64,000 bases of DNA from Kiloniellaceae bacterium (lineage in GTDB: Bacteria; Pseudomonadota; Alphaproteobacteria; Kiloniellales; J153): assembly GCA_021776175.1 (NCBI GenBank), contig JAJFGJ010000003.1, forward strand, positions 144,233-208,232. Direction: 5' to 3'. Positions within the stretch are counted from its first letter, which is position 1. Every line of letters starts with the position of its first letter. The position numbers and the translations under genes are program-made. The notes under the pieces are model-generated. The model was not told the origin of the DNA. It was given only the letters and a program-made list of their open reading frames with translations, and did no database searches. Below are positions 1 through 64,000 of this stretch, piece after piece.

Positions 1-1154
1 AGTTCTTTAGCAATTGCCTTCAGTCCGCGGGTGATTTCGGAGACTTCCTGGACCCGGTTCTCGTTACGCATGCCGGCCGGCCCCTGCATGAGTTGAAGGT
101 AGTCGACCACGATCAGACCCAGGTTGTGCTGCCGTTTCAAGCGCCGGGCCCGGGTACGCAAGGCGGGCACACTCAAGGCCGGGGTGTCGTCGATGAACAA
201 GGGCAGTTCATGCAAGTGGCGGCTGGTCTCGAAGATGCGGTCGAATTCGTCGTCGCGAATCTCGCCGCGCCGAATCGAATCCGAACGGACATGAGCTTGT
301 TCGGATATAACACGGGTCGCCAATTGCTCGGCTGACATCTCAAGCGAGAAGAAGGCGACGGTTTCCGTCATCTCGACCGTCTCGCCGTCGGGTCCCTTTT
401 GTTTGCGGCGGGTCGCGGCCGCGTGGTAGGCGACGTTGGTGGCCAAGGATGTTTTTCCCATGGATGGCCGCGCGGCCAAGATGATCAGATCGGAGGGATG
501 CAGACCGCCCAGCAGACGATCCAGGTCCTTGAAGCCGCTGGCGATGCCGGCGACGTGGCTGTCGCGTTTCAGCGCCTGTTCGGCCATGTTGATGGCTTCG
601 ACCACGGCCGACTTAAAGGTCTTTAGGCCGCCTTCGATGGTGCCGGCCTCGGCCAGGTTATAGAGGCGCTGCTCGGCCCCCTCGATCTGGTCCGTCGCGC
701 TGATATCCAGGTCCGGCTGGAAGGCCTCGTTGACCACATCCTCGCCCAGCGCGATCAACTCGCGGCGCAAAAATAGATCGTGGATCGTGCGCCCGTAGTC
801 CGCCGCGTTGATGATGGTCACGAAGTTTTTTTGCAGATCGGCCAGGTAGCGCGCGCCGCCGATGCCGGCCAAGGCTTCGTCGCCGTCGAACAAGTGTTTC
901 AGAGTGACCGCGTTGGCGATCTGTCCGCGCTCGATCAACTTGCCGCAAGCTTCGAAAATGCGGCCATGGGTTTCGTCGGCGAAATGGTCCGGCAGCAGAA
1001 AGTCCGAAACCTTCTCGTAAGCGCGATTGTTGGCCAGGACGGCGCCGATCAAGGCCTGCTCCGCCTCGTAATTGACCGGCGGCTCCCGCAGGGATGCATC
1101 GTCCGGCTCGTCGCGCGGGAATTCAGCGAGATTGTTGGGCGCGTTGCTTTCCAT
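1..1154 (-). CDS. dnaB: Replicative DNA helicase DnaB (N-terminal ~384 codons; 3' end runs off the left edge of the window)
   Basis: Not in the ORF track because there is no stop in the window. My translation from the ATG (complement of 1152-1154) gives MESNAPNNLAEFPRDEPDDASLREPPVNYEAEQALIGAVLANNRAYEKV... The reverse strand near 95-127 encodes GLIVVDYLQLM, a DnaB motif. The dnaB-rplI-rpsR-rpsF order is the conserved synteny. Confidence 0.9.
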   Translation of the reverse strand, partial: MESNAPNNLAEFPRDEPDDASLREPPVNYEAEQALIGAVLANNRAYEKVSDFLLPDHFADETHGRIFEACGKLIERGQIANAVTLKHLFDGDEALAGIGGARYLADLQKNFVTIINAADYGRTIHDLFLRRELIALGEDVVNEAFQPDLDISATDQIEGAEQRLYNLAEAGTIEGGLKTFKSAVVEAINMAEQALKRDSHVAGIASGFKDLDRLLGGLHPSDLIILAARPSMGKTSLATNVAYHAAATRRKQKGPDGETVEMTETVAFFSLEMSAEQLATRVISEQAHVRSDSIRRGEIRDDEFDRIFETSRHLHELPLFIDDTPALSVPALRTRARRLKRQHNLGLIVVDYLQLMQGPAGMRNENRVQEVSEITRGLKAIAKE

Positions 1155-1263
1155 CAGGAGACGGACATTAATTGACGATCCATGACTAAGGGAAAATTTA
1201 TCCCAAATCAAAGCGGGGAACACGGGGATAATGTTGCATGGTGTATGCCGAACGCTGAGATAA

Positions 1264-1306
1264 ACGCGAAACGGCGGCCCCAGGGGACCGCCGCTTGTTT
1301 TCGCGT
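1264..1306 (-). terminator. Long GC-rich hairpin just downstream of the rplI stop; candidate intrinsic terminator
   Basis: The outer arms acgcgaaa (1264-1271) and tttcgcgt (1299-1306) are perfectly complementary. They enclose an inner ggcggcccc/ggggaccgcc stem. U-rich flanks are present on both strands. Confidence 0.4.
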
Positions 1307-1323
1307 AGACTTAGAAGGTGTGC

Positions 1324-1938
1324 TTATGAAGCCGCTTCGGTTTCCTCGTCCGCGTCGACGGCTTCGGCTTCTTCGGCTTCGGCCTCCGCCGCGGCCAGGG
1401 CGGCCTCGGCTTCGGCTTCGGCGGCTTCTTCCGCCGCGAGTTGCTCGCTGGGACTGACCATGCGGCCCGCCTCGGCTTGCGCTTGGGCTTCCGCCTCGGA
1501 GCGGGCGACATTGACCGCGATCGTGACCGTCACTTCCGGATGCAGGCGCACTTGTACCGGATGCAGTCCTAGGGTTTTGATGACCGTGCTCAACCTGATC
1601 TGCGCGCGCGTGACGGTAAAGCCGGCTTCGCTCACCTCGGCCGCGATGTCGCGGGCGTTGGCCGAGCCGTAAAGTTGGCCCGATTCGCCCGCTTGGCGGA
1701 TCAAGGTAACCGTTAGGCCATCAAGTTTCTCGCCGACTTCCTGGGCCTCGCTGCGCCCTTTCAGGTTATCCGCCTCGAGCTGGGCGCGGTGCTGTTCGAA
1801 AAGCGCCAGGTTTTCCTTGGTCGCCCGCCGCGCCTTGCGCTGGGGTAACAAGAAGTTGCGTGCGAAACCCGGCTTGACGGACACGATATCGCCCATCTGG
1901 CCTAGTTTCTCGATACGCTCCAAAAGGATTACTTGCAT
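1324..1938 (-). CDS. rplI: 50S ribosomal protein L9 with an Ala/Glu-rich C-terminal extension
   Basis: N-terminus [36 protein letters not shown] is the canonical L9 start. Synteny with rpsR/rpsF supports the call. Confidence 0.95.
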
Positions 1939-1955
1939 GGTGCCATTCCTCCCCT

Positions 1956-2222
1956 CTAGCTGACGAGGTAGGGAATCAAGGCCAGGAAGCGCGCGCGCTT
2001 GATCGCCTTGGCCAACAAGCGCTGCTTCTTGGTCGAGACTGCGGTAATCCGGCTCGGGACAATCTTGCCTCGCTCCGAGATGAAGCGCAGCAACATGCGG
2101 GTATCCTTATAGTCGATTTTCTGCGCGTTCGGACCCGTGAAGGGGCAGCTTTTCCGACGGCGAAAGAACGGCCGGCGGCCGCCGCCGCCCGCGCCCTGGC
2201 TGACGACTTGAACCTCACTCAT
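1956..2222 (-). CDS. rpsR: 30S ribosomal protein S18
   Basis: RRKSCPFTG...IDYKD...[42 protein letters not shown] is the canonical S18 core. Confidence 0.95.
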
Positions 2223-2695
2223 GCCGGTGTCTCCTGATTTTCGCTTTTGGACTCGAGGGCAGGGGCTTCGGAGGCAGGCTTCTCAGGGCGCGGGCCCCGG
2301 TCGCCCCGGTCGCCGCGCGGGCCGCCGCGGCTAAACCGGCCGCCGTCGCGTCCACCGCGGTCGTCGCGCCGCTCGCGTGCCTGGAGGACGATTGACGGTC
2401 CTTCCTCGTGCTCCTCGACCCGCAGCGTCAGATAGCGGATCACATCCTCGTTTAGGCGCATATTGCGCTCCATCTCGGCCACCGCCTGCGATGGCGCGTC
2501 GAGGTTGAGCAGGGCGTAATGAGCCTTGCGGTTTTTCTTGATGCGGTAGGCAAGCGTCCGCAGGCCCCACATCTCTTTTTTGGCGACCTTGCCGCCGTTG
2601 GCTTCGATGATTTCGGAAAATTGATCGACCAGGCTTTCGGCCTGGCTGGACGAGATGTCTTGGCGCGCCATCAGCACGCACTCATAAAGTGCCAT
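2219..2695 (-). CDS. rpsF: 30S ribosomal protein S6 with an Arg/Gly/Asp-rich C-terminal tail
   Basis: [26 protein letters not shown]...[27 protein letters not shown] is a typical S6. There is a 4-nt overlap with rpsR. Confidence 0.95.
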
Positions 2696-3007
2696 GTTTG
2701 ACTCCTCACGGCTGTTATCGGGCCGGAGCTGGCGGCAGGCTAAGATGCCGGACCGTTCAGCCGATCGGCCCTAGCCGGCCCCGTTCCGGGCATATCGCCC
2801 CAGGTGCCGGCAAGGAGTTGTCTCAATTCGCTTGAGGCGCGCGACTATACACTTAACCCGGCGGCGTGCAAGCCGTTGGAGCGGCGCCAATTGGCCGTCC
2901 ACCGCCCGCGCTTGACAGGCTGGCGGTGGACGGCTTTCTCTGTGCCGCTAAAAGGGGGCGGAGGTCAAGATCCGCCGCCAGGATTCATCCAAGAGGGAAG
3001 GTGAGCA

Positions 3008-3949
3008 ATGAGCCGCGCATTCGTGTTTCCGGGCCAGGGCGCCCAGGCGGTTGGCATGGGTGCCGCCCTGGCCGAGGCGTTTCCCGCCGCGCGCGAGGTT
3101 TTCGAGGAAATCGACGACATTTTATCGCAGCGTCTCTCACGCCTGATGTTCGAGGGCCCGGAGAGCGACCTGACCCTGACCGAGAATGCCCAACCGGCCC
3201 TTCTGGCGGTCAGCATGGCCGTGGTCCGGGTGCTGGAAAAGGAGGGCGGCCTGCGGCTGGCGGAAAAGGGCGATTTCGTGGCCGGGCACTCCCTGGGGGA
3301 ATATTCGGCCCTCGCCGCCGCCGGCGCCTTGTCCCTGTCCGATGCCGCCCGGCTTCTCAAGCGGCGCGGTCAAGCCATGCAGGAGGCGGTGCCGGTCGGC
3401 GAGGGGGCGATGGCGGCCTTGCTCGGGCTCGATCTCGAGGCCGCCCGGGAAGTGGCCGAGTCCGCGGCGCAAGGCGAAGTCTGCGCCCCGGCCAACGACA
3501 ATGCCCCTGGGCAGGTGGTGGTCAGCGGCGCCAAGGCGGCGGTGGAGCGGGCCATCGAACTGGCGAAGGAAAAGGGCGCCCGGCGCGCGATCCTGCTGCC
3601 GGTCAGCGCCCCCTTCCATTGCGTGCTCATGGCGCCGGCCGCCGATGTCATGGCCGCCGCCTTGGCCGAAACCGTGATCTTGCCGCCGCATATGGCCTTG
3701 GTGTCTAACGTGACGGCCGGCGCGGTTGAAAAGCCCGAGGGTATCCGTCCCCTTCTGGTCCAGCAGGTGACCGGGATGGTGCGGTGGCGCGAATCCGTTC
3801 TCTATATGAAGGACCACGGGGTCGATACCCTGGTTGAATTGGGTGTCGGGCAGGTCCTCAGCGGCCTCACCCGGCGCATAGACCGCGAACTCAACAGCCA
3901 CAAGGCAGGCACGCCGGGCGAGATCGAGTCCTTGATCAAAGTGCTTTGA
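3008..3949 (+). CDS. fabD: Malonyl-CoA:ACP transacylase
   Basis: FVFPGQGAQAVGMG and the GHSLGEYSAL active-site motif. It lies within the fab operon. Confidence 0.95.
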   Translation: MSRAFVFPGQGAQAVGMGAALAEAFPAAREVFEEIDDILSQRLSRLMFEGPESDLTLTENAQPALLAVSMAVVRVLEKEGGLRLAEKGDFVAGHSLGEYSALAAAGALSLSDAARLLKRRGQAMQEAVPVGEGAMAALLGLDLEAAREVAESAAQGEVCAPANDNAPGQVVVSGAKAAVERAIELAKEKGARRAILLPVSAPFHCVLMAPAADVMAAALAETVILPPHMALVSNVTAGAVEKPEGIRPLLVQQVTGMVRWRESVLYMKDHGVDTLVELGVGQVLSGLTRRIDRELNSHKAGTPGEIESLIKVL

Positions 3950-4007
3950 GGATCGATTTCTCCGGATACCGGCCGGCCCCGCATACGATTGGGTGGAGGA
4001 AAGCAAG

Positions 4008-4745
4008 ATGTTCGATTTGAGTGGAAAAGGGGCGCTGGTGACGGGGGCTTCCGGCGGTATCGGCGGCGCCATCGCCCGGGCCCTGCATAGCCAGGGCGCA
4101 GCTGTCGTCTTGTCCGGAACCCGGCGCGAGGCGTTGGACACCTTGGCCGGCGAGCTGCGGGAGCGCGTCCACATCCTGCCCTGCGATTTGAGCGATCCGG
4201 CGGCCACGGCGGCCTTGCCGCGCGAGGCCGAGGCCGTCTTGGGGACCCTCGACATCCTGGTCAACAACGCCGGGCTGACGCGCGACAACCTGGCCATGCG
4301 GATGAAGGACGAGGAGTGGGATCAGGTAATAGCCGTCAATCTGAGCGCCGGGTTCCGCCTCGCCCGGGCGTCTCTGCGCGGCATGATGAAGCGCCGGTGG
4401 GGCCGAATCGTGGGCATTACCTCGATCGTGGGGGTGACCGGCAACCCGGGTCAGGCGAACTATGCCGCCTCCAAGGCCGGGATGATCGGCCTGTCGAAGG
4501 CCTTGGCCCAGGAGGTCGCTTCGCGCGGGATCACGGTCAACTGCGTCGCCCCCGGTTTTATCGAAACCGCCATGACCGGCGCCCTGGACGAGGCCCAGCA
4601 GACGAAAATTCTCGGTTCCGTGCCCCAGGGACGCCTGGGCTCGCCGGAGGATATCGCCGCCGCCGTGGTTTACCTGGCAAGTCTGGAGGCCGCTTACGTG
4701 ACCGGCCAAACCTTGCATGTCAACGGTGGAATGGCCATGATATAG
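4008..4745 (+). CDS. fabG: 3-oxoacyl-ACP reductase
   Basis: MFDLSGKGALVTGASGGIG (Rossmann motif), NNAG and YAASKAG motifs. I prefer the ATG at 4008, preceded by the ggaggaaagcaag SD, over the upstream GTG at 3993. Confidence 0.93.
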   Translation: MFDLSGKGALVTGASGGIGGAIARALHSQGAAVVLSGTRREALDTLAGELRERVHILPCDLSDPAATAALPREAEAVLGTLDILVNNAGLTRDNLAMRMKDEEWDQVIAVNLSAGFRLARASLRGMMKRRWGRIVGITSIVGVTGNPGQANYAASKAGMIGLSKALAQEVASRGITVNCVAPGFIETAMTGALDEAQQTKILGSVPQGRLGSPEDIAAAVVYLASLEAAYVTGQTLHVNGGMAMI

Positions 4746-4902
4746 CGGGTTGCCGGAGCTATGTTCCGGCCCCTGAGTCGAGCGTTGGCAAACTCCAAAG
4801 AACTGTGTTAAGAGGCGGCGCCCCGCGTGGCCGGGGAATGAAATGGTAAGCCAACGTCCCAATCTAACCCGATAAACGCTGGCCAATCTGAGGACATAAT
4901 CA

Positions 4903-5139
4903 ATGAGCAATGATACTGCCGAGCGCGTTAAGAAAATTGTCGTTGAGCACTTGGGCGTGGACGAGTCCAAGGTCTCGGAAAACGCCAGCTTCATCGATGA
5001 CCTGGGTGCCGATAGCCTCGATACCGTCGAGCTGGTCATGGCGTTCGAGGAAGAATTCGGATGCGAGATTCCAGATGACGCGGCGGAAAAGATCGTGACC
5101 GTCAAGGATGCTGTCGATTTTATTCAACAGCACGCTTAA
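4903..5139 (+). CDS. acpP: Acyl carrier protein
   Basis: The [21 protein letters not shown] motif carries the phosphopantetheine Ser. 78 aa. Confidence 0.97.
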
Positions 5140-5190
5140 GTTGGCGGCTTCTTGGGGACGTCCTGAACAGTCTTTCGGCGGCTGCGGGTT

Positions 5191-6456
5191 ATGAGACGTA
5201 TTGTCGTTACCGGGCTCGGATTGATTACGCCTTTGGGCTGTGGCGTGCCTCATGTCTGGGAGCATTTGACCGCCGGCCGTTCCGGGCTGCGCGCGATTCA
5301 AAGCTTCGACGTTTCCGACATGCCCTCCAAGGTCGCGGGTCAGTTGCCGCCCGGCGAAACCGCCGAAGGCGGTTTCAATGCCGACGACTACGTGACCCCG
5401 GCCGAGCGGCGCAAGATCGATCCCTTTATCCTTTTCGCCATGGCGGCGGCGCAGGAGGCGGTTGAGGATTCAGGGTGGGTTCCCGCGACCGACGAGGATC
5501 GCGAGAGCACGGGCGTTATGATCGGATCCGGAATCGGGGGGCTGCAGACTATCTACGAGGGGTCCCTTACCGTGCAGAATCGGGGGCCGCGCCGCCTGTC
5601 CCCGTTTTTCATACCGGCCGCGCTGATCAATTTGGCCTCGGGCCAGGTTTCTATCCGCTATGGATTTCGAGGACCGAATCATTCGGTTGTCACGGCGTGC
5701 TCCACCGGCGCACACGCGATCGGCGATGCGGCGCGCTTGATTGCCTTGGAAGATGCCGACGTCATGGTCGCCGGCGGTTCCGAGGCGGCGGTTTGCCGCC
5801 TTGGCATGGCGGGTTTCGCGGCGTCGCGGGCCTTGTCGACCAAGTACAACGACACCCCGGAAAAGGCATCGCGCCCCTGGGACGAAGGCCGGGACGGCTT
5901 TGTCATGGGGGAGGGCGCGGGCGTGGTGGTGCTGGAGGAACTCGAGCACGCCAAGGCGCGCGGCGCGAAGATCTACGCGGAAATCATCGGTTATGGCATG
6001 TCGGGCGATGCCCATCACATCACCTCGCCGGCGGCGGACGGCAACGGCGCCTATCGTGCCATGGCGGCGGCGTTGAAGCGCGCCAAGCTGAACCCCGAGG
6101 AAATCGACTACATAAACGCGCACGGCACCTCGACCCCGGTTGGCGACTTGATAGAACTGGGCGCCGTGAAACGCTTGTTCGGCGCGCACGCTTCCAAGCT
6201 CAGCATGTCTTCGACCAAGTCGGCGATCGGCCATCTACTGGGCGCGGCCGGCGCGACCGAGGCGATATTCTCGATTCTCGCGATTAACGACAATATCGTG
6301 CCGCCGACCCTTAACCTGGATGACCCCGCGCCGGAAAGCGAAGGCGTCGATTTGGTTCCGCACAAGGCCAAAGAGCGCCCAGTACGCACGGTCTTGTCCA
6401 ATTCCTTCGGTTTCGGCGGCACCAACGCTAGTTTGGTGCTTGCCCAGTACGGCTGA
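5191..6456 (+). CDS. fabF: 3-oxoacyl-ACP synthase II
   Basis: MRRIVVTGLGLITPLG, active-site ACSTGAH, INAHGTSTPVGD, and the NSFGFGGTNASLV C-terminus. Confidence 0.95.
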   Translation: MRRIVVTGLGLITPLGCGVPHVWEHLTAGRSGLRAIQSFDVSDMPSKVAGQLPPGETAEGGFNADDYVTPAERRKIDPFILFAMAAAQEAVEDSGWVPATDEDRESTGVMIGSGIGGLQTIYEGSLTVQNRGPRRLSPFFIPAALINLASGQVSIRYGFRGPNHSVVTACSTGAHAIGDAARLIALEDADVMVAGGSEAAVCRLGMAGFAASRALSTKYNDTPEKASRPWDEGRDGFVMGEGAGVVVLEELEHAKARGAKIYAEIIGYGMSGDAHHITSPAADGNGAYRAMAAALKRAKLNPEEIDYINAHGTSTPVGDLIELGAVKRLFGAHASKLSMSSTKSAIGHLLGAAGATEAIFSILAINDNIVPPTLNLDDPAPESEGVDLVPHKAKERPVRTVLSNSFGFGGTNASLVLAQYG

Positions 6457-6461
6457 TCGTC

Positions 6462-7448
6462 ATGATGCGCCGGCTCTCGATTTTTGCCGGCCTCGCGGTG
6501 GCCGTGTTCCTGACATTGGCGGCCCTCGCTCTGGTCGTGATCGACCGCTTCGAAGGCCCCGGCCCCATGCAGGCCGATACCGTCATTTATATCGCGCCCG
6601 GGACCACCATGGGCGATATCGCGCGTAAGCTGGAAGCCGATGGGGTTATAGAGGATTCGCTTGTCTTTCGCGGCGGCGTCCGCTTGAAGCGCGTCTCGCG
6701 CGATTTGAAGGCCGGCGAGTATCTGTTTCCGGCCACGGTTTCCATGCGCGGCGTGGTCGATATCCTGTTGAGCGGGAAGACGGTACTCCGCCGCCTGACT
6801 CTGCCGGAGGGCATTACCAGTGGGGAGGCGGCCGCCCTGATCGAGGCGGCGGAGGCCTTGGAAGGCAGCTTGGATACGATTCCCGCCGAGGGGTCTTTGC
6901 TGCCCGAGACCTACCACTACGGGCGTGGCGACACGCGCGCCGAGTTGGTCGAGCGCATGCAGGCGGCAATGCGCGAGACCCTTGCCGCCTTGTGGGAGAA
7001 ACGCGCCGGCGAAGGGCCCCTGGAATCGCCTGCGGCGGCCCTGATCCTGGCTTCCATCGTCGAGAAGGAAACCGGGTTGGCGGACGAGCGGCCCCTGGTC
7101 GCGTCGGTGTTCATAAACCGCCTTCGAGGCGGCATGCGTTTGCAATCGGACCCGACCGTCACCTACGGCATCACCCATGGCGCGCCCTTGGGCCGGGCCT
7201 TGACGCGAACCGATTTGCAAACGGACAGCGAGTACAACACCTACACCAACGGCGGCTTGCCGGCGGGCCCGATCGCCAATCCGGGCCGCGCGGCCATCGA
7301 AGCGGTGCTAAATCCAGCCCAGAGCGATTTCCTATACTTTGTCGCCGCCGGCAACGGCGGGCACGCCTTCGCCAAGACCCTCGACGAGCACAACGGCAAT
7401 GTCGCGAAGTGGCGCAAGTTGAAGAAACAATCCAAGCAATCGAACTGA
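6462..7448 (+). CDS. mltG: Endolytic murein transglycosylase MltG/YceG
   Basis: N-terminal TM segment. ILASIVEKET, LQSDPTVTYG and YNTYTNGGLPAGPIANPG are YceG-family motifs. The position after fabF is conserved. Confidence 0.9.
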   Translation: MMRRLSIFAGLAVAVFLTLAALALVVIDRFEGPGPMQADTVIYIAPGTTMGDIARKLEADGVIEDSLVFRGGVRLKRVSRDLKAGEYLFPATVSMRGVVDILLSGKTVLRRLTLPEGITSGEAAALIEAAEALEGSLDTIPAEGSLLPETYHYGRGDTRAELVERMQAAMRETLAALWEKRAGEGPLESPAAALILASIVEKETGLADERPLVASVFINRLRGGMRLQSDPTVTYGITHGAPLGRALTRTDLQTDSEYNTYTNGGLPAGPIANPGRAAIEAVLNPAQSDFLYFVAAGNGGHAFAKTLDEHNGNVAKWRKLKKQSKQSN

Positions 7449-7524
7449 CCCGCATGGATGGCGCGTTGCGCTGAATGCGGGACTCGGTTATGAGGGATCA
7501 AAGGGGAAAAGAGGAGGTGGGCGA

Positions 7525-8826
7525 ATGCCCGTTTCCATCGCCGTGATTGGGGCCGGTCCCAGCGGCTTCTACACGGCGGCGGCGCTGATCAAGTCGGTTC
7601 GGGACTGCCAAGTCGATATGGTCGAGGCCTTGCCGACCCCTTTCGGCCTAGTTCGCGGCGGCGTCGCCCCGGATCATCAGAGCACCAAAGCCGTTTCCAA
7701 GGCCTTCGCCAAGACCGCCGCACACGAGCGGGTTGCCTATTTCGGGTGTGTCCGGCTTGGCCAGGATGTTTCCTTGGCTGAGCTACGCGGTATTTACGAT
7801 GCTGTTGTCCTCGCGCTCGGGGCGCCCCTGGACCGGGAGCTGGCGATTCCGGGCGGCGGTAAATTGGGCGTCCACGGTGCCGCCGCCTTTGTCGGCTGGT
7901 ATAATGGGCACCCGGACTTCGCCGATCTGAATCCGGATTTGAACGTTGAGCGTGTCTGCGTCATCGGCAACGGCAACGTGGCCCTGGATGTCGCGCGGGT
8001 TCTGGTCAAGACGGCGGCCGAGATGGCGTCCAGCGACCTGCCCGATCATGCCGCCGGGGCGATCCACGGCGCCCCCATTCAAGAGGTCGCGATTATCGGC
8101 CGCCGGGGTCCGCTACAGGCCAAGTTCGCGAACAAGGAGCTAAGCGAGCTTGGCGGCTTGGCGGATTGCGTACCCCTGGCCGATGCCAAGGACTTACCGG
8201 ACGGGGTAACCGGCCCAATGAGCGAACGGACCCGGCGTTTGGCCGAAAAGAATCTAAAAACCTTCCGCGGTTTCGCGGCCCGGAATCCGGCGGAGCGGCG
8301 CAAACGCTTGCGCTTCCGCTTCTATGCCATGCCGCTCGAGGTTCTGGGCGGGGACCGGGTTGAGGGCCTGCGCCTAGAGCGCACCTGCTTGCGGGAGGGG
8401 CGGGCGATTGGAACCGGCGAGACCATGGACCTTGCCTGCGGTCTTGTCGTCCCAGCGATCGGATACCGCATGGCCCCGGTCGAGGGGGTTCCCATCGATG
8501 CGGAAACGGGGGTGGTGCGTAACCGCAATGGCCGGGTCGAACCCGGGCTATACGTTGCCGGCTGGGCCAAGCGCGGGCCCCTGGGTGTCATCGGCACGAA
8601 CAAGAGCGATGGCGATGACGTGGCGGCCCAGATCGCGCAAGACGCCGGGCAGGGCGGTAAGCCGGGCCGGAGCGCGTTGGAGGCGCTTCTGCGTGGGCGC
8701 GGCATCCGCTGGGTCGCGTTTCGGGACTGGCAGCGCATCGATGCCGCAGAAATCGCCGCCGCTCCGCCCGCCGCGCCGCGCCGAAAGTTTGTCCGCATCA
8801 ATGATATGTTGGAGATTCTGGATTAA
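7525..8826 (+). CDS. FprA/adrenodoxin-reductase-type NADPH:ferredoxin reductase
   Basis: IAVIGAGPSGFYTAAAL, LPTPFGLVRGGVAPDH, FVGWYNGHPDF and VIGNGNVALDVARVL closely track the mycobacterial FprA family pattern as I recall it. Confidence 0.78.
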   Translation: MPVSIAVIGAGPSGFYTAAALIKSVRDCQVDMVEALPTPFGLVRGGVAPDHQSTKAVSKAFAKTAAHERVAYFGCVRLGQDVSLAELRGIYDAVVLALGAPLDRELAIPGGGKLGVHGAAAFVGWYNGHPDFADLNPDLNVERVCVIGNGNVALDVARVLVKTAAEMASSDLPDHAAGAIHGAPIQEVAIIGRRGPLQAKFANKELSELGGLADCVPLADAKDLPDGVTGPMSERTRRLAEKNLKTFRGFAARNPAERRKRLRFRFYAMPLEVLGGDRVEGLRLERTCLREGRAIGTGETMDLACGLVVPAIGYRMAPVEGVPIDAETGVVRNRNGRVEPGLYVAGWAKRGPLGVIGTNKSDGDDVAAQIAQDAGQGGKPGRSALEALLRGRGIRWVAFRDWQRIDAAEIAAAPPAAPRRKFVRINDMLEILD

Positions 8827-9026
8827 AATAATCAAGGGATAACAGGCCCTAGTTGATGTGGAGCCAGAGTGTACACAAATATTCCTGGGATGAGTTCGTT
8901 CGCGCGGCAAGGTAAGAAGTGGAATTGACTTTGCCGTTGAAGCTGCAGACGTATACAAGGCCGATCCGGGTAACGGCTTTCCGATACATTCCGGTAGCCG
9001 GCGGTTGAAAAAAAGGATGCGACACC

Positions 9027-10895
9027 ATGGAAGGATCGGCGGCGCTCGACAACGAGCGCAAGCAACGGCGAGTGCTCGAATCCGCCGTGGTCCGATTTGC
9101 CGGGGATTCCGGCGACGGTATGCAGCTAACCGGCGGGCGCTTCACGGTCGAGACGGCTTTGTCGGGGAATGACCTGGCGACCTTTCCCGATTTCCCCGCC
9201 GAAATCCGGGCTCCGATCGGCACGACCTTTGGCGTGTCCGCGTTTCAGATCAATTTCGGCGGCCGCGCGATCATGACTTCGGGCGACCGGGTGGATGTCT
9301 TGGTGGCCATGAACCCGGCCGCCTTGAAGGTCAATCTGGCCGATGTCGCGGCGACCGGACTGCTGATCGTCGATACCGGCGCTTTTAGCGACAAGAATTT
9401 GCGCAAGGCCGGTTATGAATCCAATCCCTTGGAAGGTGGCGGTCTGGGCGATCGGCGGGTGATAAAGGTCGACATGTCGCAGCGTACGCTAGAGGCGCTC
9501 AAGGAAAGCGGCCTCAACAAAAAGGAATCCCTGCGCTGCAAGAACATGTGGGCCCTGGGTCTGGCCTATTGGATGTTCGATCGGGATCGCGGCTCCACGA
9601 TCAAGTGGCTCGGCGGCAAGTTCGCCAAGCGGCCGGAGTTGGCCCAGGGTGCGATCGCGGCCTTGAACGCTGGGCACGCTTTTGGCGAGACGGCGGAACT
9701 GTCGGGCGAGTTGAGCGCCTACAACGTGCCGGCGGCGAACTTGGCGCCCGGCCTCTACCGCAATGTGACCGGGACCCAGGCCATGGCCTGGGGTTTGATC
9801 GCGGGTACCGCGCTGGCCGGGATTCGGATGGTTTTCTGTTCTTATCCGATCACGCCGGCGTCCGGCATTCTGCACGTGCTGGCGGCGCAAAAAGACCAGG
9901 GCATCGTGACTTTTCAGGCCGAGGACGAGATCGCCGCCGCGTGCAGCGCCATCGGCGCGTCCTATGCGGGGGCCTTGGGCATCACCTCGAGCTCGGGCCC
10001 CGGTGTGGCCCTGAAGACCGAAGCCTTGGGCCTGGCGATCGCGACCGAGCTGCCTTTGGTTTTGATCAATACCCAGCGCGCCGGCCCCTCGACCGGTTTG
10101 CCGACCAAGACCGAGCAATCGGATCTCTATCAGGCCGTGTTCGGGCGCAACGCCGACAGCGAGTTGGTGGTTATCGCCGCACGCTCGCCCTCCGACTGTT
10201 TCGAGTGCGCCATCGAGGCGGTCCGCCTCGCCACCAAATACATGACACCGGTCATTGTTCTATCGGACGGTTATATCGCCAATGCCTCCGAACCCTGGGC
10301 CCTGCCCGACGTCGAGTCGCAGCCGAAATTTCCGGTCAAGTTCCGCCAGGATCCGGAGGGATTCCAACCCTTCGCGCGCGATCCCGAAACTCTGGCCCGG
10401 GATTGGGCTGTGCCCGGCACCCCGGGGCTGGAGCATCGCATCGGCGGGCTGGAGAGGGACGCCGTGAGCGGCAACATTTCCTACGACCCTTCCAACCACC
10501 AGCTGATGACGGATTTGCGCGCGGCCAAGATCGCCGGCGTCGCCAAGGACTTGCCCGAGCAAGACTTCGAGGACACCCCGCGCGAGGGCGGGGTATTGGT
10601 CGTCGGCTGGGGCTCCACCTTCGGCCCGATCAACCGCGCGGTGAGCAACCTTCGCGACGGCGGCTTGGCGGTCTCGCACATACATCTGCGCCATATCTGG
10701 CCCTTGCCCCGCAACCTGGGCGACTTGCTGCGGCGCTACGATCGGATCCTGGTGCCCGAAATGAACCGGGGCCAGCTCGTTACCCTGCTGCGCAGCGAGT
10801 ATCTGGTGCCGGCCGAGAGTTTGAGCAAAGTCAACGGCAAGCCCTTCCTGATCGCCGAGCTGGAAGCCGCGATCCGGGCCCAATTGGAGACCTGA
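9027..10895 (+). CDS. korA: 2-oxoglutarate:ferredoxin oxidoreductase, alpha (fused alpha/gamma-type) subunit
   Basis: 622 aa. VVRFAGDSGDGMQLTG and CSYPITPAS motifs typical of 2-oxoacid:acceptor oxidoreductase alpha subunits. Translationally coupled to the beta subunit. Confidence 0.85.
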   Translation: MEGSAALDNERKQRRVLESAVVRFAGDSGDGMQLTGGRFTVETALSGNDLATFPDFPAEIRAPIGTTFGVSAFQINFGGRAIMTSGDRVDVLVAMNPAALKVNLADVAATGLLIVDTGAFSDKNLRKAGYESNPLEGGGLGDRRVIKVDMSQRTLEALKESGLNKKESLRCKNMWALGLAYWMFDRDRGSTIKWLGGKFAKRPELAQGAIAALNAGHAFGETAELSGELSAYNVPAANLAPGLYRNVTGTQAMAWGLIAGTALAGIRMVFCSYPITPASGILHVLAAQKDQGIVTFQAEDEIAAACSAIGASYAGALGITSSSGPGVALKTEALGLAIATELPLVLINTQRAGPSTGLPTKTEQSDLYQAVFGRNADSELVVIAARSPSDCFECAIEAVRLATKYMTPVIVLSDGYIANASEPWALPDVESQPKFPVKFRQDPEGFQPFARDPETLARDWAVPGTPGLEHRIGGLERDAVSGNISYDPSNHQLMTDLRAAKIAGVAKDLPEQDFEDTPREGGVLVVGWGSTFGPINRAVSNLRDGGLAVSHIHLRHIWPLPRNLGDLLRRYDRILVPEMNRGQLVTLLRSEYLVPAESLSKVNGKPFLIAELEAAIRAQLET

Positions 10896-10896
10896 G

Positions 10897-11937
10897 ATGA
10901 ATATCGCCGTTTCCGCCGATAAGCCGGCACCAAAGGACTATGCCTCGGACCAGGAGATTCGCTGGTGCCCCGGTTGCGGCGACTACGCGATCCTGAAGGC
11001 GGTTCTAAAGACCCTCGCCGAGGTCGAGGCCAAGCCGGAAAATACCGTTTTCGTTTCCGGCATCGGCTGTGCCGCACGATTCCCTTACTACATTTCGACC
11101 TATGGTTTTCATACCATTCATGGCCGCGCGCCGGCCGTGGCGACGGGGGTCAAGCTGGCCAATCCCGATCTCGACGTTTGGGTCGTCTCGGGCGACGGCG
11201 ATGCCTTGTCGATCGGCGGCAATCATCTTCTGCACCTGCTGCGCCGGAACGTGGATTTGCAGTTCTTGCTGTTCAACAATGAGATTTACGGCCTGACCAA
11301 GGGCCAATACTCGCCCACATCGCGCACCGGAACGTTATCTCCCTCCAGTCCCTCAGGCTCCGTGGAATCGCCGGTTTCGGGCACCGCCTTCGCGCTTGGC
11401 GCCGGCGCGCGCTTCGTGGCCCGCGCCATCGATACCGCTCAGGCGCATTTGCTGGGCGTGCTCAAGCAAGCTCACGGCCACCGTGGCGCTTCGTTCGTCG
11501 AAATTTTTCAAAACTGCCTCGTCTATAACGACGGTGTGCACAGCGCTTTCACCGATCGATCGGTCGCGGCGGACATGCAACTGCTGGTCGAGCACGGCAA
11601 GCCGATGCTGTTTGGGAAAGAGCGCGATAAAGGTTTGCGTCTGCGGCCCGAGACGCTCGCGCTCGAAGCGGTCAAGATCGGCGAGGGTGGGGTCGGCGAG
11701 GAAGACATACTGGTTCACGACCAGACCAACCGCGCGCTGGCCGGCATGCTGGCGGCCATGCAGCCACCGGCCATGCCGGTCGCCTTGGGCGTGCTCTACC
11801 GCGATCCGGCGCCCAGCTACGACAGTGCCGTCACGGCGCGGGTCGAGGCCGGCCAGGAGCGGATGCAAAAGGGCGGCATCTCCACCGACCTGAGTGCGAT
11901 CATGCGCGCGGGCAACACCTGGACCGTTAAGGGCTAG
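10897..11937 (+). CDS. korB: 2-oxoglutarate:ferredoxin oxidoreductase, beta (TPP-binding) subunit
   Basis: WCPGCGDYAIL, GIGCAARFP and SGDGDALSIGGNH are TPP-binding motifs. Starts 2 nt after the korA stop. Confidence 0.85.
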   Translation: MNIAVSADKPAPKDYASDQEIRWCPGCGDYAILKAVLKTLAEVEAKPENTVFVSGIGCAARFPYYISTYGFHTIHGRAPAVATGVKLANPDLDVWVVSGDGDALSIGGNHLLHLLRRNVDLQFLLFNNEIYGLTKGQYSPTSRTGTLSPSSPSGSVESPVSGTAFALGAGARFVARAIDTAQAHLLGVLKQAHGHRGASFVEIFQNCLVYNDGVHSAFTDRSVAADMQLLVEHGKPMLFGKERDKGLRLRPETLALEAVKIGEGGVGEEDILVHDQTNRALAGMLAAMQPPAMPVALGVLYRDPAPSYDSAVTARVEAGQERMQKGGISTDLSAIMRAGNTWTVKG

Positions 11938-12473
11938 ACAATCCGCTTCAACAACGCTCGAAAGCTCAACCGTTCTTCGGCGTTTAGCGGTGCTAGGATT
12001 TTGTCGGACATCTCGTCGATTCCGGCGCTAAGCCCGTCGACCAAGGCGACGCCTTCATCCGTCAGGCACAGGCGCATGCGCCGCCGATCCTTTAGGTCCG
12101 GTACCCGGCTGACTAAGCCACGTTGGCCCAGGCGCTTGACGACGCCCTGGATCGTGGCCGGGTCCATGGCCGCCATGCGGCCCAGAAGGTTCTGCGATAC
12201 CTCGCCTTTCTCGCGTAGTCTCATCAGGGCGAAGTATTGAGCCGGCGTCAGGTTGTGGTTCGCCAAGACCGCCATGAAGGTCGCCGAGGCACGTTGATGG
12301 GCCCGCCGGATCAAATGGGCGATATCGTCGTCGAGGCCAACCGCGGTTTCATCGCTTCCGCGCGCCCCCGAATAATCTCCGCCATTCTCACCCGCGTGCA
12401 TCAAGGGTGCGCTAAACGAATTACCACTATCGATAGAATAAGTCCCGGCGGTTGTGTATTCATGCTCTGACAT
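11934..12473 (-). CDS. MarR-family transcriptional regulator
   Basis: Winged-helix segment LTPAQYFALMRLREKGEVSQNLLGRMAAMDPATIQGVVKRLGQRGLVSRVPDLKDRRRMRLCLT. Its 3' end overlaps korB by 4 nt, convergently. Confidence 0.85.
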   Translation of the reverse strand: MSEHEYTTAGTYSIDSGNSFSAPLMHAGENGGDYSGARGSDETAVGLDDDIAHLIRRAHQRASATFMAVLANHNLTPAQYFALMRLREKGEVSQNLLGRMAAMDPATIQGVVKRLGQRGLVSRVPDLKDRRRMRLCLTDEGVALVDGLSAGIDEMSDKILAPLNAEERLSFRALLKRIV

Positions 12474-12584
12474 TTGGGGCCTTTTCTATTGGTATGTTGT
12501 GTGTACCAGCTAGTTAATTTGATATCGCATAATATCCTTTAGCCTATTTGTCGTCCAGACCAAATGAAACTTGGTTTTTAGTCT

Positions 12585-14141
12585 TTATGGGGCCACACAA
12601 GCCAGGATCGAAGTTCCCGCGGTATCGCTTAGCGCTTGGCCGAAATGTCCGGCGGCGACCAATTCGAATACCGCCGCGATATCCGGCGCCATGATGCGGT
12701 CTTGCTCCAGGAAGGCGGCCCGTTCCCGCACCGCCGTCAAGGCCTCGGCCAGGCGCGGGCTGGTGCGCAAGGGGCGGCGCAGGTCTATTCCCTGTGCCGC
12801 GGCCAGCAGTTCTATGGCGACGACGTGGCCGCAGTTCCAGGCGATATCGCTCAAGCGCCGCGCCGCATGGGCGGCCATGGAGACATGGTCTTCTTGATTG
12901 GCCGAGGTCGGCAAGCTGTCGACGGCGGCGGGGTGCGCCAGGATTTTGTTCTCGCTGGCCAAGGCGGCGGCCGTGACCTGCGCGATCATGAAGCCGGAAT
13001 TGAGGCCGGGCTCGGCGACGAGGAAGGCGGGCAGGGCGCTCATGTGCGCGTCGACCAGCAAGGCGGTGCGCCGCTCGGACAAAGAGCCGATTTCCGACAG
13101 GGCCACGGCCAGGGCATCGGCCGCGAAGGCGACCGGTTCGGCGTGGAAATTCCCGCCCGAGAGGACCTCGCCTTGCTCGGGGAATACCAGCGGGTTGTCG
13201 GAAACGGCGTTGGCCTCGCGCAGCAGCGTGATCGCCGCGGTCTCGAGAGTGTCCAGAACGGCGCCCATGACCTGCGGCTGGCAACGCAGGGAATAGGGGT
13301 CTTGAACCCGGTCGCAATCGAGATGGGACGCCCGGATCTCGCTGCCATCGAGCAACTCCCTCATCAGGCGTGCGACGACGATTTGTCCGGGTTGACCGCG
13401 AACCTCGTGAATGCGCGGATCGAAGGGGGTATCGCTGCCCAGCATGGCATCGACGCTCATGGCGCCGGCGGTCAGGGCGGCGGCGAAAACATCCACACCG
13501 GCGAACAATCCCTCCAGGGCCAGGGCGGTCGAAACCTGCGTTCCGTTCAGCAGCGCCAGGCCTTCCTTGGCCGCGAGTTCGATGGGCTCCATCCCGAGTT
13601 TACGCAGAACCTCCTCCGCGGGTTGCCGCACGCCGCCGAGGGTTGCCTCGCCCTCGCCCAGCAAAACGGCGGCAAGGTGGGCGAGCGGCGCCAGATCGCC
13701 GGAGGCGCCGACAGAACCCTTGGCCGGGATGACCGGCAGGGCGTCGGCGTTGAGCAGGGCCAGCAGGGCATCGATCACCTGACGCCGGATCCCGGAATGG
13801 CCGCGCGCCAAGGCGTTGATCTTCAGCAACAGGATCAGGCGCACGACGCGCCCGGACAAGGGCGCGCCGACACCGGCGGCGTGCGACATGACCAGGCGGC
13901 GCTGCAATTCGCTAAGCTGTTTGGCCGCGATTGTTGTGCTCGCCAGGCTACCGAAGCCCGTGTTGACGCCATAAACCGTGCGTCCTTCACGCACGATTTC
14001 CGCCACCACCCTGGCGGCGTCGTCGACCGCCCCGCCGCACGCGGGATCGAGCTCAACGCGGCGCGGCGCCTGCCACAGGGAATGCAGATCGGTCATGTTG
14101 AGTTGGCCGGGGCTTAAGACGAAGGGTGAGGCGTCAGTCAT
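12585..14141 (-). CDS. hutH: Histidine ammonia-lyase
   Basis: [15 protein letters not shown] contains the Ala-Ser-Gly triad that forms the MIO cofactor. 518 aa, the typical HAL length. Confidence 0.93.
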
Positions 14142-14253
14142 GGCTCGCTTTCTATGTCGGGCCCCGGTCGCGGGGCGGGAGCCCGGTAAATAATTTTGAA
14201 CCCTGGGCTCAAAGGCGCCGGCTCGACGCTCTCGTGCCTGCTAGCGCCCGGTT

Positions 14254-15219
14254 CTAACCAACGACGGCGCGGTCCTCGCGCGGTGTGCACTCGAAGTAAT
14301 CGCGGTAACACTTAGAAAAATGCGATGCCGAGACAAAGCCGCAGGCCATGGCCACATCCAATACCGACATCGAGGATTGGGTCAAAAGTCCGCGCGCGCG
14401 CTTTAGCCGCAACTCCAAATAATACCGGGTCGGCGTACGCTTCAAATAACCGCGAAACAGGCGCTCCAATTGGCGGGTCGACAATCCCACGCGGCGGGCC
14501 AATTCGGCGCGCGCCAAGGGGTCCTCCAGATTTTCTTCCATCAGGCCCACCACCGCCAGAAGCTTCGGGTGAGCGGTGCCGAGCCGGCTTCTCAGGTCCA
14601 TGCGCTGCGGTGCCCGCTGATCGCGGATCGGGCCATGGATGAACTGTTCGGCCACGGCGGTCGCGAGATCGCGGCCATGGTCGAGACCGATCAAGCTAAG
14701 CATCATGTCCATGGCCGCCGTCCCGCCCGAACAAGTCATGCGGTCGCGGTCGATTTCGTAAAGTTCCTGAGTCACTTCCAGCCTGGGAAATTCCTCCCGG
14801 AACGAGTCCAGGCTTTCCCAATGGATCGTGCATTTATAGCCGTCAAGGAGGCCGGCCTTCGCCAGGATGTAACTCCCCGTCGAGACCGCGCCTAGACGGC
14901 AGCCACTCCTGGCCAGACGGCGCAAGCGCGCCAGAACGGCCGTTTGCGCGTAGCGGTGCGGCTCCAGGCCCGCGACCACGATCAGGTTGGATACGCGCTC
15001 CAAATCCGCGAACATGCCGTTGGCGATCAGATCCAGGCCGTTGGAGGCGGGGACCCGGATATCGTCCATGGCGTAAGCGTGCCATCGATACAAGGTCCGG
15101 CCGGTCAAGCGGTTGGCGGCGCGCAGAGGATCGCTCGCGGCGCCGAAGTTCAATAGCGAGAACTGCGGTGCCACTAGGAACCCAAATTCCTGCGGGGCCT
15201 CTTCCGGCGGGCCGGTCAT
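14254..15219 (-). CDS. GlxA-family (DJ-1/PfpI domain + AraC HTH) transcriptional regulator, GbdR/SouR-like
   Basis: The N-terminal GATase1-like fold lacks a catalytic context. The C-terminal AraC HTH reads ...VGLSTRQLERLF...ACGFVSASHFSKCYRDYF. Confidence 0.85.
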   Translation of the reverse strand: MTGPPEEAPQEFGFLVAPQFSLLNFGAASDPLRAANRLTGRTLYRWHAYAMDDIRVPASNGLDLIANGMFADLERVSNLIVVAGLEPHRYAQTAVLARLRRLARSGCRLGAVSTGSYILAKAGLLDGYKCTIHWESLDSFREEFPRLEVTQELYEIDRDRMTCSGGTAAMDMMLSLIGLDHGRDLATAVAEQFIHGPIRDQRAPQRMDLRSRLGTAHPKLLAVVGLMEENLEDPLARAELARRVGLSTRQLERLFRGYLKRTPTRYYLELRLKRARGLLTQSSMSVLDVAMACGFVSASHFSKCYRDYFECTPREDRAVVG

Positions 15220-15412
15220 GGTTCCTCCACTTCAACGTTCCAGCGCTCCTCGATATGAATCCCGGAGACCATTGCTGCTGGCAAGCCCATGCGAATGAAC
15301 CCAATCCGCGGTGGCGTCAAGTACTGCCGGTGCCACCGCTTGCCGGGGGCCTTGCGCCAGCGTCCGGTGGGCCCCAGCATGCGGGACTCTTGTCCCCTAA
15401 TGGAGCCTCGCG

Positions 15413-15733
15413 ATGATAGCGGTTATATTCGAAGTTGTACTTAACCCCGATCGGGCGCAACGCTATTTCGATTTGGCGGCCTCCTTGCGGGCCGAGTTGG
15501 CGGCTATCGACGGCTTCATTTCGGTCGAGCGCTTTCAAAGCCTGAGCACAGAAAACAAATATGTTTCGCTCTCGTTCTGGCGCGATCGCGAGGCGGTCGA
15601 GAAATGGTATCGCCATGGCCGCCACGACGCGGCTCAGGCTGAAGGGCGGAAGGGGGTGCTCGAGGATTACCGGATCCGCGTCGCCGAGGTGTTCCGGGAC
15701 TACGATATGGCGGCGGGGCGGCCGGTGCCATAA
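15413..15733 (+). CDS. Antibiotic-biosynthesis-monooxygenase (ABM) domain protein
   Basis: About 100-aa ferredoxin-like ABM pattern: IAVIFEV...GFISVERFQSL...YVSLSFWRDREAVEKW. Confidence 0.7.
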   Translation: MIAVIFEVVLNPDRAQRYFDLAASLRAELAAIDGFISVERFQSLSTENKYVSLSFWRDREAVEKWYRHGRHDAAQAEGRKGVLEDYRIRVAEVFRDYDMAAGRPVP

Positions 15734-15735
15734 CC

Positions 15736-16434
15736 ATGAATTACGCGGATGTCGACGCGGCGCTGGCCCGCCATGGGTTGATCGCGCGCGGTGGGTTTCA
15801 GCCCGAGGCCGGGGACCATGTGCCGTCCTTGCCCGGCGGCCAGCCGGCGCGCGGCTTGATCCTTGCCGGCAATGCCGGGCCCGCCATGTGGCGGTCTTGC
15901 GCGCGGGCGCCCGAGTTCGCGGATGGGGGCCCCGACGCCCTGGACCGATGGAGCGTGCGGATACTCTCGGGCGTGGCGGAAGAGCTTGGGGCCCTGGCCC
16001 TGTTTCCCTTTGGCGGGCCGCCCTATCTGCCTTTCGTGCCCTGGGCCAAGCGGGCGGAGCAAGTCGCCGAATCGCCCCTGGGTATCCTGATACATCCCGA
16101 TTATGGACTATGGCATGCCTATCGCGGGGCCCTGGCCTTCGCCGGGCGGATCGAGCTGCCGCCGCGCGACGAGCGGGCGCGCCCCTGCGATAGCTGTCTG
16201 GACAAGCCCTGCCTGACAGCGTGCCCGGCCGGGGCTTTTTCCGGTGCCGGTTATCATGTCCCGGCCTGCGTTAAGCACATTTCCACGCCTGACGGCGCAG
16301 ACTGCATGGACTTGGGCTGCCGGGCTCGGCGGGCCTGTCCTATCGGGCGCGGCTATGCCCAGGAAAAGGCGCAGACCCGATTCCACATGGAAGCTTTCTT
16401 GAGTGCCCGGCGACACGATAAGGTAGCGCCATGA
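15736..16434 (+). CDS. Conserved protein with a C-terminal 4Fe-4S ferredoxin-type Cys cluster
   Basis: CDSCLDKPCLTACP plus CMDLGCRARRACP cysteine motifs. The function is not recognisable. Confidence 0.55.
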   Translation: MNYADVDAALARHGLIARGGFQPEAGDHVPSLPGGQPARGLILAGNAGPAMWRSCARAPEFADGGPDALDRWSVRILSGVAEELGALALFPFGGPPYLPFVPWAKRAEQVAESPLGILIHPDYGLWHAYRGALAFAGRIELPPRDERARPCDSCLDKPCLTACPAGAFSGAGYHVPACVKHISTPDGADCMDLGCRARRACPIGRGYAQEKAQTRFHMEAFLSARRHDKVAP

Positions 16435-17132
16435 GCCGCAAAATTATTCTGATCGATCACGAGGTCGGCAAGCGCGACGACCGGGCCTCGGCGCGCCTGG
16501 CCGAGTGGGGTTTCGATATTCAATGGACGTGCCCGGCCAAGGGCGAGGCGCTGCCCGATCCTTCCGCCGATTCAGCGGCGGTCATCGTCTACGGCGGCGC
16601 GGAGAGCGCCAACGACGACATCGAGAAACCTTATATACGGAGCGAAATCGATTGGATCGAGGGCTGGCTGGAAACCGGCAAACCCTTCCTCGGCCTGTGC
16701 CTGGGCGCGCAGCTGGTGGCGCGCGTACTCGGCAGCAAGATCGAGGCGCACCCCGAAGGCTTGTTCGAGATTGGCTATGTGCCGGTCGAACCCGTGCCCG
16801 CCACCAACGGATTTTTGGGCGAGGTCAGCCACGTCTATCACTGGCACAAGGAAGGCTTCGAGGTGCCGGATAGTGCCACCAAGCTGGCCCATGGCCCGGT
16901 GTTCCCGGACCAGGCCTTTGTCTACAATGAGAACGTCTACGGCTTGCAGTTTCATCCCGAAGTCACGATCCCGGTCATGACCCGCTGGATGGAAAAAGCC
17001 GCCCACATGCTGGAGAATTCCAACGCCCATCCGCGTGAGCGGCAAGAGGCGGACGCGGCCCGCTACGACGCGCCGCTGTCCGCCTGGCTCGATGGTTTCT
17101 TGAAGGACTGGCTAAAGATTCCAGCCGGGTAA
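16431..17132 (+). CDS. Class I glutamine amidotransferase-like protein
   Basis: PFLGLCLGAQL nucleophile-elbow motif and YGLQFHPE. 4-nt overlap with the upstream gene. Confidence 0.8.
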   Translation: MSRKIILIDHEVGKRDDRASARLAEWGFDIQWTCPAKGEALPDPSADSAAVIVYGGAESANDDIEKPYIRSEIDWIEGWLETGKPFLGLCLGAQLVARVLGSKIEAHPEGLFEIGYVPVEPVPATNGFLGEVSHVYHWHKEGFEVPDSATKLAHGPVFPDQAFVYNENVYGLQFHPEVTIPVMTRWMEKAAHMLENSNAHPRERQEADAARYDAPLSAWLDGFLKDWLKIPAG

Positions 17133-17136
17133 GGAT

Positions 17137-17910
17137 CTAGTTTCGCCCAGCCATGACCCCGCCATCGGCGTCCCAGACCGCGCCGGTCACCCATGCGGCC
17201 CTATCCGACAACAAGAACTCGGCGACCGAGGCAACGTCATCGGCGCGGCCGACCCGGCCCAGGGGATGAAACCCATTGAAACCGGCCAGGGTCTCCTCGA
17301 TCTTTTCCGGCTCGATGAAGGAACCGTAGATCGGCGTGACCACGACCGCGGGCGAGACCGCATTGACCCTTATGCCATGGTCGGCCAATTCCATCGCCAG
17401 GTGCTGGGTCAGGGAATGGAGGCCGGCCTTGGCCATGGAGTAGGCCGAGGACGGAGTCGCCTTGATCGCTTGCTTGGCCCACATGGACCCGACGTTGACG
17501 ATGGCGCCGCCGCCATGGCGCTTCATGTTGCGGGCGACCGCCTGGGTAATGAAGAACAGGCCCCGGTTGAGATCCGCGTAGCCGTCGTAGTCGGCTTCGC
17601 CGTGCTCCAGAAAAGGGACCGGCTTAAAGGTGCCGGCGGCATTCACCAGGTGCTCGATGTGGCGCGGCTCGGTTTCCAAGGTCTCGATCAGATCGCCTAG
17701 TTGGGCCGTATCGGTAAGATCGACGGCCAGGGTATCGACGCGGCCCGTTCCGCTTTCCTTCACCGTCCTCTCGGCCCGATGCAGCTTGGCCCGGTCCCGT
17801 GCCACCAAGATGATGTCCAAGCCCTGTGCGTGCAGCCGTTTCGCCGTTTCCAGGCCCATGCCGCTGGATCCCCCGACGATCAAGGCCACTGAGTTGTTTT
17901 CCGACGCCAT
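17137..17910 (-). CDS. SDR-family oxidoreductase
   Basis: [14 protein letters not shown] (TGxxxGxG-like), NAAG, and YSMAKAG (YxxxK). I prefer the ATG at 17910 over the TTG at 17916. Confidence 0.9.
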
Positions 17911-17927
17911 TTCCAAATGTCTCCTGT

Positions 17928-17997
17928 CTATCTATCAGTAGGTAGAATTTCCATATATGCTTCCAAATACAACCTTCAAGCCCTATCTAACGATAGG
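17928..17997. promoter_or_regulatory. Two CTATC-containing inverted repeats in the SDR/TetR divergent region (candidate TetR operators)
   Basis: ctatcta-tcag-taggtag (17928-17945, 7-bp arms with 1 mismatch) and cctatc-taac-gatagg (17982-17997, perfect 6-bp arms). Confidence 0.4.
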
Positions 17998-18017
17998 TTG
18001 AGAACGGGAGTGAAATC

Positions 18018-18611
18018 ATGGCGGCCTCTAAGGCGGGAACATCCAAGGCGGGAACATCCAAGGCGGACGAGATACTCGATATCGCCGAGAGCCTGGTGCG
18101 GCGTAACGGCTACAACGGTTTCAGCTTCCGCGAAGTCGCGTCGCGGGCGGGGATCAAGAGCGCCAGTGTCCACTATCATTTTCCGGCCAAATCCGATCTG
18201 GGCGTGGCGGTCGCGCGCCGCTACACGGATCGCTTCATGGATGGATTGGGCGACCCCCAGGCTTCGCCGGACCCGTTGACTGCCTATGTCGCCGCTTTTC
18301 GCGCCGGGCTGACCGGGGACGGCCAGATGTGCCTCTGTGGGGTTCTGGGCGCGGAAAGCACGGCGTTGCCGGCGGAGGTCGCGGCGGAGGCCAAGCGATT
18401 CTGCGAACTCAATGCCGCGTGGTTGGAGTGCGCGCTATCGGCGCGCGGCCTGGCATCGGGGGCGCAAGACGCTTCCCTTCGGCGTCAGGCTCTGCTTATT
18501 CTTTCGGTACTGGAAGGCGCCATGATCGTGGCGCGGAATTTAGGCGATCTTACGGTTTTCGATGAGATCGCCGCCGGCCTAACCGAGGCGCGGTACTTGA
18601 GGCGCGCTTAG
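18018..18611 (+). CDS. TetR-family transcriptional regulator
   Basis: N-terminal HTH ILDIAESLVRRNGYNGFSFREVASRAGIKSASVHYHFPAKSDL. Confidence 0.9.
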   Translation: MAASKAGTSKAGTSKADEILDIAESLVRRNGYNGFSFREVASRAGIKSASVHYHFPAKSDLGVAVARRYTDRFMDGLGDPQASPDPLTAYVAAFRAGLTGDGQMCLCGVLGAESTALPAEVAAEAKRFCELNAAWLECALSARGLASGAQDASLRRQALLILSVLEGAMIVARNLGDLTVFDEIAAGLTEARYLRRA

Positions 18612-18630
18612 CTGACAAAGGGAATTCGCG

Positions 18631-19392
18631 ATGACCGTCACCAGTCTGCACGATAGCCGGCGCAACAGCGATCCGTATTGGGATGCGCGGGTCGATCTCG
18701 CTTGCGCCTTTCGCTGGACCGTACGCCTGAACATGCACGAGGGTATCGCCAATCATTTCAGCCTGGCGGTCTCGGACGACGGATCGCGGTTCCTGATGAA
18801 TCCGAACAGCCGCCATTTCTCGCGCATCCGGGCCCGCGATATGCTGCTTCTGGACGCCCATGACCGCGAGACCATGAACCGGCCGGACGCGCCGGACCCG
18901 ACCGCCTGGGACATCCACGGCGCGATCCACCGGCGGGCGCCGCACGCGCGTTGCATCCTGCACGTTCATTCCAAGTATGCCCTGGTTCTGGCCACCCTCA
19001 AGGATCCGGTCATGCCGCCCATCGACCAGAACACCATGCGGTTTTACGACCGGATCGCCTATGACAACGGTTACGACGGCATGGGCCTGGGCGAGGAGGC
19101 GGAGCGCCTGGCGGCCAAGCTGGGCGACAAGACCGTTCTGGTCCTGGGCAATCACGGCGTGCTTTTCGCGAACGCCAGCGTCGCCGCGGCTTTCGACGAG
19201 ATGTACTATTTCGAGCGTGCCTGCGAGACCCTCATAACCGCCTACATGACCGGGCGCGAACTCAGTGTCGCTTCCGATGCCGTGGCACGAAAAACCGCCG
19301 GGCAGTGGTTGGCTTATCCAAGTTTCGCCGGCTCGCATTTCAACGAGCTCAAGGCGATTCTGGACCAAGAGGACCCGGACTACAGGACCTGA
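18631..19392 (+). CDS. Class II aldolase/adducin-family protein
   Basis: ILHVHSKYALVLATL and VLVLGNHGVLF motifs. Typical ~250 aa size. Confidence 0.85.
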   Translation: MTVTSLHDSRRNSDPYWDARVDLACAFRWTVRLNMHEGIANHFSLAVSDDGSRFLMNPNSRHFSRIRARDMLLLDAHDRETMNRPDAPDPTAWDIHGAIHRRAPHARCILHVHSKYALVLATLKDPVMPPIDQNTMRFYDRIAYDNGYDGMGLGEEAERLAAKLGDKTVLVLGNHGVLFANASVAAAFDEMYYFERACETLITAYMTGRELSVASDAVARKTAGQWLAYPSFAGSHFNELKAILDQEDPDYRT

Positions 19393-19415
19393 GGCAGGCC
19401 AGCCCGGCGCCCAAG

Positions 19416-19446
19416 AAAAAAAAGGCCCCGCCTTCCTGGCGGAGCC
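19416..19446 (-). terminator. Intrinsic terminator on the minus strand
   Basis: The minus strand reads ggctccgcc-aggaa-ggcggggcc followed by eight T (complement of 19416-19423). There is no T-run on the plus strand, so it serves a minus-strand transcript. Confidence 0.6.
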
Positions 19447-19761
19447 TCCCCGTGGCCGGATCGTCCGAATACCTTCGAAGACCCGGCGTTCACGGATACT
19501 GAGTGGTTACAAACGTGGCCAGGCGTACCTGCGGCCGTCCGGCACCCCAACCCGCCAGGAACCGAGACCCTCCGTCCGCGCGTCGCGCGTGGCGGGCGAT
19601 CGAACCGCGATAATCGCGGCCGGTCCCATCGTCTTGGCTGGATCGACTTGATGCCGCACGCCGGTAACCTCCCTGTTTCTCGAAGCCGTCACCCGCACCG
19701 GCCATCCTGGCCGGAAGTGGACCGGGTGAGGTCCGAGTAAGCGTCCTATTTCCTTTGGACA
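19416..19761 (-). ncRNA. Candidate ~345-nt structured non-coding (or small-protein) transcript, family unknown
   Basis: Bounded by a CRP-box/-10 promoter architecture upstream and the intrinsic terminator downstream. Several local hairpins are present (ccggcca-gga-tggccgg, ccgcga-tta-tcgcgg). No convincing protein in any frame. No match to tmRNA, RNase P or SRP signature motifs that I can recall. Confidence 0.35.
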
Positions 19762-19767
19762 CCTTTG

Positions 19768-19843
19768 AATTTAGGGATGGTTCGGCGCGGCCAATGTGAC
19801 GGTCATCACTAAACCGTGAAGACCGCGTGTGACGCCTATCACA
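19768..19843 (-). promoter_or_regulatory. Two CRP-type boxes plus a -10 element (class II-like geometry) for a minus-strand promoter
   Basis: TGTGA-cgccta-TCACA at 19828-19843 is perfect. TGTGA-cggtca-TCACT at 19795-19810 has one mismatch. The minus-strand TAAATT hexamer is at 19768-19773. The proximal box centre lies 29.5 nt upstream of the first hexamer base, which places it at -41.5 if the hexamer is -12..-7. Confidence 0.45.
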
Positions 19844-19852
19844 TTTGTGCGC

Positions 19853-20047
19853 TTAAACGCCGGGGAGGTTCGGAATGGAGCTTTTGCCGGCTCGGCGCAC
19901 CACCAGCCACAGGGCGTGAATCACACCAGGCACGAAAAAGAATATGGTCAGAAGGATGTTGAGCCAGAAATGAAGGCCGATGCCGACGGTTAGAAAGGCC
20001 GCCACGGGTGGCAGGAAAATGGCTAAAATAATACGGACGATATTCAT
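19853..20047 (-). CDS. YqaE/Pmp3-family small membrane proteolipid
   Basis: 64 aa with two TM segments. IVRIILAIFLPPVAAFL...NILLTIFFFVPGVIHALW matches the Pmp3/YqaE pattern. Confidence 0.85.
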   Translation of the reverse strand: MNIVRIILAIFLPPVAAFLTVGIGLHFWLNILLTIFFFVPGVIHALWLVVRRAGKSSIPNLPGV

Positions 20048-20120
20048 GCTGTTCTCCCCCAGAACACAGCCGCCGGGTGGCGGACCGATTCGGCGGGCAT
20101 TCTAGCCGCTCTTAGCGCTC

Positions 20121-20151
20121 AACTCCAAGGAAACGGGCTGTTGCCGACCGG
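20121..20151. repeat. Direct repeat copy A (31 bp) flanking the hicAB cassette
   Basis: aactccaaggaaacgggctgttgCcgaccgg is identical to 21083-21113 except for one base. On the minus strand it encodes PVGNSPFPWS-stop, which duplicates the C-terminus of the 21081-22424 gene. Confidence 0.9.
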
Positions 20152-20303
20152 TCGCGGGCGTCTTTTCGGAATGACCGAATCTGCTGTGTCCGGGCGCACA
20201 TGTCGCCGCTCTCGCAGCCGAGCATCGATAACCGCCTCGCGAGACGCCATTCCCACTCATGCCTAGTCCCCGGAGACTCATAGGAAGCTCGCATTGCCCA
20301 GAG

Positions 20304-20358
20304 TATACGCACTTTTGCGAATTTTTTTCTTTGAACTATTCGCAGAAGTGCGTATAAT
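20304..20358 (+). promoter_or_regulatory. hicAB promoter with an embedded 19-bp inverted repeat (candidate HicB operator)
   Basis: TTGAAC (20331-20336), a 16-nt spacer, then TATAAT (20353-20358). The arms tatacgcacttttgcgaat (20304-20322) and attcgcagaagtgcgtata (20338-20356) are reverse complements with 1 mismatch. Confidence 0.55.
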
Positions 20359-20367
20359 AGAGGTCGT

Positions 20368-20577
20368 ATGAAACGCGACCAGTTCTTGTCTCGCCTTCGC
20401 CGTCATGCCCGTAAAAACGGTCTGGCTTTCGGCGTCGTGAAGTCTCGGGGCAAGGGTAGCCACGTCACTGTCACGCTCGGTGCGCGACGCACCATCGTGA
20501 AGGGTGGCGAGCTGAAGCCTGGATATATCGCGTTAATCGTGCGCCAACTCGGTCTGCCGGGCGGCGTTTTAAAATGA
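20368..20577 (+). CDS. hicA: HicA-family toxin (mRNA interferase)
   Basis: 69 aa with a KGSH motif (SRGKGSHVTVTL) and a ...IVRQLGL C-terminal pattern. It sits upstream of a HicB-like gene. Confidence 0.8.
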   Translation: MKRDQFLSRLRRHARKNGLAFGVVKSRGKGSHVTVTLGARRTIVKGGELKPGYIALIVRQLGLPGGVLK

Positions 20578-20632
20578 ACCGTGACTGGCCCTACCCCACT
20601 TAAGGGCCGTGCCGCTCAAGGAGGAGGGCATC

Positions 20633-21073
20633 ATGCGCTTGATATATCCGGTCGATATCGCCGAACACGGCGGCCCACCAGACGAGGCCGGTTTCGCCGT
20701 GACCTTCCCGGATTTGCCCGAGGCAGTGACTTGGGGCGAGACCCTGGCCGAGGCCTTGGCCAATGCCACCGATTGCCTGGAGGAAGCCCTGGCCGCCCGC
20801 ATCCTGGCGCGCGAGGCACTGCCCGCGCCTTCGGCCGCTCGCGGCCGGCCGTGTGTGGCGCCCGGCAGTCTTATCGGCGCAAAGGCCGCGCTCTATCTGG
20901 CGCTGCGCGACTCCGGCACCACCCCGGCGAAGCTCGCCCGGCGCTTGGGCACGCAGCCTTCGGCCGTGACTCGGCTGCTCGACCCCGCGCACGCCAGTAA
21001 GCCGGCGCGGATCGACGACGCGCTGAACGCGCTAGGTAAGCGCCTTGTCGTCGCGCTCGAACCCGCCGCTTAA
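20633..21073 (+). CDS. hicB: HicB-family antitoxin with a C-terminal HTH
   Basis: MRLIYPVDIAEH...GFAVTFPDLPEAVTWGETLAEALANATDCLEEAL is a HicB N-terminal fold pattern. The C-terminal TPAKLARRLGTQPSAVTRLLDP is an HTH. The ATG at 20633 follows an aggagg SD. Confidence 0.8.
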   Translation: MRLIYPVDIAEHGGPPDEAGFAVTFPDLPEAVTWGETLAEALANATDCLEEALAARILAREALPAPSAARGRPCVAPGSLIGAKAALYLALRDSGTTPAKLARRLGTQPSAVTRLLDPAHASKPARIDDALNALGKRLVVALEPAA

Positions 21074-21080
21074 GCGCCAT

Positions 21081-22424
21081 CTAACTCCAAGGAAACGGGC
21101 TGTTGCTGACCGGGTGCAGCTTGCCCTCGGCGAAACGTGAGAAGCGGAACGGAGTGAGCAGGCGGCTTTCCTCGCCCAAGAGTTCATCGGCGATCAGCTT
21201 GCCGACGCCGATCATCTTGTAGCCGTGGTTCGAGTCCGCGATGAAGGTGACGTTCTCGCGGAAGCGGTCGAAGACCGGAAAGGAATCCGGCGTGAAGCAG
21301 CCCAGGCCGCCCGAGGGTTCGTTCTTGTAATACTTGATCTGGCCCTCGAAACGTTTTTGACAGAAGGCCAGGGCCGAACACCACATGTGGGCGAAATTGT
21401 CGTCCACGATGAACTCCGGCGATTCCGGGCCGTAGGGGTCGAGCGCGACCTTATCGACCGGGGTCTCGACCTTGTAGGGCATGGCGCCGCCCTGAATACC
21501 GCCGAAGTTGAAGTCTGGCTTGTAGTAGATGCCCCACATTTCCTCGGTGATGAGCGAGCCGTCGACGTCCGAATACAGCGGCTCGTCGGTATCGACATGG
21601 ATGACCGGCGGCATCTTGCCGTCGTTGGTCTTTTGCAACTCCGGGTCGACGCCCAGGGTCCCTTCCTCCAGGCACCAGTAGCGCCAGGTATCGATCCCTT
21701 CGTGCACTTTGCCGTCGGGGCCCTTGATCGAGACTGTCTTGGGCAGTTCCAGCATGTCCCAGATTTTACTGGCCCAGGGGCCGGCGGCGACCACGACCTG
21801 CTCGCATTCGATGGCGCCCTTATCGGTCTCCACCGCGGTCACGGCGGCGGAGCCATGGCCGGCGCGAAAGCCGGTCACGGTGATACCCGAAAGGATGCGC
21901 ACGCCCAGATTTTCCGCCTTGGTCGCCAGGCCGTAGATGGCCGCCGTGTTGTTGGCGTAGCCGCCTTTCTTTTCATGCAGGACCGAGGTGATGCCCTTGG
22001 CCCGCCAATCGCTGAACAGGCCCTTCATGTAGGCCATGGACTGGGCTTCGCCCTCGATGAAGGCCGACTCGTAGCCGATGTCCTGCTGTTGGGCGTGAAT
22101 GCTGGCGATATCCGCGCGCATGGATTCGGGCGAGATCTGCATATAGCCCACCGGATGATAGCTGAAAGCCTTGGGATCGCTCTCCCAGACCTCGACGCTT
22201 TGCGCCATCAACTCGCGCATGGCCGGTTGGAAATAGTTGTTACGCACCACGCCGCAGGCGATGCCGCTGGCGCCGGCGGCGATGCCGGTCTTGTCGATTA
22301 CCAGAATGTCCCCGCCGCCGCCCTTTCCTTGGGCTTCCAGCTTTTCCGCCAAGTGCCAGGCGGTCGAGAGGCCATGAATGCCGGCCCCGATAATGACGGT
22401 TTTTACGTGGGTCGGCATGGCCAT
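21081..22424 (-). CDS. FAD-dependent oxidoreductase (DAO/sarcosine-oxidase-beta-like family)
   Basis: VKTVIIGAGIHGLSTAWHLA dinucleotide-binding motif. About 447 aa. I prefer the start at MAMPTH (22424), preceded by aggaga. Confidence 0.85.
   Translation of the reverse strand: MAMPTHVKTVIIGAGIHGLSTAWHLAEKLEAQGKGGGGDILVIDKTGIAAGASGIACGVVRNNYFQPAMRELMAQSVEVWESDPKAFSYHPVGYMQISPESMRADIASIHAQQQDIGYESAFIEGEAQSMAYMKGLFSDWRAKGITSVLHEKKGGYANNTAAIYGLATKAENLGVRILSGITVTGFRAGHGSAAVTAVETDKGAIECEQVVVAAGPWASKIWDMLELPKTVSIKGPDGKVHEGIDTWRYWCLEEGTLGVDPELQKTNDGKMPPVIHVDTDEPLYSDVDGSLITEEMWGIYYKPDFNFGGIQGGAMPYKVETPVDKVALDPYGPESPEFIVDDNFAHMWCSALAFCQKRFEGQIKYYKNEPSGGLGCFTPDSFPVFDRFRENVTFIADSNHGYKMIGVGKLIADELLGEESRLLTPFRFSRFAEGKLHPVSNSPFPWS
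21083..21113. repeat. Direct repeat copy B (31 bp); this is the authentic 3' end of the FAD oxidoreductase gene
   Basis: aactccaaggaaacgggctgttgTtgaccgg encodes ...PVSNSPFPWS-stop of the 21081-22424 CDS. Confidence 0.9.
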
Positions 22425-22581
22425 GGTCGGTCTCCTGGAGGCGTGGGGGTGGCGGATACGATAGGGGCGGCGCATGCTCCTTCTTGGCCCCCACCCGACC
22501 CCCTCTGGCGGCGATTCGACAACTCATGGCGGCTGGCGGTACAAAGCGTTTCATCACCCCTGGCGAAGAGGATTAGAGCTC

Positions 22582-22926
22582 ATGCACAAAGATTGGGATC
22601 GCATGGCCAAGGATCTGAGTGGCTTGATGGCCGAGGTCCGCAAGGGCGTGCCCGAGTCCGCCAAGGCGTTCGGCCAGCTCGCGGCGGCGGCCACCGCGCC
22701 CGGCGCGCTCGATATCAAGACCAAGGAACTCATGGCCTTGGCGATCGGTATCGCGGCCCGCTGCGATGGTTGCATCGCGTTCCACGTCAAGGCGGCGGTC
22801 CAACTCGGCGCCAGCCGCGAAGAGCTTCTGGAGACGGTCGCCATGGCCATGTACATGGGCGGCGGCCCGTCATTCATATACGGCGCCCAGGCACTCGAGG
22901 CCTTCGATCAATTCACCGCCCCTTGA
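22582..22926 (+). CDS. Carboxymuconolactone-decarboxylase (AhpD-like) family protein
   Basis: LDIKTKELMALAIGIAARCDGCIAFHV contains the CxxC of the CMD/AhpD family. I prefer the start at MHKDW (22582). Confidence 0.85.
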   Translation: MHKDWDRMAKDLSGLMAEVRKGVPESAKAFGQLAAAATAPGALDIKTKELMALAIGIAARCDGCIAFHVKAAVQLGASREELLETVAMAMYMGGGPSFIYGAQALEAFDQFTAP

Positions 22927-22930
22927 TGCC

Positions 22931-23830
22931 ATGACAGAACGCGACTTCATTGGCCATGGCGCCACGCCGCCCGATCCCCATTGGCCTGGCGGCGCGCGCC
23001 TGGCGCTCAGCTTCGTGGTCAACGTGGAGGAGGGGGCGGAGTATTCGATCCTCGACGGCGACCCGCACGGGGAGACGATCCTCTCAGACCTGGCGGCGGC
23101 GCCCCCGGTGCCGGGCCGCCGCGACCGGCTGATCGAATCTCTCTATGAATACGGCAGCCGGGTCGGCATATGGCGCGTGCTTGAGGTTTTCCAGGCGCGC
23201 GGCGTCGCGCCGACGATCTATGCCGTCGGCTTGGCCCTGGCGCGCAATCCGGCGTTGGGCGAAAAGATCGCGGCCATGAACTGCGATCTCGCCGGCCACG
23301 GCTGGCGCTGGATCGACTACGCCGATATGTCGGAGGACGAGGAACGCGCCGACATCGCACGCACGGTCGAGACCATCGAGCGCCTGACGGGCAAGCCACC
23401 CCTTGGCTGGTATACTGGACGCCCGAGCCTCAACACCCGCCGCCTGCTGATCGAACATGGCGGATTTCTATACGACTGCGACGATCACAACGACGACCTG
23501 CCGTTTTGGACCAGGCTCGAGGGTCATGACCACTTGGTGATTCCCCACAGCCTCGATAACAACGACAGCCGCTTTTCGCGCGCTCAAGGTTTCAATCTGG
23601 CGGACGACTTCTTCACCTACATGAAGGATGGCTTCGACTGGCTCTACCGGGAAGGCGCGGTTTCGCCGCGCCTCATGACCGTCTCCCTGCACCCACGCTT
23701 GATCGGCCGTCCGGGGCGGATCGGCGGCCTGGCGCGGTTTCTGGACTACGCGCTGGAACACGACAAGGTCTGGATTGCCGGGCGCGGCGAAATCGCACAC
23801 CATTGGCGCAAGACCCACCCGCCTTCTTAG
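22931..23830 (+). CDS. Polysaccharide-deacetylase-fold protein, PuuE (allantoinase)-like
   Basis: About 300 aa. DFIGHG...PDPHWPGGARLALSFVVNVEEGAEYSILDGD and WRWIDY resemble the PuuE/urate-catabolism deacetylase family. The start at 22931 lies 5 nt after the upstream stop. Confidence 0.75.
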   Translation: MTERDFIGHGATPPDPHWPGGARLALSFVVNVEEGAEYSILDGDPHGETILSDLAAAPPVPGRRDRLIESLYEYGSRVGIWRVLEVFQARGVAPTIYAVGLALARNPALGEKIAAMNCDLAGHGWRWIDYADMSEDEERADIARTVETIERLTGKPPLGWYTGRPSLNTRRLLIEHGGFLYDCDDHNDDLPFWTRLEGHDHLVIPHSLDNNDSRFSRAQGFNLADDFFTYMKDGFDWLYREGAVSPRLMTVSLHPRLIGRPGRIGGLARFLDYALEHDKVWIAGRGEIAHHWRKTHPPS

Positions 23831-23851
23831 GCGTTGGAAAAGGAGAATTTC

Positions 23852-24856
23852 ATGAAAGCCTACGAAATTCGCGACGCCGGCGGCATCGACGCCTTGCACT
23901 TGGCCGAGCGCCCGACGCCGCGGCCGGGCCCCGGCCAAGTTCTGGTGCGCCTGCGCGCCAACTCGATCAATTACCGCGACCTGCAGATTATTTTGGACCC
24001 GCGGGGGCGGGGAATCGTCTATCCCCGGATTCCAAACTCCGATGGGGCGGGGGAGGTGCTGGAGGTCGGCGCGGGCGTGACCCGTTTCAAGGCCGGCGAC
24101 CGCGTGGCCGGTACCTTCTTCCAGAACTGGGTCTCGGGCGGCATCACGGCCGAGGCCATGGGCAGCGCCCTGGGCGGAGCCGTGGACGGGGTTTTGTGCG
24201 ACCACGCCGTGCTGCAACAAGATGGCTTGGTTCCGATTCCGGCGCACTTGTCATACGAGGAAGCCGCGACCCTGCCGTGCGCGGGCTTGACCGCTTGGCA
24301 CATCGTTGTTGGGTTGGGTCGGATCAAGGCGGGGGATACGGTTTTGATACTGGGCACCGGCGGGGTCTCTATTTTCGCCCTGCAATTCGCCCGCCTGCAC
24401 GGCGCGCGCGCCATCGTGACTTCCAGCAGCGACGAAAAGTTGGCGCGCGCGGCCGAGCTTGGCGCTTGGCGCACGATCAACTACCGCGCCAATCCGGACT
24501 GGGAAAAGGAAGTACTGGAGATCACCGAGGGGCGCGGCGTCGATCTGGTCGCCGAGGTCGGCGGCGCTGGCACCTTGGAGAAATCCATCCAGGCAGTTCG
24601 CGCCGGGGGAACCATCGGTCTGGTCGGCGTTTTGACCGGGGGCAAGATCGATCCGGCCGGCGTGATGCGCAAATCGCTTCGCCTGCAGGGCATCTATGTC
24701 GGCAACAAGACTATGTTCGAGGACATGACCCGTGCCATATCGGCGCACGAAATGCACCCGGTCATCGATTCCCGGTTCGATTTCGAAGAAGCCCCCGGCG
24801 CCTATGGCCGCATGCGGGGCGCGGGCCACTTCGGCAAAATCGTCATCGCGATCTAG
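23852..24856 (+). CDS. Zn-independent medium-chain dehydrogenase / NADPH:quinone reductase family
   Basis: MKAYEI..., GDTVLILGTGGVSIFALQFA nucleotide-binding motif, and a HFGKIVI C-terminus. An aaggag SD precedes 23852. Confidence 0.85.
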   Translation: MKAYEIRDAGGIDALHLAERPTPRPGPGQVLVRLRANSINYRDLQIILDPRGRGIVYPRIPNSDGAGEVLEVGAGVTRFKAGDRVAGTFFQNWVSGGITAEAMGSALGGAVDGVLCDHAVLQQDGLVPIPAHLSYEEAATLPCAGLTAWHIVVGLGRIKAGDTVLILGTGGVSIFALQFARLHGARAIVTSSSDEKLARAAELGAWRTINYRANPDWEKEVLEITEGRGVDLVAEVGGAGTLEKSIQAVRAGGTIGLVGVLTGGKIDPAGVMRKSLRLQGIYVGNKTMFEDMTRAISAHEMHPVIDSRFDFEEAPGAYGRMRGAGHFGKIVIAI

Positions 24857-24940
24857 TGTGGTGGAACTGCATGGGGACAAGTTTTGAAATCAGGCGATAT
24901 GGCCGCGAGGCGGATACCCACGCCATGGCCGGAAAGAGCT

Positions 24941-26494
24941 TTAGCGCGCTACGGCGCGGGGTGAGCAAGAGGCCACCAAGATGACCCGCTCGGCCGGAAA
25001 CGACACGGTCACCGAGGTGCCGACATTGAGCTCGCTCTCGATTTCAAGGGTTCCGCCATGTTGCTCGGCCAGAGCTCGAGTCAGGGGCAGGCCAAGGCCT
25101 GTCCCTTCGTGCTGGCGATTGAGATCGCCGTCGATCTGGCCGAATTTCGACAGAGCCTTCGGAATATCGTCCGGTGCCATTCCGATCCCGGTGTCGGTGA
25201 TCTGGAAGACGAAACCGGTCTCGCGGTGGCACCAAACCTTAAGCGAGACCTCGCTGCCTTCGCCGCTAAATTTGATCGCGTTGGTTAGAAGGTTCATCAG
25301 GATTTGCTTCATCTTGCGCTTGTCGGCACAAAGAATTGGGAGCCTGTCCTGGATATTCAGATTCAGAGTGACGCCATTCTTCATGGCGCGCTGATTGACC
25401 AATCTCGACGACGACTGGATGAGATCTGGAACTTCGATATTCTCTTCGTGTAGCTCGTCCATACCGGATTCGACCTTGGACAGATCCAGGATATCGTTGA
25501 TCAGTTCCAGCAAGTGCTTACCCGAGCCGTGGATATCGCTCACATAGTCCAGGTACTTCTTGTTTTCCATGGGGCCGAATATCTGATTACCGATGACCTC
25601 GGAAAAGCCGATAATCGCATTCAATGGCGTTCGCAGTTCGTGACTCATGGCCGCGAGGAATTCGGACTTGGCCTTGTTCGCCGACTCGGCATCAATTCGC
25701 GCGACGTGAAGCTGCTCGGCCAGGAAAACCAGTTCCGAGCCCTGCTGTTCAAGCGTTTGCTGCACGCCCTCAAGTTCGGCGACACGCTGGCGCATGGCAA
25801 GTTCGCTGATGCGCAGCGTGTTTTCCGTGCGCTTCGATTCGGTGATATCATGCAGTATGACGGTAAGGATTTGTTCCTGGCCCAAATAGAACTTCGATAT
25901 CGAGCCTCTGGCGGGGAACTCGGTTCCATCCTTTCGCAGGCCCAGGATATCCTTACGCACGTTCGCTATGCGGCTGCCCTCCGGCAAGCGCAGAAAATTT
26001 TCCACATGGGCCTTGTGCGTGTTCCGGAACTTCGCTGGGAGGAGTATCTCGACCGGGCGGCCGATCGCCTCGCTTGCCTCGTAGCCGAAAATAACCTCGG
26101 CCCCCTTGTTGAAAAGTTGAATATAGCCATGTCGATCCATCGATATGACCGCGTCGGGGGCGAGTTCAAGAATACCGGACAGCCGACGCTCTGAATTTCG
26201 CGAAGTTTCTTCGGCCAATAGGGATTTGACCACAAAGACAGCCGTGGCCCAGATCGCGAATAGGGCCAAGCCTCGATTGACCAGAGCCATCCATTGCATT
26301 CCCCCGGTCGGGGATAGGGTGAATCCGGTGATCGTCAGCGCGGACACCAGGATCGCGAGCGCATAGACGTCCCTGCGCCGTGCCAGCCATCGACCGGCCA
26401 CGATCACCGCCACATACGGCACGCCACTGGCGACCCCAAGCGGGAGCGAGAGATCGATCAGAAAAATGACGAGCGCCAGGGCGATCGCCAGCAT
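24941..26494 (-). CDS. Membrane PAS sensor histidine kinase (no adjacent response regulator)
   Basis: N-terminal TM bundle, a PAS segment (AVISMDRHGYIQLFNKGAEVIFGY), the H-box [23 protein letters not shown], and the G-boxes DTGIGM and GTGLGL. Confidence 0.9.
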   Translation of the reverse strand: MLAIALALVIFLIDLSLPLGVASGVPYVAVIVAGRWLARRRDVYALAILVSALTITGFTLSPTGGMQWMALVNRGLALFAIWATAVFVVKSLLAEETSRNSERRLSGILELAPDAVISMDRHGYIQLFNKGAEVIFGYEASEAIGRPVEILLPAKFRNTHKAHVENFLRLPEGSRIANVRKDILGLRKDGTEFPARGSISKFYLGQEQILTVILHDITESKRTENTLRISELAMRQRVAELEGVQQTLEQQGSELVFLAEQLHVARIDAESANKAKSEFLAAMSHELRTPLNAIIGFSEVIGNQIFGPMENKKYLDYVSDIHGSGKHLLELINDILDLSKVESGMDELHEENIEVPDLIQSSSRLVNQRAMKNGVTLNLNIQDRLPILCADKRKMKQILMNLLTNAIKFSGEGSEVSLKVWCHRETGFVFQITDTGIGMAPDDIPKALSKFGQIDGDLNRQHEGTGLGLPLTRALAEQHGGTLEIESELNVGTSVTVSFPAERVILVASCSPRAVAR

Positions 26495-27064
26495 GGCGAT
26501 GCAAGTCCTTGTCCATCGGCCGGCGCCGCATCCGCTATTATGCGGCTGCGGTGTGGATGAAATTCCGGCGCCCTGTGCATGGTCAAGAGTATTCAGCGTC
26601 TTACTCCTGGTAACGGCCTATTTTCGGCATTCGCACGGTCGCCAAAAAGAAATCGATCCTGTCGAAACAGAGATGTTCTTGGGGCAAGAATCCGCAGCCG
26701 GTTATTGATTTTTGTATACCGAGATTGTCTTGAGAATCTGAGAGCAAGCCTCTAATTACCATGAAATATTCCAATACAAGATTAAGGTAATTTGCCTGGA
26801 GGCCACCCTGGAATGTTGCCGTGGGAGGGCTTATTGGGAAATCCGCCAATTTTATAGTTGATGAAACGTTAATCGTAATCACACTAATAAAATTTATACG
26901 CAATCTTCCGTTTTCGTGTGCTATCCGGCAAGAGTCCGGGGGCCACGGGGTCGGCATAATCGGCGCGATTTCCAGTAGTCTTGGTAAAGACCGCCGTGCC
27001 ACGGTGGTTTAGCTTCGCCTTCCAGGTTGTTATCTTGCCGCGAACCGACACCGGAGAACCTGCC

Positions 27065-27805
27065 ATGACCAAAGGCGTTACAGACTACAAGGCCCTGACC
27101 TTCGATTGTTACGGTACCCTGATCGATTGGGAGAGCGGTATCTGGGATGCTCTGCAACCGCTATTGATGGAAAACGACCGCGACGGCATAACGCGCGCCG
27201 CTGCCCTGAAGGCCTTCGCGGAGGAAGAAAGCGCGCAAGAGGCGCGAACCCCGGACAAGCTTTATCCAGGCATCCTCGAAGAAGTGCACGCCGCGCTCGC
27301 CCGCCGCCTCAATCTGCGCACAAGCCCAGAACTGAATGCGGCCTTTGGGGCGTCGGTTCCTTACTGGCCGGCGTTTCCCGATACCGCGGACGCGCTTCGC
27401 GTGCTTAAGCGGCACTTCAAGCTGGTCATTCTATCCAACGTGAACCGGGCCGGGTTTATCGCCTCGAACCGCAAGCTGGGGGTCGCCTTCGACGCCGTTT
27501 ACACGGCGCAGGATGTCGGGTCCTACAAGCCGGCGCCGGCGAATTTCGAATACATGCTCAAGCATCTGCCTGGGGATTTGGGGCTTCAGGCCGGCGACAT
27601 CCTGCATACCGCCCAAAGCTTGTTCCACGATCACGTTCCGGCCACCGCCTTCGGTCTCGCGAAAGCCTGGATCGACCGCCAGGGCCTGTCCCAAGGCGGC
27701 GACTGGGGCGCGACCGCGACGGTGCCGGAGCGCCCGGACGTGGACTTCCTGTTTCCGACCATGGCCGCCATGGCCGCCATGGCCGAAGCGGCCCGCAAGG
27801 TTTGA
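27065..27805 (+). CDS. HAD-superfamily hydrolase, haloacid-dehalogenase type II-like
   Basis: LTFDCYGTLIDWE (DxYGT nucleophile motif), ILSNV and YKP motifs. The ATG at 27065 is preferred over the upstream start. Confidence 0.85.
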   Translation: MTKGVTDYKALTFDCYGTLIDWESGIWDALQPLLMENDRDGITRAAALKAFAEEESAQEARTPDKLYPGILEEVHAALARRLNLRTSPELNAAFGASVPYWPAFPDTADALRVLKRHFKLVILSNVNRAGFIASNRKLGVAFDAVYTAQDVGSYKPAPANFEYMLKHLPGDLGLQAGDILHTAQSLFHDHVPATAFGLAKAWIDRQGLSQGGDWGATATVPERPDVDFLFPTMAAMAAMAEAARKV

Positions 27806-28061
27806 ACTCGCACGCACACACGCCATTGCCAGAGCTTGCGGTTAACATTTTATTAGTATTTTCAAAACCTTATGGGCATACCGATAAACGCAGCAATCGC
27901 TGCAGATCAGATGTGCGCTATCAATATATTGTTGAAAAGACGGGCTGAGCTACCAAGCCTAGTATTGACAATTTCGAAGAAATACCCCAAATTCCTGTTG
28001 GAGGCTTTGCGGGTGGAAACGCCTGCATTGCCTTTTTCTATTGAACTTGTTCCTCTTCATT

Positions 28062-28940
28062 TTAAATCATGTCAACGTCTCGCTCTGAGCGGGTACGAAG
28101 GTCATCAATATATGCGAAGCTCCAAATATCGAAATTCGGATTGCCGCCTACATCCCTTGTGGTCTTGTGCCGCAGGCTAGCAACCTGCCGCGCATATGGA
28201 GCAAGCTCAATACGATGAGGCCGCGTCATTTGTCGCATTCTAAAACCCCACGATATAGTGTAGGCAATTAAATCTGCAATTTGAACACCAGTCGTGAGAT
28301 CACTATGAACAAATAATGGCTCTGGAATTATTAAACCTGCTCGAAGTTTCCCGATCGCTGTATTTTTGAAATATTTATGCGCTTGTTCGACCAGAATATG
28401 ACTTCTCGATTTTTCAAGTTCATCAAAAACTATGATTCCACGTTCGTCATATTTCCAATCATCCAAAAAATAGAAAAACCGCTCGAATAGATATCCATAG
28501 TCCTTTCTTAGGCCGCCTGACTCTGTTCGGATAGCATCTCGGTCAACGATGCTAGCTAGCGCCCTACAACGAAAGCGCGCACAAATATCGAAAACATCCT
28601 GTACATAGGCGAGTTTCGCCAATGCCAAGGCTTTAATCCGGGAAACATCCGCTTGCGCACCGTTGTCCAGCGCTTCTTTCGCAAGCTGTGGAATCATATC
28701 ATCTTGAATAGGTACATTAAGATCGGCATGCCTGAAGACTTTTGTTTTTAGTAGCTTCTTTCCTTTTAATTCGGCGCTACCAGCACTGTAACGTCGACCG
28801 AAACGTAATAATTCGGCCGCGTGAATTTCTTTGATAATATTCCAAAGATCACGATCTTGTATGGCAACTCCTGCTAGAACCTCATAAGGAGCTTCTTTGC
28901 GGTCGTGTCCACTTTCATCAATGAATAGCAGCCAAGCCAT
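28062..28940 (-). CDS. DUF3800-like protein (function unknown) in a low-GC islet
   Basis: N-terminal MAWLLFIDESGHD matches the hallmark xxFIDESG start of DUF3800 as I recall it. The later QIADLIAY motif is also typical. Composition is markedly AT-richer than the flanks. Confidence 0.72.
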   Translation of the reverse strand: MAWLLFIDESGHDRKEAPYEVLAGVAIQDRDLWNIIKEIHAAELLRFGRRYSAGSAELKGKKLLKTKVFRHADLNVPIQDDMIPQLAKEALDNGAQADVSRIKALALAKLAYVQDVFDICARFRCRALASIVDRDAIRTESGGLRKDYGYLFERFFYFLDDWKYDERGIIVFDELEKSRSHILVEQAHKYFKNTAIGKLRAGLIIPEPLFVHSDLTTGVQIADLIAYTISWGFRMRQMTRPHRIELAPYARQVASLRHKTTRDVGGNPNFDIWSFAYIDDLRTRSERDVDMI

Positions 28941-29091
28941 GCCTCAAGTATAACTTGTAATCTGTCGTTATGGAACTGAGACATTGCCTCGCCGCCGTCG
29001 ATTTCATTAAATATTCCGGCGCATTCGCGCCAGACGCGGGGCGCCCAACCGGGCAGCACTGGCCCTGGACAACGAAAGATTGGGAGTGGCG

Positions 29092-31506
29092 ATGAAAACG
29101 CAGGTTCGGGTAGCCGTCATCGGCGGCGGTGTGGTTGGGTGCAGCGTTCTCTATCATCTAACCAAGCTCGGCTGGAAGGACGTGGTTCTGATCGAGCGGT
29201 CGGAGCTGACCTCGGGATCGACCTGGCACGCGGCCGGCGGGTTTCACACCCTCAACGCCGATCCCAACATCGCCGCCCTGCAAGGCTACACGATCAAGCT
29301 TTACAAGGAATTGGAGGAGATCAGCGGCCAGTCTTGCGGCTTGCACCATGTCGGCGGTCTGACCATCGCGGACACGCCGGAGCGCATGGATTACCTCAAG
29401 GCCGAGCGCGCCAAGCATCGCCACATGGGCCTGGAGACCGAGATCGTCGGCCCGGAGCAGATCCGTGAGCTGAGCCCTATCACCAATACCGAGGGTCTGC
29501 TGGGCGCGCTCTACGATCCGCTCGACGGTCACCTCGACCCTTCGGGAACCACGCACGCCTATGCCAAGGCGGCGCGGGTGCAGGGTGCCGAGATCGTCTT
29601 GCGTAACCGGGTGTTGGAGTTAAACCCGCGCGCCGACGGGACCTGGGACGTGGTGACGGAGCAAGGCACGATCCACGCAGAGCACGTGGTCAATGCCGGT
29701 GGCCTGTGGGCGCGCGAGGTCGGCGCCATGGCCGGGGTGTTCCTGCCGCTTCATGCCATGGAGCATCAATATCTCGTGACCGGCGACATCCCCGCGGTCT
29801 ATGAGCGCGATCGTGAGTTACCCCATGTGATCGACCCGGGCGGGGAAAATTACCTGCGCCAGGAAGGCCGCGGCCTGGTCATCGGGTTCTACGAGCAGGA
29901 TGCGACGCCCTGGGCCGTCGACAGCACGCGCTGGGATTTTGGGCACGAGCTATTGCCAGACAACCTGGATCGTATCGGCGACGCCATGGAGCATTCATTC
30001 CAGCGCTATCCTTGCCTGGCCGAAGCGGGGATAAAGCGGGTCATCAACGGCCCCTTCACCTTCGCGCCCGACGGCAATCCTCTGGTCGGGCCGGTGCCGG
30101 GCCTGCGCAACTACTGGTCCGCCTGCGCGGTCATGGCCGGGTTCTCCCAAGGAGGCGGCGTCGGCCTGACTCTGGCCGAATGGATGGTCGAGGGCGAACC
30201 GTCGCGCGACGTTTTTGCCATGGATGTCGCGCGCTACGGCGACTACGCGACCCGCACCTTCACCCGCGTCAAGGTGACGGAGAATTATCAGCGCCGATTC
30301 GCGATCTCCTATCCCAATGAGGAACTTCCCGCCGGCCGGCCCTTGGAAACCACACCGGCCTACGGCATCTGGAAATCAAAGCGCGCCGTCTTCGGCTCCG
30401 GCTACGGGCTGGAGCACGTCAACTATTTCGCGCCCGAGGGCGAAGCCCTATTCGAGACGCCGTCGTTCCGGCGCTCCAACGCCTTCGATCCGGTCGGCGC
30501 GGAATGCCGCGCGGTGCGTACCAAGGTCGGCATCAATGAGATTCATAATTTCGGCAAATACGATATCTCCGGGCCCGATGCCGAGGCCTGGCTCAATCGC
30601 ATCATGGCCAACCGCATGCCGCGCGAAGGCCGCTTGAACCTTACCCCCATGCTGGCCGAGAGCGGCCGGCTCATTGGCGACTTCACCGTGGCCAAGTTGG
30701 CGGAAGAACGCTTCCAGGTCACCGCTTCCTATGCCTCCCAGGCCTACCACATGCGCTGGTTCGTGGATCACCTGCCCAAGACCGGGGTCACCCTGCGCAA
30801 TGTCTCGCGCGAGCGGGTCGGCTTTCAGATCGCCGGGCCCAATGCCCGCGCGCTCTTGGAACGGGTCACGCGCGAGGACGTTTCAAACGACGCTTTCCCC
30901 TTCCTCTCGGTCCGCGCCATGGAAGTCGGCCTGGTGCCCGCGATCGTGGGCCGGATCTCCTATACCGGGGATTTGGGCTATGAGATCTATGTCGATCGCC
31001 GCCATCAGGTGGCGCTTTACGTGGCGCTGGAGGAAGCCGGGGGCGACTTGGGACTGACCCCCTTTGGCATGAGGGCCATGATGTCGCTGCGCCTGGAAAA
31101 ATCCTTTGGGTCTTGGATGCGTGAATTCAAACCCGATTATACGCCGGCCGAAACCGGCCTGGATCGCTTTATTTCCTTCAAGAAGAACGATTTCATCGGC
31201 CGCGACGCCGCCGTTGCCGCCCGCGACAATCCTCCGGGGCGGCGTCTGTGCGCCTTTGTCGTCGATGCCCAGGACGCCGACGTGGTGGCGGACGAACCGA
31301 TCTGGAAGGACGGCGAGGTCGTGGGTTTCGTGACCTCTGGCGGTTATGCCCATTTCTCGGGAAAGTCGGTCGCGCTCGGCTTCGTGCCGGTGAGCATGAT
31401 CGCCGAGGGTGCCAGGTTCGAGATCGAGATCCTGGGCGATATGCGCCCGGCCACGCTGATCATGCAACCCTTGCTTGATCCCGAAGGCGCCAGGATGCGG
31501 GGATAA
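29092..31506 (+). CDS. Dimethylglycine/sarcosine-dehydrogenase-family flavoprotein (FAD domain + GcvT folate-binding domain)
   Basis: 804 aa. VAVIGGGVVGCSVLYHL, and a C-terminal aminomethyltransferase-like region (ISYTGDLGYEIYV, LRLEKSF). Confidence 0.88.
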   Translation: MKTQVRVAVIGGGVVGCSVLYHLTKLGWKDVVLIERSELTSGSTWHAAGGFHTLNADPNIAALQGYTIKLYKELEEISGQSCGLHHVGGLTIADTPERMDYLKAERAKHRHMGLETEIVGPEQIRELSPITNTEGLLGALYDPLDGHLDPSGTTHAYAKAARVQGAEIVLRNRVLELNPRADGTWDVVTEQGTIHAEHVVNAGGLWAREVGAMAGVFLPLHAMEHQYLVTGDIPAVYERDRELPHVIDPGGENYLRQEGRGLVIGFYEQDATPWAVDSTRWDFGHELLPDNLDRIGDAMEHSFQRYPCLAEAGIKRVINGPFTFAPDGNPLVGPVPGLRNYWSACAVMAGFSQGGGVGLTLAEWMVEGEPSRDVFAMDVARYGDYATRTFTRVKVTENYQRRFAISYPNEELPAGRPLETTPAYGIWKSKRAVFGSGYGLEHVNYFAPEGEALFETPSFRRSNAFDPVGAECRAVRTKVGINEIHNFGKYDISGPDAEAWLNRIMANRMPREGRLNLTPMLAESGRLIGDFTVAKLAEERFQVTASYASQAYHMRWFVDHLPKTGVTLRNVSRERVGFQIAGPNARALLERVTREDVSNDAFPFLSVRAMEVGLVPAIVGRISYTGDLGYEIYVDRRHQVALYVALEEAGGDLGLTPFGMRAMMSLRLEKSFGSWMREFKPDYTPAETGLDRFISFKKNDFIGRDAAVAARDNPPGRRLCAFVVDAQDADVVADEPIWKDGEVVGFVTSGGYAHFSGKSVALGFVPVSMIAEGARFEIEILGDMRPATLIMQPLLDPEGARMRG

Positions 31507-31525
31507 CCGTGCTGTCGGGAATAAT

Positions 31526-33196
31526 TTAGAACTGGGCGCTGATCGCGAAGAAGAAGCGCAGATCCCGGTCGCCGGTGGTGTCGACCCGGCGATCCAAGGG
31601 TTTGGCGACCTCGAAACTCGCCAAGGCGTTTCCGGATACGCCTATACGAAGACCGCCGCCGGCGGAGGCCAAGGTCTGGCTCCGCGAACCGCTCGCTGTA
31701 TTTCGGTTGCGCAAGGCGCCGCCGTCGACAAAACCATAGGCTTCGTAGCTGGTCACGACTTCGCTGTCCCGGTCCTGGCCAAAGCGTAGCTCGGCGGAGC
31801 CGGCCACACCGTTCTCGCCCGAGATCTCGCCGAAATCGTAACCGCGGCCGAATTGCGACCCGCCTATGAGGAATTCTTCCGACGACAGCAAAGGATCCAA
31901 GGACGCTTGCGCCTGGCCCCCCAGCCGCAGGGAGACGGGGCCCCAGATTTTCTGCAACCTGATGATATCCAGCCGGAACTTGGTGAAGCTCCCCTCGCCG
32001 TCCGGGCGCGACAGGTTTATGTCGCCGGCGTTAGAGGCATTCAGGATGTCCAAGCCCTGGCTGACCTCAAGGGCGGCGTAGCTCGTGCCGCCCAGATCGT
32101 CTTGCAGCGAATAGTCCACCTGCACGCGCGCCACGCTAAGCCGGTCGTCGATGGTAGAGATGGCGAAGCGGTCTTCGCTGACACCGCGGACCTCGAAAGA
32201 GACTTGCAGGTTCATAGCCTGGCGGCGTGAGAGGAGTATGGGATGCCGCAGTTCGGTCTTGGCGGTGTAGCTGCGCGATTCGGTTTCTTCCTGGGCCAGA
32301 CCTTTGCCGGCGTCGATGGCGCTGGCGGCCAGGCTGACGCCGAGCACGGCGCCGCCTGTGCCCAGTGGCTGTTCGTAGCCGAGTTGGCCATAGACGAGTT
32401 CCGATGTCTGGTCCGGCACGGTGGCGATGGAGACCTGGACTCTCTCGCCCAGGCCCATGACCGAGTTGAACGCCACGCTGGTCCAGCCCTGTAGCCGGCC
32501 GACCTCCGGGGTGCCCCGGTTGTCCAGGTTCGCGCCGCCGGAAACGGCGCTATGCGTGGTGGGGATCACGAGCGCATACGCGCCATCGTCATCCACTTTC
32601 GCGACCTGGACATCGCCCACCGCCATGCCGGGCAGATCATTTATCACGAGCAGACCGCGTTCGACGGTGCTTAACCGAGCCGGCCGCTCGCGCGTGAAAT
32701 CGCCACGATATTCGCCCAGAAGGCCATCTTGTGCCGAGTCGCCCCGAAACCTGACCTCGGAAAGATATCCTTCGACAACGCGCACCCGAAGAACGCCGCC
32801 TTGAACTTCCTGCGGCGGAACAACGGCATGGGAGAGAAAATATCCGGCGGTGTTGTACTTGGCCGTGATGCGGAGCGCGATCTCCGCCAGATCGGCCGGT
32901 CCGACTTCGCGGGCCAGAAACTCGGCGTAAAGCGAACCAAACTCAGCCGCGTCGAATACGCTCGCGCCTTGAATACTAACCGCGGCCAGCACAAAAGAGA
33001 TTTCGTCCCCGGTCTCAACCAGTGGCGCCGCCGTCGGTTCCTGGAGTTTCGGCTGCGCCTTGGGGAGCGGTGTGGGGCGCAGTTGCTCTATGCGCCGCTC
33101 GATCTGGCCCGGATCCGCTTCCTGGGCAAGAGACTCTTGCGCCAAGAATCCCCATAGGGCGCATAGCGCCATGGCTGACAAAAACGGATTCCGCAC
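31526..33196 (-). CDS. ShlB/FhaC/HecB-type (TpsB) outer-membrane secretion/activation barrel
   Basis: Signal peptide MRNPFLSAMALCALWGFLAQESLAQE. POTRA-like FVLAAVSIQGASVF...ITAKYNTAGYFLSHAVVPPQEVQGGVLRVRVVEGYL. Also ANLDNRGTPEVG, and a beta-barrel C-terminus ending in F. Confidence 0.85.
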   Translation of the reverse strand: MRNPFLSAMALCALWGFLAQESLAQEADPGQIERRIEQLRPTPLPKAQPKLQEPTAAPLVETGDEISFVLAAVSIQGASVFDAAEFGSLYAEFLAREVGPADLAEIALRITAKYNTAGYFLSHAVVPPQEVQGGVLRVRVVEGYLSEVRFRGDSAQDGLLGEYRGDFTRERPARLSTVERGLLVINDLPGMAVGDVQVAKVDDDGAYALVIPTTHSAVSGGANLDNRGTPEVGRLQGWTSVAFNSVMGLGERVQVSIATVPDQTSELVYGQLGYEQPLGTGGAVLGVSLAASAIDAGKGLAQEETESRSYTAKTELRHPILLSRRQAMNLQVSFEVRGVSEDRFAISTIDDRLSVARVQVDYSLQDDLGGTSYAALEVSQGLDILNASNAGDINLSRPDGEGSFTKFRLDIIRLQKIWGPVSLRLGGQAQASLDPLLSSEEFLIGGSQFGRGYDFGEISGENGVAGSAELRFGQDRDSEVVTSYEAYGFVDGGALRNRNTASGSRSQTLASAGGGLRIGVSGNALASFEVAKPLDRRVDTTGDRDLRFFFAISAQF

Positions 33197-33371
33197 GGCA
33201 AACCCTCTCTTAACTCCCTGTCTTATAAATCAAGAATTCAATTAAAAATATACATAAATCTATTACTTAACAATACTTTGGTCTTGATTTTCATCTTCGG
33301 GTTATGTTACTTTCTGTTTACAAGAATTACTCAAGTTTTATCTATTTATCAAAATACTTCGTGAGGAAATC

Positions 33372-34541
33372 ATGACTCAACTCAAACGAATCTTTCACAC
33401 GACGGCTTTGGCGGCTTTCGCCGCCATGTTGGCCGGCCTGTTGTCCGGGGAAGCACGCGCCGGACAAGAAAGTTCGTGGACCTTGGAGAGCCGGTCCGGT
33501 CAAGTGAACTTGGTGAAAACCGGCATGGTCCCGATCTCTCTCTCGACAGGCGACGTTTTCGCGGACGGCGATTGGATCGAAACGGGCCCGGACGGCCGGG
33601 CCATGTTGAAGCGTGGGGAAGAGACGATTGTTGTCGCGCCCAACAGCCGAATCGGGTTGCCTAAAAGTAACGATGGGCCGTATGCCACGCGCATCTTGCA
33701 AACCCTCGGCACGATCCTGCTCACGGTGGAAAAAAAGGCCGCGCAGCATTTCGAGATCGAGACGCCTTACCTTACCGCCGTTGTGAAGGGCACGACCTTT
33801 ACCGTCGGTATCCAGGACGGCCGCGCGGTGGTTCATGTCGTGGAGGGCTTGGTTGAGGTCAATAACCTGTCCAGCGGCCGCAGCAGCCTGATCCGTCCCG
33901 GACAGACTGGATCCGTCATTCGTGGCGGCAGCGGCAATATCGAGATCGATGTTGGCGGCGCAAACGGCACGCCAGCCAGTGCGGCGGCCACGCAGGCACC
34001 GGGCGCGAGTCAGGCGACGGCCCCAGTCGCGAGCCAGGCCTCGCCGGTCGCCGTCGCGGCGGTATCGAATGGCAAGTCGCGCAAGGTTAGAATCGCGCGG
34101 GCTCTTGGCCCCACGACCCTCGACCTGAGCAAGTCGACCAAGGGCTTGGTGCGTGCCGCCCAAGGGGGGCAAGGCAAGGCTCTGGGTAAGGGGCATTTGG
34201 CCGGCAAGCAAGCCACCGCCTCGGATGTTCGAAGCAACGGTCTAGCTTTAGGCAAGACCGCCGCCGCCTCGGGTGCCCGGGGCAGCGCCGGGAACAACGG
34301 CCTCGCTTTAGGCAAGACCGCCGCCGCCTCTAGAGATCTAAGCAGCGCCGGGAACAACGGCCTCGCTTTAGGCAAGACCGCCGCCGCCTCTAGGGCTCTG
34401 AGAAGCGCCGGGAACAACGGCCTAGCGCATGGCAACAGCGCAATCGCCAAACTGCAGGCCTCCGTGGATCATGGCCACGGTGCGGGCGACAACCCGCGCG
34501 CCAATCCGGTTAAAGGCCATGGCAATGGCAATAGTAACTAA
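33372..34541 (+). CDS. Secreted FecR-domain protein with C-terminal Ala/Gly-rich 20-aa tandem repeats
   Basis: Signal peptide ...LLSGEARAGQ. FecR-type core GDWIETGPDGRAMLKRGEETIVVAPNSRIGL...FEIETPYLTAVVKGTTFTV...VHVVEGLVEV. Repeats follow the pattern NNGLALGKTAAASxxLxSAG. Confidence 0.8.
   Translation: MTQLKRIFHTTALAAFAAMLAGLLSGEARAGQESSWTLESRSGQVNLVKTGMVPISLSTGDVFADGDWIETGPDGRAMLKRGEETIVVAPNSRIGLPKSNDGPYATRILQTLGTILLTVEKKAAQHFEIETPYLTAVVKGTTFTVGIQDGRAVVHVVEGLVEVNNLSSGRSSLIRPGQTGSVIRGGSGNIEIDVGGANGTPASAAATQAPGASQATAPVASQASPVAVAAVSNGKSRKVRIARALGPTTLDLSKSTKGLVRAAQGGQGKALGKGHLAGKQATASDVRSNGLALGKTAAASGARGSAGNNGLALGKTAAASRDLSSAGNNGLALGKTAAASRALRSAGNNGLAHGNSAIAKLQASVDHGHGAGDNPRANPVKGHGNGNSN
34235..34435 (+). 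repeat. 60-bp tandem repeat, about 3.3 copies, in frame within the FecR-domain gene
   Basis: Units at 34235-34294, 34295-34354 and 34355-34414, plus a partial fourth. Units 2 and 3 differ at only about 5 positions. Confidence 0.9.
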
Positions 34542-34956
34542 CGCCAGTAGCGCCGGATAGACGCGCGCCGACACTAACGCCAAGTCTCAATACCGGCGGT
34601 TCAATTCGCTCGTCGTGAAATGAGCCGATCGGTTTGAGGCTTGGTATTTGGGGTTTGGCGAGGGCCGCAGCCGCAGCCGGTATTAACACAATCATAACTA
34701 TCGTTAAGACGTTATTGCCACCATGCCGGGAATGAGGGGGAAATCGATTTCCGGTGCCAAACGATCTAGCAACTTTCCCGGTGTTTAATTGAGCTGTCAA
34801 CGGCACGCCCGCGGGCAAGTCCGGTTCGCGAGGGGTCAGTCCGGGCGGGCTCGGTGGCGGCCGAGACTGATCTCGGGAACGTCCCAGGAATTGATCTGGC
34901 ATGAATTTTCACGTGGCTTTCCTAGTGAATCACCGAATTGGCGGATACAGAGTTAG

Positions 34957-37230
34957 ATGAGAATTATGTCCAGAGTGTCGGCCCGATGGATTGGCGCCTT
35001 GGCCATCCTCACCATGATCGCGGTGCTGGATGTCGCCGGGATTCTGGGGCCGATCGACCGGGCCTTGATGGACACCCGTTTCCGGGTCCTGGACCGGCCG
35101 GCCAGCGGCGATATCGTCATCGTCCAGATCGATCCCTACAGCTTGCGAGAGCTCGACGTATGGCCTTGGCCGCGGCGGTACCACGCCGACTTGATCGATA
35201 AGCTGGTCGCGGCGGACGTTCGTGAGATCGCTATAGACATCGATCTCAGCGCGCGCAGCACCGAGGCTGACGACCTGGCCTTGGCGGCCGCTCTGACGCG
35301 GGCACACAACCGGATCGTCTTGCCGGCGTTTCGCCAGACGGCGGCGCCCGAGGCCAGGGGCAGCCGTATATTCGACACTTTGCCGCGGCCCGAATTCAGT
35401 GAACATGCCCAGGTCGGCAGCATCAACGTTTCACCCGCTCCGGATGGTCTGATTCGGCGCATGTCGGGGGTGCATAGTGTGGGTCCTCGGCCCTTACCTG
35501 CGCTCTTCGCGCTGCTGGCCGGGCCAGCGGCCATCAACGATACCCCCTTCTACATAGATTACGGTATCGATCCGAATACGATCCCGCGAATTTCCTATGT
35601 CGATGTCCTGCGCGGAAATTTCGCCGCCGGGCAACTGGCGGGCAAGACGGTGATTGTCGGCACCACGGCGGCTGAGCTGGGCGATACGCTGCCGGTGCCC
35701 GTATACCGCTCCATGGCCGGGCCGGCGATCCAGGCGTTGGCTTTCGAGTCCGTCCGCCAAGGGCGCGCCATTCAAACCTTCGGCTCCGCTCTCTCGATAC
35801 CTGTCAGCGCCCTTGTGGTGGTTCTCTTTACGATACTGTTCGCGAGGCGGCGTTGGCGCTTGGCGGTATTTTTCTGCTTTACCGCCATGTTCGGAATCGA
35901 AGCGCTCGCCATTGCCGTCCAGGCGATCGCCCCGATTGCTTTGACCACGGCGCCATGGCTGATCGCGGCGCCCTTGTCACTTCTGTTCGCGCTATCGGGA
36001 CAGATCGAAACCCAGGCCCGCCAGATTCTCGAGCAACGAGAGACGATCGCCACGCGCCGCGCCTTGATGGACAGCATGGTCGAGAACAGTTTCGACGGCA
36101 TCGTCATCGCCGACCATGGCGGCAGGATACAGGTGATGAACAAGGCCGCCGAAGCGATCCTGCGATGCTCCGCGGGCGAGGCGATCGGTTTGTCGATCGA
36201 TAAAATCCTGCCTGACGCCGAGGAACTGGCAGCGAAATTCCTGCCCTCTGGGGATGCCGAAACCGGCCAAGACGGCGACGCTAGGATTCCGCGCGAATGC
36301 ACCATGGAACGGCGCGGCGGGGACCGCGTGGCTATTGAATTAACTGTTGGCGCGGTCGATCTGGCGCCGGTTAAGCTTGGCCGGCGGGAGGTCGTGCCCG
36401 AGCGGGTTTACCGCACCCTGACGTTCCGCGACATCTCCGAACGTAAAGCCACCCAGGCCGCCCAGCAACTCGCGGTTAAAGAGGCATTGGCGGCCAACCG
36501 TGCCAAGACAGAGTTTCTGGCCAATATGAGCCACGAACTGCGCACGCCCCTAAACGCCATCATTGGGTTCTCGGATACGATCCGCTGCGAGGTTTTCGGT
36601 CCGGTCAACCCACCGCGTTACGGCCAATACATAGACGATATCCACGACAGCGGTACCCACCTATTGCAAATCATTAGCGATATTCTCGATGTTTCGCGCA
36701 TCGAGCTCGGCCAATTCGAAATTGAGGAGCAAGAGTTCGACCCGGCCGAGGCCTTGGCGAGCTGTGCCAAGATCGCGGCCGGATGGCCTGGCATCGGCGA
36801 GCGGCGCGATTACTCGGTCGAGCTTCCGGCCGGTTTGCCCTTCGTTAGGGGCGATGAAAGAGTCATCAAGCAGGTTGTGATAAATCTGCTGTCGAACGCC
36901 TTCAAATACAGCCGCGACGGCGACCGGATCGTGCTTTCCGCCAAGCTGGAAGAGCAAGGAACCCTGGCGATCGTCGTCAAGGACACGGGAATTGGGATCG
37001 CGCCACAAAACATGCCCGACCTGACGACGGCTTTCTACCAAGTGGAAGGGGCCTTCGCGCGCGAAGGCGAGGGCGTCGGCCTCGGCCTGTTCCTGTGCTC
37101 CAGCTATGTCAAGCTGCACGGTGGCGAATTCTCGATCGACAGCGAGTTGGATGCCGGTACCACGGTGACGGTACGCTTGCCGGCGGAACGGCTTAGCCTG
37201 TCTTCATCCGGTGCCGCGGTGAGCGCCTGA
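34957..37230 (+). CDS. CHASE2-domain sensor histidine kinase (CHASE2-3TM-PAS-HisKA-HATPase; no receiver domain)
   Basis: N-terminal TM, then a ~270-aa periplasmic region with CHASE2-like motifs (IVIVQIDPYSL...WPWPRRYHADLIDKL, VIVGTTAAELGD). Three TM segments follow, then a PAS segment, the H-box [23 protein letters not shown], and DTGIGI/GVGLGL. Confidence 0.85.
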   Translation: MRIMSRVSARWIGALAILTMIAVLDVAGILGPIDRALMDTRFRVLDRPASGDIVIVQIDPYSLRELDVWPWPRRYHADLIDKLVAADVREIAIDIDLSARSTEADDLALAAALTRAHNRIVLPAFRQTAAPEARGSRIFDTLPRPEFSEHAQVGSINVSPAPDGLIRRMSGVHSVGPRPLPALFALLAGPAAINDTPFYIDYGIDPNTIPRISYVDVLRGNFAAGQLAGKTVIVGTTAAELGDTLPVPVYRSMAGPAIQALAFESVRQGRAIQTFGSALSIPVSALVVVLFTILFARRRWRLAVFFCFTAMFGIEALAIAVQAIAPIALTTAPWLIAAPLSLLFALSGQIETQARQILEQRETIATRRALMDSMVENSFDGIVIADHGGRIQVMNKAAEAILRCSAGEAIGLSIDKILPDAEELAAKFLPSGDAETGQDGDARIPRECTMERRGGDRVAIELTVGAVDLAPVKLGRREVVPERVYRTLTFRDISERKATQAAQQLAVKEALAANRAKTEFLANMSHELRTPLNAIIGFSDTIRCEVFGPVNPPRYGQYIDDIHDSGTHLLQIISDILDVSRIELGQFEIEEQEFDPAEALASCAKIAAGWPGIGERRDYSVELPAGLPFVRGDERVIKQVVINLLSNAFKYSRDGDRIVLSAKLEEQGTLAIVVKDTGIGIAPQNMPDLTTAFYQVEGAFAREGEGVGLGLFLCSSYVKLHGGEFSIDSELDAGTTVTVRLPAERLSLSSSGAAVSA

Positions 37231-37327
37231 CCGGAAGTCAGCTAGATTCTCTCTTGACGCGATCAAGCCGGAAGGTGTCGAGTGCCGGACAGCCGCCCGC
37301 TTCGCTCCCCTTACCTTTCATAGCGTC

Positions 37328-38566
37328 ATGCCCCTGGGATTACTAAAATACGGCTTTAGCCGCCGCTATCCGGCGCGCCAGGACATTCCACCGCGAAAGG
37401 ACCTGAAGGCGTCCTATGACGTGGTGATTGTCGGCGGCGGCGGGCACGGCTTGGCGACCGCTTACTACCTGGCCAAGACCTGGGGTATCCGCAACGTCGC
37501 GGTGCTGGAAAAGGGCTACCTGGGCGGCGGCAATACGGCCCGCAACACCGCTGTCATTCGTTCCAACTACATCACCCCGGAATCGGTCCGTTTTTATAAG
37601 GAAGCGGTCGAGCTTTATACCGGCCTGGCGCACGAGCTGGACTACAACATGATGTTCAGCCGGCGCGGGCAACTCACCCTGGCCCATACCGATGCGACGG
37701 TGCGCACCTTCCGCCTGCGCGCCGAGGTTGGCAAGCATTGCGGCACCGGTATCGAAATGATCGACCGCGCGCAGGTCCGCGAGCTCGTGCCGAGCTTGAA
37801 CATGACCCACGAGCGCTATCCCATTCAAGCCGGCTTGTGGCACCCCGATGCCGGCACCGGGCGGCACGATTCGGTCGCCTGGGGTTACGCCGCGCGGGCC
37901 GCCGGGATGGGCGTCGAGCTGCATCAGCGTACCGAGGTGACGGGCTTCCAGCGCGACGGCGAGACTATTACAGCGGTCGAAACCAACCGGGGCACGGTCA
38001 AGTGCGGCCAGGTGGTCCAGGCGGTCGCCGGCATGTCGTCGGTGGTCGCCAAGATGGCGGGCCTGCGCCTGCCGATTAGGACCTTTCCCTTGCAGGCCAT
38101 GGTGACGCAACCGCTCAAACCCTTTCTCGATCCCATGGTTTCTTCGACCGCGCTGCATTGCTATGTGTCGCAAACCGCGCGCGGTGAAATCGTTATCGGC
38201 GGCGGGTCGGACCCTTATGAGCTTTACTCGACGCGCTCGACCCTGGATCTCAAGGAAAGCCTGATCGGGCACGCGGTGGAGATGTTTCCCTTCCTCTCCG
38301 AGGTCCGGCTCATGCGCCAGTGGGCGGGCATGACCGACATGACCCCCGATTACAGCCCGGTCATGGGCGCCAGCCCGCTCAAGAACTACTGGCTGGATGC
38401 CGGCTGGGGCACCTGGGGGTTCAAGGCCACGCCCGTGTCCGGCAAATACATGGCCGAAACCGTGGCCAAGCAGAAAGCCCCCGCCATGATTCAGCCCTTC
38501 AGGCTGGACCGTTTCGCGACCTTCGATCTCGCCAACGAGATGGGCGCGACGGCGGCGAGCCATTAG
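37328..38566 (+). CDS. soxB: Heterotetrameric sarcosine oxidase, beta subunit
   Basis: YDVVIVGGGGHGLATAYYLA; 412 aa; followed by the delta, alpha and gamma subunits in the canonical soxBDAG order. Confidence 0.9.
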   Translation: MPLGLLKYGFSRRYPARQDIPPRKDLKASYDVVIVGGGGHGLATAYYLAKTWGIRNVAVLEKGYLGGGNTARNTAVIRSNYITPESVRFYKEAVELYTGLAHELDYNMMFSRRGQLTLAHTDATVRTFRLRAEVGKHCGTGIEMIDRAQVRELVPSLNMTHERYPIQAGLWHPDAGTGRHDSVAWGYAARAAGMGVELHQRTEVTGFQRDGETITAVETNRGTVKCGQVVQAVAGMSSVVAKMAGLRLPIRTFPLQAMVTQPLKPFLDPMVSSTALHCYVSQTARGEIVIGGGSDPYELYSTRSTLDLKESLIGHAVEMFPFLSEVRLMRQWAGMTDMTPDYSPVMGASPLKNYWLDAGWGTWGFKATPVSGKYMAETVAKQKAPAMIQPFRLDRFATFDLANEMGATAASH

Positions 38567-38581
38567 CGGGATGGTGAAACA

Positions 38582-38884
38582 ATGAAGATCATGCCCTGCC
38601 CGCTTAACGGCCCGCGTAACATTTCGGAATTCGCCTGCCTGGGCGAGGTCTCGGCCATGCCCGATCCCAACACCGCCGATGATCGCGCCTGGGCGGAGTA
38701 TGTCTGGTTCTCCAACAACACGGCGGGTGTGGTGCGCGAGTGGTGGTGCCACGTGCCGACCAGTTATTGGTTCATCGCCGAGCGCGACACCGTGAGCGAC
38801 GAGATCCTGCGGACCTACCCCAGCGGCGAGGTTTTCAAGGCGCGTGTGGATTTCAAGGCCAAGGACGGGGACTCGGACACGTGA
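38582..38884 (+). CDS. soxD: Sarcosine oxidase, delta subunit
   Basis: 100 aa. MKIMPCPLNGPRNISEF...YVWFSNNTAGVVREWWCH is typical of SoxD. Confidence 0.88.
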   Translation: MKIMPCPLNGPRNISEFACLGEVSAMPDPNTADDRAWAEYVWFSNNTAGVVREWWCHVPTSYWFIAERDTVSDEILRTYPSGEVFKARVDFKAKDGDSDT

Positions 38885-41796
38885 GCGGCAATTCCCATCG
38901 GCTGCTCGGGGACGCGGGCCTCCTGATCGACCGCGCCAAGCCCATCGGCTTCAGTTTCGAGGGCCGGACCTACGGCGGCTTCGAGGGCGATACCATCGCC
39001 AGCGCCCTGGCCGCGAACGGCGTGAAGGTCTTGTCCCGTTCGTTCAAGTACCACCGGCCGCGCGGCATCCTGACCATGGCCGGGCAGGATGCCAACACCC
39101 TAGTCCAGCTTCCGCGTGAACCCAACATTTTGGCCGACCGGCACCCGGTCGCCGAGGGTCTGGAGGTCGTGGGCCAGAACTACAGCGGCAGCCTGATGCA
39201 TGACCGGAACGCCGTTATGGCGTGCTTGGCGCGCTTCATGCCGGTGGGGTTCTATTATCGCTCCCTATTCCGGCCAGGACGCATCTGGGAGCGATTCTGG
39301 GAACCCTTGGTGCGTAAGTCGGCGGGGCTTGGAAAGATACGCCTCGACACGCCGCACGGCTATTACGACAAGTCCTACGGGTTCAGCGATGTCGCCGTGG
39401 TTGGCGGCGGACCGGCGGGCATGGCGGCGGCCCTAAGCGCGGCCGGAGCGGGGGCGAAGGTCTGGCTGATCGAGGAAAATCCGGTTCTGGGCGGGGCTTT
39501 GAGCTATGCCCGTTTCGATCCTGAAGGCACGCGCGGCGAAGCGGTGCGCGCCGAGTTAGCCGCCGCTGTCGAGGCCGAGGACAACATCGAGGTCATGACC
39601 AACGCGGTCTGCAACGGCTGGTTCGCCGATAACTGGCTACCGGTGATTCAAGGCAAGCGTCTCCACAAACTCCGCGCCAAGGAAATGGTGCTGGCGGCGG
39701 GGTGCATGGAGCAACCGGCGCAGTTCCGTAACAACGATTTGCCCGGTGTCATGATGGGTTCGGCCGTGCAACGCCTGATCCGCCTCTACGGGGTGCGGCC
39801 CGGCCGCCGCGCGGTGGTCATGGCCGGCAACCGCCATGGCGCCCAGGTCGCGCTCGATCTTCTGGATGCCGGGGTCGAGGTGGCGGCGGTGGTCGATCTA
39901 CGCGCCGCGCCGGACCAGGACCCGGCCTTGGCCAGGCTTCTGGAGCGGGGCGTGCGGCTCTTGAGCGGGCACACCGTGACCGAGGCCTGTGGCGGCAAGG
40001 GGAACCGCTCCATAACCGGCGTGGTCATCGACAGTATCGTCGCTCCCGGCAAGGCCGCGGGCCAGCCGGAGCGGATCGATTGCGATGTTCTGGCCATGTC
40101 CGTCGGCTATACGCCAACGTATCAACTGGCGCTCCAGGCGGGCGCCAAGCTGGGTTACGACGATGAGGCCGCCATTTTCTCCATAACAGGACAGCCGGCC
40201 CACATGCACCTGGCCGGGTCCGTAGACGGCGCCCATGACCTGGACGCCGTGGTGGCCGAGGGCCGCCGCGCCGGCTGGCGGGCGGCACAGGCTTGCGGCT
40301 TGGATTCCGGGCCGGAGCCCAAAACACCGGTCGAGCGGGGCGCGGCTGGAATCAATTTCCCCTGGCCGGTTTTCCCGCACCCCAAGGGCAAGGAATTCGT
40401 CGATTTCGACGAGGACTTGCAGATCAAGGATATTCAGAACGCGGTTGCCGACGGCTATGCCGAGCTGGAACTGGTCAAGCGTTTCTCCACCGTCGGCATG
40501 GGGCCCAGTCAGGGTCGGCACTCGGCGCTGGCGACGGCGCGTTTGCTCGCCGAGGCCACCGGGCGTAGCGTGGCCGAGACCGGCGTGACCACATCGCGCC
40601 CGCCCTTTAGCGGCGAGACACTGGGCGTTCTGACCGGGCGCAGTTTTGAGCCGGAACGCCTGACCGCCATGCATCACCGCCACCTGGAGGCGGGAGCGCG
40701 GATGATGACGGCGGGCCTTTGGTGGCGCCCGGCCTTCTATGGCCCGAAGGAGCGGCGCGAAGCCGTTATCGCCGAAGAGGTCATGGCGGTGCGCCAGAAC
40801 CTCGGCTTGATCGACGTCTCGACCCTGGGCGGTCTGGAAGTACGCGGCCCCGACGCGGCCGAGTTCTTGAACCGGGTCTATACTTTCGCCTATGCCAAGC
40901 AGCCGCTCGGCCGCTCGCGCTATGTCCTCATGACCAACGAGGCCGGCACGGTCATCGACGATGGCGTTGCTTGCCGCCTGCGCGAAGATCATTTCTACGT
41001 CACCGCGACCACCGGCGGCGTCGATCGAATTTACCGCAGTATGCTGTGGTGGAACGCGCAGTGGCGCCTTGACGTGGATATCTCGAACGTCACCGCCGCT
41101 TACGCCGGCGTCAATATCGCCGGCCCCAAGTCGCGCGAGGTCATGGCCGCGCTGAGCGAAGGCGTCGATGTCTCGGCCGGGGCTTTCCCCTACATGGGCG
41201 TGCGCGAGGGCCGGGTCGCCGGAATTCCAGCGCGTATTCTGCGGGTCGGTTTCGTCGGCGAGCTAGGCTACGAAGTTCATGTGCCGGCCAGCCACGGCGA
41301 GGCCCTTTGGGATGCCATGATGGCGGCGGGCAAGTCCGCCGGCATTCGTCCCTTCGGGGTCGAGGCCCAGCGTATCCTGCGTCTGGAAAAAGGTCACATC
41401 ATCATCGGACAAGACACGGATGCCATGACCTTTCCCCACGAGGTCGATATGGTCTGGGCTATATCCAGGAAAAAGCCGTTCTTCGTCGGCGGCCGCTCGA
41501 TCGAGTTGCGGGCGCGCCAGCCCATTACCCGTAAGCTGGCCGGCTTCAAGGTCGAGGACGGTGCGGCGCCCAGCGAATCGAACCTGGTGCTGCGGGATGG
41601 CGAGATGGTCGGCTTCGTCACCTCGGTCGCGCATTCACCGGCGCTCGGCCACACCATCGGCATGGCTTACGTTCATCCCGAGGATGCCGAACCCGACCAG
41701 TCATTTAAGATCAAGCTCGACAACGGAAACATGATCGATGCCCAGGTCGTGCCGCTGCCGTTCTTCGATCCAAAGAACGCGCGCCAGGAGATGTGA
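38881..41796 (+). CDS. soxA: Sarcosine oxidase, alpha subunit
   Basis: The GTG start overlaps the soxD stop (GTGA). SFEGRTYGGFEGDTIASALAANGV, VAVVGGGPAGMAAA, and a C-terminal GcvT-like domain. The upstream part of the 38740 ORF is out of context (inside soxD). Confidence 0.9.
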   Translation: MSGNSHRLLGDAGLLIDRAKPIGFSFEGRTYGGFEGDTIASALAANGVKVLSRSFKYHRPRGILTMAGQDANTLVQLPREPNILADRHPVAEGLEVVGQNYSGSLMHDRNAVMACLARFMPVGFYYRSLFRPGRIWERFWEPLVRKSAGLGKIRLDTPHGYYDKSYGFSDVAVVGGGPAGMAAALSAAGAGAKVWLIEENPVLGGALSYARFDPEGTRGEAVRAELAAAVEAEDNIEVMTNAVCNGWFADNWLPVIQGKRLHKLRAKEMVLAAGCMEQPAQFRNNDLPGVMMGSAVQRLIRLYGVRPGRRAVVMAGNRHGAQVALDLLDAGVEVAAVVDLRAAPDQDPALARLLERGVRLLSGHTVTEACGGKGNRSITGVVIDSIVAPGKAAGQPERIDCDVLAMSVGYTPTYQLALQAGAKLGYDDEAAIFSITGQPAHMHLAGSVDGAHDLDAVVAEGRRAGWRAAQACGLDSGPEPKTPVERGAAGINFPWPVFPHPKGKEFVDFDEDLQIKDIQNAVADGYAELELVKRFSTVGMGPSQGRHSALATARLLAEATGRSVAETGVTTSRPPFSGETLGVLTGRSFEPERLTAMHHRHLEAGARMMTAGLWWRPAFYGPKERREAVIAEEVMAVRQNLGLIDVSTLGGLEVRGPDAAEFLNRVYTFAYAKQPLGRSRYVLMTNEAGTVIDDGVACRLREDHFYVTATTGGVDRIYRSMLWWNAQWRLDVDISNVTAAYAGVNIAGPKSREVMAALSEGVDVSAGAFPYMGVREGRVAGIPARILRVGFVGELGYEVHVPASHGEALWDAMMAAGKSAGIRPFGVEAQRILRLEKGHIIIGQDTDAMTFPHEVDMVWAISRKKPFFVGGRSIELRARQPITRKLAGFKVEDGAAPSESNLVLRDGEMVGFVTSVAHSPALGHTIGMAYVHPEDAEPDQSFKIKLDNGNMIDAQVVPLPFFDPKNARQEM

Positions 41797-41799
41797 TCC

Positions 41800-42519
41800 A
41801 TGAGCGCCGAGCAAGCAATCCAACCCGAGAATTTCAAGCGCCGGGGCTTCCATTACCGGACTCTGGTAAAGGCCGGCGCGCGCTTCGTCGAACTCCAGGG
41901 CGCGGCGGTGGCCGCCGACTTCGGCGCGCCGGAGGAGGAAGCGCGAACCGCGCGGCACCTGGGGCTGATGGATCTGTCGCCCTTGCCGCGCACCGGTTTC
42001 AAGGGCCCCGGCACGGCGGAATGGCTGAGCGCGCAAGGCGTCGATGTGCCGGGCGAAAGCAACCGCGCCGTGCGTCAAGGCGATGGCGCGCTGGCCCTGC
42101 GACTGGCACCGAGCGAGGTCATGATCCTGGGGGATTTGGCCGTTCAGGGCGGGCTGCCCGCCAAGCTGAACCAGGCCTGGGACAGCGAGACGACGCCGCC
42201 GGCCATGCCGCGCGGCTTTCCCTTGCCGCGCGATGAGACCCATGCCTGGTTTCTGGTCACGGGGGCGCGAGCTTCGGCCATGTTCGCCAAGATTTGCGCC
42301 GTCGACTTACGCCCTCAATTCTTTCCTGACGGGCATATCGCGCAAACCTCGCTCGCCAAGATGACGGGTACTATCGTGCGTGACGACAAGGGCGAGGTTC
42401 CCGCCTTTCACGTCCTGGCCGACAGCGCCTCGGCGGAATACCTCTGGGGCTGCCTGATCGACGCCATGGCCGAATTCGAGGGCGGCCCGGTCGGCCTGAG
42501 CGCGGTATCCGGGATCTAG
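41800..42519 (+). CDS. soxG: Sarcosine oxidase, gamma subunit
   Basis: Position after soxA. The GFKGPGTAEWL motif is typical of SoxG. Confidence 0.8.
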   Translation: MSAEQAIQPENFKRRGFHYRTLVKAGARFVELQGAAVAADFGAPEEEARTARHLGLMDLSPLPRTGFKGPGTAEWLSAQGVDVPGESNRAVRQGDGALALRLAPSEVMILGDLAVQGGLPAKLNQAWDSETTPPAMPRGFPLPRDETHAWFLVTGARASAMFAKICAVDLRPQFFPDGHIAQTSLAKMTGTIVRDDKGEVPAFHVLADSASAEYLWGCLIDAMAEFEGGPVGLSAVSGI

Positions 42520-42708
42520 TAACTCATCCCGCGCGATAAACTTAGACACTAAATTCACACAGAGATCGAATAAGTCCGAACGCCGCTATTGCCGCGCGTT
42601 TGCGTTCTATTGGGTTATTAGTTTGGATTCGATGTATATTTCACCGCTTGTAAAGAGACCCCTGTGCATAGTACCAATGTCTTCAACAATAAAAGAGGGG
42701 CTTGTGCG

Positions 42709-43164
42709 ATGATGCGGGTACTGAGAGTCTCCCTGAGCGCCGCCGCCGGTCTTGCTTTCCTGATGCTGGCGGCCCCGTCGCAGGCCGGGCAGGCGGGAGC
42801 CTTCGGCTTCACCACCTCGTCCGCCGAGAAGTCCGGCTATACTGTGCGGAATCCCCGTCTGGTTCAGATAGCGAGCCATTTGAATTCCCAGACCGCGAAT
42901 GTGCCGGTTGGGACCATCCGCCTGCGCGTGATCCCGGAGATTGGCGGCAAGGCGATGCGCGATCCAATTCACTGGCGCGTCATGACTTACGGCAAGGATT
43001 CGAATGGCAAGCGCCATCAGGTCGCCGAGGTCACCGACTCCACGCCGGAAATCTCCCTGCCTGCGGGATGGTATGTCGTCCACGCGAAAGTGCGGGGCAA
43101 GACCATCAAGCATCCGGTGGAAGTGACCGCCGGCAAGACCTTCAAGTACACCCTGGTCAAGTAG
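42709..43164 (+). CDS. Small secreted protein of unknown function
   Basis: Signal peptide MMRVLRVSLSAAAGLAFLMLAAPSQAGQ. An agagggg SD precedes it. The mature part is predicted beta-rich and has no recognisable family. Confidence 0.6.
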   Translation: MMRVLRVSLSAAAGLAFLMLAAPSQAGQAGAFGFTTSSAEKSGYTVRNPRLVQIASHLNSQTANVPVGTIRLRVIPEIGGKAMRDPIHWRVMTYGKDSNGKRHQVAEVTDSTPEISLPAGWYVVHAKVRGKTIKHPVEVTAGKTFKYTLVK

Positions 43165-43190
43165 TAGAGCCGGGCTCGCCCGGAACGAAA

Positions 43191-43220
43191 GAGGGCCGTG
43201 CCTTAAAGGGCGCGGCCCTC
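43191..43220. terminator. Bidirectional intrinsic terminator between convergent genes
   Basis: gagggccgtgcc-ttaaag-ggcgcggccctc is a 12-bp stem with one G-U pair. T-rich tracts flank it on both strands (tttcgatt on plus, tttcgttcc on minus). Confidence 0.6.
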
Positions 43221-43227
43221 TTTCGAT

Positions 43228-44913
43228 TCATGTCCCGATCATGGGCAGGTTCAAGCCCTGCTTGCGGGCGCAGTCCATGGCGATGTCGTAGCCGGCGTCG
43301 GCGTGGCGCATGACGCCGGTGGCCGGGTCGTTGTGCAGGACCCGCTCCAGGCGCCGCGCGGCGTCTTGGGTGCCGTCGGCGACGATGACCATGCCGGCGT
43401 GCTGCGAGAAACCCATGCCCACACCGCCGCCGTGGTGCAGCGAGACCCAGGTCGCGCCGCTGGCGGTATTCAAGAGCGCGTTCAATAACGGCCAGTCGGA
43501 GACCGCGTCGGAGCCGTCCATCATGCCCTCGGTCTCCCGGTTGGGGCTGGCGACCGAACCCGAGTCCAAGTGGTCGCGGCCGATCACGATGGGGGCCGAG
43601 ACCTCGCCGCTGGCGACCATCTCGTTGAAAGCGAGGCCCAGGCGCGCCCGCTCGCCCAGGCCGACCCAGCAGATCCGCGACGGCAGGCCCTGGAATTGAA
43701 TACGCTCGCGCGCCATGTCGAGCCAGTTGTGAAGATGCGGATTATCGGGAATGAGCTCCTTGACCTTGGCGTCGGTTTTGTAGATGTCCTCCGGATCGCC
43801 GGAGAGCGCGACCCACCGGAACGGCCCGACCCCGCGGCAAAACAGCGGCCGGATGTAGGCGGGAACGAAGCCCGGGAAATCGAAGGCGTTCTCGACCCCG
43901 ACGCCGAGCGCCTCCTGGCGGATGTTGTTGCCGTAGTCGAAAGTCGGCACGCCCATGTTCTGGAAATCGAGCATGGCCCGAACCTGGACCGCCATGGACT
44001 CCCGGGCCGCCTTGACCACGGCTTCGGGATCGCTCGCCTGAAGACGCTCCCACTTGTCCAGGTCCCAGCCCAGGGGCAGATAGCCGTGCAGCGGATCGTG
44101 CGCGCTGGTCTGGTCGGTCGCCATGTCGGGTTTGACGCCGCGCCTGACCAGTTCGGGGAAGACATCGGCGGCATTGCCTAGTAGGCCGACCGAAACCGCC
44201 TTGCCGGATTTCTTGGCCTCATGAAGAATCGTCAGGGCTTGGTCCAAGGTATCCGCCTTGCGGTCGAGGTAGCCGGTCTCCAACCGCCGCTCGATCCGGC
44301 TTGGCCGGCACTCGACAGCCAGCATGGAGGCGCCGGCCATGGTCGCGGCCAGGGGTTGCGCGCCGCCCATGCCGCCTAGGCCGCCGGTCAGGACCCACTT
44401 GCCGGCCAAGTCGCCGCCATAGTGCTGGCGCCCCGCCTCGACGAAGGTCTCGTAGGTGCCCTGCACGATGCCCTGGCTGCCGATGTAGATCCAGGATCCG
44501 GCGGTCATCTGGCCGTACATCATCAGGCCGGCCTTATCGAGCTTGTTGAAATGCTCCCAGGTCGCCCAGTGCGGCACCAGATTGGAGTTGGCGATCAGCA
44601 CCCGCGGCGCGTCCGCGTGGGTCTTGAACACGCCGGCCGGTTTTCCCGATTGCACCAGCAGGGTTTCGTCGTCCTCCAATTGTTTCAGGCTCTCCACGAT
44701 CGCGTCGAAGCAACGCCAATCGCGCGCCGCGCGGCCAATGCCGCCGTAGACGACCAGCTCATGCGGGTTTTCCGCGACCTCGGCGTCCAGGTTGTTCATG
44801 ATCATGCGCAAGGGCGCCTCGGTCAGCCATGTCTTGGCTGTCAGCGCAGTGCCGCGCGGCGCGCGGATATCGCGCGTGTTGTCCAGGCGGGGATTACCCG
44901 AGGTTCCGGCCAT
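43228..44913 (-). CDS. hutU: Urocanate hydratase
   Basis: [30 protein letters not shown] and [13 protein letters not shown] are canonical urocanase motifs. The start at MAGTSG (44913) gives 561 aa. Confidence 0.93.
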
Positions 44914-45050
44914 GGCCCTTGCTCCTAGTGCGGTGGTTTGAGTGAGTCGCGGCCCAACTCCAACGGAATCCACATATCCGCCGGACCGAATCGCCTCGCA
45001 TCTATATAGGGAATTTGGCGGTTTGCCGCCAGAGGACAGTCTAGGCCAGG

Positions 45051-47078
45051 CTAGGCCAGGCTAGACACGGAATCCGCGAAGCCGCCTAAGCGCTCGCTCG
45101 GGAGCTGGACGGTCACGGCGGTTCCCACGCCGGTCTCGCTTTCTATATCCAGGGTGCCGCCATGCATTTCCACCAGCGCCTTGGTCAGAGGCAGCCCAAG
45201 TCCCGTGCCTTCGTAGGCGCGGCTAAGAGTGCTGTCCACCTGAGCGAAAGGCGCGATAACTTTCGATAGATTTTCCTTGGCGATTCCTATTCCGTTATCG
45301 CTTACCCGCATCGTCAGGCCGTGTTCGGGAGTCGCGCTCACTGTCAGTTCGATGGTGCCGCCGGGCTGGGTAAACTTGACCGCGTTGGAAAGGAGGTTGA
45401 GCAGGATCTGCTTCAATTTAAGCCCATCGGCATAAAGCGTCGGTAGGTTGTGCGGCACCTTGGAAACTACCTTCAGGTTGCCCGAATCCGCCCGCTCCTT
45501 GATTATGGTCATGCTGGAGAGAACCACCTCGTCCAAATCCACGAATGACTCATAGAGATCGAGCTTGCCGGCCTCGATCTTCGACAAATCGAGTATGTCG
45601 TTTATCAGTTGCAGCAGGTGATGGCCGGAATCGTTTATGTCTTTCGCATAGTCGATGTATTTTTCGTCTCCGACTGGGCCGAAGGCTTGGTTTTGGGTAA
45701 GCTCCGAGAATCCAATGATGGCGTTGAGGGGCGTGCGAAGCTCGTGGCTCATGTTGGCCAGGAATTCGGACTTCGACCGGTTCGACAACTCGGCCTCCTC
45801 TTTAGCTTCGCGCAGTCTCCTTTTGCTGAGTTGAATCTCTACCACCTTTTTCTTGAGGGCATCGCGCGCATGGCGAAGTTCGTCCTCGCGCTGTTCGATG
45901 GTCGAGATGAAACCCTTCAGGGCCTCGGCCATGCGCGTGATTTCATCGTTTCCGCCGGAGGGGATTTTATGGGTCCCTCCCGAGGCGTGAATGGCCATGC
46001 TCCGTTGCAGCGCAACCAACCTGCCACCGATGTCGCGGCCGATATAAAGAGCCAAGCCAACCGCGCCCAGAACACAAAACGCGGCAATGGCGGCTAATAT
46101 CCATCCGTAGAGCTTCAGGTTCTCCCGCGATTCTTGCGTGGCCGTTTCGATTTCGTCCTGTGCCGCTTGGATCAACACGTTCGCGGCAAATACCAGGGAT
46201 TTGCCGTTCTGGTTGTACGCATAGACCATGCGTTCCGCCGCCGCGGCCGCTTTCAGTTCCCGCTCACGTAGATTGAACATGTTTTCGTCGCCGGATCCAA
46301 ACCGCTTTAAATCCTGAAATGGCTTGGATATACGCGCGGCCGCTTTCCCGGGCAGTTCGGAAATTTCGGCTTCGGCTCTTTTCGCGATGACCTGAAACTC
46401 GTTTCTTAGATTTTTCAGGCCAAAAGGCGTAGGGGCGTTGGCTGCCGCTAGCAGGTTGGTTTGGATGGCTTTGCCTAAAACCCGCGCCATGGGCGCGATT
46501 TGAGCGATATGCGCGTCATGTAATTTGTGCCCGGGTGTGAGGCGGTGCTCAATTATACCGGGTGCGGCTTGACCGCTTGCGAACTCGGCGCCCGCTTCAT
46601 TGGTCGCGTCTTGAAAGGCGTGGAATGAGACAGTAAGTGCATGAATTGCCTCTTGCTTCTCGATCTTGGCGGCAATTCGCGCTTGAACCATTTTGTCGAG
46701 CGACTTGAAGGTAGCGAAGAGCTGATCTCTCTTGCGCACGATGCCTGCCACCGCCTCGACTTCGCTCCCCTCGAGGCGCGCGATCAACTCACCAAGCCAA
46801 TTCATCTGATCCGCGATCCTATTTGCTGCGGTTAGACGCTGGGTCTGGGCTCTCGAGGTCAGAAGGGTGGGCGCCGTTGCAGCGATGGCTTCGGTTTGCT
46901 GGGCGATTTGGTAGGCCGTGGCCGCCACGGGCAGGTGAGACTGAGTGATATGGTCCAGCGCGGCCCAGCTTTGGACGAATGCGAAGATACCCAAGGCGCT
47001 AGCCAACACCGTGGCCGCGGCGGCGCCGCCGAAGCTGAGTATGAGGCGGTTCTTAACGCTGAGCGATACTAGGACCAT
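45051..47078 (-). CDS. Periplasmic-sensor/HAMP histidine kinase (no adjacent response regulator)
   Basis: N-terminal TM, a ~300-aa periplasmic helical region, a second TM, a HAMP-like segment, a coiled coil, the H-box [23 protein letters not shown], and DNGIGI/GTGLGL. Confidence 0.88.
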
Positions 47079-47324
47079 CTTAAAGAGCGATATCCGTTGC
47101 CTCCACCAGGAGGAGCTGGTTTCTCTCTTGGCCTGCTATCAACGAGGTGACAAGCGAGCTAGCCGGAGACGACAGGACTCTTTTTTGCTGGCTTTGAATA
47201 TCGGCATTTATCGTTAACATTTGAATAATCGTCATTGTCCATAATGATGCCGAGGATCGCAGATAATGCTCCTAGGGACGGCTTGCCAGGGGAGCGTTAG
47301 CGGCGAGCTAAGCACCGCTAAAAT

Positions 47325-48362
47325 ATGGGTATCGCCATGAGAGTCTTCTTTCTCCTCGCCCTTACCGCCGCTTACTTTTTGGCCGCCGTGGCCCCAGTAA
47401 GCGCCGGTCCGACTCTCGCGGCCGTTCAGGAGCGGGGTTTTATCAAATGCGGTGTGAACACCGGCTTGCTGGGATTCTCGGCCATCGATCAGAAGGGCGA
47501 GTGGTCGGGGTTGGATGTGGACTTTTGCCGGGCTTTCGCCGCCGCCGTCTTAGGCGACAGCAACGCCGTCGAACTCATCCCCTTGGGCACCAAGGTTCGC
47601 TTTACCGCCTTGCAACAGAATGAGGTCGATATCCTGTCCCGGAACACGACTTGGACTTTCAAGCGCGAAACCTCCTTGGGATTGGATTTCACGGAAGTCA
47701 CCTATTACGACGGCCAAGGATTTCTGGCACGAAAATCCCTTGGCGCGAAAAGGCTGAGCGACTTGAAACCGGGCGTGCGTATATGCGTCGCTTCCTTCAC
47801 GACCACGGAAACAAATCTAACCGCCTATACCAAGGCTCATAACCTTGATTACGAGATGGTTCGCCACGGCTCCATGGAAGAAGCCAAGGCTGGGCTGTTT
47901 CTTGGGCGTTGCGAACTGTTCACTACCGACCGTGGGGGTTTGGCCTCGATCCGTGCGACCGAGGCCCCGAATCCGGATGATTTCATCATTCTGGACGACG
48001 TCATCTCGAAGGAGCCCCTGGGCCCCTTTGTCCGTGACGACGATCCGCAGTGGCGCAATATCGTGCGCTGGGTGGTTCTCGCGACGATAGAGGCCGAAGA
48101 AGCCGGCATTAGCTCGGCCAATGTGGACGCCGTCAGGGCAGGGGCCGATCCGGTGCTGAAAACCATGTTGGGCGGCGAACCCGGCGTTGGTGAAAGCCTT
48201 GGATTGAAAGACGATTGGGTATACCAAGTGATCCGCCAAGTTGGGAATTACGGCGAGATTTTCGCCCGTAACCTGGGACCCGGCACCCCCGTTTCGCTGG
48301 AGCGCGGTCTTAACGCCTTGTGGAGCGATGGCGGTCTTATGTATGCGCCGCCCTTGAGGTAG
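47325..48362 (+). CDS. Amino-acid ABC transporter periplasmic binding protein (AapJ/BztA-like), orphan
   Basis: Signal peptide, then GPTLAAVQERGFIKCGVNTGLLGFS... is typical of general L-amino-acid binding proteins. No permease or ATPase genes are adjacent. Confidence 0.85.
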   Translation: MGIAMRVFFLLALTAAYFLAAVAPVSAGPTLAAVQERGFIKCGVNTGLLGFSAIDQKGEWSGLDVDFCRAFAAAVLGDSNAVELIPLGTKVRFTALQQNEVDILSRNTTWTFKRETSLGLDFTEVTYYDGQGFLARKSLGAKRLSDLKPGVRICVASFTTTETNLTAYTKAHNLDYEMVRHGSMEEAKAGLFLGRCELFTTDRGGLASIRATEAPNPDDFIILDDVISKEPLGPFVRDDDPQWRNIVRWVVLATIEAEEAGISSANVDAVRAGADPVLKTMLGGEPGVGESLGLKDDWVYQVIRQVGNYGEIFARNLGPGTPVSLERGLNALWSDGGLMYAPPLR

Positions 48363-48447
48363 GCCGGGCCGGGCGGCGCTATTGCCGTTGCCGCCGGGTC
48401 ATGCCCGGATTATCTTACCGCTCGAGTTTCCGGAGCGCCTGCCCAGT

Positions 48448-48792
48448 ATGATTCCCAAATTCGCGGCTATATTTTCCTACGTTTTGCTTGCCTCGCCGGC
48501 TCTGGCGCACGAGGGCCACGACTCCGAGACCTGCCTCTCTGGAGTGGTGTGCGGTCAGGCGGCGGAGATGGGTGCCTGGGGGTTGATTGCCCTGGGGCTG
48601 CTGTCGTGGCTGGTCGCGTTGATCCCCCCCCGTGCCCGGGATGAGGCGGAAGAAGGTAAGGGGTCTTCGTTTCTAAGCGGACTCCAGGCCCGGATCGAAA
48701 TGGAGACGACGGGGTGGCGCCGCTTCCAATGGCCGTTGCTGGGCCTGATATCGATCGGCCTGGGCTCCTCGGTTTTGCTAGGCTGGCTGTAG
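48448..48792 (+). CDS. Small membrane protein, unknown function
   Basis: Signal/TM start MIPKFAAIFSYVLLASPALAHEGHD, then two further hydrophobic segments. The start is chosen at the first Met before the hydrophobic segment. Confidence 0.45.
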   Translation: MIPKFAAIFSYVLLASPALAHEGHDSETCLSGVVCGQAAEMGAWGLIALGLLSWLVALIPPRARDEAEEGKGSSFLSGLQARIEMETTGWRRFQWPLLGLISIGLGSSVLLGWL

Positions 48793-48826
48793 GGGGCCTC
48801 GCGATGTTTGCGATCGCAAGGCGCGT

Positions 48827-49633
48827 ATGAGCGAAACCTATCGCTTCACCGCCGGCGCGGCGCCCATGTTGGTCTCCATCCCGCATGTCGGAACCGGTGT
48901 GCCGGACGATATCGCCAAGCGCTTCACTGAGGCGGCCAAGACCCTGCCGGATACCGATTGGCATGTCGACCGGCTATACGATTTCCTCGGTGATCTTGAC
49001 GTATCCGTTATCGCGGCGACGCAATCGCGCTATGTCGTCGATCTCAACCGGCCGGCGGATGGCCGGCCGCTATACTCCGGCGCCAACAACACCGGTCTGT
49101 GCCCGACGTCGACCTTCGGCGAGGCGGCGATTTACCGTGACGGCGCGGCGCCGGACGCGGATGAGATCGCGGCACGGCGCGGGTCGTTCTGGCAACCGTA
49201 TCACGCGCGTTTACAGGCGGAACTCGCGGCCATCCACGCCCGCCACGGCATCGCCGTGCTGTGGGACGCGCACTCGATCCGCAGCCAGGTCCCGCGTTTT
49301 TTCGAGGGCCGCCTGCCGGACCTGAATTTTGGCACCGGCGGTGGAACCAGCGCCGATCCGGCGCTGTTATCGCGGCTCGAAGACGTGGGGCGCGCCGCGA
49401 AGGGATACACCGCGGCCAGCAACGGCCGCTTCAAGGGCGGCGCGATCACCCGCACCTACGGCGACCCGGCGGCGGGCCGCCACGCGGTCCAGCTAGAACT
49501 TAGCCAAATCACCTACATGGATGAAGATCCCCTCTACGGCTTTCGCGAGGATCTGGCAGCCGGTATTCGTCCCACCTTGCGCCGCTTGCTTGAAACCGCC
49601 CTAGGCTGGGCGAAAGAAAGTGTGGGCACTTAG
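48827..49633 (+). CDS. hutG: N-formylglutamate amidohydrolase
   Basis: LVSIPHVGTGVPDD, DTDWHVDRLY and VDLNRP motifs of the FGase family. 268 aa. Confidence 0.88.
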   Translation: MSETYRFTAGAAPMLVSIPHVGTGVPDDIAKRFTEAAKTLPDTDWHVDRLYDFLGDLDVSVIAATQSRYVVDLNRPADGRPLYSGANNTGLCPTSTFGEAAIYRDGAAPDADEIAARRGSFWQPYHARLQAELAAIHARHGIAVLWDAHSIRSQVPRFFEGRLPDLNFGTGGGTSADPALLSRLEDVGRAAKGYTAASNGRFKGGAITRTYGDPAAGRHAVQLELSQITYMDEDPLYGFREDLAAGIRPTLRRLLETALGWAKESVGT

Positions 49634-49643
49634 AAAGGCGCGG

Positions 49644-51281
49644 ATGCGGTTCGTACACGGGCTTAGATTCGATAATTTGCGCGGCGATATCTATGGCGGC
49701 ATCACGGCGGCGGTGGTGGCCTTGCCGCTTGCGCTCGCTTTTGGAGTCGCCTCGGGCGCGGGGCCGATCGCCGGCCTTTACGGCGCGGTTCTGGTCGGTT
49801 TCTTCGCCTCGGTCTTTGGCGGCACTCCGGCGCAGGTTTCCGGTCCGACCGGCCCCATGACCGTGGTCATGGCCGGCGTCATCACGCAATTCTCCCACGA
49901 TCCGGCCTTGGCCTTCACGGTCGTGATGATGGCCGGTTTGTTCCAGATCCTCTTCGGTGTCATGAAGATCGGCCGCTACATCAGCCTGATGCCTTTTCCC
50001 GTCGTATCGGGGTTCATGACCGGCATTGGCTGCATCATCATTATTTTGCAGCTTGGCCCTCTTCTCGGCCATCCCACGCCCGCCGGCGGGACCATCGCGG
50101 CGCTCATCGCCCTGCCCGGCCTGTTGGCGGCGCCGAACGCCGACGCGGCGATTATCGGCCTGCTGGCCCTGGCGGCGGTCTATCTGGTGCCCGCGCAAAT
50201 CGACCGCATAGTACCGCGTCCATTGATCGCCTTGGTCGGCGGCAGCCTGATCGTCGCCTTCCTGCTCACCGGCGCCCCGGTTCTTGGGGATATCCCCACC
50301 GGCCTGCCGGCGCCGCACTTGCCGCGATTCGAGGTCGAGGCGGTGCCGCAAATGGTGCAGTCCGCCTTGGTGCTGGCCCTGCTGGGTTCGATCGACAGCC
50401 TGCTGACATCGCTCATCGCCGACAATGTGACCCAGACCGCGCACGATTCCGACCGGGAATTGATCGGGCAGGGTATCGGCAATACCATCGCCGGGCTGTT
50501 CGGTGCCATTCCAGGCGCGGGCGCGACCATGCGCACGGTGGTTAATGTGCGGACCGGCGGGCGCACACCGATCTCCGGTGCCCTGCATTCCTTGATTTTG
50601 CTTGCCGTCGTCCTTGGCATTGGCGGCTTGGCGGAGCGTATTCCCCATGCGGTGCTGGCCGGCATCTTGATCAAGGTCGGGATAGACATTATCGACTGGG
50701 GATACCTGCGCCGCCTGCGCGAAGCGCCGCGCGCGGGCATTCTGTTCATGGTCGTGGTGCTTCTCCTGACCGTCTTCGTCGATCTGATCACGGCGGTCGC
50801 GGTCGGTATCGTTTTGGCGAGCTTACTGTTCGTGAAGCGCATGTCCGATCTTCAGCTCGCGAACATCACGACAATCACCCACGATGGCGATCAGTCCTCG
50901 CTTAGCGGCGACGAGACGGCTGTTTTGGCGCAGGCGGGCGGGCGTATCGTACTCTACCACTTGACCGGACCCTTCAGCTTTGGCGCCGCCAAGGGCATGG
51001 CGCGTCAACTGGCCGCGGCTGACCAATTTGACGCGCTGGTCCTGGATCTGACCGATGTGCCCTTTCTCGACAGTAGCGCGTCCCTGGCCCTTGAGGATTC
51101 GATCCTGCAGGCTCAGGAGCGCCAAAAGCACGTTTTCCTGGTTGGCGCGCGCGATGAGGTGGAAGAAACGCTCAAGCGGCTCGGGGTCACCGAACTTCTG
51201 CCCGAGGGGCACCATCACATCAAGCGGATTGATGCGCTGCGTCAGGCCGCGGCCTTGATAGTGGGAGAGACAGCACCATGA
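49644..51281 (+). CDS. SulP-family anion transporter with a C-terminal STAS domain
   Basis: RGDIYGGITAAVVALPLALAFGVASG, and a STAS end (LDLTDVPFLDSSASLALED). The start could also be 49620. Confidence 0.9.
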   Translation: MRFVHGLRFDNLRGDIYGGITAAVVALPLALAFGVASGAGPIAGLYGAVLVGFFASVFGGTPAQVSGPTGPMTVVMAGVITQFSHDPALAFTVVMMAGLFQILFGVMKIGRYISLMPFPVVSGFMTGIGCIIIILQLGPLLGHPTPAGGTIAALIALPGLLAAPNADAAIIGLLALAAVYLVPAQIDRIVPRPLIALVGGSLIVAFLLTGAPVLGDIPTGLPAPHLPRFEVEAVPQMVQSALVLALLGSIDSLLTSLIADNVTQTAHDSDRELIGQGIGNTIAGLFGAIPGAGATMRTVVNVRTGGRTPISGALHSLILLAVVLGIGGLAERIPHAVLAGILIKVGIDIIDWGYLRRLREAPRAGILFMVVVLLLTVFVDLITAVAVGIVLASLLFVKRMSDLQLANITTITHDGDQSSLSGDETAVLAQAGGRIVLYHLTGPFSFGAAKGMARQLAAADQFDALVLDLTDVPFLDSSASLALEDSILQAQERQKHVFLVGARDEVEETLKRLGVTELLPEGHHHIKRIDALRQAAALIVGETAP

Positions 51282-51580
51282 TTTTGGAATCGGCCCTTTT
51301 GAACGTGAAGCCCGGCCGGGAGACGGAATTCGAGACCGCCATGCGCGCGGCGCGGCCTCTAATCGCGGCAACTCCGGGTTTTCAAGGCATCGAGGTGCGG
51401 CGTTGCCTAGAGACGCCGAACCGCTACCTCCTGCTCGTCCGGTGGGCCCGGTTGGAGGATCACACGCAAGGATTTCGCGGTTCGGACCGGTATCAAGAAT
51501 GGCGCGCGAGGCTCCACGATTTCTACGATCCCTTTCCCACGGTGGAGCACTTCGGCGCGCCGATCCACGATGAGGCATGA
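51278..51580 (+). CDS. ABM-domain (antibiotic biosynthesis monooxygenase-like) protein
   Basis: 100 aa. LNVKPGRETEFETAMRAARPLIAATPGFQGIEVRRCLE...YLLLVRWARLEDH. 4-nt overlap with the SulP gene. Confidence 0.75.
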   Translation: MILESALLNVKPGRETEFETAMRAARPLIAATPGFQGIEVRRCLETPNRYLLLVRWARLEDHTQGFRGSDRYQEWRARLHDFYDPFPTVEHFGAPIHDEA

Positions 51581-51608
51581 CGATGCTTGGGCGCGTAAGC
51601 CGCCGGGA

Positions 51609-52358
51609 TCATAGAAAGGCTCTGGCGGCGATATAAAGCCCCAATACGAACAGGAAGCAAAAGAACACCTTGCGGAACGTGGCTTCGGGCAGACGGCGGC
51701 GAATACGTTGCCCCGCGGCCATGCCAAGAGTGGCCGGAACGACCGCCGCGGCCGACAAGGCGCCGAGTTCGCGGGGCAGCAAGCCGTGATTCGACAAGGA
51801 AATCCCCAGTGCCAGGGTTAGGGCCACGAATACCACGCCCATGGCCTGAACCAGGGTATCGCGTGCCAACCCCAAGGCTTGAAGATACAAGACTCCGGGG
51901 ACCACAAACGATCCGGTCAGGCCGGTAATCGCCCCCCCGGTAAGCCCGATGGCGGGGGACAGCCAGGATTCGTGCCGGCCGGGCGGGCGTACCTGCGGCC
52001 TGGCCAGGCTGTAGCCCGTGTAGACGCATAGCAGCACGCCGAGCAGGCCAGCCACGAGCGCGGCGTCGGCCCGGGCCAAGAGGGCGCTTCCGAACCAGGT
52101 TCCCATGCACGCGGCGGCTATCAGGCTCCATAACCGCCGCACGATGGCCTTCAACTCGCTTCCGCTCAGGGCCTGCCACAAATTAGCGGCAAGCGATGGC
52201 ACTATCATTAAAGCGATCGCCTGCTTCACATCCATGGCCGCGGTCAGAAGGGCAAGTGAGACTGTCGGCAAACCCAAGCCGATGACACCCTTTATCAGGC
52301 CAGCGGCCAAGAATGCCGCCCCGGTCAGGGCCACAACTTCAAGAGGTATGTTTGACAT
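51609..52358 (-). CDS. TauE/SafE-family sulfite/anion exporter
   Basis: Polytopic membrane protein with GLIKGVIGLGLP and GGAITGLTG motifs. The start at MSNIPLE (52358) is preferred. Confidence 0.88.
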   Translation of the reverse strand: MSNIPLEVVALTGAAFLAAGLIKGVIGLGLPTVSLALLTAAMDVKQAIALMIVPSLAANLWQALSGSELKAIVRRLWSLIAAACMGTWFGSALLARADAALVAGLLGVLLCVYTGYSLARPQVRPPGRHESWLSPAIGLTGGAITGLTGSFVVPGVLYLQALGLARDTLVQAMGVVFVALTLALGISLSNHGLLPRELGALSAAAVVPATLGMAAGQRIRRRLPEATFRKVFFCFLFVLGLYIAARAFL

Positions 52359-52597
52359 GGGTCTCCGGGCGGCGGGGGTCTCTTGGATACAGGCGTCACC
52401 CAGGCATAACACAGAATGAGCATTGCCGCCGAGCCATGGTACCTGGGCCGGCGCATGGCGGGGGTCATATTCGGGATTTTGCCAAGGGCCGCATTAACGA
52501 TCTATTTCCCGTATTTCGCCAAGATGAGCGGCGCGCCGCCGGGCGCTGGGAATATGAGTATTGGGCCGAAGCCAAGGTCGCCGGTATCGAGGACGCC

Positions 52598-54610
52598 ATG
52601 ACTAAACAATCGAGCGACCCGGGAACAGCTCCGACCCTGGCCGGGCGCTACCTGATTCACCCCGACAAACCCTTGCCGGCCCGCGATCACGCGGCTGCAT
52701 TCGCTGTCGAAGCCACGGATAAGCGCGCCCCCGCACGGGGTCTGATCGCCATGGTTTGCCGGCCGGGACTGGTTCCGCGTCTCGATATCATTCCGCAGTT
52801 GTCGCGCCTGATGCGGCTGCCCATGATTACGCCGATCGAATCCGGCCCGGTCGTCTGGCCGGAATCGGGCGGCCGCCGCTTCGTTGTTCTGTTCGAGCAC
52901 TCATTGGACCGGGCGTTGGCCGGAAATCTAGGCACGGCATTCGAGGCGCTGCGCGGAGATCAGATAATTTATCATGTCGTTAAACCGATTCTCCCGGCCC
53001 TCAAGGAACTGAGCGGACGATCGATCAAGCACCGGGCGATTCGCGCGGACAATGTCTTTTATAGCGACAGTACTTGTCAGAGCACCGTGCTCGGCGAATG
53101 CGTGAGTGGCCCAACGGGTATGTCGCAGCCTAAGCTTTACGAACCGATCGACCTCGCGATGGCCAACGATTCCGGCCGGGGTCAAGGGACGCTCGCCGAT
53201 GACATGTATGCCATGGGCATCATGATCGCGGTCCTGTTGAACGGCGGCAATCCAACCGAAGGTATGAGCGATGAAGAAATCGTCGCCGATAAAATCAGGC
53301 ATGGCAGTTACTCAGCCGTGACTAAGAATTTAAATATATCGCTGCGCATGATAGAACCCTTGCGCGGCCTCCTTTGCGACGATCCATCCGACCGCTGGAC
53401 TATCGACGAATTGGAATTGTGGGCCAGCGGGCGTCAGCTTAGTCCCAAGCAACCCATGTTGCCGGCCAAGGCGAGCCGCGCCATTGTCTTCGGTGAAACC
53501 GAGCACATGACAAGGCCGGGCCTGTCCTACGCCATGGGATGCCGTTGGGAGCAGGCGGCAAAGCTCGTGACCAGCGGTGAACTGGCGAATTGGTTGCGGC
53601 GGTCTTTCGGCGACGAAGATAGCGCGGATGCGATCGATGACCTGATCGGCAGTACAGGCGAGGGGAAGAAAGCCGAGGATCGGTTGATCTCCAGCGCCTT
53701 AATGGTGCTTGAGCCAAATCATCCGTTACGTTACCGGCAGATATCGGCCCGGATTGATGGTCTCGCGGCCACGCTTGCCATCAATTACCGAGACGAGGAA
53801 TTCCGAAACACCTTCATCGAGATGATGCAGGGCAACCTGCCCCAAATCTATTTGAAATCCTCAGGCGGGGACGGGCGGTCCGAGCGTGCCGTCCTGACTA
53901 AAACATTCGACATGTTCTCCTACTTCCTAGCCCGTCAGCAGCCCGGAAATGGCCTGGAGCGAGCCCTCTACGAAGGAAATCGCGGATGGCCGTGCCAGAG
54001 TCCCCTCATCGCCGACGATTACGTGTGCGAACTGGTTGATCTATTGCCGGTGCTTGAGGGCAGGGCGCGGCAGGCCTCGGCCAACGAGCAGCTCATCGAC
54101 CGCCACCTCGCGGGGTTTTGCGCGGCGCGATCGAAAACACTTGCCGAGTGCGTTCCGAAATTTCTCTCGCCAACAGTCGACGAGGTCAAAGAACGTTTGG
54201 GAGCTCTATCCGTCTATGCCGAGGTGCATCGGATATCCGGGCCGTCGGAACGCTATCCGGCTTTGACGGCGTTGCTCGCCGCCATGGTGGCACCGGTCTA
54301 CGAAAGTTATCGCAATCGGGCGCTGCGCGAGCAAAAGCGCAAGGCTGTCGAACGGATTGGCGGTAAGGGCAACCTGACGGAGTTGTCCATGGCGCTCAAC
54401 GATGCGTCGGCAAGGAGAGCCGATGCCGATGGCTTTGCCGACGCGCGCAAGGAATACGGGCGCTTGGAAAATAATATAAACTGGTTGACCGGGGGCGGCC
54501 TCTCGGCGCCGGGTCACGTGCAGGGAAAAGGCCGGCAGGCCGCGACGTTTTTGTCCGCCATGATCTCCAGCATCGCCGTGCTGGCCCTGTCGATCATTTT
54601 CGTTACTTGA
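52598..54610 (+). CDS. Tail-anchored Hanks-type kinase-like protein with degenerate catalytic motifs (predicted pseudokinase) plus a ~370-aa helical domain
   Basis: C-lobe pattern HRAIRADNVFY ... VLGECVSG ... LYEPID ... DMYAMGIMIAVLLNG ... LLCDDPSDRWTIDEL. The N-lobe has IAMV in place of VAIK and no Gly-rich loop. A single C-terminal TM reads AATFLSAMISSIAVLALSIIFVT. The ATG at 52598 follows a gagga SD. The upstream part of the ORF overlaps the tauE gene on the other strand. Confidence 0.7.
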   Translation: MTKQSSDPGTAPTLAGRYLIHPDKPLPARDHAAAFAVEATDKRAPARGLIAMVCRPGLVPRLDIIPQLSRLMRLPMITPIESGPVVWPESGGRRFVVLFEHSLDRALAGNLGTAFEALRGDQIIYHVVKPILPALKELSGRSIKHRAIRADNVFYSDSTCQSTVLGECVSGPTGMSQPKLYEPIDLAMANDSGRGQGTLADDMYAMGIMIAVLLNGGNPTEGMSDEEIVADKIRHGSYSAVTKNLNISLRMIEPLRGLLCDDPSDRWTIDELELWASGRQLSPKQPMLPAKASRAIVFGETEHMTRPGLSYAMGCRWEQAAKLVTSGELANWLRRSFGDEDSADAIDDLIGSTGEGKKAEDRLISSALMVLEPNHPLRYRQISARIDGLAATLAINYRDEEFRNTFIEMMQGNLPQIYLKSSGGDGRSERAVLTKTFDMFSYFLARQQPGNGLERALYEGNRGWPCQSPLIADDYVCELVDLLPVLEGRARQASANEQLIDRHLAGFCAARSKTLAECVPKFLSPTVDEVKERLGALSVYAEVHRISGPSERYPALTALLAAMVAPVYESYRNRALREQKRKAVERIGGKGNLTELSMALNDASARRADADGFADARKEYGRLENNINWLTGGGLSAPGHVQGKGRQAATFLSAMISSIAVLALSIIFVT

Positions 54611-54629
54611 TATAGCAAGAGCCGCAGCC

Positions 54630-55127
54630 ATGCAAAAACAGGTGAGCCAAGAACAAGCACAGGATCAACCGCGCAAGGCGCGCGGCGGGCGGTCGATCGT
54701 GACTGGAATTCTTCTCTTGCCGGTCATCGCGGTTCTTTTTCCCTCCTGCATGGTGCTGCTTGCCGGCATGGTGCCCAGCATTGTCGCCTACATGGTGGAC
54801 CGGACCGGCGGTAAGTACTTGTCCATCACGGTCGCGCTTCTAAATTTCTGCGGAACCTTGCCTGGATTAACGAGGCTGTGGCAGGAGGGTCAGGCCTTTG
54901 ATGCCGGCATGTACATAGCCGCCGATCCGTTTCATTGGTTGGTGTCTTACGGCGCCGCCGCGGGCGGCTGGATTATCTACCTCTCGGTACCGCTCATTCT
55001 GTCTATGTATTACACGAGTATCTCGAAAAATAGGATCGGCGCCTTGAAGCGCAAGCAGGCTCAATTAATCGAGACCTGGGGGCCCGAGGTCGTGCCCGGA
55101 AACATGCAGGATTCGTCCGAAGGATAG
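54630..55127 (+). CDS. Small polytopic membrane protein, unknown function (likely co-transcribed with 52598-54610)
   Basis: 165 aa. A basic N-terminus, then about 4 hydrophobic segments (IVTGILLLPVIAVLF..., MVPSIVAYMV, YLSITVALLNFCG, GWIIYLSVPLILSMYY). Starts 19 nt after the upstream stop. Confidence 0.6.
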   Translation: MQKQVSQEQAQDQPRKARGGRSIVTGILLLPVIAVLFPSCMVLLAGMVPSIVAYMVDRTGGKYLSITVALLNFCGTLPGLTRLWQEGQAFDAGMYIAADPFHWLVSYGAAAGGWIIYLSVPLILSMYYTSISKNRIGALKRKQAQLIETWGPEVVPGNMQDSSEG

Positions 55128-55168
55128 TTCGCGCCCCGGTGGCGGTCTCGATAATCTTATAACCGCCG

Positions 55169-56053
55169 TCAGTCGCCGGCGAGGCGTTGCTCGATCGCCG
55201 CGTTCCGGATTGCTTTTTGAAGTTTTTCGAAGGCGCGCACTTCTATCTGGCGAACCCGCTCGCGGCTGATGCCGTATTCCTGGGAAAGTTCCTCAAGGGT
55301 GGTCGGGTTTTCGCTCAGACGGCGCATCTCGAGTATGTGCCGCTCGCGCTTATTGAGGGATGTCATCGCCGATTGCAGCAGGGCCCGGCGTTGCGTCATC
55401 TCTTCCGACTCGGCCAGCAGTGTTTCCTGGTCCTCCCCCTCGTCGACCAGCCAGTCTTGCCACTCGCCTTCGCCGTCTATGCGCAAGGGCGCGTTGAGCG
55501 AGTGATCCGGCGCCGACAGGCGGCGGTTCATGCTGACCACGTCGGCTTCGGGCACGTTCAGGGCATCGGCGATCTTGGTGACGTGTTCGGGGTGCAGGTC
55601 GCCTTCCTCGATCGCCTTGATCTGCCCCTTCAATTTACGCAGATTGAAGAACAGTTTTTTCTGGGCCGCCGTCGTGCCCATCTTCACCAAGGACCACGAA
55701 TGCAGGATGTATTCCTGTATCGCGGCACGAATCCACCACATGGCATAGGTCGCGAGGCGGAAGCCGCGCTCGGGATCGAAGCGCTTGACCGCCTGCATCA
55801 TGCCGACGTTGCCCTCGGAGATCAGCTCCGCCACCGGCAGGCCATAGCCGCGGTAGCCCATGGCAATCTTGGCGACCAGGCGCAGATGCGAAGTGACAAG
55901 CTTGTGCGCCGAATCCAGGTCCTCATGCTCGCGCCAGGACTTGGCCAGCATGTATTCCTGATCGTACTCAAGCATGGGAAATTTGCGGATATCCTGCAGA
56001 TAGCTGCTCAGGTTCCCCTCGGGAACCATTACCGGCAATTTCCGTGCTGCCAT
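55169..56053 (-). CDS. rpoH: RNA polymerase sigma-32 (heat-shock sigma factor)
   Basis: SYLQDIRKFPMLEYDQEYMLA, and the RpoB-box-like QKKLFFNLRKLK, which is diagnostic of RpoH. The region 4 HTH is TLEELSQEYGISRERVRQIE. The start at 56053 follows a gggagag SD. Confidence 0.93.
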   Translation of the reverse strand: MAARKLPVMVPEGNLSSYLQDIRKFPMLEYDQEYMLAKSWREHEDLDSAHKLVTSHLRLVAKIAMGYRGYGLPVAELISEGNVGMMQAVKRFDPERGFRLATYAMWWIRAAIQEYILHSWSLVKMGTTAAQKKLFFNLRKLKGQIKAIEEGDLHPEHVTKIADALNVPEADVVSMNRRLSAPDHSLNAPLRIDGEGEWQDWLVDEGEDQETLLAESEEMTQRRALLQSAMTSLNKRERHILEMRRLSENPTTLEELSQEYGISRERVRQIEVRAFEKLQKAIRNAAIEQRLAGD

Positions 56054-56177
56054 ACCTAGCTCTCCCTTAAGTCCAGGCGGTTCCACCGCCAGGCTGTAAT
56101 TAAGTGAACGCTGATATACCTATATCAGACCCGTACCCCGTCAACAAGGAAACCCGACTTATTTGGTCATGTTTCCT

Positions 56178-57158
56178 CTATAGGGTTTCTAATATGGTTA
56201 TCAAATCCTTCATGTCACCGGGTAATACGCTATCAAATCTAGCAACATCCCCATTGACGGGGTGTCGAAACCCCAGGGTCTTGGCGTGAAGCGCCTGACG
56301 GCCCAGGGCCTTTATCGCGGCTTGCGCGGCCTGTGGTAGGGCGCGCGTGCGTGAATCGCCGCCTCGGCCATAGAGGGGGTCGCCGAGCAAGGGGTGCCCC
56401 AAAGAGGCCATATGGACGCGGATTTGGTGGGTCCGGCCCGACAGCAAGCGGCATTCGACGAGGCTCGCGCGGCCACCGGCCAGCTCGTGCAGGACCCGGT
56501 AGCGCGTGACCGCCGGCTTGCCGCCATGGCGCAGGACCGCCATTTTCTTGCGATTGCGCGGACTGCGGCCGATGTTGCCGGAAATCTCGCCGCCTTTGGG
56601 CTGTGGTACGCCCCAAGCGATCGCCCAGTAGGCGCGCTCGACCTCGCGGGCCGCGAATTGGGGGGCCAGGCCCGCGTAGGCTTCGGCGGTCTTGGCCACG
56701 ACCATGAGGCCGCTGGTGCCCTTATCCAGGCGGTGCACGATGCCCGGGCGGCGCACGCCGCCGATGCCGGTGAAATCAGGGCCGCAGTGGGCGATCAGGG
56801 CATTGACCAAAGTCCGGTCCGGGTTGCCCGGCGCCGGATGGACGACCAGGCCGGCGGGCTTGTCGAGCACGATCAAATGGGAATCCTCGGTGACGATATC
56901 GAGCGCCATGGCCTGCGCTTGGGGAATGGCGGGTGTAGGGTCGGGCACGATGATGGCGAAATTTTGACCGGGTTTGACCCGGTATGCAGGCTCGACTATC
57001 GTCGCGCCGGCCGACGACAGACACCCTTGTTCGATCAAGGCTTTCAGGCGGCTGCGTGACAGTTTCGGCAGGTGGGCGGCCAGAACTTGATCGACCCGGC
57101 GGCCGGTATCGGCGGGGTCCGTTTTGATTATTTCGCTGGGTCCAATAGGCTTACTCAT
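56178..57158 (-). CDS. rluD: 23S rRNA pseudouridine synthase, RluD family
   Basis: S4 domain (RVDQVLAAHLPKLSRSRLKALIEQG), and the catalytic HRLDKGTSGLMVVAK and SGRTHQIRVH motifs. Confidence 0.9.
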   Translation of the reverse strand: MSKPIGPSEIIKTDPADTGRRVDQVLAAHLPKLSRSRLKALIEQGCLSSAGATIVEPAYRVKPGQNFAIIVPDPTPAIPQAQAMALDIVTEDSHLIVLDKPAGLVVHPAPGNPDRTLVNALIAHCGPDFTGIGGVRRPGIVHRLDKGTSGLMVVAKTAEAYAGLAPQFAAREVERAYWAIAWGVPQPKGGEISGNIGRSPRNRKKMAVLRHGGKPAVTRYRVLHELAGGRASLVECRLLSGRTHQIRVHMASLGHPLLGDPLYGRGGDSRTRALPQAAQAAIKALGRQALHAKTLGFRHPVNGDVARFDSVLPGDMKDLITILETL

Positions 57159-57223
57159 GGCCGGACGATGGCACAGAAGACCGGCGCGGTGAAGGTCGGT
57201 GTGGCAAGGGGAGATTGTAGAAC

Positions 57224-57505
57224 ATGCAGGCACTCAAGATCCTCGTGATCGGGATGGGAGTTCTCATTGCGCTCGGCCTGGCGCTGGTTGTCTACGGCTT
57301 TGCCAGAGGTAAATCCGAGGACGTGAAGGGGATCGGCGACGTCGAGCTGAACCTTCCGCCCGGATGCGTTATCGCCGCCGCCGAAGGCCTCGACGGCCGC
57401 CTGATCGTGCGCACGGAGGGACCCATGGAGCGCGGGTGCCAGCAAGTGATTTTGATCGACATGGCGACCGGCGGGATACTAGGGCGGGTTCTTGGTTCCA
57501 ACTAA
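57224..57505 (+). CDS. Small N-terminally anchored protein, unknown function
   Basis: 93 aa. TM segment MQALKILVIGMGVLIALGLALVVYGF followed by a short soluble domain. Divergent from rluD. Confidence 0.5.
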   Translation: MQALKILVIGMGVLIALGLALVVYGFARGKSEDVKGIGDVELNLPPGCVIAAAEGLDGRLIVRTEGPMERGCQQVILIDMATGGILGRVLGSN

Positions 57506-57519
57506 TTCGAGGCTGGGCG

Positions 57520-58542
57520 ATGGTTAATTTTTGTTCCGATAACGCCACCGGCGCGGCCCCGGAAATTCTGCGCGCGCTTGAGATGGCCAATGCCGGAAAC
57601 GCCATGCCTTACGGCAATGACGATCTGACCCGCGATCTGCAGGCGAAGTTCAGCGAGCTCTTCGAGACCGAGGTCGCGGTGTTTCCAGTCATGACCGGCA
57701 CGGCGGCCAATGTTCTGGCGCTTTCGGTCATGGCGCCACCTTACGGCGTGATCTATTGCCACGAGAACGCCCACATCAATGTCGATGAGTGCGGCGGCGC
57801 TGAGTTCTATACCGGCGGCGCCAAGCTTCACGCCTTGCCCGGCCCGCACGGCAAGTTTTCTCCCGCCATCCTCAAGGATGCCATTACCGGCTTTGGCGTG
57901 CCGCACCACGCGCAGCCGGCGGCGGTCAGCCTGACCCAAACCAGCGAATCCGGGACGGTTTATTGCCTGGACGAGATCGCCGCGGTCGCCGAAGCCGCGC
58001 GCGGCCACGGCCTGAACCTACACATGGATGGGGCGCGCTTCGCCAACGCCGTGGTTTCGCTGGACTGCAGCCCGGCCGAGGCGACCTGGAAGGCGGGTGT
58101 CGATGCCCTGTCCTTCGGGGCGACCAAGAACGGCGCCCTGGGGGCGGAGGCGGTAGTCTTTTTCAAGCGCGACTTGGCCGAGAATTTCAAGTACCGGCGT
58201 ATGCGCGGCGGGCATCTGGTTTCCAAGATGCGCTTTCTCTCGGCCCAGCTTCACGCCTATCTCGAAGACGGCCTGTGGCTGCGCCACGCGCGCCACGCGA
58301 ACGCCATGGCTGCGCGCCTGGCCGATGGACTGGCGGCGCTAGACGGCGTTTCGATCCTGCACCCGGTTCAGGCGAACGAGATCTTCGCCCGCTTGCCTCG
58401 GGCCATGATCCAAAGGTTCCTCGACCGGGATTTCCAGTTTTATCGCTGGGGGGATGAGGCCGGGGGCGAGATACGCCTGGTGACCGCCTTCAATACCCCG
58501 CCGGGCGACGTCGATACCCTTCTGGACGCCGCGCGGGCCTAG
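57520..58542 (+). CDS. ltaE: Low-specificity L-threonine aldolase
   Basis: MVNFCSDNATGAAPEIL, TGTAANVLAL, and FGATKNGA (the PLP Lys) are typical beta-eliminating lyase/threonine aldolase motifs. Confidence 0.88.
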   Translation: MVNFCSDNATGAAPEILRALEMANAGNAMPYGNDDLTRDLQAKFSELFETEVAVFPVMTGTAANVLALSVMAPPYGVIYCHENAHINVDECGGAEFYTGGAKLHALPGPHGKFSPAILKDAITGFGVPHHAQPAAVSLTQTSESGTVYCLDEIAAVAEAARGHGLNLHMDGARFANAVVSLDCSPAEATWKAGVDALSFGATKNGALGAEAVVFFKRDLAENFKYRRMRGGHLVSKMRFLSAQLHAYLEDGLWLRHARHANAMAARLADGLAALDGVSILHPVQANEIFARLPRAMIQRFLDRDFQFYRWGDEAGGEIRLVTAFNTPPGDVDTLLDAARA

Positions 58543-58627
58543 GCTGGATCGGCGGGTAATAACTCAAGCAACCCTTGTCAGACGATCCGCCATTCGCTAT
58601 GTGAATGGCGCTCTGGCTATCTAGCTT

Positions 58628-58703
58628 GTCCCCTTCGTCTAGTGGCCTAGGACGCTGGCCTCTCACGCCGGAAACAGGGGTTCGACTCCCCTAGGGGACG
58701 CCA
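58628..58703 (+). tRNA. tRNA-Glu (anticodon CUC), CCA encoded
   Basis: Hand-folded cloverleaf. Acceptor GTCCCCT/AGGGGAC; anticodon stem CTGGC/GCCGG with loop CT-CTC-AC; T arm GGGG-TTCGACT-CCCC; 76 nt. Confidence 0.93.
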
Positions 58704-58723
58704 AATTTGCCGCGTCGCGCCGC

Positions 58724-59533
58724 TTATCCCGCTTGGCGGCGCCGCAACAAGTTATCGAGCCCGCCGCCAAGCAGGGCGTCGAGCAGGCGCAGGGAATCCA
58801 GGGCGCCGTGGGCGTCGCCTTTTTCAAAATCCACTTCCGTGACCGCCATGGTGTTGGTCACATGGGCAAAGCACAGAACCGGCAGCGCTTTCGCCGCCGC
58901 GAAGGCGTAGAGGGCGGCGGACTCCATTTCAATCGCGGCCAGGCCCAGGGCGCGGCCTTCGTCCAATACGGCCTGGGTTTCGCGGTAAGGGGCGTCGGTG
59001 GTCCAGGTGCGGCCCTTATGGACGCTTAGACCGCTTGCCGCCAAGGCGGCCCAGGCGGCGTCGATCAATTGTGGATCGGCGGCGGCGAAATCTGCGGGCG
59101 GCAGGTAGTGATAGCTGGTCCCCTCGTCGCGCAAGGCCTGTTCGGCCAGCACGTAGTAGGGCGTCTCGCCCAGGGGCTTGAGCTGCCCCGAGGAGGTGAT
59201 GCTGATCAACAAGCGGCACCCGCTGGCGAACATCTGCTCGGCCAGAAGCACGGCATAGGGCGCGCCGACCGCGTTGCCGACAATTCCGACCCGCTGTCCC
59301 ATGCGCTCGAATTCGAACATCTCGGAGTGGTAACAGGCCCAGGCCGCCACGGGTTTCGCCTGGCCGGAGTCACGCAGGTAGCGGAGGATATCGCCGTCGG
59401 GGTCGAGCAGATTGATCTCCGGCACCTCGGCGGTGGCGAGGCCCTTCTGGCGCCGTGCCTCGCGCAACAGGTTCTCGGCTTGAAATACCGAGGGCGCGCC
59501 GTGATGCTTGGTGCGCAGTATGGGCGGCGGCAT
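58724..59533 (-). CDS. Nucleoside phosphorylase-family (PNP/UDP type 1) protein
   Basis: The C-terminal 269 aa of the 539-aa track ORF: GIVGNAVGAPYAVLLAEQM...LISITSSG...AIEMESAALYAFA. The upstream part of that ORF is antisense to the response regulator gene. Confidence 0.8.
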   Translation of the reverse strand: MPPPILRTKHHGAPSVFQAENLLREARRQKGLATAEVPEINLLDPDGDILRYLRDSGQAKPVAAWACYHSEMFEFERMGQRVGIVGNAVGAPYAVLLAEQMFASGCRLLISITSSGQLKPLGETPYYVLAEQALRDEGTSYHYLPPADFAAADPQLIDAAWAALAASGLSVHKGRTWTTDAPYRETQAVLDEGRALGLAAIEMESAALYAFAAAKALPVLCFAHVTNTMAVTEVDFEKGDAHGALDSLRLLDALLGGGLDNLLRRRQAG

Positions 59534-59567
59534 AGTTGGTTCCCCCGAGGCTATCGGCCCCTGACGT

Positions 59568-59589
59568 GTGATGGTTTCGTGATAGTCTG
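59568..59589 (+). promoter_or_regulatory. Tandem 11-bp direct repeat upstream of the response regulator gene (candidate OmpR-type box)
   Basis: gtgatggtttc followed by gtgatagtctg (8/11 identical, one helical turn apart), about 45 nt upstream of the ATG at 59633. Confidence 0.3.
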
Positions 59590-59632
59590 CGGCTATATCA
59601 TGCACGGGCCGGGGATTGGAGTCGTGAAGGGC

Positions 59633-60340
59633 ATGAGACACAAGATCCTGGTGATTGAGGACAGCGTGGATATCGCCGATCTGGTGGCCTTGCACCTGGG
59701 CGATATGGGGTGCGAGGTCAAGACGGCGGGCGATGGTTCCACCGGCCTGCAACTGGCGCGCGCCGGGGGCTACGATCTCATCGTCCTGGATCTCATGTTG
59801 CCCGGCCTCGATGGCTTGGAGGTGTGCCGGCGCCTGCGCGGGCAAGCCGATACCACGCCGATTCTGATGCTGACCGCCAAGTCCTCCGAGCTCGACCGGG
59901 TCCACGGTCTGGAGATCGGGGCCGACGACTATCTCACCAAGCCGTTCAGCATCCGCGAATTGGTCGCGCGAGTGAAAGCGATGCTGCGCCGCACCGAGAT
60001 GCTGGCAAGGGATCCGCCCAAGGAAGACCCGCGGATCGCCGTGGGTGACTTGGAAATCGATGTCGCGCGCCACGATGTGAGCGTGGCCGGCCGTCCGGTC
60101 GAACTCACGGCCAAGGAGTTCGATCTTCTGGTGCGGTTCGCGCGCAACCCCGGCCGGGTCTATTCGCGCCAGCACCTGCTCGATTTGGTTTGGGGGAGCG
60201 GGCATCTCGGTTACGAGCATACGGTCAATTCGCATATCAACCGGCTGCGCGGCAAGATCGAGGCGGACCCCGCCAATCCGCGCTTTGTCCTGACCGTCTG
60301 GGGCGTGGGCTACAAGTTCAACGACAGGCTCGCGCCATGA
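59633..60340 (+). CDS. OmpR/PhoB-family response regulator
   Basis: KILVIEDSVDIADLV...YDLIVLDLMLPGLDG...LTAKS (receiver domain), then the winged helix LTAKEFDLLVRFARNPGRVYSRQHLLD...VWGVGYKF. Confidence 0.92.
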   Translation: MRHKILVIEDSVDIADLVALHLGDMGCEVKTAGDGSTGLQLARAGGYDLIVLDLMLPGLDGLEVCRRLRGQADTTPILMLTAKSSELDRVHGLEIGADDYLTKPFSIRELVARVKAMLRRTEMLARDPPKEDPRIAVGDLEIDVARHDVSVAGRPVELTAKEFDLLVRFARNPGRVYSRQHLLDLVWGSGHLGYEHTVNSHINRLRGKIEADPANPRFVLTVWGVGYKFNDRLAP

Positions 60341-61821
60341 CACTCGTGCCGCGCAGCCTGCACGGTAAGCTGGTCGCCGCCCTGGTCGTGCTCATCGGCG
60401 CGATCGGGTTGTCGTATGTGGTCTTGGCCCTGGGCACGACCCGGCTTTACCTGGAAGAGGTAAATCAAAAACTCCACCGCTCCCTGGCCGCGAATCTGGT
60501 GGCCGAGAACAAACTGGTGAGCGGCGAGACCATAAACCATGCGGCCTTGAAGCAGGCGTTTCACAATCTGATGATCGTCAATCCGGCGATCGAGGTGTAC
60601 CTGCTGGACGCCGAGGGCCGGATCCTGACGTTTTCGGCGCCGCCGGGAAAAGTCCTGCGGAAGCGCATCGATCTTGACCCGGTCGCCGCGTTTCTGGCCG
60701 GTGGCGAGGCCTTTCCCATTCGCGGCGAAGATCCGCGCGATAGCGAGGGATACAAGGTATTTTCGGCCGCCCCGGTCATGGATGGCGGCCGCTTGGCCGG
60801 TTATCTCTATGTGGTCCTGGGGGGCGAAGCCTACGATTCGGTGGTCCGTGTTTTTCAGAGCAGCTATATCCTGCGTCTCGCCGCCGGTGTGGCGGCGGCG
60901 GGCTTGATCCTGGCTCTGGTTGCCGGGGCTTTGTCCTTTATCTGGCTGACCCGGCGTCCCCGGCGTTTGTCGGCCGCGGTCGAGGCCTTCAAGCGGAGCG
61001 ATTTCCAGGAGCCCCTCAGGCTGAAGGGCTGGCGCCCAAACCCGCGCGGCGACGAGATCGATCATCTGGGCCTGACCGTCGAGAGCATGTCGCGGCGCAT
61101 GGTGCGGCAGATCGGGCTGCTGCGCCGGGCGGATACCGCGCGGCGCGACATGGTCGCCAACATATCTCACGATCTGCGCACGCCCTTGACCTCGCTCCAA
61201 GGCTACTTGGATACCGTTTTAATGAAGGGCGGGGACCTCACGCGGGAGGATCAGAGGCGATATGTCGAGCTGGCCTTGAAGCACTGCCATCGCCTCGGCC
61301 AGCTAACCGATGAATTGTTCGAACTGGCCAAGCTGGAGAGCGACAAGCCTCCAATTCAGATCGAATCCTTTTCCCTGGCGGAGCTGGCGCAGGATGTGGC
61401 GCAGAAGTTCCGCCTGGAGGCTGAAAAGCGCCGCATATCGCTGGATACCGAAATTCCGCGCGATGTCTTGGCGGTGACCGGGGATATCGCGCTCATCGAA
61501 AGGGTGCTGGAAAATCTGATCGAGAATGCCCTGCGCTACACACCCATCGGGGGCCGCGTGTGCCTGTCGTTGGTGCACGATGCCGGGCGCATCGTGGCGC
61601 GAATCAGCGATACCGGACGCGGTATTTCGCGCGAGGAGCTGCCACATATTTTCGAGCGCTTCTACAGGGTGGAGAAGGCGCGCGGCGACGCGTCCGCTGG
61701 CGCCGGGCTGGGCCTGGCCATCGTGAAACGCATCCTACAGCTTCACGACAGCGCCATAGAAGTCGAGAGCGAACCGGGAGTGGGGACAAGTTTCCGCTTC
61801 GCCCTTCCAGTCACCGGCTGA
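60337..61821 (+). CDS. Sensor histidine kinase partner of the OmpR-family regulator
   Basis: The ATG overlaps the regulator stop (ATGA). Two TM segments flank a periplasmic domain. H-box ANISHDLRTPLTSLQGY, N-box ENLIENALRYT, and DTGRGI/GLGLAI. Confidence 0.9.
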   Translation: MTLVPRSLHGKLVAALVVLIGAIGLSYVVLALGTTRLYLEEVNQKLHRSLAANLVAENKLVSGETINHAALKQAFHNLMIVNPAIEVYLLDAEGRILTFSAPPGKVLRKRIDLDPVAAFLAGGEAFPIRGEDPRDSEGYKVFSAAPVMDGGRLAGYLYVVLGGEAYDSVVRVFQSSYILRLAAGVAAAGLILALVAGALSFIWLTRRPRRLSAAVEAFKRSDFQEPLRLKGWRPNPRGDEIDHLGLTVESMSRRMVRQIGLLRRADTARRDMVANISHDLRTPLTSLQGYLDTVLMKGGDLTREDQRRYVELALKHCHRLGQLTDELFELAKLESDKPPIQIESFSLAELAQDVAQKFRLEAEKRRISLDTEIPRDVLAVTGDIALIERVLENLIENALRYTPIGGRVCLSLVHDAGRIVARISDTGRGISREELPHIFERFYRVEKARGDASAGAGLGLAIVKRILQLHDSAIEVESEPGVGTSFRFALPVTG

Positions 61822-61970
61822 GCCAAGACTCACGGTAACGTGTTCCAAAAAAACCCGGCGCGATCCTTTCGTGAGAAACGCGGGAGGAAAGCGTGAGCTT
61901 TCCCGGTCACCTTCTCCCCCGGTGTCGCGGGCTAATCCCGCGCCAATCGGCAATCGGGAGGAATATTCAT

Positions 61971-62327
61971 ATGATCGAGAAATCAGTGCTCGGCGCCATG
62001 CTCGGCGCTTTTGCCTTGGCCGCCGCTTCGGCAGGCTTGCCGTCCGCCGCTCAGGCTCGGGGCGGTGTGGAAGGTCCCGTCGTTTACGTGACCAGCCAGG
62101 GGCTATTCTTCGATTCCATCGTCACCACGATGCTGCCTCAGAAGGGCCCCTTCCAGAAGCTCGAGATGACCGGTCCCTCGGGCCTGCAGACCGAATTCGG
62201 CCCCGGCGATCAGGCTTACGTTGGCGGCCGTTGGTGGGTCGACGTGAATGGCAACGAAAAGATGGATGGGGCCGATCTGTATTTCTCGTGCCCGTTGCTT
62301 GGTCCCGGCCGGTTTACCGTCGAGTAA
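61971..62327 (+). CDS. Small secreted protein, unknown function
   Basis: Signal peptide MIEKSVLGAMLGAFALAAASAGLPSAAQA. A gggagga SD precedes it. 118 aa. Confidence 0.6.
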   Translation: MIEKSVLGAMLGAFALAAASAGLPSAAQARGGVEGPVVYVTSQGLFFDSIVTTMLPQKGPFQKLEMTGPSGLQTEFGPGDQAYVGGRWWVDVNGNEKMDGADLYFSCPLLGPGRFTVE

Positions 62328-62391
62328 TTCGGCCCGGCGCCGGGCAAGCGTTTTACCGCTTGGAAGAACACCGCTAGGGAGAGCGGAGGCG

Positions 62392-62438
62392 GGAACGCGG
62401 GGGCGGCGGACAAGCCGTCGTCTCCGCGTTCCTTTATT
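62392..62438 (+). terminator. Intrinsic terminator after the small secreted protein gene
   Basis: ggaacgcgg (62392-62400) pairs perfectly with ccgcgttcc (62424-62432) and is followed by tttatt. Confidence 0.55.
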
Positions 62439-62519
62439 CGATCCGGCGGCGGAGATCGGCCCTGTCTTGGGTGGCGCGATCCCATGGCGCCGCGGCGGCG
62501 GCCGTGGTCATGTGCCTGC

Positions 62520-62744
62520 TCACCCCGTCATTTTCATGGTTTCAAGCACCTGATCCCGATATTCCGGGTCCCAGACGACCCTTTCCAGGTCGATCCGCGG
62601 CTCCGCGCCGGCGGTCATGGGCGCGTCTTGCCGCCGGGCGCTCGAATCCTCGCCAGCCGTATCGATTTCCCGCCGCGCGCTCATCGTCTTCCTTGGCTCC
62701 AACACATCGGTTCCTTTTTCGGTCCCTGGCAGATTGAGAGCCAA
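62520..62744 (-). CDS. Possible small hypothetical protein (weak call)
   Basis: Open frame with plausible GC3 bias. The internal Met (MSARREID...) may be the true start. No recognisable family. Confidence 0.3.
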   Translation of the reverse strand: MALNLPGTEKGTDVLEPRKTMSARREIDTAGEDSSARRQDAPMTAGAEPRIDLERVVWDPEYRDQVLETMKMTG

Positions 62745-62918
62745 ACCCGGCGGAAAAAGGGCGGATGAAGATTATACTTTGGGCAATTCCGAGGCGTTTT
62801 TAAGGCACATGCGCGCCTGAGCGGCGGCCCAGCGGCCATCGCGGGGGTGGTATGCGCGGGCTCGTCTTGCCGGGCCCCGGTGCGGCGTGTACACCGATAA
62901 GCTAGGAGATAGCTTGTC

Positions 62919-64000
62919 ATGCAGCAAAATTCGGCGCGCTTGCCGCTCGCGTTTTCGTGCCTCGGGCACGCCTACATGCATATGTTCACGGCATTCTATT
63001 TCGTGATAGTCCTATCCCTTGAAGACGTATGGCAGCGGCCGTATCACGAACTGATTGAGCTTTGGACGCTGGGCGCTCTCCTGGTCGGCCTGGCCGCGTT
63101 GCCCGCCGGCTGGCTGGGCGACCGCCTTGGTTCCGCCAACATGATGGTCGTGTTCTTTGTCGGACTGGGCCTCGCGGGGATCGCCTGCGGCTTGGTCGAC
63201 GGCCCCGGCGCGCTCTTCCTCGGCCTGACGGCGATCGGCGTGTTCAGCGCGATCTACCATCCGGTCGGAATCGCCTGGGTCGTGCGCAGCGCCAAGTCGC
63301 GCGGCAAGGCTCTGGGCGTCAACGGCGTATTCGGGAGCATCGGCATCGCCAGCGCGGGTATCGCCGCCGGCGGCTTGATCGACGCCTTCGGCTGGCGCGC
63401 GGCCTTTATCGTGCCGGGCGCGGTCTGCCTCCTCACCGGCGTGGCGCTATGGATTTGCGTGCGCCTGGGCCTTGCCAGCGACGGCGTGCGGGCCAAGCGC
63501 GACGCCAAGCCTGAAAGCCGGAGCGACATGCTGCGCGCGGTGGCGATCCTGCTCTTGACCATGGTGATCATGGGGGTCTTGTTCCAGGCGTCCCAGGCCG
63601 CGATTCCCAAGCTCTTCGATTTGCGCCTGCGCGATATCGCCGGGGAGGGCACCTTCGGCATAGGCCTGATCGTTGCCGGCGTCTATACGGTCGGCGGTAT
63701 CACACAACTTGCCGGCGGTTATTTGGCCGACAAGTTCCCCCTCAAGCCGGTCTATCTGCTGTCGTTCCTGTTACAGTCCCTGGCCATGGCCGCCGTTGCC
63801 TATCTCGCCAGCCTGCCCTTGATCGCCATGACCGCGGCCATCGTGCTGCTCAGCGTCGTGGCCCTGCCGGCGGAGAACATGATGTTGGCCCGCTATACAC
63901 CGGAGCGTCACCATAGTTTGGTCTATGGGGTGAAATTCGTCCTCGCCTTCGGTAGCGCGCCGCTCTCGATCATGCTGGTTTCTCACATTCAAGAACGAAC
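62919..64000 (+). CDS. MFS transporter (5' ~360 codons; runs off the right edge)
   Basis: Not in the track because there is no stop. My translation from the ATG at 62919 (aggaga SD) gives MQQNSARLPLAFSCLGHAYMHMFTAFYFVIVLSLE...WLGDRLG...GVFSAIYHPVG...GKALGVNGVFGSIG, with multiple TM segments. Confidence 0.85.
   Translation, partial: MQQNSARLPLAFSCLGHAYMHMFTAFYFVIVLSLEDVWQRPYHELIELWTLGALLVGLAALPAGWLGDRLGSANMMVVFFVGLGLAGIACGLVDGPGALFLGLTAIGVFSAIYHPVGIAWVVRSAKSRGKALGVNGVFGSIGIASAGIAAGGLIDAFGWRAAFIVPGAVCLLTGVALWICVRLGLASDGVRAKRDAKPESRSDMLRAVAILLLTMVIMGVLFQASQAAIPKLFDLRLRDIAGEGTFGIGLIVAGVYTVGGITQLAGGYLADKFPLKPVYLLSFLLQSLAMAAVAYLASLPLIAMTAAIVLLSVVALPAENMMLARYTPERHHSLVYGVKFVLAFGSAPLSIMLVSHIQER

Follow-up and report, generated by a model that had tools for sequence, protein, structure and literature searches.

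Two adjacent genes encode a 670-residue, tail-anchored protein, in which a catalytically degraded Hanks-type kinase fold is followed by a helical domain of unknown fold, and a small membrane protein with four transmembrane (TM) helices. With a probability of roughly 0.55, the pair is best read as an operon for a housekeeping inner-membrane complex of Rhodospirillales-like Alphaproteobacteria, the larger protein serving as a non-catalytic, membrane-tethered scaffold or sensor. The original prediction had proposed a membrane-tethered pseudokinase scaffold with a dedicated membrane partner, and that interpretation is supported here: neither the predicted fold, nor the search for shifted catalytic residues, nor the synteny of the downstream gene spoke against it.

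The gene pair and its features

The features discussed below are as follows.

52491..52519, plus strand: conserved putative cis-element CATTAACGATCTATTTCCCGTATTTCGCC, ~80-105 nt before the start codon (intergenic conservation)
52598..54610, stop codon included, plus strand: gene for the 670-aa tail-anchored pseudokinase (open reading frame, ribosome-binding site, homologues, AlphaFold2 model)
52631..53437, plus strand: kinase-fold domain, aa ~12-280 (profile matches, Foldseek, hhalign, residue counts in 299 relatives)
53468..54397, plus strand: helical domain of unknown fold, aa ~291-600 (lack of Pfam or PDB matches, cluster search, invariant residues)
54404..54490, plus strand: juxtamembrane amphipathic helix, aa 603-631 (DSSP of the model, column counts)
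54536..54607, plus strand: C-terminal transmembrane tail anchor, aa ~647-670 (hydropathy, column counts)
54630..55127, plus strand: gene for the 165-aa four-TM partner (open reading frame, homologues, alignment with Pelagibius and other downstream genes)

The large gene lies within an open reading frame at 52313..54610 on the plus strand, and translation from the ATG at 52598 yields 670 aa. A GAGGA ribosome-binding site is found 6-7 nt 5' of this ATG, and homologue lengths of 660-680 aa are consistent with this start, while the identical protein at NCBI is annotated as 724 aa, probably with its start set too far upstream. The motifs on which the kinase assignment had been based were all located in the translation: IAMV at 50-53, HRAIRADNVFY at 145-155, then 8 aa, VLGECVSG at 164-171, LYEPID at 180-185, DMYAMGIMIAVLLNG at 202-216 and LLCDDPSDRWTIDEL at 258-272. 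Full-length homologues number 310, at 41-75% identity, which takes the family well beyond chance, and are named in protein collections only as “hypothetical protein” or, automatically, as “serine/threonine protein kinase”. Residue counts given below refer to 299 relatives, the samples used including 133 distant representatives.

A bilobal kinase fold

The AlphaFold2 model of the 670-aa protein is confident (pLDDT 87, pTM 0.81), and its N-terminal 280 residues resemble the Hanks kinases PknB, ULK1 and WNK3 in Foldseek searches (E ~1e-6 to 4e-7, TM on target 0.66-0.77). The top match is PknB, at E 4e-7 and TM 0.66-0.69, for which hhalign gave a probability of 98.1%; a PDB profile search matched MAPKAPK3 at E 2e-10. 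These matches place the domain in the Hanks superfamily, whose bilobal fold has a beta-rich N-lobe and a helical C-lobe with alphaE, alphaF, alphaG, alphaH and alphaI. The kinase fold first suggested by spacing and hydrophobic pattern is confirmed by structure prediction and by profile and Foldseek searches. Recognition by Pfam is partial: Pkinase (PF00069) scores 27.0 bits, over aa 200-272 only and under its gathering threshold of 31.7, and a precomputed PF00069 match is present in some homologues only. Searches of Pfam and NCBIfam gave no ABC1 match at E<=1 that would point to the UbiB/ABC1 kinases.

The C-lobe retains its YEP, DDxYAxG and RW motifs, and the alphaC helix and activation segment are short. 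Among the 133 distant representatives E182 is kept in 93%, D202 in 99%, G207 in 100% and R266 in 98%, and W267 also belongs to the structural C-lobe residues retained. The invariants that can be assigned in the kinase domain are mostly structural positions of this lobe, N152 and R61 being the exceptions.

The helical domain

Between the kinase fold and the TM segment lies a helical part of roughly 350 residues (aa ~290-636), which follows a conserved SPKQPxLP linker and opens with a beta-hairpin. The helical domain itself is shorter than the ~370 aa first estimated, running from ~290 to 600 and giving way to a 29-aa amphipathic helix. It has no known relatives: neither Pfam nor the PDB searched by sequence gave a match, and Foldseek against the PDB gave nothing significant (best E 0.8, TM <=0.24). 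Used alone as a query, the domain recovered 1450 representative clusters. Among the 150 matches listed, 125 are proteins of 600-782 aa in which the helical domain starts at ~270-405, the remaining 25 are shorter and probably truncated, and none carries a different domain ahead of it.

The motifs G[IL]ERxLY, PCxSP and DRH of this domain contain the strictest invariants of the whole protein and are conserved more strictly than the kinase domain. Residues W332, P376, G452, R455, Y458, C466, S468, D501, H503 and G591 are invariant family-wide; C466, S468 and D501, together with D609, showed no substitution in any of 299 counted sequences, and H503 is nearly invariant (129/133 and 165/166). From this conservation, E454, R455, Y458, C466, S468, D501, H503 and D609 likely mark a ligand-, metal- or partner-binding site, and it is here that we infer the functional site to lie.

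Invariant Cys, Ser, Asp and His residues could indicate an enzyme rather than a scaffold. The helical domain would then be the active part of the protein, a new enzyme or a metal or cofactor sensor using Cys466, Ser468, Asp501, His503 and Glu454, with the pseudokinase as a regulatory or docking module. The concentration of the strictest family-wide invariants here and the mostly structural nature of those in the kinase domain favor such a reading, and since the domain has no known relatives its function is unconstrained. However, it is almost entirely alpha-helical, unlike known Cys-His-Asp hydrolase folds, its Asp and His at i, i+2 fit metal binding better than a catalytic triad, and no enzyme family was matched, which leaves this alternative credible while not likely. 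A related and rather doubtful reading joins all three parts into a new, lineage-wide membrane signaling device, in which the invariant Cys/Ser/Asp/His/Glu cluster of the helical domain would bind a metal, cofactor or small ligand, or catalyze a reaction, the dead kinase would act as a switch, and the four-TM partner would supply membrane or periplasmic input. Were this so, a core process of Rhodospirillales-like Alphaproteobacteria, for example envelope or proteostasis homeostasis, would be under the control of the device.

Loss of the catalytic residues

By sequence, a pseudokinase is defined as lacking at least one of the VAIK Lys, HRD Asp and DFG Asp, and essentially every one of the 299 relatives has lost two or more of these. 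The replacement of VAIK by IAMV, with loss of the Lys, extends throughout the family, in which the beta3 position is Lys in 0/299. The same holds for HRA in place of HRD: HRAIRADN aligns to HRDxKxxN, and the Asp is present in 1/299 relatives, with Ala, Gly, Ser or Asn in the other 298. The Gly-rich loop had also been reported absent, and indeed no GxGxxG motif is present; a Pro-containing segment stands where the loop would be. Nor are a Lys and an Asp kept in shifted form at the beta3 and HRD positions across the 299 relatives. These counts make the family as a whole a pseudokinase family, and the set of Gly-rich loop, beta3 Lys, HRD Asp and DFG Asp that identifies a competent Hanks kinase is not found in it.

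Two parts of the original prediction need qualification. Not every catalytic residue that can be aligned is replaced, for although the beta3 Lys and HRD Asp are gone, the catalytic-loop Asn152 is kept in 298/299. Similarly, the DFG motif is absent as stated, but its replacement by GEC is just one of four registers; the DFG Asp falls at C168 by HMMER, at L165 by hhalign with an 8-10-aa deletion, and at E167 by residue pattern. An acidic residue (Glu/Asp) at 167, no more than 2 residues from the expected DFG place, is 96-100% conserved.

Such retention raises the question of whether the kinase domain could, like WNK, SelO or SidJ, be an active nucleotide-dependent enzyme of an atypical kind, whose catalytic residues have migrated or are other than the usual ones. 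Besides Asn152 and the acidic residue at 167, Arg149 at the HRDxK position is conserved in 84%, Arg61 before alphaC in 96% and the VAIK-type Ala51 in 90%, and given the several possible DFG registers, the true metal ligand may be E/D167. Against this, most members have no Lys at or beside the beta3 position, the HRD Asp and Gly-rich loop have been replaced as described, the modeled alphaC helix has just 5 residues, and the segment from the Asn to APE falls 7-10 aa short of its length in PknB or PKA. We judge activity of this kind to be decidedly improbable. With no Gly-rich loop, beta3 Lys or HRD Asp, canonical phosphotransfer should not be possible, and the kinase fold therefore most likely serves to bind proteins or to switch conformation. 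Binding of a cation or nucleotide through Asn152 and Glu/Asp167 may nevertheless persist, and the conservation of Arg149, Arg61 and Ala51 is also compatible with residual nucleotide-dependent chemistry.

A redox or metal-binding pair formed by C54 and C168 in the kinase cleft was considered and rejected. The two Cys occur independently, with 68 double-Cys sequences observed and ~65 expected among the 133 representatives, and the position of C54 one residue beyond that of the Lys also counts against the pair.

Membrane anchor and four-TM partner

The only true hydrophobic segment of the large protein is aa 647-670, an extra segment at ~205-228 being the buried alphaF helix of the kinase fold. 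Hydropathy places a C-terminal TM in 131/133 representatives, ~121 of which have <=3 residues behind it. This bears out, across the family, the single C-terminal TM and tail anchoring originally described, the TM lying in the last ~30 residues of a protein with no signal peptide or other TM. Basic residues precede the anchor, which ends the protein, and a stripe of small residues runs along it (G645, A649, S653, A/S657). In the juxtamembrane helix D609 and A616 are invariant, and F613, A616, Y620, position 623, I627 and L630 form a hydrophobic stripe with 3-4-3-4 spacing. The sequence features support a large protein that is wholly cytoplasmic and held at the membrane by its predicted C-terminal tail anchor; in the complex, this would be the inner membrane.

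The partner gene begins 19 nt beyond the stop codon of the large gene, and a polytopic protein of 165 aa is encoded as had been claimed. It is predicted to consist of a TM1-2 hairpin (aa ~19-57), TM3 (64-80), TM4 (108-126) and a C-terminal amphipathic helix, predicted to be cytoplasmic, that ends in an invariant WG. Residues P38, P49, N72, G75, P78, L83, W84, G113, W114, P121, Q143, L146, W150 and G151 are each kept in at least 90% of sequences. Neither Pfam, NCBIfam nor PADLOC gave a match to the protein, and seven of its homologues scanned against Pfam gave no consistent match.

Coupling between the two genes is strict. The synteny check proposed earlier found the four-TM gene directly downstream in all 85 of the 85 related loci scored, with a median gap of 12 nt, and the two proteins co-diverge (29-87% versus 32-75% identity for partner and large protein, respectively). 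From this coupling we infer a physical complex, in which the four-TM protein would be the obligate membrane partner of the large subunit. The small-residue stripe of the tail anchor and the membrane-proximal amphipathic helix of each protein would be the likely contact surfaces.

Family distribution and chromosomal context

At 50% identity the family resolves into at least 1450 clusters. It spans Rhodospirillales-like orders, where it is present in at least 486 species, and the pair is inherited vertically across orders of Alphaproteobacteria. Distant relatives have the block hisZ-purA-[pair]-rpoH-rluD in common, and the neighbors are purA/tauE, the four-TM gene, rpoH and rluD. Directly upstream of the pair is purA in 58/76 loci, and it lies within the flank in 64. 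The reported proximity to rpoH is correct: an RpoH-like open reading frame with the RpoH box QKKLFFNLR occupies 55169..56086 on the minus strand, convergent with the pair, and this arrangement is found across several orders in 63/69 loci with enough flanking sequence.

This adjacency is what recommends the pair as a membrane-located regulator of RpoH or of envelope proteostasis, an idea we consider very unlikely. Convergence means that the pair and rpoH are not co-transcribed, no sigma-32-type promoter is conserved upstream of the pair, and in two loci (L075 and L086) rpoH is not adjacent while the pair persists beside rluD. Linkage to purA is as strong as that to rpoH, so the latter is better seen as deep synteny within an old conserved block, and the earlier hint of a functional connection is weakened.

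An anti-phage defense or mobile-element module centered on a kinase-like protein, suggested by weak PADLOC/NCBIfam matches to MADS Mad6 kinase, MkoA and PD-T4-6, is effectively refuted: these matches are generic kinase C-lobe segments (Mad6 scores 22.9 bits against a cutoff of 460), the locus has normal GC content and a syntenic core-genome position, inheritance is vertical across orders, and no relatives turned up in the viral collection.

Relation to known pseudokinases

A comparable system is EssB/YukC, the membrane pseudokinase scaffold of the Firmicute type VIIb secretion system (PMC12599244). In both EssB/YukC and the 670-aa protein the N-terminal part is a Hanks-type pseudokinase, cytoplasmic or predicted to be so, whose catalytic motifs and Gly-rich loop are degraded and whose activation loop is short. 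Each has one TM helix, and EssB/YukC is a non-catalytic scaffold for membrane partners. EssB, however, has a sizeable extracellular domain behind its TM and is found among T7SS genes in Firmicutes, whereas the 670-aa protein has 0-3 residues behind its TM, a purA/rpoH context and alphaproteobacterial hosts. As its TM helix is the extreme C-terminus, it can have no outside domain of the EssB kind; its kinase fold and TM are instead separated by a helical domain of ~350 aa, predicted to be cytoplasmic, and it has one four-TM partner. Of the solved structures, canonical kinases such as PknB lie nearest to the model, and with neither an extracellular C-terminal domain nor a T7SS neighborhood the protein does not belong to the EssB/YukC family.

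The proteobacterial GLW pseudokinases have GLW for HRD and LLLL/W for VAIK (PMC12599244; bioRxiv 10.1101/2025.01.12.632604). In contrast, the 670-aa family has H(R/G)(A/G)IR and FALVC at these sites, and on these motifs is set apart from GLW by the latter's published description. The families of the bSTK atlas are described as homologous to PF00069 (bioRxiv 10.1101/2025.01.12.632604), and since the 670-aa protein falls under the PF00069 threshold, the atlas may well have missed its family. The literature searched describes seven families of bacterial pseudokinases, published in 2025, and the 670-aa protein matches none of them.

ActPs3, the MviN(MurJ)-linked pseudokinase of Mycobacterium, is attached to the membrane and has a shortened activation loop and a role in regulation or docking rather than catalysis; the 670-aa protein shares the shortened loop and the predicted membrane attachment. 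ActPs3 is fused to a polytopic flippase, is regulated by PknB/FhaA and occurs in Actinobacteria. In the present pair a small gene of its own encodes the membrane protein, the neighborhood contains neither an FHA gene nor one for an active kinase, and the additional domain is not related. PknB-like Hanks kinases, the best structural match of the N-terminal domain, likewise place a TM segment after the kinase domain. Yet PknB is active, with its K/D/D residues and Gly-rich loop, and its TM leads to extracellular PASTA domains, while the 670-aa protein has neither the catalytic residues nor an extracellular part. Eukaryotic SCYL proteins combine an N-terminal pseudokinase with helical repeats and a C-terminal coiled coil, and are membrane-associated scaffolds that are not known to be tail-anchored. 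The 670-aa protein has the same overall layout, with an amphipathic helix near its end, but the likeness to SCYL is architectural only, and the helical domain gave no sequence or fold match.

To our knowledge, bacterial pseudokinases are few and almost all uncharacterized. Literature searches for the family returned nothing, and the gene pair appears to be unstudied. As a clean system of two genes, it could be used to explore the role that a non-catalytic kinase fold plays in bacteria, and cultured hosts suitable for genetics include Pelagibius, Kiloniella, Tistlia, Caenispirillum, Rhodovibrio and possibly Magnetospirillum.

A conserved upstream element

The element upstream of the large gene has the general form TTAAC-N6-TTTGCC-N9-10-TTAAC/TTAGCT. 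Close relatives preserve it in their intergenic region, and it recurs in ~60 loci of several families, where its flanks diverge. It may combine a promoter with a regulator site. As a sigma-32 or sigma-70 promoter it was rejected, since the spacings do not fit and the TTGCCA-N17-CTATTT of the window, the whole 64,000-nucleotide stretch analyzed, is not conserved in relatives. A regulon search within the window for the element and CtrA boxes stayed at chance level, with 7 found and 9 expected. The best other matches to the element in the window fall in an AT-rich island flanked by genes for a ShlB-type transporter and a FecR-like protein.

The gene pair and its upstream region

The 670-aa protein and its small neighbour are read here, at a probability of about 55%, as a housekeeping scaffold or sensor in which a non-catalytic kinase-fold module, joined to a new helical domain, would be anchored on the cytoplasmic side of the inner membrane as part of an obligate complex with a four-transmembrane (four-TM) protein. 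The original prediction was essentially right in both observation and interpretation, apart from three points: Asn152, the DFG register and what the adjacency to rpoH means. The features of the region are:

52313-54610, + strand: large-gene ORF, including the start at 52598 that gives 670 aa
52491-52519: conserved upstream element, roughly 80-130 nt ahead of the start codon across loci
54630-55127, + strand: partner ORF, 165 aa, starting 19 nt past the large-gene stop codon
55169-56086, - strand: RpoH-type sigma factor ORF, convergent on the pair, with RpoH box QKKLFFNLR

A GAGGA Shine-Dalgarno sequence precedes the start at 52598 by 6-7 nt, and the resulting protein is within the 660-680 aa range of hundreds of homologues. 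As both favour 52598, the 724-aa annotation of the identical database protein P0001, which places the start within 52313-52597, is probably over-extended. Database names for the family are limited to "hypothetical protein" or automatic kinase labels, and GC content is even throughout the region. In some distant members the N-terminus is longer by 40-110 aa; the added stretch is rich in Lys, Ala, Asp, Gly and Pro, looks disordered and is absent from the window protein. Examples are Caenispirillum salinarum (L075, about 4845-5000), Rhodovibrio sodomensis (L031, upstream of 5001) and, among the longer representatives, P0274 at 782 aa and P0208 at 772 aa.

The upstream element, of the form TTAAC-N6-(C/T)TTTGCC-N9-10-TTAAC/TTAGCT/TAGAT, is kept in roughly 60 loci across several families while its flanks diverge (for example loci L001, L008, L016, L025, L038, L050 and L081). 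The CtrA box is TTAA-N7-TTAAC; the element's TTAA-N7-TTTGC has the same spacing, and an exact TTAACCAT half site occurs there in a few loci. A sigma-70 or sigma-32 promoter was rejected because the spacing does not fit. Other matches within the window are at chance level.

Architecture of the large protein

The large protein has a kinase fold. Pfam Pkinase matches it over aa 200-272 only, at 27 bits, below the gathering score of 31.7, and the motifs originally quoted are all present at the spacing described. A profile from 28 family members aligns with solved kinases along its positions 93-309 (MAPKAPK3, E 2e-10), and hhalign places the divergent family alignment on the PknB kinase domain with 98.1% probability (E 1e-13, aa 68-269) and on PKA with 95.9%. 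The full-length AlphaFold2 model, built from the family alignment, is confident (pLDDT 87, pTM 0.81), with a five-stranded N-lobe, an alphaC helix that is very short, spanning aa 65-69, and a helical C-lobe of normal form; its top Foldseek matches in the PDB are exclusively protein kinases, among them PknB, ULK1 and WNK3 (E about 4e-7 to 1e-6, TM-score on target 0.66-0.77).

An invariant linker, GRxLSPKQPxLP, leads into a second domain (aa 291-600), in which a beta-hairpin is followed by some 300 helical residues. This domain is without known relatives: Pfam gave no match in 13 members, nor did a PDB sequence search. Searching with its profile gives 1450 representative clusters (50% identity), of which 862 reach E <=1e-30. 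Among the 150 matches listed, 125 are proteins of 600-782 aa in which the domain starts at about residue 270-405, as in the window protein; the other 25 (221-571 aa) probably come from short contigs on which the gene call was cut off, and none of the 150 bears a different N-terminal domain. The most strictly conserved residues anywhere in the protein lie in the helical domain, namely R455 and Y458 (G[IL]ERxLY), C466 and S468 (PCxSP) and D501 and H503 (DRH), and in the juxtamembrane helix behind it (D609). Such invariance would suit a helical domain that is itself the active or ligand-binding core, a reading we regard as possible if rather unlikely.

Helix 603-631 has a conserved hydrophobic stripe with 3-4-3-4 spacing. 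The sole genuine TM segment is the last ~24 residues, with basic residues ahead; 131 of 133 representatives share the predicted tail anchor, and in about 121 at most three residues lie beyond it. The segment bears a stripe of small residues (G645, A649, S653, A/S657), a feature typical of tight helix packing. We infer a physical complex with the partner, along with its contact surfaces and site of function.

Catalytic residues

Residues were counted over 299 sequences in two sets, 133 representatives with 25-39% identity and a closer set of 166. Since Ala51, conserved in 90% of the distant representatives, aligns with the Ala of VAIK, the Lys position falls at residue 53, where V, I or L is found; none of the counted sequences has Lys at 53 or 54. 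Residue 147, where HRD has its Asp, is occupied by A, G, S or N, with Asp in 1/299, and GxGxxG is absent. These losses agree with those first described. The assertion that every alignable catalytic residue is replaced holds for the Lys and the HRD Asp and fails for Asn152 of the catalytic loop, retained in 298/299; 84% of distant representatives also have Arg149, which occupies the HRDxK position.

The DFG motif is gone, its site rebuilt as L-G-(E/D)-C, and PknB and PKA have 7-10 more residues between the Asn and the counterpart of the APE-type Glu182. The proposed replacement of DFG by GEC, placing the Asp at G166, proves to be one of four candidate registers, beside C168 (HMMER), L165 (hhalign, with the DFG/activation loop deleted) and E167, which gives the canonical hydrophobic-small-acidic pattern. 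A metal ligand may survive, since 96-100% of members have Glu or Asp at residue 167. A functional C54-C168 pair was rejected, the two Cys occurring independently in statistical terms.

Judged on these alignments, the family is pseudokinase throughout by the standard definition, though it may bind a cation or nucleotide. Asn152 and the acidic residue 167 would be the natural basis for an atypical nucleotide-dependent activity, which the family-wide loss of the Lys and HRD Asp leaves improbable.

The four-TM partner

As predicted, a polytopic protein follows the large gene. It has four hydrophobic segments, TM1 and TM2 forming a tight hairpin, and because its basic residues lie at the N-terminus, in the TM2-3 loop and in a C-terminal amphipathic helix, an N-in/C-in topology is predicted. 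It matches no family in Pfam, NCBIfam or PADLOC. The coupling of the two genes is operon-like: a partner homologue (87% down to 29% identity) lies directly downstream of the large gene in every related locus scored, with a median gap of 12 nt and 0-30 nt in 66/85 loci. The partner diverges faster than the large protein, conserving prolines in its TM segments, NFxGxxP, LW, GW and a terminal QxxLxxxWG. Its stop codon is 41 nt from that of rpoH; the spacer (55128-55168) holds an imperfect inverted repeat, GGCGGT...ACCGCC, which a simple terminator scan did not call and which could be a shared bidirectional terminator.

Synteny and distribution

Relatives occur in at least 486 genomes in a scan of one genome per species, and the true number is higher because both peptide patterns used were narrow. 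Named hosts include Kiloniellaceae, Pelagibius, Denitrobaculum, Kiloniella, Tistlia, Algihabitans, Fodinicurvata, Rhodovibrio, Caenispirillum, Elsteraceae and Dongiaceae, with one Magnetospirillum MAG. The pair is also on MAG contigs titled Halopseudomonas aestusnigri (L050), Comamonadaceae (L071) and Flavobacteriales (L080). These share the alpha-type synteny of their relatives, L050 and L080 having rluD and an rpoH of alphaproteobacterial type (76-78% identity to that of the window), and L071 having purA upstream with neither rpoH nor rluD in its flank. All three contigs are probably alphaproteobacterial and mis-binned rather than evidence of the family in other classes.

Conservation is wide and vertical, with the ancestral order hisZ-purA-[pair]-rpoH(-)-rluD(-). 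Orthologues of rpoH, matching Sigma70_r2 and r4, are within the flank in 63/69 loci and rluD in 65/69; purA lies upstream on the same strand in 64/76 and is directly adjacent in 58/76, tauE replacing it in the window and its closest relatives. The adjacency to rpoH is real, and would be the ground for seeing the pair as a regulator of RpoH or proteostasis. As a functional hint it is weakened: given the purA/rluD linkage, and the persistence of the pair beside rluD without adjacent rpoH in L075 and L086, it is best read as an old core-genome block, and such a regulator is quite unlikely. A defence or mobile module is very improbable, the viral collection containing no relatives and the weak PADLOC matches being generic kinase fragments.

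A small conserved ORF (57224-57505, + strand) diverges from rluD in all related loci and is a further uncharacterised member of the block. It and its counterparts (L001 10919-11215, L002 10746-11054, L086 10895-11293) encode 93-132 aa with an N-terminal TM segment, one counterpart giving a faint DUF6476 match.

Relation to described pseudokinases

An atlas and a review of bacterial Ser/Thr (pseudo)kinases, both from 2025, describe seven pseudokinase families, ActPs1, ActPs2, ActPs3, GLW, CP1, DYD and DLHK (bioRxiv 10.1101/2025.01.12.632604; PMC12599244). The proteobacterial GLW family, defined by GLW for HRD and LLLL/W for VAIK (same sources), shares a C-terminal TM segment with the present family, whereas its motifs do not fit, setting the two apart by motif description. 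The atlas families are described as homologous to Pfam PF00069 (bioRxiv 10.1101/2025.01.12.632604), and the atlas may have missed the present one because it scores below that threshold; literature on pseudokinases with the relevant taxa or "tail-anchored" yielded nothing on it. We prefer to regard it as a new family-level variant of the membrane-associated bacterial pseudokinase, a class already known, to which it adds an unassigned second domain and a dedicated partner. The pair is a well-defined, widespread, unannotated and experimentally tractable system.

Other features of the window

The window, otherwise ~62% GC, contains an unusually AT-rich divergent intergenic region at 33197-33372, which may be an acquired island. 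Its neighbouring genes are:

31526-33196, - strand: ShlB/FhaC-type two-partner-secretion transporter gene, flanking the region
33372-34541, + strand: FecR-domain protein gene, flanking the region
34957-37230: CHASE2-PAS histidine kinase gene, after the FecR-domain gene
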